Below are positions 1-26,287 of a stretch of 26,287 bases of DNA, piece by piece. Under the pieces are notes generated by a model, which saw nothing but the letters and a program-made list of their open reading frames with translations, made no database searches and was not told where the DNA came from. The stretch is taken from positions 1 to 26,287 of the forward strand of contig CAZDSN010000002.1 in NCBI GenBank assembly GCA_964507675.1, read 5' to 3'. The first letter of the stretch is position 1, and each line of letters begins with the position of its first letter. The position numbers were made by a program, and so were the translations under genes. The DNA is from an uncultured Ardenticatenaceae bacterium (GTDB taxonomy: Bacteria > Chloroflexota > Anaerolineae > Promineifilales > Promineifilaceae).

Positions 1-1
1 G

Positions 2-505
2 GCGGTGCTCAAGGAGGCAGCCGTGGATGATGACCCGCACGTGCGGCGCGCAGCCGTCTTTGGCCTGGCGCTGGTGGAAGAACCCTGGGCTTATGTCCTG
101 CTGCAGCGATTACAGAAGGATGATCAATGGCTGGTGCAATCAGTAGCCAGTATAGCCGTCGAACTCCGTCAGGGGAAAGGGGGGGCGGCGCGCTGGTGGC
201 AGCCCGTGCTGCCCGGCGACCAATCCTGGTTGATCCAATGGGCCGCAGCGCAGGGACGGGGCGTGCCTGGGGGTGCGGCCGGTTTGCCTGTTTTGCTGCA
301 GGCCATGCAGCCATCACAGTCACAGGGGGTACGCCTGGCCGCCATCACCTGCGCGGCCCAAATGGTGGCGTTGGACGCTGTTCCGGCGTTGCAAGCTGTT
401 TTAGAGGACCCACTGCCGCCTGTGCGTGAAGCAGCTTTTCAGGCGTTGTGCCAGTTGAGCCGGGCGCATGGCCGTTGGGTAGGCACACTCCATCCGCCGG
501 CATAG
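2..505 (+). CDS. HEAT/PBS-lyase-like repeat protein, C-terminal part (5' end lies outside the window)
   Basis: Frame is open from the window edge. Repeated HEAT-type motifs VRRAAVFGLA, VRLAAITCAAQM, VREAAFQALCQL. Confidence 0.75.
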   Translation, partial: AVLKEAAVDDDPHVRRAAVFGLALVEEPWAYVLLQRLQKDDQWLVQSVASIAVELRQGKGGAARWWQPVLPGDQSWLIQWAAAQGRGVPGGAAGLPVLLQAMQPSQSQGVRLAAITCAAQMVALDAVPALQAVLEDPLPPVREAAFQALCQLSRAHGRWVGTLHPPA

Positions 506-509
506 AGAG

Positions 510-1034
510 ATGAAACCGTTAATTGGCGTTGAATTGAAGCGATTCCTCAAGGCGTACCGGCGGGCGCATCCTGCCACCAGACAGGTGGCTGCGTTGCTGC
601 AAAGCGTGGCCTACCCGGCCAATGTTGGTTCCATCTTTCGCCTGGCGGAAGCGGCAGACATGCAGCAGCTTGTCTTAACTGGTATCACCCCACTGCCCAC
701 GAATGCTACGGTAGCGAAGGTGGCCCGTTTTAAGATGGATCGGGTGCCCTGGCGTTACTGTGACGATCCGGTGGCTGCCGTGCAGCAGATGCAGCAGGAT
801 GGGTATCGCGTGTTGGCCCTGGAGTTGACTGATCAGGCAGTTCCCTATCATGCCTACGCCTACCCGCAGCGGACCTGTCTGGTGGTGGGACACGAGGATC
901 ATGGCGTTACCAAAGCTACCCTGGCGGCCTGTGATGGGGCAGTTTTTTTGCCAATGTATGGCAAAGGGCTTTCGCTTAACGTGCATATGGCGCTCAGTAT
1001 TGTGGTCTACCACATTATGCACACGGCGGAGTAG
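510..1034 (+). CDS. SpoU/TrmH-family (SPOUT) RNA 2'-O-methyltransferase
   Basis: SPOUT motifs YPANVGSIFR, LVVGHEDHG and LPMYGKGLSLNVHMA. Confidence 0.9.
   Translation: MKPLIGVELKRFLKAYRRAHPATRQVAALLQSVAYPANVGSIFRLAEAADMQQLVLTGITPLPTNATVAKVARFKMDRVPWRYCDDPVAAVQQMQQDGYRVLALELTDQAVPYHAYAYPQRTCLVVGHEDHGVTKATLAACDGAVFLPMYGKGLSLNVHMALSIVVYHIMHTAE
1015..1023 (+). promoter_or_regulatory. DnaA box (TTATGCACA) inside the 3' end of the SpoU gene
   Basis: Matches consensus TT(A/T)TNCACA; lies about 300 bp upstream of dnaN. Confidence 0.4.
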
Positions 1035-1196
1035 AGCCAGTTCGTGAGGTTTTGGGGCTGGTTAGCCAACGTCATTGCCGGCATGACATGGTGGAGAAAT
1101 GTCCCCGACTTTTTCATGTTGCCGGCACTGGCACCAACTGGAGCAGGCTGCGGCGATCCTATTAGCCATTTATGTCTCCTTTTTCCTACTTGTGAC

Positions 1197-1225
1197 TTGC
1201 CATCTGCGGGGAGATTTTGTATACT
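1197..1225 (+). promoter_or_regulatory. sigma70-type promoter of dnaN
   Basis: TTGCCA (1197-1202), 17-bp spacer, TATACT (1220-1225). Confidence 0.75.
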
Positions 1226-1230
1226 AGCAG

Positions 1231-1239
1231 TTATACACA
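1231..1239 (+). promoter_or_regulatory. DnaA box (TTATACACA) over the predicted dnaN transcription start
   Basis: Exact consensus match beginning 6 nt after the -10 hexamer. Confidence 0.65.
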
Positions 1240-1322
1240 TGCGGGGTATTACAACAAAACTTTTGGGATGATCCGCTGTTGCCCCCCACTTTGAAGAATC
1301 TAACAGATACCGGAGAACAATC

Positions 1323-2456
1323 ATGAAGCTTTCGTGCTTGCAAGAAAATCTGGCAAAGGGTTTGAGTACGGTGGCGCGGGCTGTGAGCACCCGATCCACC
1401 TTGCCTGTATTGTCGAATGTGTTGTTGGCTACCGACCATGGCCGGCTGAAACTGTCCGCCACCAACCTGGAAATTGTGATCACTTGCTGGATTGGGGCTA
1501 AGGTGGCTGATGGCGGGGCGATCACCGTGCCGGCACGTACCCTGAGCGACCTGGTGAATGCTTTGCCGGCAGAACTGATTGAGTTAACGCTGGAAGAGCA
1601 AACGCAAACGCTGCATCTGGCCTGCGCCCGCACTGAAGCGAACATTAAGGGGATTGATGCCCAGGAGTTCCCGCTGGTTCCTGAACCGCAGGCGGATAAT
1701 CAAATTCGCTTGGATACGGCGATGCTGAAGCAGATGATCAGCCAGGTTTCCTTTGCCGCGGCCACAGACGATACCCGTCCCATCTTAACGGGCGTGGCTA
1801 CTCATTTTGAAGGGAACCGCATCACTATGGCGGCAACGGACAGCTTCCGCCTTTCCACGCGCACGGCGGAGTTCCCCGGATTGCTGGCCGAGCCGGTGGA
1901 CATTATTATTCCGGCGCGGGCGCTCAACGAAGTGGCGCGTGTGGCCTCGGACGATGTGGAAACGATCACCCTGTCTATGCCGGCAGGTCGTAACCAGGTT
2001 ATTTTCAACATGGGAGATGCCGTCGTCGTGTCGCAGCTCATTGACGGCAACTTCCCCGATTTTTCCCGGCTCATTCCCGACAATTATGTGACGCGCACCG
2101 TGATGGGAACAGCGGAGTTTTTGAAGGCGTGCAAAACGGCTAACATTTTTGCCCGTGAGTCCAGCAACACGGCGCGCGTACAAGTGTCGCCGGGGAATGA
2201 GATCATGCCTGGCTACGCCACTATTGCCGCTACCAGCGCCGAAACCGGGGACAACATCGCCCAGGTGGATGCCAGCGTGGATGGGGAAGCCATCGAAATT
2301 GCCTTCAACGTCAAATATATGACGGATGTGCTGAGCGTAATAGATACACCGCAGGTGGCGCTGGAAACGCGCACGGCGCGGGAACCAGGGATACTAAAAC
2401 CGGTGGGGTATGATGGTTTCCGCCACGTGATCATGCCCATGCACTTTGGGCGTTAA
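1323..2456 (+). CDS. dnaN: DNA polymerase III beta sliding clamp
   Basis: 377 aa. STLPVLSNVLL, SATNLE, RPILTGV, ATDSFRLS, IAFNVKY and terminal HVIMPM are typical of DnaN. GGAG upstream of the ATG. Confidence 0.98.
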   Translation: MKLSCLQENLAKGLSTVARAVSTRSTLPVLSNVLLATDHGRLKLSATNLEIVITCWIGAKVADGGAITVPARTLSDLVNALPAELIELTLEEQTQTLHLACARTEANIKGIDAQEFPLVPEPQADNQIRLDTAMLKQMISQVSFAAATDDTRPILTGVATHFEGNRITMAATDSFRLSTRTAEFPGLLAEPVDIIIPARALNEVARVASDDVETITLSMPAGRNQVIFNMGDAVVVSQLIDGNFPDFSRLIPDNYVTRTVMGTAEFLKACKTANIFARESSNTARVQVSPGNEIMPGYATIAATSAETGDNIAQVDASVDGEAIEIAFNVKYMTDVLSVIDTPQVALETRTAREPGILKPVGYDGFRHVIMPMHFGR

Positions 2457-2480
2457 CCGGGCAGGCAGCGAGGAAGACAG

Positions 2481-2966
2481 ATGGCCGATCATCCCTTTAT
2501 GCAGGAGGTTCTTGCCGGCTGGCAGGTCTATCAAGACGATCTGGTGAAGGCGGTCAGGCCACTGACCGGCGAGCAGCTCAACTTGCGCCTGGCGGCTGAC
2601 TTGCGTTCCGCCATGACGCTGGCGGCGCACATCATTGCCGCGCGTGTATGGTGGCTTCGCATAGTGATGCACGAGGGATCAGCAGACGTTGAACCCCTGC
2701 TGAACTGGGATGAGGAGGGGGAACCATCTCGCAGCGCCGCGGAGCTGGTGGATGGCCTGGAGAGAACGTGGGCCATTATTGCTTCCGGGCTACAGCAGTG
2801 GACTGCCGCGGATATGGGGGAGGTGTTCTACCGTCCAGGGAGCGACCAGACCTACTCTTACACGCGCCAGTGGATTATCTGGCACGTGCTGGAGCATGAT
2901 TTACACCACGGCGGCGAACTCTCTTTTCTGTTAGGGGCGCATGGCGTGCCGGCAATTAGTCTATAA
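2481..2966 (+). CDS. DinB/YfiT-superfamily protein
   Basis: HIIAAR plus WHVLEHDLHHGGE His-triad pattern; SD-like GAGGAAG; 24 nt after dnaN. Confidence 0.85.
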   Translation: MADHPFMQEVLAGWQVYQDDLVKAVRPLTGEQLNLRLAADLRSAMTLAAHIIAARVWWLRIVMHEGSADVEPLLNWDEEGEPSRSAAELVDGLERTWAIIASGLQQWTAADMGEVFYRPGSDQTYSYTRQWIIWHVLEHDLHHGGELSFLLGAHGVPAISL

Positions 2967-3002
2967 GGGTGTATAACCTACGCCCCTTGTGTTGCCCTAA
3001 TT

Positions 3003-3054
3003 AAAGAAAAGGCCTCTTCCTCAAAGAAGAGGCCTCTTCTTTAGAGAAGAGGCT
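3003..3054. terminator. Tandem palindromic hairpins, probable bidirectional terminator
   Basis: Lies between convergent genes. Perfect 20-bp palindrome AAAGAAGAGGCCTCTTCTTT at 3023-3042 with degenerate copies on both sides. Confidence 0.6.
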
Positions 3055-3826
3055 GCAGCCAGTTCTCAACATAACTTGCCACCTCTTCCCAGCCCGGTTC
3101 CATAATCAGGGTATGGCTGCGCTTGGGGAATTCTTTGAAATCCGTTCGCGCGCGTGATTGGGCATACTTCTGGTAGTTTTGGCGATTCAGGGCAGCAGGC
3201 ACAGTTTTGTCTATACCACCGGCGGTAAGCAGCAGGGGGGCGCGGGTGTGATTGTGGAAATTGATGGCGAGCTCGTTGTGAAACATAGCGGTAGCCGCTT
3301 GAAAGAAAATGCGGCCGGGCGTGGGGACAACGTAAGTCCGAAAAGCGTTGGCTCGCTCTGTTTCGGGGAAGCCACTGGCGAAGAATTGGGAAAAGTGCGA
3401 CTCAGACGTCGTTAGAATTTTTCGCCATCCTCTCCAGGTAGTGATGACCGGTAAGCTGCCACGGACGGCGGCTGGCGTGGGAAATACGCCTTTAGGTGGG
3501 GCAGAGTTCAGGGCCACGCCGGCCCGGCCCAACCCCCGATCCAACAGCATTTGCGTAAACAGGCCGCCAAATGAATGTCCAATAATGATGGGCGGGTTCT
3601 GGAGTTGGGTGATAATGCCGGCATAATGCGCTACAATGTCGCCCACACCCAATGTTGCCAGCGCCGGCGAAGGCGCCGCCCGTAATTCCGCTATGGGCCG
3701 ATCATCATGAGGCCAATCAGGGGCCAGGCAGTCAAATCCTTTTGCTTGAAAATAACGGCTAAAGTTATCCCAGCAGCGTGATGTCACCCAGGCTCCATGA
3801 ATGAATACGATAGTTTGCTTGTTCAT
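3041..3826 (-). CDS. Alpha/beta hydrolase (esterase / non-heme haloperoxidase-like)
   Basis: Start moved to MNKQTIVFIHGAW. Nucleophile elbow GHSFGG, acid in GGIDKTVP, His in RSHTLIMEPGW. Confidence 0.9.
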   Translation of the reverse strand: MNKQTIVFIHGAWVTSRCWDNFSRYFQAKGFDCLAPDWPHDDRPIAELRAAPSPALATLGVGDIVAHYAGIITQLQNPPIIIGHSFGGLFTQMLLDRGLGRAGVALNSAPPKGVFPTPAAVRGSLPVITTWRGWRKILTTSESHFSQFFASGFPETERANAFRTYVVPTPGRIFFQAATAMFHNELAINFHNHTRAPLLLTAGGIDKTVPAALNRQNYQKYAQSRARTDFKEFPKRSHTLIMEPGWEEVASYVENWLQPLL

Positions 3827-3918
3827 GTTGTTTCTCTCACGTAGATGTGTATGTCTTATCAAATGAATGGGGTGCGGATAAAATTGTTTGGGCCGATGCC
3901 CACTATAATGGAGCAAAC

Positions 3919-4329
3919 ATGATCAGGTCAATAGCAGCCGTTACCCTCCTTGTGCGTGAATATGATGAGGCCATTGCCTTCTTTCGCAATGCTTTGCGCT
4001 TTACGCTGGTCGAAGACAAGCCGCTCGGCGGCAGCACGCGCTGGGTCGTCATGGCTCCGCCAGCGTCAGGCGGTATGTCTTTATTGTTGGCCAGGGCAGC
4101 AACGCCAGAGCAGCAGCATTATATAGGCAATCAGACCGGGGGGCGCGTCTTCCTTTTTCTACATACGAACGACTTCTGGACAGATTACAACCACATGCAA
4201 TCCCAGGGCGTGCGGTTCCTGGAACTGCCGCGCCAGGAGCCTTATGGCATAGTAGTTGTGTTTCTCGACCTCTACGGCAACAAGTGGGATCTCATCCAGC
4301 CCAGTGTAGAAGCCAGTATAACGGTCTAA
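3919..4329 (+). CDS. VOC/glyoxalase-family protein
   Basis: Start moved to the ATG at 3919 after GGAG (3910-3913). IAAVTLLVREYDEAIAFF and EPYGIVVVFLDLYGNKWDLIQ are typical VOC motifs. Confidence 0.9.
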   Translation: MIRSIAAVTLLVREYDEAIAFFRNALRFTLVEDKPLGGSTRWVVMAPPASGGMSLLLARAATPEQQHYIGNQTGGRVFLFLHTNDFWTDYNHMQSQGVRFLELPRQEPYGIVVVFLDLYGNKWDLIQPSVEASITV

Positions 4330-4348
4330 GGGCTAAAGCCTTTGCTAC
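4329..4348 (-). repeat. Single GTAG-type REP-like element
   Basis: Minus strand reads GTAG-CAA-AGGCT-TT-AGCCCT, in a convergent intergenic gap. Confidence 0.4.
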
Positions 4349-4361
4349 GAAAGACAGACCA

Positions 4362-5294
4362 CTAATCCAGATGGCTGAGAACGGTATGGTAAAGCGTTTC
4401 CGCGCGCAGATCGGCCAGGGAGAAGCAGGGAGCGTCCAGTTTTTCCGCCAGCAGGCGGGCTAACCCCTGGTCAAAGGCTTCATGTTCCATGTTAATGACG
4501 ACGGAGCGCACGCTGAACTCTTTGATCAGGTGGGCGATGCGGTGGGCCTCTTCCTGAGGAGGCAGGTCAGACATACTGACGTTGCCGGCGCCATCAGTGA
4601 GCAAAACCATCAGTGGCATCACGTCTGGATGCAGCAGAGATTCCTGGCGAAAGACATTGTAAGCCAGCAGCAGGCCGGCGGAGAGAGGGGTCTTGCCGCC
4701 AACGGCAATGTCGGCCAGTGTCCTTTGGGCCATCTGCACAGAGTTGGTGGGGGGCAGCACCAGCCGGGCGTCATTCTTATGGAACACAATCAGGCCGATG
4801 CGGTCGCGGCGAATATAGGCGTCTTTTAACAAAGACATGATAGCGCCTTTGGTGGCCTCCATGCGTTCCGAAACAGCCATACTCCAACTGGCATCAACCA
4901 CGAACAGAATCAGGTTGGCGGAGCGGCGTACGCGCACCTTTTCGCGCAGGTCGCTTTTTTCCAGGGCCAGAGCCAGATCTGTGCGGTCGCGGCGGCGCTG
5001 GTATGGCGCGGCCGCGCGCAGGGTGGCGTCAAAAGCCAGATCGGTTATTTTTTTGCCTTGTTGGGGGATACGAGCCTGGATGTAGCGGCCCCGTTTGCGC
5101 TTCGTCTTGGTACGGGAACGTTTGCCTGCCGTTTTGCGGGTGAGGCGATCGAGCTGCGTGTCCAGGCGGCGTGCTGTGAATTCAGGGGCAGATGGCATCT
5201 TTTGCCCACCTTCCCACCAGTGGCCTTCTTGCGGCGTTTGTGGCACGGTTTGAGGGGCGGCTTCGATCTGGCCGACGTCTGCCCCTTCGCGCAT
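4362..5294 (-). CDS. ChlD/BchD-like C-terminal linker + vWA domain (probably the frameshifted 3' half of the upstream gene)
   Basis: MIDAS motif VVDASWSM, GGKTPLSAGL, LLTDGAGN. No clear SD before ATG 5294, and the frame stays open upstream to 5345. Confidence 0.9.
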   Translation of the reverse strand: MREGADVGQIEAAPQTVPQTPQEGHWWEGGQKMPSAPEFTARRLDTQLDRLTRKTAGKRSRTKTKRKRGRYIQARIPQQGKKITDLAFDATLRAAAPYQRRRDRTDLALALEKSDLREKVRVRRSANLILFVVDASWSMAVSERMEATKGAIMSLLKDAYIRRDRIGLIVFHKNDARLVLPPTNSVQMAQRTLADIAVGGKTPLSAGLLLAYNVFRQESLLHPDVMPLMVLLTDGAGNVSMSDLPPQEEAHRIAHLIKEFSVRSVVINMEHEAFDQGLARLLAEKLDAPCFSLADLRAETLYHTVLSHLD

Positions 5295-5302
5295 TTCAGA
5301 AT

Positions 5303-6409
5303 CTAGCGCCTGTTTTTTTTTACCGGGCTGGTTTCTTCTTCGGAGTCAACCTGCTCCTGCATATCTCCCTGTCCCCATTCGCTTTGCGCCTGGTCCAGCC
5401 GTTGTTCCAGATCGTAGACGGAAACGGCGGCTTCCTGGAATGGTTGGTTCCGCAGGCGGTGGGGCAGGGCGAGTTCGGCGGCCAGCAGAATGTCGCGGTC
5501 GCTGATGTGGTCGCGCCCTTCAAAGGCGGCGTGTGCCTGCGCGCCGCGCAAAATCACCAGGTCTGCGCGGTGGCCGTCAACTTTCATGGCGGCGGTGAGT
5601 CCGGCAATGCCGGCAAGATCGCGCCGCGAATACCGCACTTTATTTACCAGATCGCGCGCCGTGGCGATTTGTGCCGATAGGCGGCGTTCCGATTCCTGCC
5701 ACTGGCTGCGAAACGTTTCTGGGTCGCTTTCAAAAGCAATTCGCCGCTCCATAATGTCCATGCGCTGGCGCGGGTCAGCCAGACCCGCAATTTGCACGGC
5801 AAAGGCAAACCGATCCAGCAATTGCGGGCGTAAATCCCCCTCTTCGGGGTTCATGGTTCCCACCAGAATGAACTTGGCCGGATGGGTAAAGCTAATGCCT
5901 TCCCGTTCCACCACGTTGACGCCCATGGCGGCGGAGTCCAGCAGCAGATCAACCACGTGATCGTCCAGCAAGTTTACTTCATCCACGTAGAGCAGCCCCC
6001 GGTTAGCGGAAGCCAGGACGCCTGATTCAAAATGCTTTTCCCCCTTCTGAATCGCTTTTTCAATATCCAGCGTGCCCACGACACGGTCTTCGGTAGCGCT
6101 GACCGGTAGATCAACGAAAGGGGTGCGGCGGGTGTTAATGCCCAGCGAGCCGCTGCTGTGGCGGCTGCGGCAGTCATCGCACCAACTGCTGGGCTGTCCA
6201 GGGTCGCAACCAAAGCGGCAGTCAGCCACAACGACAATGTCGGGCAGCAGGGCGGCCAGACCGCGCGCCGCCGTTGATTTGGCCGTGCCGCGTTCGCCAC
6301 GAATAAGGACACCACCGATTTGGGGGTTGACGGCGTTGAGGATGAGGGCGCGTTTCATGCGCTCCTGGTTAACGATGGCCGTAAACGGATAAACAGCGCG
6401 ATAGCTCAT
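5303..6409 (-). CDS. ChlI/BchI-like AAA+ ATPase (Mg/Co chelatase subunit I family)
   Basis: Start moved to MSYRAVYPF (368 aa). Walker A GERGTAKST, LPVSATEDRVVG, Walker B YVDEVNLL, GTMNPEEG and RPQLLDRF. Confidence 0.93.
   Translation of the reverse strand: MSYRAVYPFTAIVNQERMKRALILNAVNPQIGGVLIRGERGTAKSTAARGLAALLPDIVVVADCRFGCDPGQPSSWCDDCRSRHSSGSLGINTRRTPFVDLPVSATEDRVVGTLDIEKAIQKGEKHFESGVLASANRGLLYVDEVNLLDDHVVDLLLDSAAMGVNVVEREGISFTHPAKFILVGTMNPEEGDLRPQLLDRFAFAVQIAGLADPRQRMDIMERRIAFESDPETFRSQWQESERRLSAQIATARDLVNKVRYSRRDLAGIAGLTAAMKVDGHRADLVILRGAQAHAAFEGRDHISDRDILLAAELALPHRLRNQPFQEAAVSVYDLEQRLDQAQSEWGQGDMQEQVDSEEETSPVKKNRR
5313..5321 (-). other. A9 slippery run, candidate -1 frameshift / transcriptional slippage site
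   Basis: GTA AAA AAA AAC AGG CGC TAG in frame 0; the -1 frame reads AAA CAG GCG CTA GAT TCT GAA ATG into the vWA ORF. Confidence 0.7.
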
Positions 6410-6458
6410 AAAGAAACACTCTCCAATGATTTGGCTCCCAACAGGTGGGAGCGATTGG

Positions 6459-6486
6459 ATTATACTGCAAGGAGAGATGAGATCAA
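6459..6486 (-). promoter_or_regulatory. sigma70-type promoter of the chlI/D-like locus
   Basis: Minus strand TTGATC (6486-6481), 16-bp spacer, TATAAT (6464-6459). Confidence 0.6.
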
Positions 6487-6578
6487 GCCGGTTTGGGCAG
6501 TGCCGGCAGAGTTGGGGCAGATGAGTGTACTCGAAGGGGCTGCGAATGGGGTTACCGGGGATAGCGTTCAGGCTCTGC

Positions 6579-7277
6579 TCAGATAAGCCTGGCTTGCAGC
6601 AATTTTCGCTGGCGCGCGTGCGCCAACCAGAGGACGTCGCCCACCCAGACCAGTCCCATGGGCAAAAAGTCAAGGGCAAAGCGGTTGACTTCGCGCCCAT
6701 CGGCAGGGTCAATTTGGGCCAGCCCAAAGCGCATCTGGCCGGCAACCCAGTCAAACGACTCCGATACGGGATCATAGGTCATGCGGTCAGGGAAACCCAG
6801 CCACAGATACCCGTCATGAAAATCTAGTCCGCCGGCAGCCACCGGGGCCGGCAGGGTGCGCTGCACCTGGCCTTTATGGGGATCAACAGCCAGGAGATGG
6901 CCTTGTTGCTGGGCCACGGTCCACAGCAGGTGGCCATCCCAGGCCAACCCTGTCAGCCAGCCGTGGTTGATGGGCAAGTCCATGTCAATGTCGTGGGCCG
7001 CCGGATTGAGGCAGCGCAGCACGCCTTCATTGTAGATGGCCTGCCAGAGTGAGTGGCCGTCCCACGTAGAGCCACTAAGGGTGCCTGGGCATAGGAGTTC
7101 GTCGGTGGGGGTGAGTCTGCCGGCTTCTGTCTGGCTGGCTTCCAGCCCCCCAATATCTAACTGGAAAATGCGCGCCGCCCCATAGTCGGCGTTCCACAAG
7201 TGCACGCCATCCCAGGCTAACCCGGCTGGGGCGCGCCCTGGGGCCGTGAATTCCCGCACAATAATCAAAGTGGTCAT
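6579..7277 (-). CDS. Five-repeat beta-propeller protein (glutaminyl-cyclase/YncE/Vgb-like fold), function unknown
   Basis: Start moved to MTTLIIV, whose ATG overlaps the aroF stop (TAATG). Five GL(A/x)W(D/x)G-x2-LW-like repeats. Confidence 0.75.
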   Translation of the reverse strand: MTTLIIVREFTAPGRAPAGLAWDGVHLWNADYGAARIFQLDIGGLEASQTEAGRLTPTDELLCPGTLSGSTWDGHSLWQAIYNEGVLRCLNPAAHDIDMDLPINHGWLTGLAWDGHLLWTVAQQQGHLLAVDPHKGQVQRTLPAPVAAGGLDFHDGYLWLGFPDRMTYDPVSESFDWVAGQMRFGLAQIDPADGREVNRFALDFLPMGLVWVGDVLWLAHARQRKLLQARLI

Positions 7278-8296
7278 TATGTGATATCCCGTCCAACTGC
7301 CTGGGCCACAGCTCGCATTTCTCGCACCAGTGTAGCAAAATATTCCGGTTTCAGCGACTGCCGCCCATCGGATAGCGCTTCTTCGGGGCGGGGATGGACT
7401 TCGATAATCACCCCATCGGCGCCAGCAGCCACGCTGGCTTTGGCCGCCGCTCCCACATATTCCCATTTGCCTGTAGCGTGGCTGGGGTCGGCGATGACGG
7501 GCAGGTGGGACAGGTGCTTCACAACGGGGATGGCATTGATGTCAAATGTGTTGCGCGTATACTTCTCAAAAGTACGGATGCCGCGCTCGCACAACATAAC
7601 GCGGGTGTTGCCGTGGCTGAGGATGTATTCGGCGCACATGAGCCACTCTTCCATCAGGCTGCTCATGCCTCGCTTGAGCAGCACCGGGTGCTGCGACTCG
7701 CCGACGGCGTGCAGCAGGGCGTAATTCTGCATATTGCGCGCCCCGATCTGGAGTACGTCTGCATATTCACACACCAGGGGGACGAGCGAGGGTTCCAAGA
7801 CTTCAGTGATAATGGGCAGTCCGGTGATGTCGCGAGCTTCGGCCAGGTAGCGCAGACCTGCTTCGCCCATGCCCTGGAAGGCGTAGGGAGAACTGCGCGG
7901 CTTGAAGGCGCCGCCGCGCAGCACGTGCGCCCCGGCCTCTTTACATGCAATAGCGGTTTCAATGATCTGGCTGCGGCTTTCCACCGAACAGGGACCGGCC
8001 ATGATGATCAGATTTTTGTCGCCAACGGTGTGGTCGCCAATGGGAAAGACGGTGTTGTCGGCTTTGAATTCGCGGCTGGCCAGTTTGAAGGGTTGGGTGA
8101 CGGGGACGACGCGCTCCACGCCTGGAATCTGTTCCAGGGATTCGCGATCAATTTTGCAGCCGTCCTCGACGATACCCAGCACCGTGCGCTCTTTGCCTTC
8201 AGAGATGTGGACTTTGCAGCCCTGATCTTCCACGCGGGCAATAACGGCGGAGATGTCGCGCATGCCGGCATCTGATTTCATAATCACAAGCATCAT
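7277..8296 (-). CDS. aroF: 3-deoxy-7-phosphoheptulonate (DAHP) synthase, type I-beta with N-terminal regulatory domain
   Basis: Start at ATG 8296 or 8293 after GGAGGT. Motifs [46 protein letters not shown]. Confidence 0.96.
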
Positions 8297-8787
8297 GGAA
8301 CCACCTCCATGGCGCCCAGGTCCCCCTTGATAGCGGCTTCCAACTCGGCTGGGGGGATGGGGGGCAGGGTCTGGCGATCTGGACGCAAAGATTGTGCTTC
8401 GTGTAGATAAACGTGTACGATGTCGGTTTGCGACCGCTGCGTATTCCAATGAATCAGCACACGGATGCAGCCAGGCAGACCATCGGGCACATCCATTTCG
8501 TGCCCGCATATCAAGGCTACATCATACCACCCCAACTGCCGCGCTGCCAGAGCCGGGTAGGTGGCGTTCAGGTCTCTGGTCGTAGTGAAATAGACGCTGG
8601 CCACGTCTTCTGAGCGAATGTTGTTGGCGCGGATCATGACATACAGCAGTTCCCGCGTTGCCGCCAGGATTGCTTCCTTGCTGTTTTCCGCGGCCACCGT
8701 GGCCCCGCGCACACCACGGCACATTAGCGGATACGAAATCATATTTTCCGGGAAAGGGTAGGCTCCATTTGCCTGTTGCTCACGCAT
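8293..8787 (-). CDS. aroH: Chorismate mutase, AroH class, with terminal extensions
   Basis: [49 protein letters not shown]. Strong AGGAGG before ATG 8787; the core starts at 8724. Confidence 0.93.
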
Positions 8788-8878
8788 ATTTCCTCCTGGA
8801 AAACAGGACGAGGATCAACGCGGATGGATGTGAACTGAACATAAATCTGTGATTACTACCATTCATAACATAACCTAT

Positions 8879-10117
8879 TTACATAATGAAATAGAACTGA
8901 GACCAGGCCATCATCAGGAATAGTTGCAGGGTGAAGAAAACAGTGGCTGTGAGATATTGCAGGGAACGACGCCTTGCCAACCAGATTGCCATGAAGATAA
9001 AGCACGGGAACAGGATCAGGCAATAGCGACCAGCAGAGATGAGCGTCCCGCTAAGCAAAAACACCCCCAGGCTCATGAGTGCATAGATTCCCAGGGCAGA
9101 TACAGACAAGCGAAACATAGCGGTAACTGCCAGTAGCAAAAAGGTGATCGTAATGATGCGCTCAATATGCGTAAACGGTGGAAAAACCGGAGTGGGATGC
9201 AGAATTGTCTGCCACGGCGGCGTGAGTTCCTTGAACCAGGCGGCTTGAACCTTATAGGGAGCGAACAGATCATGACTCAAATGGGCCAGACTGGCAAGAT
9301 GCACGAACTGCGCCAATGGAATGAGAAGCAGCCAGGCTGCTGACTGTGATAAAGGCCCAAGACGCCAACGATGTTGTTGACCTGCCATGATACCCAGTGG
9401 AATCAGTAGCAGAATGCCTGTCGGGCGCGAAATCGCTGCCAATCCACCGCAAATGCCGGCAATCCTCCAATCCGCTTTCACTGCTCCCAGAAAAGCTGCC
9501 ACCGATAGACAGAGGAATAAGGATTCAGAATAAAAAGCAGACAAAAAGAAACTGGTTGGGAACAGCAGTAATAGGAGAACGGAGAGCCTTGCAGTTTCCT
9601 CACCATCTCCTAGCCGGTACACTAGACGGCGCAGGAAAGTGAGAGCCATGAGCAGGCATACATTGGAAAACAAAATGCCGATGACCAGAATAACATCCTG
9701 TGTGCGCCAGGATGCCGGCAGTAGCGCCGCCAGACCACGTACTACCAAAGGGAAAAGTGGCCAGAAAGCGATATTGCTTTGCGTGTTGAGTAGCTCCTCG
9801 TTTAGCCTGTACCCGCCCTGGACAATGCTCATATACCAACCGCTGTCCCAGCGGCCCCAAATATCTAACCAGCGATGTGTAGAGAATATCCAGCCTTGTG
9901 CGAGAATGCCGGCATCTGGGAAATCCGGATTGCGAGGAAACAGTTGCGCCAATTCGCCCGCAAGCAATAATGCCAGTCGTGTTAGCGTAAAAGGTAATAA
10001 TACTTCTTGAAGCCATATCTTCTTATGAAGCGTTGGAATGAGATTATGCGCAGCCATGCAAGTATCAACATGAAGTGGCAGAGCCAATAACGGTGACTTT
10101 AGGTGTTTTGACCTCAA
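8879..10117 (-). CDS. Polytopic GT-C glycosyltransferase, PIG-V / mannosyltransferase-like
   Basis: RWDSGWY, AFWPLFP and YSESLFL motifs with many hydrophobic segments. Start uncertain (TTG 10117 or ATG 10057). Confidence 0.8.
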   Translation of the reverse strand: MRSKHLKSPLLALPLHVDTCMAAHNLIPTLHKKIWLQEVLLPFTLTRLALLLAGELAQLFPRNPDFPDAGILAQGWIFSTHRWLDIWGRWDSGWYMSIVQGGYRLNEELLNTQSNIAFWPLFPLVVRGLAALLPASWRTQDVILVIGILFSNVCLLMALTFLRRLVYRLGDGEETARLSVLLLLLFPTSFFLSAFYSESLFLCLSVAAFLGAVKADWRIAGICGGLAAISRPTGILLLIPLGIMAGQQHRWRLGPLSQSAAWLLLIPLAQFVHLASLAHLSHDLFAPYKVQAAWFKELTPPWQTILHPTPVFPPFTHIERIITITFLLLAVTAMFRLSVSALGIYALMSLGVFLLSGTLISAGRYCLILFPCFIFMAIWLARRRSLQYLTATVFFTLQLFLMMAWSQFYFIM

Positions 10118-11118
10118 CTACCTCCATGTTCGATCCATTCTAACATTTTCAGTAGAAATTCCGTATCTACCTGTGGTATTCGCTCCAGGCGGTGCGGTGG
10201 GCCGCTCATCTGGTAGAGGGTGGCTAACTCATCCGCATCCTCGCGCCGGCTGCGCCCGTCCATCACCAGCACCAGCGGACGCGGTGACAGTCGTTGCGCG
10301 TAACGGCTGACGAAAAATGTATGGGGGTTTTCATTTTTGAAAATGTGGCTGGGGCGGAAGGCCATCTGCGCCCGGCCAATAGCCACGACGCCGCGGACTT
10401 CGGGTGTCCCCGCCGCCCAAACGATTCCCAGGCCAGCAGCAATCGGTTGGCTGATGATCACAGGGGGTCCGGGTAGGGTGGGCAAGAACAGGCGAAAGTC
10501 TGCCCATAATTCGGGGGGCGCCAGGCGATTGACCGTGCTGGCGTGCAGCAGATAGCGCAGGGGGTCCAGAGCGTAGACGTGGTAGCCAGCCTGCGACAGC
10601 CCCAGGCACAATGATTCATCCTGGGCGTTGAAATTGCCGTAGGTGGCCAGATATACAATTGTGTGGCCAGTAGGCCGGCCCACGGCGGGGTAGACATAAT
10701 GTTCTACGGGTACGGCGGCGCGCAGCGGCAGCATGTGGACGCGCCCGTATTCGATGACCGGGGAGCCATAGAAGCCAATGTTGATGGTTCCAAACCGCTC
10801 GGCGGCCCAGGCACGAATGGCTTGCAAATCCAGCTCGTAGTTGGCGTCTTTGAAGTCACTCTCCCCCGTGCCACGCAAATCAAAGACCAGGTGGGCAATG
10901 GCGCTGCCTGACCCGGCTGCCGCCACTTCCTGGCGAGCGCAGCCGATCAAGCTGACTTTCGTTAATGGCGCTTTGGGAACCCAAACGCGGATTGCTTGCA
11001 GCGCCTGATCGGTCAGCCCAGGCGGCTTGACCAGGATACAATCCAGATACAGTTGGTCGTCTGTCAAAATGCCAAAGGCTTCTTCAATGTAAGCGGGCTG
11101 CTCTGCTGGCGGCTGCAT
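10114..11118 (-). CDS. Hypothetical protein with degenerate alpha/beta-hydrolase-like segments
   Basis: 334-aa ORF with AGGA upstream. HLVFDLRGTGESD and GYHVYALDPLRY, but no GxSxG elbow. Confidence 0.7.
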   Translation of the reverse strand: MQPPAEQPAYIEEAFGILTDDQLYLDCILVKPPGLTDQALQAIRVWVPKAPLTKVSLIGCARQEVAAAGSGSAIAHLVFDLRGTGESDFKDANYELDLQAIRAWAAERFGTINIGFYGSPVIEYGRVHMLPLRAAVPVEHYVYPAVGRPTGHTIVYLATYGNFNAQDESLCLGLSQAGYHVYALDPLRYLLHASTVNRLAPPELWADFRLFLPTLPGPPVIISQPIAAGLGIVWAAGTPEVRGVVAIGRAQMAFRPSHIFKNENPHTFFVSRYAQRLSPRPLVLVMDGRSRREDADELATLYQMSGPPHRLERIPQVDTEFLLKMLEWIEHGGS

Positions 11119-11153
11119 ATCCGGGTTCCTAAACCTTCTGAGTTCTGCCGTTC

Positions 11154-12740
11154 CTAAGGCGTCACGGTGGGCGTTGGCGTCGGTGTGGGATGATACGCAT
11201 AGTCAGGAATCAGGGCAACGGTACGTTTGTATGCCTCTTGCACCGTCTGTGCGCTGGTAAAGTATCCGCTGAGCATTTCTTGCAGCAGAATAGGCATGAC
11301 CTGTTCTGCCGCCATATGCGCAATGAGCGCCCCCTGGCCCTGGCGAAAACCCCAACGATCGGCCAGGGCAAGGCCCTGCCGCAGATTCTCCACCAGATCA
11401 GCCGCATAGAAGTCGCGCAGCGGTCTGCCGCTGCCGGCAACAGGCAGCGTTAGCCAGGCGTCGCTGAACTGCGTGGGGTTGGCTGCCGTTCCCAGGCGCA
11501 AGGGCACCTTGCGTTCCGGCTCCAGGCTGAGCCAGGATAAATAAGCCTCCTCGAACCAGTAAGCGGCAAAGGCCTGGGCGGCGGCGGTGTGGGCGCTGGT
11601 GGTTATACCCAGCGCCGTGATCTGGCTGTAGCTGCTGTCCACAGCCTGGGGGCCGGCGCCGCGCAGGCTGGTGACAAAGCCGCTGTGGCCCGCCAGGTAA
11701 TCGCCGGTGGTACATTCAGCGCAGGTAGGCTTGACGACTGGGTCCAGCCCGGCCAGAACAGGCAGTAAACTGGGAGAGCTGATGATGAAGCCGGTGCGTC
11801 CTTCCAGGTAGGCGTTGCGGGCGCTGGTATCCGTCTGCACATCGCTGGGACTGAAGCGATTGATCAGGTGGCGGTAAAAATCAAACGCCTGTTCGCAGGC
11901 GGGTTGGGTAATGATGATTTCTCCCTTATCGTCAATGAGTTGGCAGCCGTTGGCCACAGCGAACTGCTCGAAAACTTGCTGTGTGCTGAGTAGATCGGAT
12001 TCTGTGGGGACGACCAGCCCGGAGATGAGAGCCTCAGGATTATAGATGGCCTGGGCGCCGGAAATAATGCTGGTATAGGCGACGGGCAGCGGCAGTTGGC
12101 GCTCTTCATACCAATCGGCGCGGTAGACGAGCAGTTGTTTCCAGCCGTCACTGGGGAGGGCGACGACCCTGCCGGCATTTTGCGGATCCTGCAACAGCGA
12201 TAAAGCTTCCTGGTCAAACGTTTCCGGGCCAAGCTGGTCCAATACGCCCTGGGCAGCCGCGCCATCCAAAATCCCATCCTCATACCAGCCCATGGTGTAA
12301 TCAATGGGGTGTAAAATCAGGTCTGGTACGGTGCCAGATAGGATGGCGGTGTTCAGGAACTGCGGCAGCAGCTTAGGGACAACGTGCACAACTTCGACAT
12401 GGATGGGGTGGGTCTGGCTGAAGTTGCCGGCAATTTCAGCCATCAAAGCGGCATGAGCGGCAGAATTTTCATTGATCCACACCGTAATAGTAGGATTGGT
12501 CGTTGCTGCCGCCACTATTTCTGGTGTAGGCGTTGCTGCGGGAGCCGGCGTGACCGGCAAGACCGGTGGGGTTAAGGCGGCTGCGGCTGTGGCGGCAGCG
12601 ACTGTTTCGGTAGCTGCGCGTGGCGGCGTCAGGAACTTTTCAGGTTGGCAGGCAGCCAGCATCAACAGCAGCAACCCAAAGCCCAATCCGCTGCCGGCGA
12701 CGCGCAGGTGTCGTAAAAGAGAAGGAAAAGAAGATATCAT
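11154..12740 (-). CDS. Extracellular solute-binding lipoprotein (carbohydrate ABC-type SBP-like)
   Basis: Lipobox LAAC (Cys31), Pro/Thr/Ala linker, and ITVW, PDLI and LVYRADWY-type SBP motifs. C-terminal PTPTPTPT tail. Confidence 0.85.
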   Translation of the reverse strand: MISSFPSLLRHLRVAGSGLGFGLLLLMLAACQPEKFLTPPRAATETVAAATAAAALTPPVLPVTPAPAATPTPEIVAAATTNPTITVWINENSAAHAALMAEIAGNFSQTHPIHVEVVHVVPKLLPQFLNTAILSGTVPDLILHPIDYTMGWYEDGILDGAAAQGVLDQLGPETFDQEALSLLQDPQNAGRVVALPSDGWKQLLVYRADWYEERQLPLPVAYTSIISGAQAIYNPEALISGLVVPTESDLLSTQQVFEQFAVANGCQLIDDKGEIIITQPACEQAFDFYRHLINRFSPSDVQTDTSARNAYLEGRTGFIISSPSLLPVLAGLDPVVKPTCAECTTGDYLAGHSGFVTSLRGAGPQAVDSSYSQITALGITTSAHTAAAQAFAAYWFEEAYLSWLSLEPERKVPLRLGTAANPTQFSDAWLTLPVAGSGRPLRDFYAADLVENLRQGLALADRWGFRQGQGALIAHMAAEQVMPILLQEMLSGYFTSAQTVQEAYKRTVALIPDYAYHPTPTPTPTVTP

Positions 12741-12763
12741 ATTAACCTTTAGAAAGACTCAGA

Positions 12764-13279
12764 CTATTTTGTGGCGGCCAGCGGCGCGTTCAACCATTGG
12801 TACATGACGTATGCGTCCACGTATCCCAACTGCTGGTGGTGAAAGGCGCGGGGCAGCGTGCCCACAATGTGGAACCCCAGTTTTTGCCACAGGGCCACGG
12901 CGGCCTGGTTGGTGCTGACAACCAGGTTGAACTGCATAGCCAGAAAACCTGCCGCGCGCGCCGCTTGCAGCGAATGTTCCCCTATAGCCCGCCCAATGCC
13001 CTGTCCCTGGACTGCCGGGTGCACCATGTAAGAGGCATTGGCCACATGCCCGCCCAGGCCCGTCTGGTTGGGGCGCAGGATATACGTCCCTACAACCTGG
13101 TCATTCTGGACAGCGACGAAGGTTTTGACTTGCGGCGACAGCCAGTAAGCCAGGGCGTCGGCGCGGCTGGTGTCGGGCGCAAAGGCGTAGGTGTCGCCCG
13201 TTTGTACCACATGGTGAAAAATATCCCAGATACCATCAGAATCACTGGTTGTGGCCGGGCGAATAATCAGTACAGACAT
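12764..13279 (-). CDS. GNAT-family N-acetyltransferase
   Basis: YMVHPAVQGQGIG acetyl-CoA motif; VVSTNQAAVALWQKLGF. Confidence 0.92.
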   Translation of the reverse strand: MSVLIIRPATTSDSDGIWDIFHHVVQTGDTYAFAPDTSRADALAYWLSPQVKTFVAVQNDQVVGTYILRPNQTGLGGHVANASYMVHPAVQGQGIGRAIGEHSLQAARAAGFLAMQFNLVVSTNQAAVALWQKLGFHIVGTLPRAFHHQQLGYVDAYVMYQWLNAPLAATK

Positions 13280-13336
13280 TGTTTTGTCTCGTTTGGGCTG
13301 CCAATGAGCCTGGGCTGCGTGGGTAATAGGTTTACG

Positions 13337-16045
13337 TCAGGCGAAAGGATCATCTGGGGCGTCAGTTTGAAACAGCAAATGCTTGAGCGGGCGATACGGC
13401 TGTTTTTCACGGCGGTAACTGGCCCCGATGCCGCCGTGTGAGGTGTCGTTGTGCTCGCTGGTGATGCGATAGGGATCGCTGGTGGAGAAGCACTCGCATT
13501 TACTGCACGTGTAGATGGGGAGGTTGTGCAGGAAGAAAACCCACTTTTGCGCCAGGTCTATTTCTGCCAGTTCGGCTGCCGGGCCCGGTCGCAGCCGGAT
13601 GATAAAACGAACACGGCTGGCCGGCGTGGCCAGACTGTCCAGGGGGCGGCCATAGGCGTCTATGATTTTTTCTACCTGCCCCCAACCCACGTCACATTGC
13701 ACCCAGGTGCCCGGGACAATGAAGGGGGGAGGTGCTTTTTTGCCGGATTCTGGCCGGGCAGCAGAGGCCGCGGATATTAATTCTTCCAGGCCGGCAAAGG
13801 GTTGGCCGTGCTGCTCAAAAGGCAGAGGAGCGATCTCTTGCCACAGGTCGGCGGCGTTTGCCGGCAGTTGTAAGGTAGACACTGCGTCTTGCTGCATAGC
13901 TGCAGCCAGGAACGCTTGCAGGCGGTGGGCGATGCTGGTTTGGACTCCCGCAGGTGCATCCCACCAATGATGGAAGTAGGACTCAAGCTGAAACTGGGGC
14001 ACGTAGCGGGCCAGCGCCAGGGCGTCGGCAGCTTCCCAGTGGGTGGGGTCGGCTGCCAACGCTGCCTGCATTTGTGTCACCGCCCGCAGCAGTTCTCCCG
14101 AACGCGCTTCCACTAAAAACTGGGACGCGGGCTTACTGCTGATGGCGGATAGATGCAAATGCTGCCGCGTGCGGGTGACGCCCACGTAAAAGAGCCGCCG
14201 TTCTTCCTCCAGGTTGTTATCACGTTCGTTCATGAAGGGTATGATGCCCTGGTTGCAGTCAGGCAGAAAAACGATGGGCCATTCCAACCCTTTGGCGCGA
14301 TGGATGGTGGTAAGGGTGACCGGGTGGGGGTTATGGGCGCCGTCCTGGCCCACTTTGCGCTGGCGCAGGTCATTGAGCATCTTCATGAAATCGAGGAGTG
14401 AGCCGTAAGTGCCGGCAAAATCAATAAATGCCGCCACTGCTGCCGCCCGCCCCGCGCCTGTCTGCGCAAACCCACTGGTATCGCGCCAGAACTGCTCGTA
14501 ACTAAGCAGCTTCTCCAGCCCGCGCAGCGCCGTCATCGCGGGTTGGTTCAACTGTTGGCTCAGCCAATGTAAATCCTGCCCCAGGTTTTCCAGATAGGCC
14601 GCAATATGCTCGTAAGCGGGCCTTTGCGCCTGTTCCTGCAGCAGTTGATGCAGTGGACGCTGCTGGCGGGCAAAAAGCTGCCGCACCTGGTCGCGTAGTT
14701 GGTTAGAGATATATCGCCTGGGGCGGTTGCAGATGGTGTTCCAGGCGTCTTGAAAGCTGTTTACCTGGGTGGGGGTCAGGGGCTGGCCTTGCCCCAGACG
14801 CGCTTCCAGCCAGGCCAGCCGGACATAGTCAATCAGGGTTTTCACTTCCAGGCGATCATAGAAAGGCTGGGGGACGCGATAGTTAATGTCCGCTCCAATT
14901 AAAGCCTGTTCGATAGGCGGCGTTTGCGCATTCAAACGCACTAGGATAGCCATGTCGCTGCCCTGGTAACCTTGTTGTTGATACGCCTGTATTTGGTGGA
15001 TGATTGCTTCGGCCATTTCTTGGGCGTCCCTGTTAAACTTCAGCTCCGTTATGCCATTAAAACCCCTGGTAAGTTGTAACTGTTTGACTTGCCGCTGTAT
15101 ATTGTGACGAATGACTGCATTGGCCAGCACCAACGGCCCGGCAGGGCAGCGAAAATTGTCACTGATGGTGTACGTTTGCGCCCGGTAGCGGTGGGTAAAT
15201 TTGAGAATATAGTTGGGACTTGCCCCCCGCCACTCATAGATGGTTTGGTCATCGTCGCCAATGGCCATATAATGCCGGCCTGGTTCGCTGAGGATGTCCA
15301 GTAGTTCTGATTGAGCCAGGTTAATGTCCTGGAATTCATCTACCAACGCACAATGAAATAATGCCTGGATTTCCGCTCGCACCGCGGCCTGGGTGATCAA
15401 TATCTCCCAACCGGTCATCAACATATCGTCGAAAGTAACGATGCCGTGCTGGCGGCGCACCGTCTCGAACAGCCGGTAGAAGTCAGGATACCAGTTCAGC
15501 GGGCCTTCAATGGGAGTTACCTGTGTGGCGACGCGGCGCGCTGCTGCCGGCAGCTCTCTGTTGTCCAAATCAGGGTAAATCAGGTTGCCTTTGCAGGCAG
15601 ACACATAGTCGAGGAAATCCCGCTCGTCCAGGCTTCCGAGTTCTTGTCTGTAAGGTACGTTTTCCTGGCGGGCGGCATCACGGGTCAGGCGCAAGATAGT
15701 ATAACTGGCAGCATTGGTGTCATTGAGTTTTAGATTTTGACCATAGCCATGCTGTTGGGCGCGCAAAATAATGTGGCGACCCAGGGCATGCAGCGTGCTG
15801 GCATGGACAGCGGCGCAGTGGGGCCAGGTGTTGAGGCTCTGGCGCAAGTCGCGGGCATTGCTGCGACCAAAAGACGTAGCCAGAATGCGTTCGGGGGCAA
15901 AGACGCCGGCGCGCACCAGGCGTTCAATGCGGTGCACCATAGCCGTTGTCTTACCGGCGCCGGCCACCGCAAAAACGAGCGCGGGACCTTCATTATGGGC
16001 AACGACGGCTTGCTGCTGCTCGGTAAGCTGGACACGGGCGCTCAT
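13337..16045 (-). CDS. UvrD/PcrA/Rep-family SF1 helicase with a long atypical C-terminal extension
   Basis: AVAGAGKTT, VDEFQD, GDDDQTIYEWRGA, NFRC, TIHRAKGLEW and EEERRLFYVGVTR. Confidence 0.95.
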   Translation of the reverse strand: MSARVQLTEQQQAVVAHNEGPALVFAVAGAGKTTAMVHRIERLVRAGVFAPERILATSFGRSNARDLRQSLNTWPHCAAVHASTLHALGRHIILRAQQHGYGQNLKLNDTNAASYTILRLTRDAARQENVPYRQELGSLDERDFLDYVSACKGNLIYPDLDNRELPAAARRVATQVTPIEGPLNWYPDFYRLFETVRRQHGIVTFDDMLMTGWEILITQAAVRAEIQALFHCALVDEFQDINLAQSELLDILSEPGRHYMAIGDDDQTIYEWRGASPNYILKFTHRYRAQTYTISDNFRCPAGPLVLANAVIRHNIQRQVKQLQLTRGFNGITELKFNRDAQEMAEAIIHQIQAYQQQGYQGSDMAILVRLNAQTPPIEQALIGADINYRVPQPFYDRLEVKTLIDYVRLAWLEARLGQGQPLTPTQVNSFQDAWNTICNRPRRYISNQLRDQVRQLFARQQRPLHQLLQEQAQRPAYEHIAAYLENLGQDLHWLSQQLNQPAMTALRGLEKLLSYEQFWRDTSGFAQTGAGRAAAVAAFIDFAGTYGSLLDFMKMLNDLRQRKVGQDGAHNPHPVTLTTIHRAKGLEWPIVFLPDCNQGIIPFMNERDNNLEEERRLFYVGVTRTRQHLHLSAISSKPASQFLVEARSGELLRAVTQMQAALAADPTHWEAADALALARYVPQFQLESYFHHWWDAPAGVQTSIAHRLQAFLAAAMQQDAVSTLQLPANAADLWQEIAPLPFEQHGQPFAGLEELISAASAARPESGKKAPPPFIVPGTWVQCDVGWGQVEKIIDAYGRPLDSLATPASRVRFIIRLRPGPAAELAEIDLAQKWVFFLHNLPIYTCSKCECFSTSDPYRITSEHNDTSHGGIGASYRREKQPYRPLKHLLFQTDAPDDPFA

Positions 16046-16052
16046 GGCAGGA

Positions 16053-16058
16053 ATTATA
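16053..16058 (-). promoter_or_regulatory. -10 element (TATAAT) 7 nt before the helicase ATG; possible leaderless mRNA
   Basis: Minus strand TATAAT-TCCTGCC-ATG with no SD. Confidence 0.5.
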
Positions 16059-16119
16059 GAACGGTTGGTAGAAAGTAACTACTGCGTGAAGGGAGAAACC
16101 AGAGGGGGGACCAGGGCCG

Positions 16120-17001
16120 TCAGGCGCTGTCAAAGAGGACCAGGCGAAAAGGGTGCAAGGGGGTAAGGTGGCGCTGTTGCAGCCAGGGAGCAGCGGCGAT
16201 TTCCAGCGTGCAGTAACCAAAAGAGGCTACGGTAATCGGGCGTGTGCCCGCCTGTATGTGCAGTTGGTGCAGCACATCGCGCAGGATCTGTCCCGTGAAG
16301 GGTGTAAACATGAAAAAGAGAGTGCCATCCGCGTAAGTAAGATCGCGGGTATCTGCATTGCTAAAAGAGACGCGATCCAGGTTGAGACGGGCAGCGTTTG
16401 CGGCGGCTACCTGGCAGTAGGCCGGCTCAAATTCGACGCCCTTGCTGGCTGCCCCTGTCAGCAGATGAAACAGGATAACGACCATACCCAGCCCCGCGCC
16501 CAGATCGTAAAAGACGCTGGCGGGCGTTGGCGTGACCAAACGCGCCAGTTCCAGTACCACAGAGGCGGGCGCAGCTTCATATTGCACCATCTCCCGCTCG
16601 CGCGGACGGGTTTCGGCGGGTTGTTTGTTGATGTCCAGCAGCCCGTTGATGAATTCATCCAGCCCAGTGGGAGTGATGTGTAGTTGGCTGCCCAGCGGCG
16701 GTGAGCCAACGATTTCCGCGCAAAATTGGATCAATGCTGCCCGCGAATAGCTGCCCGACTGAATTTGTCCTCGCCAGAATTGAATAATCTGGTCATTGGT
16801 TTGCTGGATACGTTGTTGCAGCGCCGCCGCGCCCTGCCGCAAGGCTGCCAGGTCTTCCCCCTGGCGACCATAGCGGACGTATTCCAGCGCCAGGTCTGTC
16901 AGGGCAAGGGCGTGAGCGCGCTGGCGAAAGTTGGCGTCCGCTGTCAGGTGTGGGTCGTTGAGGTATGCGTGCAGTTCCGTCGCAATGGCTGCGTAGTTCA
17001 T
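16120..17001 (-). CDS. Class I SAM-dependent methyltransferase, DOT1-like, with helical N-terminal region
   Basis: FYDLGAGLG, GVEFEP, NADTRD, FFMFTPF. Confidence 0.85.
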   Translation of the reverse strand: MNYAAIATELHAYLNDPHLTADANFRQRAHALALTDLALEYVRYGRQGEDLAALRQGAAALQQRIQQTNDQIIQFWRGQIQSGSYSRAALIQFCAEIVGSPPLGSQLHITPTGLDEFINGLLDINKQPAETRPREREMVQYEAAPASVVLELARLVTPTPASVFYDLGAGLGMVVILFHLLTGAASKGVEFEPAYCQVAAANAARLNLDRVSFSNADTRDLTYADGTLFFMFTPFTGQILRDVLHQLHIQAGTRPITVASFGYCTLEIAAAPWLQQRHLTPLHPFRLVLFDSA

Positions 17002-17334
17002 GGGCTTGCCAACCCTTTTCTATTCAGGTTAGATGTCAGTTGATACCGTTCCCAGATTCGTCTAAGCCGTCAGCCTATCGGAGCCGTTAGTTTCCTTTGT
17101 CTGTCATACGCCCGGCCCCAAGGGCCATGTCAAGGCCTATCTTTTGGCCACGGAAAGTCAACTTTTGCCAGAAATTGAACTCCGGCTGCCCGCCAATCTA
17201 AATCTGGCAGACTACTAGCCCAGGGAACGGTTCTGTCATAAACTTAACTTCTATGAGAACTTTCCTGGATTAGCTGGCGTTGTCTCTGCCGGGTGTAGGG
17301 ATTTTGCCGCGTTCAGTAAGGTTCCAGACTCACT

Positions 17335-17343
17335 TGCTATGTT
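17335..17343 (+). promoter_or_regulatory. Possible extended -10 promoter of the ppa operon
   Basis: TG-C-TATGTT, 25 nt before the ppa ATG; no good -35. Confidence 0.3.
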
Positions 17344-17368
17344 ACTCTACTTATAAAAGGAAAACAGC

Positions 17369-17908
17369 ATGAACCTTTGGCATGACCTTTCCACCGGTCC
17401 CAACCCCCCGGAACTGATTCACGTGCTCGTGGAAATTCCCGGCGGCAGCCGCAACAAATACGAATTTGACCATGATGGCGGCTTTATTCGCCTCAACCGT
17501 GTCCTGGCTTCTTCCTTTTACTATCCTGCTGATTATGGCCTGATCCCGCAAACATTTTACGATGATGGCGACCCACTGGACGTACTGGTGCTGATTAAGG
17601 AGCCTACCTTTCCTGGCTGCGTCATTACGGCGCGCCCCATCGGCATATTCCGCATGTTAGACCAGGATGATCATGACGACAAAGTCCTGGCTGTGGCCGC
17701 TAACGATCCCCTCTATCAAGATTATCGCAATGTCTACGATGTGCCCAAACATTTTCTGCGGGAGGTGGCTCATTTTTTTGAACGATATAAGGACCTAGAA
17801 GGCAAGCATGTAAAAGCGGTGGGTTGGGAGCCACGCCAGGAGGCGCTGGAAAGCATTCTGCACGCTATGAAGCTGTATAGAGAAAAGGATTGGTCTCATC
17901 ACGGTTAA
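17369..17908 (+). CDS. ppa: Inorganic pyrophosphatase, family I
   Basis: SRNKYEFD, YPADYGLIPQT, DDGDPLDVLV, DDKVLAV, HFFERYKDLEGK; AAGGA SD. Confidence 0.97.
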   Translation: MNLWHDLSTGPNPPELIHVLVEIPGGSRNKYEFDHDGGFIRLNRVLASSFYYPADYGLIPQTFYDDGDPLDVLVLIKEPTFPGCVITARPIGIFRMLDQDDHDDKVLAVAANDPLYQDYRNVYDVPKHFLREVAHFFERYKDLEGKHVKAVGWEPRQEALESILHAMKLYREKDWSHHG

Positions 17909-17936
17909 TGGATTATATTTTTGAGCTGAGGAAACT

Positions 17937-18311
17937 ATGCGGTTTTTGTTGATCGCTGTAGGAGCAGCGTTAGGGGCGAACGCCCGATACCTGGTGGGAA
18001 TGTGGGCGGGGTCTCGATTCGGCGCTGATTTCCCCTATGGCACCTTGATCGTTAATGTGACAGGCAGCCTGCTGCTTGGTTTCTTGCTAACGCTGGTGAC
18101 CGGGCGTATGCGTCTATCGCCCGACATGCGCCTGCTGCTGGCTGTCGGCTTTGTTGGCTCCTACACTACTTTCTCGTCCTATACCGTGGAAAGTATCACT
18201 TTGCTGCGTCAGGGCACGCTCTGGTTAGGGTTGTTGAATATTTTCGGCAACAACTTACTGGGCCTGATATGCGCTTTGCTGGGGGCTTATCTGGCGCGGC
18301 TGGTTGCCTGA
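17937..18311 (+). CDS. crcB: Fluoride efflux channel Fluc/CrcB
   Basis: GANARY, GTLIVNVTGSLLLG and GFVGSYTTFSSY; four hydrophobic helices. Confidence 0.96.
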   Translation: MRFLLIAVGAALGANARYLVGMWAGSRFGADFPYGTLIVNVTGSLLLGFLLTLVTGRMRLSPDMRLLLAVGFVGSYTTFSSYTVESITLLRQGTLWLGLLNIFGNNLLGLICALLGAYLARLVA

Positions 18312-18368
18312 CGAACGCCAGCGCTGCCATAAAAAAGAGCCGTCTGCTTATGATTTGCCTGAGGCCCT

Positions 18369-19640
18369 ATGCAATTACAGGGAAAAGCGTTACGCGTTAC
18401 CATTTATATTGGCGAGAATGACCATTACCAGGGAAAAGCGCTGCACATGGCGCTGCTGCAGTTTCTAAAGCGTGAAGGGGCGGCAGGCGCGACTGTGATT
18501 CAGGGTATGGCAGGTTTTGGCGCGCGCAGCCGTATTCACACGGCTTCAATTGTAACCCTGTCACAAGATTTACCGCTGCGATTAGAGTGGGTAGATCAGT
18601 CCGATGTCGTGGAGCGATTGCTGCCGCAGGTGCAGCAAATGGTGGACGATGGCTTGATTACGGTGGAAGCGGTGGAGGTGGTGCAGTATGCGCCTGGACG
18701 TCGCCCGGATCCATTGGCGCTGCCGGTTCATGATGTCATGCAAACGGAAGTGGCTTCGGTGCTGCCGGCAGCTTCCATGGCCGAGGTAGTCGGACTGCTG
18801 CTGGAAAAGGGGTATCGCAGTTTACCTGTGGTTGAACCGGATGGGCGATTGGTAGGCATTATCACGGATGGAGACCTTCTGCGGCGGGCAAATACATCAG
18901 CGCGCTTAGATTTGCAGTTGGAAATGCCGGCTCAACTCAAACAACAGTTGACTGATTTGCAGCAGCGGCACGAGACGGCCGCGGACATCATGACGCAGCC
19001 CGTCGTCACCATCACTGCGGACGATCCCCTGCAATTGGCTGTCAGCCGCATGGTAGTGCATGGCCTGAAGCGGCTGCCCGTTGTGGACGCCCAATCCCGT
19101 CTGTCCGGTTGGATCAGCCGCGTAGACATACTGCGTGCTGTCGCCTACCATCAACACGCGCCCGCGGCAGTGGAGACGCTGTCACAGGGCAGCACCATTG
19201 CCGAGCTAATGATTCGTGACGTACCTACCGTAACGCCGCAAGCGTCCCTGGCCGAAATCATCCGCGCCTTGGAAGGGCAGCAGCAGCGACGGGTTGTGGT
19301 AGTAGATGCCAGCCATCGCGTGTTGGGCATCATCACCGATGGCGATCTGATTCGACGCAGCCAGCCGGCGCGCCAACCTGGTGTGCTGTCTCGCCTGCGC
19401 GATCTGGTTGCTGGACCGGCCATCGCTCAACCTGCGCCGTTATTCTCCTCCAGTGAAACGGCTGCCAGCCTGATGACGGCTCCCGCCATGACCATCACGT
19501 TGGACACGCCCCTGGCGCAAGCGCTGGAACTCATGCTGCAACATAAAATAAAACGTCTGCCTGTTGTGGACGCCGATGGACGGCTGTTGGGGCTTTTGGG
19601 TCGGGACAGCCTGCTGCGAGGGTTCTTGCACGAAGCTTGA
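18369..19640 (+). CDS. DUF190 (PII-like) domain fused to four CBS domains
   Basis: N-terminal LRVTIYIGEND...GATVIQGMAGFG...LSQDLP, then four CBS units (e.g. LPVVEPDGRLVGIITDGDL). Confidence 0.9.
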   Translation: MQLQGKALRVTIYIGENDHYQGKALHMALLQFLKREGAAGATVIQGMAGFGARSRIHTASIVTLSQDLPLRLEWVDQSDVVERLLPQVQQMVDDGLITVEAVEVVQYAPGRRPDPLALPVHDVMQTEVASVLPAASMAEVVGLLLEKGYRSLPVVEPDGRLVGIITDGDLLRRANTSARLDLQLEMPAQLKQQLTDLQQRHETAADIMTQPVVTITADDPLQLAVSRMVVHGLKRLPVVDAQSRLSGWISRVDILRAVAYHQHAPAAVETLSQGSTIAELMIRDVPTVTPQASLAEIIRALEGQQQRRVVVVDASHRVLGIITDGDLIRRSQPARQPGVLSRLRDLVAGPAIAQPAPLFSSSETAASLMTAPAMTITLDTPLAQALELMLQHKIKRLPVVDADGRLLGLLGRDSLLRGFLHEA

Positions 19641-19643
19641 GAC

Positions 19644-19668
19644 TACAAAACTCTTCAAGACTTTTGTA
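19644..19668. terminator. Hairpin between convergent genes
   Basis: TACAAAA-c-TCT-tca-AGA-c-TTTTGTA: 10-bp stem with one C-C mismatch. Confidence 0.45.
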
Positions 19669-19684
19669 CTCTGTGCTGGCGGCT

Positions 19685-20998
19685 TTAGGGCTCAGTTTCG
19701 TCGTCGTTCAAGCCTTGCTTTTTGCGCCAGATGCGGGCCAGGCGATGGGCCAGTTCTGTTTGTACCAGGGAGGCGCGGGCCGGCGTCCACGAATTAACCA
19801 GCCGCAGCGCCGCTTCTGTCCACTGCTGCGCTTGCGCCAGGTCGTGGACGCGCCACTCATAATATTTGGCTAACTCCAGGTGCGCCCACACGTCGTCATA
19901 ACTGGTCACTGCCGCCTGCTGCCACAGTTCTACAGCTTCTGTCCACCTTTCCTGCCGCTTCAACAGGTCTGCCAGCAAACCGAGCGCCCGCTGGTACGCC
20001 TCCAGAGGTAAATCCTGCTGCGCCAATGCCAGGCGCAGGTTGGTTTCCGCCGCCCCGTCCAATCCCAGGTCTTTTTGCCACTTTCCCAGGCTCAGCAGGT
20101 CGCGGGCATCGTCATACGGCTGCGGCTGGTGGAACTGGCGCAGCAATTGCTGTGCCAGGGAAACCATGGTGATGAGGTCGAGTTGATTATGATAAAAAAC
20201 GCGCGCCATGTCCCGCCCATCCCCGTGCTGCAAATAATCATAATAAAGCCGCGGAATCAACCAACCAGGCACGTCATCCTGGCTGCGGCGCAGCGCCAAC
20301 AGTTTCTTTTCCAGTTCGGTTAAGGCCACCGACCCCAACCGCGCCCGCCACAGGCGGCGCGCTGGCGGCAGCAAGTCCAGATGGGGCATGTCAGGCGCCA
20401 CGCCCACCATGTGACCCATGCGGTTTAGCAGATAGCGGCGATCAAGAAGCGGCAGGTCAAAGCTGCGCCCATTAAAGCTGATGAGGCCGGCCTTTTCTTG
20501 CAGCAGGCGGGCCAGCCAGTGCAGCATGGCCGGTTCATCGTCGTGGTCGCGTAGGAAGTATTGGCGGGCCACAAAGGCGTCCCCGTCATAAAAGGCTGCC
20601 CCGACCATAAAGGCAAACGTGCCCGCCCCGGCCAGTCCAGTCGTTTCGGTGTCAATAAACACGAAATCCTGAAAACGAAGGTCAGCCAGCCGCTGGTCGC
20701 CGCAGAAAGACACAGCCGTGTTCGGCGCGAATTGCAGCAAGTCTCCCACCCGATGCCCGCCATGCTCATGCGTTAAGGGGTATACGTGGTCAATGATCAG
20801 GCACGCGCCTTCGTCGTTCTCTTCCGGGCGCAAACCGGGCAAGAGGGTGGTCAGCGGTTGGGGCTCGCTGGGGACAGCGACCTCATTGGGGAAGAGTGGT
20901 TCTACGGGAAATGCCGGCAGCGGCGGCGCAGGTTTCAAATGGCGCGTCCCTTTGACGACACCCAGGCGGCGGAGTTTGGCTTCCCACTGTTCGTTCAT
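19685..20998 (-). CDS. YprB/MrfB-like DEDD exonuclease (RNase_H_2) with C-terminal TPR repeats
   Basis: FIDTETTGL, ISFNGRSFDLP, HLDLLPPARRLW and YNQLDL-like motifs; TPR-like helices ending HLELAKYYEWR. Confidence 0.88.
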   Translation of the reverse strand: MNEQWEAKLRRLGVVKGTRHLKPAPPLPAFPVEPLFPNEVAVPSEPQPLTTLLPGLRPEENDEGACLIIDHVYPLTHEHGGHRVGDLLQFAPNTAVSFCGDQRLADLRFQDFVFIDTETTGLAGAGTFAFMVGAAFYDGDAFVARQYFLRDHDDEPAMLHWLARLLQEKAGLISFNGRSFDLPLLDRRYLLNRMGHMVGVAPDMPHLDLLPPARRLWRARLGSVALTELEKKLLALRRSQDDVPGWLIPRLYYDYLQHGDGRDMARVFYHNQLDLITMVSLAQQLLRQFHQPQPYDDARDLLSLGKWQKDLGLDGAAETNLRLALAQQDLPLEAYQRALGLLADLLKRQERWTEAVELWQQAAVTSYDDVWAHLELAKYYEWRVHDLAQAQQWTEAALRLVNSWTPARASLVQTELAHRLARIWRKKQGLNDDETEP

Positions 20999-21007
20999 GC
21001 GCTCACT

Positions 21008-22216
21008 TCAGATCAGATGGAGGGCTTGCACCACCGTGTCCAGGTCCTTGTCGCCGCGCCCGCTGAGGTTCACCAGGATGATCTGGTCGGGGCGCATGGC
21101 GCGGGCGCGTTTGATGGCTTCGGCGACGGCGTGGCTAGATTCCAGGGCGGGGATAATGCCTTCACTCTGGCACAGCGTCTGGAAGGCGGCCAGCGCCTCT
21201 TCGTCGGTGGCGTAAGTGTAGCCGGCCCGCTCCTGGTCGCGCAGCCAGGCATGTTCTGGCCCTACGCTGGGGTAATCCAGACCGGCGCTGATGCTGTGCG
21301 TCTCCCGGATCTGGCCGTCGGGTGTTTGCATGACGAAGCTTTTGGTGCCGTGCAGCACGCCCACGCGGGAAATAGTCAGGTCGGCAAAGCGGGCGGCGTG
21401 CTTTCCGCCAGCAATACCTTCGCCCCCTGCTTCCACACCGATCAAGGCGACCTGCTCATCATCGTGGAAAGCATGAAAGATACCCATGGCATTGCTGCCG
21501 CCGCCAACACAGGCAATCACCGCATCGGGCAGGCGGCCTGTTTCCGCCAGCATTTGCTGCCGCGCTTCCTGGCCAATGATGCTTTGAAGGTCGCGTACCA
21601 TCATCGGGTAAGGATGGGGGCCGAGGACAGAGCCAAGCAGATAGTGGGTGGTCTCTACGTTGGTGACCCAGTCGCGGATGGCTTCGTTAATGGCATCCTT
21701 CAGCGTTTTGCTGCCGCTTTCCACGGGGCGCACCTCCGCGCCCAGTAGCTTCATGCGCAGGACGTTGGGTTTCTGGCGGGCGATGTCCACGCTGCCCATG
21801 TAGACGATGCACTCCAACCCCAACAGAGCGCAGGCGGTAGCTGCGCCGACGCCGTGCTGTCCCGCGCCTGTTTCGGCCACGATACGGCGCTTGCCCATGC
21901 GCTGCGCCAGCAATGCCTGGCCCAGGGCGTTATTGATTTTATGCGCGCCCGTGTGGTTAAGGTCTTCCCGTTTCAAGTAAATTTGCGCCCCACCCAGGGC
22001 AGCGCTGAGCCGCTGCGCATGGCTGATGGGTGAAGGGCGGCCTACGTAGGTGCGCAGCAGGTGTTGGAACTGGGCAATGAAGTTGGGGTCCTGGCGGGCG
22101 GCGTCGTAGGCGGCAGTGAGGGCGGAGAGCGCCGGCATCAGCGTCTCCGGCACAAACTGCCCCCCATAAGGGCCAAACTTGCCACGAGCATCAGGGATAG
22201 AAGTGGGTTTGAACAT
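21008..22216 (-). CDS. trpB: Tryptophan synthase beta chain
   Basis: [15 protein letters not shown] (PLP lysine), [32 protein letters not shown]. Confidence 0.99.
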
Positions 22217-22238
22217 GGCGATTCCTGCTAACGAGGGG

Positions 22239-22814
22239 TTAGCGAATACTGTGACCGGCGGCCGCCTGATGCAATTCTAGCAGTTTGGGCTTACACAACA
22301 GCAAAGCCATCACACTCGGCGCGTCGCTGATTTCTCCCTGTTCGGCCATGCGCAGGGCGGCGGGGATGGGCGTGGGGCAAATCTCGATTACTTCTGTTGG
22401 CTCGTGCGCCGTTTCGCCCAGGGTGACGCCTGTGGCCAGGAAGTAATAGCCGACTTCATCGCAGATGCCATTGGCCGTATAGAACTGACCCAGGGGCATC
22501 CAGCCGCGTGCCTGGCCGCCGGTTTCTTCGAGCAGCTCTGCCTGGGCTGTACTCAGGGGTGTTGCCGCGGGTTTAACGCTGCCGGCAGGAATCTCCCAAC
22601 ACCAATCATCCACCGTGTAACGATACGTGTTAATCAACACAATCTCGCCCGCATCCGTCACCGGAACGACCCAGACAGCGGCGGGGTGCTGCACCACGTG
22701 ATATTCCCCCGGCTGCCCGTCTGGCAAAATGATCTGGTCAGAACGGATGCTGTACCAGGGGCTGTTCCAGGTAATCTGGCTGGAAATGGTGCGAAAAGGG
22801 GAAGGTCGTTTCAT
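22239..22814 (-). CDS. Nudix hydrolase (ADP-ribose pyrophosphatase-like) with variant Nudix box
   Basis: WEIPAG...ELLEETG, FYTANG, ISDAPS. ATG 22814 preferred over TTG 22841. Confidence 0.88.
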
Positions 22815-22860
22815 TTTGGGGAGCAGCCGTATTTGGGGCAAGTTAGAAGCCTGGCCGCCA

Positions 22861-23841
22861 TTACATCCATTCGCGGCGGCGCATCCACCAATACATGATG
22901 GCCGGCGAAAGGAACATGACCATCAAGGTAAGTGTAAAGGCCACCCGCCCGGTCCAACCAGCCAGCGGCGTCACCGGTTGGAAGAAGTTCATGCCGAAAA
23001 AACCCGTGAGGAAGGTGAGCGGCATAAAAAAGGTAGTGATGATGGTCAACGTCTTCATGATATCGTTCATGCGGTTGTTTACCGCCGACAGGTAAGTGTC
23101 CAACGCGCCGCCAACCAGATCGCGCTGTCCCTCACTGATTTCATGCAGGCGCATCAGATGGTCGTAAATGTCGCGGAAAAATATCCGCTCTCGTTCATCA
23201 ATGACAGCATACTCATCTCGCGCCAGTTTGTTGAGCATTTCCCGCTGCGGCCCCAGGGTGCGGCGCAGAGAAATCACCACCCGCTTTAGCGGAAACAGTC
23301 GCGTCAGCACATTGCCGTTGGGCCGGGCAAAGATGTCGTCTTCCAAACCATCTACCAGGTCATCAATCTGTTCCAGCACGACGATGTAGCTGGTGACCAG
23401 TTCATCAATCAGGCGATAGAGTAAATGATCAGGCCCGGAACGGAGGTAGCGTTCATCTTGCTGGCAGGTTTCCCAGATGTCCTGGACAGCCGCCATGGGC
23501 TTTTTCTGATAGGTGACCAGGTAATGTTTGCCGACAAAGATATCCAGTTCGGGGGTCTCAATTTCCAGTTTCTCAGCGTTAAATTCGAGCGCGCGCAGCA
23601 CCAGATAGAGATAATCGCCCCAATCATCTACTTTGGGCAGGTGGGTTTCGTTGAGGGCGTCGTCAACTGCCAGGGGATGGAAGCCGAATATCTCCCGCAG
23701 CAGCGGTTCCACCACTTTGTCTGGCTCATCCGCAATCATCACCCACACCAGCCCTTCTGGCTGGCGTAGGGCATCGGGCAGCGCGGTCAGAGGGATGTCT
23801 ATGTGGAAGGTGTCGTCGGCGCGGTAGAGGGTGCGAATCAT
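22861..23841 (-). CDS. corA: Magnesium/cobalt transporter CorA
   Basis: FGFHPLAVDD, PKVDDW, FFRDIYDH, MNDIMKTLT and GFFGMNF signature; ATGA overlap with trpF. Confidence 0.97.
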   Translation of the reverse strand: MIRTLYRADDTFHIDIPLTALPDALRQPEGLVWVMIADEPDKVVEPLLREIFGFHPLAVDDALNETHLPKVDDWGDYLYLVLRALEFNAEKLEIETPELDIFVGKHYLVTYQKKPMAAVQDIWETCQQDERYLRSGPDHLLYRLIDELVTSYIVVLEQIDDLVDGLEDDIFARPNGNVLTRLFPLKRVVISLRRTLGPQREMLNKLARDEYAVIDERERIFFRDIYDHLMRLHEISEGQRDLVGGALDTYLSAVNNRMNDIMKTLTIITTFFMPLTFLTGFFGMNFFQPVTPLAGWTGRVAFTLTLMVMFLSPAIMYWWMRRREWM

Positions 23842-24500
23842 AGGGCACTGTGTGCAGCGGTAATGAAGGCGCGCACGGCATTATGGTCTTTGATGCCAGT
23901 CGCCTGTTCGACGCCGCCGGCCACATCCACGGCGAATGGTTGTACTTGCCGCACGGCGGCGGCCACGTTGTGGGGCGTCAGGCCGCCGGCCAGCATCAGG
24001 CCTGGAATTTGGGCCGCCAGGTGGGCGGCTGTTTGCCAGTCGCCTGTCTGACCTGTGCCGCCGCGCCAATGGGGGTGGTAGGTGTCTATGAGAAGGGCGG
24101 GATGGTCAGGGTGGCGGGCCGGCGGCAAATACCACTCAGCCTCAGCTTCAGCTTCGGCCAGAGAGGTAGGGCACAGTCCTTTATAAGCACGGCCGTAGAG
24201 GGGGGAAGCCGGGTCGCCAATGAGGGCCGGTACTTCTTCTCCGTGCAGTTGGGCCAGATCCATGCCGCATTCGTCCATTTGCGCGGCCATTTCCGCACCG
24301 CTGGCGTTGACAAAGACGCCGACGAGCAGTGGACGTGGGCGCTGTTGGCGCATAGCCTGGCAGATGGCGGCTGCCGCCGCGGGTTGGATGGCCCGTTTGC
24401 TGCCCGGCCACAAAATGAAGCCCAGATAGTCAGCGCCAGCGGCGGCGGCAACCAGGGCATCTTCCAGGTTAGTGATACCGCATATTTTCACGCGGGTCAC
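23838..24500 (-). CDS. trpF: Phosphoribosylanthranilate isomerase
   Basis: Start moved to GTG 24500 after GGAGGT. VKICGITN, VGVFVN, AQLHGEE, GGTGQTGDW, LAGGLTPHNV, VDVAGGVE. Confidence 0.96.
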   Translation of the reverse strand: MTRVKICGITNLEDALVAAAAGADYLGFILWPGSKRAIQPAAAAAICQAMRQQRPRPLLVGVFVNASGAEMAAQMDECGMDLAQLHGEEVPALIGDPASPLYGRAYKGLCPTSLAEAEAEAEWYLPPARHPDHPALLIDTYHPHWRGGTGQTGDWQTAAHLAAQIPGLMLAGGLTPHNVAAAVRQVQPFAVDVAGGVEQATGIKDHNAVRAFITAAHSAL

Positions 24501-24574
24501 GTGGTAACCTCCATGAAATGCACGCTTCGGCAAATTGCCTGATGGGAATGTTTCATTTCAGTTTGCCGTCCTCT

Positions 24575-24634
24575 GTAGGACGATTCGCTGAATTGTCCTG
24601 GGCAGAGAGTGAACAATTTGGCAAATTGTCCTAC
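24575..24634. repeat. Inverted pair of GTAG-type REP elements (REPIN-like)
   Basis: + strand GTAG-GACGATTC-GCT-GAATTGTC (24575-24597); - strand GTAG-GACAATTTG-C-CAAATTGTTC (24634-24611). Confidence 0.65.
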
Positions 24635-24665
24635 GGTTTCAACTCATTTGAAACATACCTGTTGC

Positions 24666-26078
24666 CTAATCCGCCAGATCGTCGGCCATTTGCAGTTCTT
24701 CTTCAGCCACAGATTCGGCAGGGCGCGGATGGACAACGGTGACGCGGGTGATCCCATGTTGGGTCATGGCTTGCGTGTTATACACGCCTAGCTGGCGGAA
24801 AAGGAAGGCGAATTGATCTTCCAATGCCTGCCCAATGTGTGCCATATCCGCTTCATCCAGGTCCCACATCATCTGCTTTAGCGGACCAATTGCTTTCTTG
24901 CGAGCGGAATAGAGGAACTGCTCTTCTGTCTGGCCTGATTTCCATTCATTCTTGAGGTTGCTCAGCACATAGTTGTAAGCTGTGTCTACAAAATACTGCG
25001 GGGCGTGGTCAAAGAACATGTTTTGAAAATTGGTGGCCAGGTGAATTTCGATGGCGCCAATCTGGGGGAACTTGTTAAAGGCGTTGGCAGGCAGCGTGGA
25101 AGCGCCGTGCTGCACGGCGCCGCCTGTGCCGTATTCGGCGCGAGCCAGGTGGCTCAACTCACGCAGGGTGTCAAAATCAACCTTGACATCGGCCAGAGTG
25201 CCATCGGGCAGGACGACGCCGCCGTGGCTGGTGCCCGTCTGCACGGAGATTTTGGAGATGCCGGCAACGCCTGCCGGCAGCGTGCGCAAATAACCATCCA
25301 TAAAGGCGCGCAGTTCGGCGGGGGTGGAGTTGTGCCCGCCCACTTCGCCGATTTCGCCGCCCAGCGAAATCGTTATCCCCTCAGGCTCAATCTGGCGGGC
25401 GTATTGGGTCAACTCAGCGCAGACGCTGTAGTTGAGCCGCTGTTGTTCATCCAGCGTTTGCGGACCGAGGTCAACCAGCGTGGAGGTGTCAATGTCAATG
25501 TTGTAGAAGCCGGCGGCGACGGCTTCAGTCATCAAATCCTTGACCGCCTGGACTTCCTTGTTCCGGTCGGCAGTGAAATTTTTAGCCGATATCTGGAAAT
25601 GATCCCCCTGGATGAAGACGGGGCCGCGGAAACCTTCGCGCACAGCTGCAGCCAGCACGCAAGACACGTATTCGGCAGGCCGCTGCTCGGTATACCCCAT
25701 TTCTGAGCGGGCTATTTCAAAGATGAATGCGCCTACGCGCAGGGCGTTGGCGGCGCGAAAGACGGCGCGGGAGGTGTAGTAATTGGCGGCGCGCACGTTA
25801 ATGGCGGGCACAGTGAAGTTTGCCGGCAAATCCCCGCGCCCCACCGCCATATAAATCTCATGAATCGAGGCTGGGAAAATGCCCAACGCCTGCGCAATCT
25901 CTCCAATGAGCCAGCGAGCTGTGTCCCGTACCAGTCCTGTACTAAAGACGGCGCTGTACACCAGTCCGTCCATTTTTGCCGGCAGCAGCGCTTCATTGAT
26001 GATGCTTACCTGGCTATCTGTGACGGAAACAACACCCGCCAGATGGTCGGTCAGGTCTTTCACTTTTGTCGCTTTCAT
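24666..26078 (-). CDS. Class II fructose/ketose-bisphosphate aldolase, long form
   Basis: PAINVR, QGDHFQ, GGEIGEVG, QTGTSHGG, VQHGASTL; AGGAGGAG upstream. Confidence 0.88.
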   Translation of the reverse strand: MKATKVKDLTDHLAGVVSVTDSQVSIINEALLPAKMDGLVYSAVFSTGLVRDTARWLIGEIAQALGIFPASIHEIYMAVGRGDLPANFTVPAINVRAANYYTSRAVFRAANALRVGAFIFEIARSEMGYTEQRPAEYVSCVLAAAVREGFRGPVFIQGDHFQISAKNFTADRNKEVQAVKDLMTEAVAAGFYNIDIDTSTLVDLGPQTLDEQQRLNYSVCAELTQYARQIEPEGITISLGGEIGEVGGHNSTPAELRAFMDGYLRTLPAGVAGISKISVQTGTSHGGVVLPDGTLADVKVDFDTLRELSHLARAEYGTGGAVQHGASTLPANAFNKFPQIGAIEIHLATNFQNMFFDHAPQYFVDTAYNYVLSNLKNEWKSGQTEEQFLYSARKKAIGPLKQMMWDLDEADMAHIGQALEDQFAFLFRQLGVYNTQAMTQHGITRVTVVHPRPAESVAEEELQMADDLAD

Positions 26079-26110
26079 GATTTTGCATCTCCTCCTGTAA
26101 AAATGGTCTC

Positions 26111-26192
26111 ACGCGGAGACGCAGAGACGCATATGAAATCGGACATCCCCGTCCGATTCTCCTCAAATCTGCGTAATCTGCGCAATCTGTGA
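26111..26192. repeat. Micro tandem repeats and hairpin upstream of the aldolase
   Basis: ACGC(G/A)GAG x2.5 (26111-26131), hairpin AATCGGAC/GTCCGATT (26137-26158), and AATCTG(C/T)GN x3 (26166-26192). Confidence 0.6.
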
Positions 26193-26215
26193 TTATTTTC
26201 ATCCATTGTAGCGTA

Positions 26216-26248
26216 CCTCACGATGAGGAACCCTCACTGATGAGGAAC
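26216..26248. repeat. Tandem CCTCA-N3/4-TGAGG-AAC inverted-repeat units
   Basis: CCTCA-CGA-TGAGG-AAC followed directly by CCTCA-CTGA-TGAGG-AAC. Confidence 0.5.
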
Positions 26249-26287
26249 TTCTGTCGCTAACTGCTTAAAATGCGAATAGCTTCGTCT

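Follow-up and report, generated by a model that had tools for sequence, protein, structure and literature searches.

The window, i.e. the whole stretch of 26,287 nt analysed in this study, belongs to the MAG of an activated-sludge Chloroflexota (Anaerolineae) bacterium. On its minus strand, an open reading frame for a ChlI-like AAA+ ATPase ends shortly after a run of nine A residues, and a second frame, with a von Willebrand factor type A (vWA) domain, is open from just upstream of that run in the -1 phase. This raises the question of whether the locus holds two genes or one gene with two products and, in the latter case, which machine slips at the run and what the products are for.

Organization of the chlD-type gene

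The whole fs-chlD-type gene occupies positions 4362..6409 of the minus strand and encodes, in this order, a ChlI-like AAA+ module, an acidic/Pro-rich and basic linker and a vWA/MIDAS domain, which a single -1 slip would join into a protein of 682 aa. Its first part is the frame-0 ORF (5303..6409, minus strand), which runs from ATG 6409..6407 to TAG 5305..5303 and specifies a ChlI-like AAA+ ATPase of 368 aa (the short product). The ORF listing gives an upstream ATG, at 6775, as the start of this frame. We placed the start at ATG 6409, because it is preceded, at a distance of 9 nt, by the SD-like hexamer GGAGAG (6419..6424, minus strand), read directly from the DNA; the matches of relatives to the frame-0 product begin at residue 1. 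The second part, the -1-frame segment (4362..5345, minus strand), ends with the stop codon 4364..4362 and comprises the linker and the vWA domain with its DASWS MIDAS motif, as judged from the translation and from VWA_2/VWA matches.

At the junction the minus strand reads ...ACC AGC CCG GTA AAA AAA AAC AGG CGC TAG, which is translated in frame 0 as ...SPVKKNRR*. In the -1 frame, the stop codon TGA at 5348..5346 is followed by LRRRNQPGKKKQALDSEMREG..., which continues to the final stop of this frame. The two stop codons, i.e. this TGA and the frame-0 TAG, delimit a frameshift box (5303..5348, minus strand) in which both frames are open over 43 nt. Inside this box lies the A9 run (5313..5321, minus strand; T9 on the plus strand), read in frame 0 as GUA AAA AAA AAC and containing two X_XXY_YYZ heptamers, GU[A AAA AAA] and A[A AAA AAC]; the frame-0 ORF ends 7 nt past the run. 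The length of the 682-aa product is the sum of 366, 6 and 310 residues. The ATG at 5292..5294 (minus strand), a candidate start of a 310-aa vWA protein, is situated about 8-9 nt past the frame-0 TAG and has no GGAGG-like sequence before it; it is probably a mere internal Met codon and not an independent start. The initial annotation had described the same frame-0 ending and TAG, the opening of the -1 frame at 5345, a 43-nt overlap with an A9 run inside it, the lack of a clear SD before ATG 5294 and products of 368 and 682 aa; re-reading and recomputation gave identical values, and the run is now placed exactly, within the interval first proposed.

Runs of at least nine A or T residues are rare in this 4.9-Mb genome (57.6% GC), which has ten in all, and only the one in the chlD-type gene marks the end of one long frame and the beginning of another. 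The chance of such a run falling within a given 43-nt box is approximately 1e-4.

The protein joined with X at the break matched the ChlD-type model TIGR02442 ('putative cobaltochelatase') over positions 1-640 of 641, with 772 bits against a cut-off of 779. The separate halves matched model positions 1-350 and 383-640, respectively, and in the genome search the matches covered positions 1-353 and 342-640 (the latter from 5321 downwards), so positions 342-353 were covered from both sides of the break. Pfam matches included AAA_lid_2, Mg_chelatase and VWA_2, and VWA was also found. The short product scored 415 bits against TIGR02030 (BchI-ChlI) and aligned over the whole AAA+ module with the solved ChlI 6L8D (E 2e-98), including the Walker B, sensor and Arg-finger segments, with conservation of LYVDEVNLLDDH, NPEEG and RPQLLDRF. 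The vWA domain matched BchD chain 2X31_A (E 1e-17). The gene is thus an unambiguous homologue of solved ChlI and BchD. The Walker A motif or P-loop, GERGTAKST (6272..6298, minus strand), has Ala for Gly before the Lys, whereas 6L8D has GDRGTGKST; the form GERGTAKST was present in 99 of 102 motif matches among related loci.

Authenticity of the A9 run

A homopolymer sequencing or assembly error within one in-frame gene, or a recently frameshifted pseudogene, could produce a break of this kind, and two circumstances favour such an explanation: the source MAG is fragmented (950 contigs) and homopolymers are error-prone. The run length, for which A9 and A10 had both been considered initially, was examined in public run data in the form of assembled (Logan) contigs from two DNA runs and two RNA libraries. 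The longer of the two DNA contigs has a unitig break at 5291-5320. The DNA contigs (5183-5344 and 5291-5632), which come from different studies, and the RNA-library contigs (5181-5429 and 5193-5343) cross the run with no gaps and give A9. In the RNA-library contigs this is template-length A9 at a word depth of 2, from contigs that drop minority forms and may include DNA carry-over. Besides the agreement of these four independent contig sets, the identical break was found in about 100 species-level genomes, nearly closed long-read assemblies among them, and protein identity is 60-97% in both halves, with the motifs intact. The break at the run is not an assembly error, and an artefact or gene decay, to which we assign a negligible probability, is already refuted for practical purposes.

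Conservation of the junction among Anaerolineae

The genome search revealed a -1 break with A9-A11 in 26 of 28 relatives (27 of 29 loci, including that of the window); among the 29 loci the run was A9 in 22, A10 in six and A11 in one. A scan of GTDB species representatives identified a -1 break with A8-A11 in 76 of 77 evaluable loci, in which the run was A8 (n = 3), A9 (n = 61), A10 (n = 11) or A11 (n = 1). Across Anaerolineae, 91 distinct -1 loci have an A8-A11 run, which is at least nine residues long in 88 of them and shorter than eight in none. The run is the sole invariant block in the junction alignment of 29 species, the mean column identity of which is 50%. The conservation of the run and of the frame-0 stop in orthologues, on which the initial annotation had made its reading depend, therefore holds.

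In roughly nine of every ten loci, the frame-0 stop is located no more than 13 nt past the run. It usually arises from an NTA codon of the -1 frame followed by G, and CTA and TTA together make up only 11% of the Leu codons in related chlD-type genes. Related loci keep the peptide of the -1 frame, KKK[Q]A[L/V][D/E].., from the run onwards. The early frame-0 stop and this conserved peptide suggest that both products are under selection. A TAA or TGA that overlaps the 5' end of the run shuts the -1 frame of 20 related loci, in which a slip is therefore possible only within the run. At the position of ATG 5294, Met is restricted to the genus and one other locus, with Ser, Glu, Val, Ala and others elsewhere; beyond the genus there is no conservation of the independent start that had been envisaged as the alternative to recoding.

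Four genomes have fused homologues, with a single open frame of 625-736 aa. Three in-frame relatives retain the run, i.e. L034 (A10), L038 (A9) and L099 (A10). In L038 the -1 frame ends 15 nt further on, and in L034 the +1 frame terminates at the TAG with which the short product of its nearest relative ends; the in-frame state of L034 is due to an extra G after the run and not to the run itself.

Proposed recoding and alternative explanations

We consider it very likely that the locus holds a single gene of the chlD type in which a slip of one base is programmed. Normal reading from ATG 6409 would yield the ChlI-like ATPase ending at the frame-0 TAG, and in a fraction of expression events the reading would slip at the A9 run into the -1 frame, so that the same N-terminal ATPase would be extended by ...VKKKQALDSEM..., the acidic/basic linker and the vWA/MIDAS domain, giving the ChlD-like protein. 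Both partners of a ChlI/ChlD-type AAA+ motor would in this way come from a single promoter and a single start codon, the short:long ratio being set by the slip frequency. The making of both proteins, as well as the machine that slips, we infer. A recoding gene with an AAA+-linker-vWA fusion is what the initial annotation had proposed, and both the span of TIGR02442 across the break and the conserved run speak for it.

An arrangement of two separate genes, without any fusion, in which coupling or re-initiation past the TAG would let the vWA protein start at ATG 5294, would suit the position of this ATG just past the frame-0 stop, and public annotation pipelines split such pairs (PMC3711429). 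However, ATG 5294 has no SD and its Met is nearly confined to the genus, while the conserved -1-frame peptide begins at the run, i.e. upstream of that codon, and the run itself is where the -1 frame first opens in 20 loci. The occurrence of in-frame fused homologues within the same class and the bridging of the break by TIGR02442 argue in the same direction, and we find two genes highly improbable. Within this genus, a vWA-only protein begun at ATG 5294 keeps a small probability. Phase variation, in which slippage of the DNA polymerase makes a population alternate between A9, with the short product alone, and A10, with the long one alone, appears still less credible. Poly-A tracts are slippery in replication too (PMC3711429), and a few relatives are in frame with A10 (L034 and L099), but the -1 relation holds in the 91 distinct loci at any run length, A10 and A11 runs being also -1 because the phase differs, and L034 owes its frame to the additional G past the run. 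Moreover, only A9 was present in the DNA contigs from two studies, and the gene codes for a cytoplasmic ATPase rather than for a surface protein.

Transcriptional slippage or ribosomal frameshifting

As the main route of the slip we lean towards transcriptional slippage, i.e. an RNA polymerase mainly adding one extra A at the run, and both slip routes may contribute. Polymerase slippage is favoured because neither a conserved downstream structure nor an upstream SD was found, and because the runs nearly always have at least nine residues. RNAalifold predicted 0 pairs for the junction alignment of 29 species, and single-sequence folds of the 70 nt past the run in these species gave MFE z-scores from -2.3 to +1.6, which are not significant; the absence of a strong hairpin 5-9 nt downstream, remarked on in the initial annotation, agrees with these results. 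No SD-like stimulator was conserved upstream of the run in the same alignment, and an Rfam scan of positions 5100-5500 returned only a sub-threshold microRNA chance match. A GGGGCC/GGCCCC stem approximately 25 nt downstream was recurrent, but it showed no compensatory change and mirrors the conserved E-G-A...A-G-P codons, and it was rejected as a candidate element.

Transcriptional slippage calls for an A/T homopolymer of about 8-9 residues or more and of a conserved length class, and programmed transcriptional realignment (PTR) for a run of at least 8 nt (PMC3711429); the runs found here are A8-A11. Three cassettes of the chlD family, with runs of A7, A9 and A11, yielded 10, 40 and 63% of shifted product, respectively, in E. 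coli reporters (PMC3711429), and this climb with run length is what polymerase slippage predicts. Poly-A chlD sites are functional in reporters as short cassettes (PMC3711429), and a downstream RNA structure is an accessory of fs-chlD sites, not a requirement.

Under purely ribosomal -1 frameshifting all transcripts would carry A9, and tRNA-Lys (or Lys/Asn) would slip on A_AAA_AAA or A_AAA_AAC in a dnaX-like manner. Because A9 holds perfect -1 heptamers in every phase, in addition to the X_XXY_YYZ heptamers of frame 0, this mechanism retains an appreciable probability, although we judge it the less likely of the two. Published accounts of fs-chlD name programmed ribosomal frameshifting (PMC9227772), three related loci have just A8, and A9 was found in both RNA-library contigs, which cannot show minority A10 transcripts. 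On the other hand, neither a conserved downstream hairpin or pseudoknot nor an upstream stimulator was found, the sole recurrent pairing begins about 25 nt off and lacks compensatory changes, and 8-11 A residues are maintained where a ribosomal heptamer would require 7. The initial annotation had rated transcriptional slippage as plausible as ribosomal shifting, and the lack of conserved RNA structure or SD, together with runs mostly of at least nine residues, upholds its place as a serious candidate.

Comparison with known systems

A recoding class termed 'fs-chlD / magnesium chelatase' is reportedly covered by Antonov 2020 (MBE). Poly-A recoding has been published for the chlD family (Antonov 2013, PMC3711429; Kuznetsov 2022, PMC9227772, citing Antonov 2020), as the initial annotation had correctly stated. 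The present locus shares with fs-chlD genes a ChlI-like AAA+ frame and a vWA frame that a -1 shift at a poly-A run connects, a single gene for the short and medium subunits and the existence of fused in-frame homologues, and it displays the marks of the class: a split ChlD-type match, an A-run in the -1 overlap, a conserved run with diverged flanks and fused relatives. Members are known from the same phylum or class, i.e. Herpetosiphon (2013, PMC3711429) and Anaerolinea, Ornatilinea, Longilinea, Levilinea and Brevefilum (2022, PMC9227772), and the genotype is also the same, in that a chlI paralogue is present separately and a large subunit is lacking ('stage 1-2' of PMC9227772). In contrast, the present copy resides in an uncultured Promineifilaceae/Ardenticatenaceae-type MAG not listed in those papers. 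No conserved downstream RNA structure was found in its clade; such a structure is described as usual for the family and has been reported in other fs-chlD lineages (PMC9227772). The run lengths, clustering at nine or more, differ as well and point to the polymerase rather than the ribosome. The gene is a further case of the published fs-chlD recoding class and not a new mechanism; it adds little new biology, as publication and reporter tests of the device date back to 2013 and its occurrence in Anaerolineae has been described.

In E. coli dnaX, a -1 ribosomal frameshift on A_AAA_AAG, at a site with an upstream SD and a downstream hairpin, yields tau and gamma. For dnaX of Thermus thermophilus, Larsen et al. 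in 2000 reportedly described transcriptional slippage on an A9 run. The likeness to the present gene consists in a slip on a run of lysine codons by which one gene gives two proteins with a shared N-terminal AAA+ module, serving one ATPase machine. However, the slip leads to the shorter product in dnaX and to the longer one here, the protein families differ, and neither the upstream SD nor the downstream hairpin (5-9 nt) of E. coli dnaX was found at the present site.

The third comparison concerns class I ATP-dependent chelatases (ChlI/ChlD/ChlH, BchIDH and CobN/CobS/CobT), whose solved members include ChlI (6L8D, 8OSF), BchI (1G8P) and BchD (2X31). The domains follow one another as in ChlD (AAA+ - acidic/Pro linker - vWA/MIDAS), but the large subunit was not found here and the P-loop has the Ala-for-Gly exchange. 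Chelatase activity thus appears unsupported for the present gene.

Possible function

The CobN/ChlH large subunit (PF02514) gave 0 matches in the own genome, nor were CobQ, CbiC and CbiX of the corrin pathway found there. Taken alone, these absences are weak, because the MAG consists of 950 contigs and is 87.6% complete. Stronger evidence comes from 24 genomes of the family, several of them nearly closed: CobN/ChlH was absent from all 24, as well as from 7 of 7 genomes of the order, while control genomes gave matches, and CbiC was missing from 24 of 24 family genomes. With the large subunit not found, the term 'chelatase' expresses homology only, and since the corrin pathway was not found either, the products probably serve for something other than the insertion of cobalt or magnesium. 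Of the 'two chelatase-type subunits' of the initial annotation, the ChlI/ChlD-type homology stands, but the chelatase role is not supported, no large subunit having been found.

The neighbourhood pointed to no candidate client when the flanking ORFs of 80 loci were clustered; the only pattern besides shadow ORFs was family synteny, with a DAHP synthase gene upstream and the genes for DnaN and a SpoU methylase downstream. We tentatively suggest, with somewhat less than even confidence, that the recoded gene of Promineifilaceae-type Anaerolineae encodes, instead of a chelatase, a self-contained AAA+/vWA-MIDAS motor acting on a non-CobN/ChlH client, its subunit ratio being set by polymerase slippage. 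The family-wide Ala-for-Gly P-loop could be part of such a non-chelatase specialisation. The function of 'orphan' ChlI/ChlD pairs has already been posed as a question (PMC9227772).

In terms of annotation, separate calls of a 'ChlI-like ATPase' and a 'vWA protein' become one recoded chlD-type gene with two products, and the same merger applies to roughly a hundred species-level genomes of Anaerolineae. In this clade, runs of at least nine residues, the lack of a conserved stimulatory RNA and in-frame variants that keep the run favour a polymerase mechanism over the ribosomal one of the literature. With no CobN/ChlH or corrin synthesis detected, the gene is nevertheless under clear selection across the family, which makes its function testable.

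Organization of the chlD-type gene and its slip site

The gene is located on the minus strand, and its short, frame-0 product is encoded by 368 codons extending from an ATG at 6409 to a TAG at 5305..5303, with the C-terminal end ...SPVKKNRR*. A GGAGAG motif, as read from the sequence, is placed 9 nt upstream of this ATG. The automated ORF listing starts at an ATG in the same frame at 6775, while homology starts at the Met of 6409, both in the own genome and in relatives. A TGA at 5348..5346 blocks the -1 frame, which then, in translation, continues through ...GKKKQALDSEMREG... without interruption to a stop at 4364..4362 (minus strand). Both open frames overlap by 43 nt, and within this overlap lies an A9 run (5313-5321, minus strand; context CCG GUA AAA AAA AAC AGG), on which a -1 shift, or the addition of a single A to the RNA, leads to a product of 682 residues (366 + 6 + 310). 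Re-reading of the sequence confirmed all figures of the initial annotation, i.e. the positions, frames, overlap and products of 368 and 682 aa.

Ten A/T runs of at least 9 nt were found in the own genome (4.9 Mb, 57.6% GC), and the one at 5313-5321 is the only run placed at the junction of two long frames. A second A9 (contig C118 of this genome, 4877-4885) is located in a frame, 76 nt from its beginning and with another 4.2 kb of open sequence after it, and may therefore be close to the 5' end of a very long gene. The remaining eight are apparently intergenic or within short frames.

Contigs assembled from four public sequencing runs crossed the A9 without a single indel. These are: DNA contigs from X1 (5183-5344, no differences; possibly the sample from which the metagenome-assembled genome derives) and from X3, another study (5291-5632, 4 substitutions), and RNA-library contigs from X15 (5181-5429, 1 substitution) and X16 (5193-5343, no differences). 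The A9, rather than A10, claimed initially therefore holds for the DNA; since assembled contigs conceal minority forms, the question is settled for the DNA only. In X3, the unitigs are interrupted at 5291-5320, where they overlap by 30 nt up to a point inside the run, and another organism's contig has 20 nt (5309-5328) around the run in common; homopolymer variants or related strains are conceivable causes.

Domains of the two products

The short product is a ChlI-type AAA+ ATPase: it matched TIGR02030 (415 bits), contains the Pfam domains Mg_chelatase and AAA_lid_2, and aligned with the solved ChlI structure 6L8D (E 2e-98), with Walker B, sensor and arginine-finger segments in register. The -1 segment is composed of a linker, first acidic/Pro-rich and then basic, and a vWA domain (Pfam VWA_2 and VWA) with a DASWS MIDAS motif, and it matched the BchD vWA chain 2X31_A. 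The joined protein (with X at the break) matched positions 1-640 of the 641-position ChlD-type model TIGR02442; its score was 772 bits (cut-off 779). A genome search with this model returned two pieces (model positions 1-353 and 342-640), whose overlap means that the model runs across the break.

The P-loop GERGTAKST (6272-6298, minus strand) has Ala in place of the Gly that precedes the catalytic Lys in ChlI/BchI (GDRGTGKST in 6L8D). The Ala form was present in 99 of 102 motif matches among related loci and is possibly characteristic of this ChlD-type subfamily; the P-loop of the separate ChlI paralogue of the own genome is GSRGTAKTT.

Conservation of the run and the frame break

The vWA half was found in 34 of 40 related genomes (within the same family, in 22 of 24). 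Both halves were present at 29 related loci, counting that of the window itself, and the -1 break with A9-A11 in the overlap was observed in 27 of them. A scan of GTDB species representatives provided 80 further loci, all titled Chloroflexota/Anaerolineae (Promineifilaceae, Ardenticatenaceae, Anaerolineales, Aggregatilineales) except three, titled Zixiibacteriota, Patescibacteria group or Sulfomarinibacteraceae. The -1 relation was observed in 76 of the 77 evaluable scan loci, with A8 in 3, A9 in 61, A10 in 11 and A11 in 1. After duplicates were dropped, 91 distinct -1 loci were obtained.

In the junction alignment of 29 species (50% mean column identity), the A run is the sole invariant block. 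In 20 loci, a TAA or TGA overlapping the first A's of the run closes the -1 frame, so the frame change is possible only inside the run. The -1-frame peptide KKK[Q]A[L/V][D/E][S/A][E/D] is kept across loci from the run onwards, and the Met of 5294 is restricted to the genus and one other locus, which argues against an independent start of the vWA protein. This start, named in the initial annotation as the alternative to be checked against orthologues, is disfavoured, as the run and the break are kept. The frame-0 stop occurs at most 13 nt after the run in about nine-tenths of loci and usually arises where an NTA codon of the -1 frame precedes a G; given that CTA and TTA constitute just 11% of Leu codons in these genes, early termination of the short product appears to be under selection.

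Three relatives have both halves in one frame and retain the run: L034 (A10; junction 2391-2510), in which the frame is restored by one additional G directly behind the run, L038 (A9; junction 1236-1354), in which the -1 frame has a stop 15 nt beyond the run, and L099 (A10). The +1 frame of L034 ends at the TAG which terminates the short product of its closest relative. In these loci the default product would be the long form, and the short form would result from a slip; the slip device is apparently retained even where the default product is swapped.

Polymerase or ribosome

Ribosomal frameshifting could use two perfect -1 heptamers available in the run, A_AAA_AAA and A_AAA_AAC, but its usual bacterial stimulators, downstream structure and an upstream SD, were not found. 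RNAalifold predicted no conserved pairs within 80 nt downstream of the run, single-sequence folds downstream of it were no more stable than shuffles (z -2.3 to +1.6), the 29-species alignment contained no conserved SD-like motif upstream, and an Rfam scan of the junction region gave nothing. A GGGGCC/GGCCCC pairing, recurrent approximately 25 nt from the run, was considered as a stimulator and rejected, being without compensatory changes. A ribosomal -1 heptamer requires seven A's, yet runs of at least nine are retained in 88 of the 91 loci of the clade, and the shortest run has eight. In E. coli reporters with three chlD-family cassettes, the shifted fraction climbs with the run, from 10% (A7) to 40% (A9) and 63% (A11) (PMC3711429).

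The lack of the usual stimulators, the long runs and the reporter trend together favour slippage of the RNA polymerase, which is probably, with considerable reservation, the main route, while ribosomal frameshifting in that role is possible rather than probable; a joint contribution of both is allowed for. Phase variation of the run at the DNA level is unlikely, as the -1 relation is maintained at every run length and the DNA contigs are exclusively A9.

Genomic context and function

The designation "cobaltochelatase/magnesium chelatase" is a homology-based name. CobN/ChlH (PF02514) was not found in the own genome (87.6% complete), nor in any of 24 family and 7 order genomes, several of them nearly closed, while control genomes were positive. 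CobQ, CbiC and CbiX were likewise not found in the own genome, nor CbiC in the 24 family genomes. What separates the locus from a working class I chelatase is thus the large subunit and the pathway, neither of which was found. A separate second ChlI-like paralogue, which shares 41% identity with the short product, is divided between the ends of two contigs (L003:1396-2244, running off the end of contig C406, and L004:1-468, at the start of contig C364); the 214-aa ORF that follows it has no family match. This genotype, fs-chlD with a separate chlI and no large subunit found, corresponds to the Anaerolineae type of Kuznetsov et al. 2022 (fs-chlD in genomes lacking the large subunit and the pathway, in some cases alongside a separate chlI), the function of which was left open by these authors (PMC9227772).

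The neighbourhood gave no clue to function, as the flanks show only the synteny common to the family (window 1323-8509, L039-L118): DAHP synthase and a variable ORF upstream of fs-chlD, and convergent dnaN and a SpoU methylase downstream. Three further genes are placed between chlD and dnaN in this genus, encoding a glyoxalase-fold protein (3847-4329), an alpha/beta hydrolase (3041-3916) and a DinB-family protein (2481-2966). The ORF directly upstream of the chlD-type gene (6579-7466, minus strand, 295 aa) showed no Pfam or NCBIfam family beyond a faint DUF6923 match (E 0.008), and its relatives were found in only 9 fetched loci.

Relation to known chlD recoding

The recoding site is real, and the interpretation as a recoding gene, put forward in the initial annotation, is supported by the A9 in DNA, the conserved run and -1 break, and the TIGR02442 match spanning the break. 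All testable defining features of the fs-chlD class are present at the locus apart from a downstream RNA structure, which counts as accessory. Recoding of chlD was reportedly treated in depth by Antonov in 2020. A 2013 study, whose set included the Chloroflexota genus Herpetosiphon, discovered programmed poly-A recoding in "magnesium chelatase"/chlD genes and tested it with reporters (PMC3711429), and a 2022 catalogue lists chlD recoding in over 1200 genomes, Anaerolineae among them (PMC9227772). The mechanism is therefore not new, the device having already been published for chlD genes, including those of Anaerolineae, and the present locus constitutes a further fs-chlD case rather than a new kind of device.
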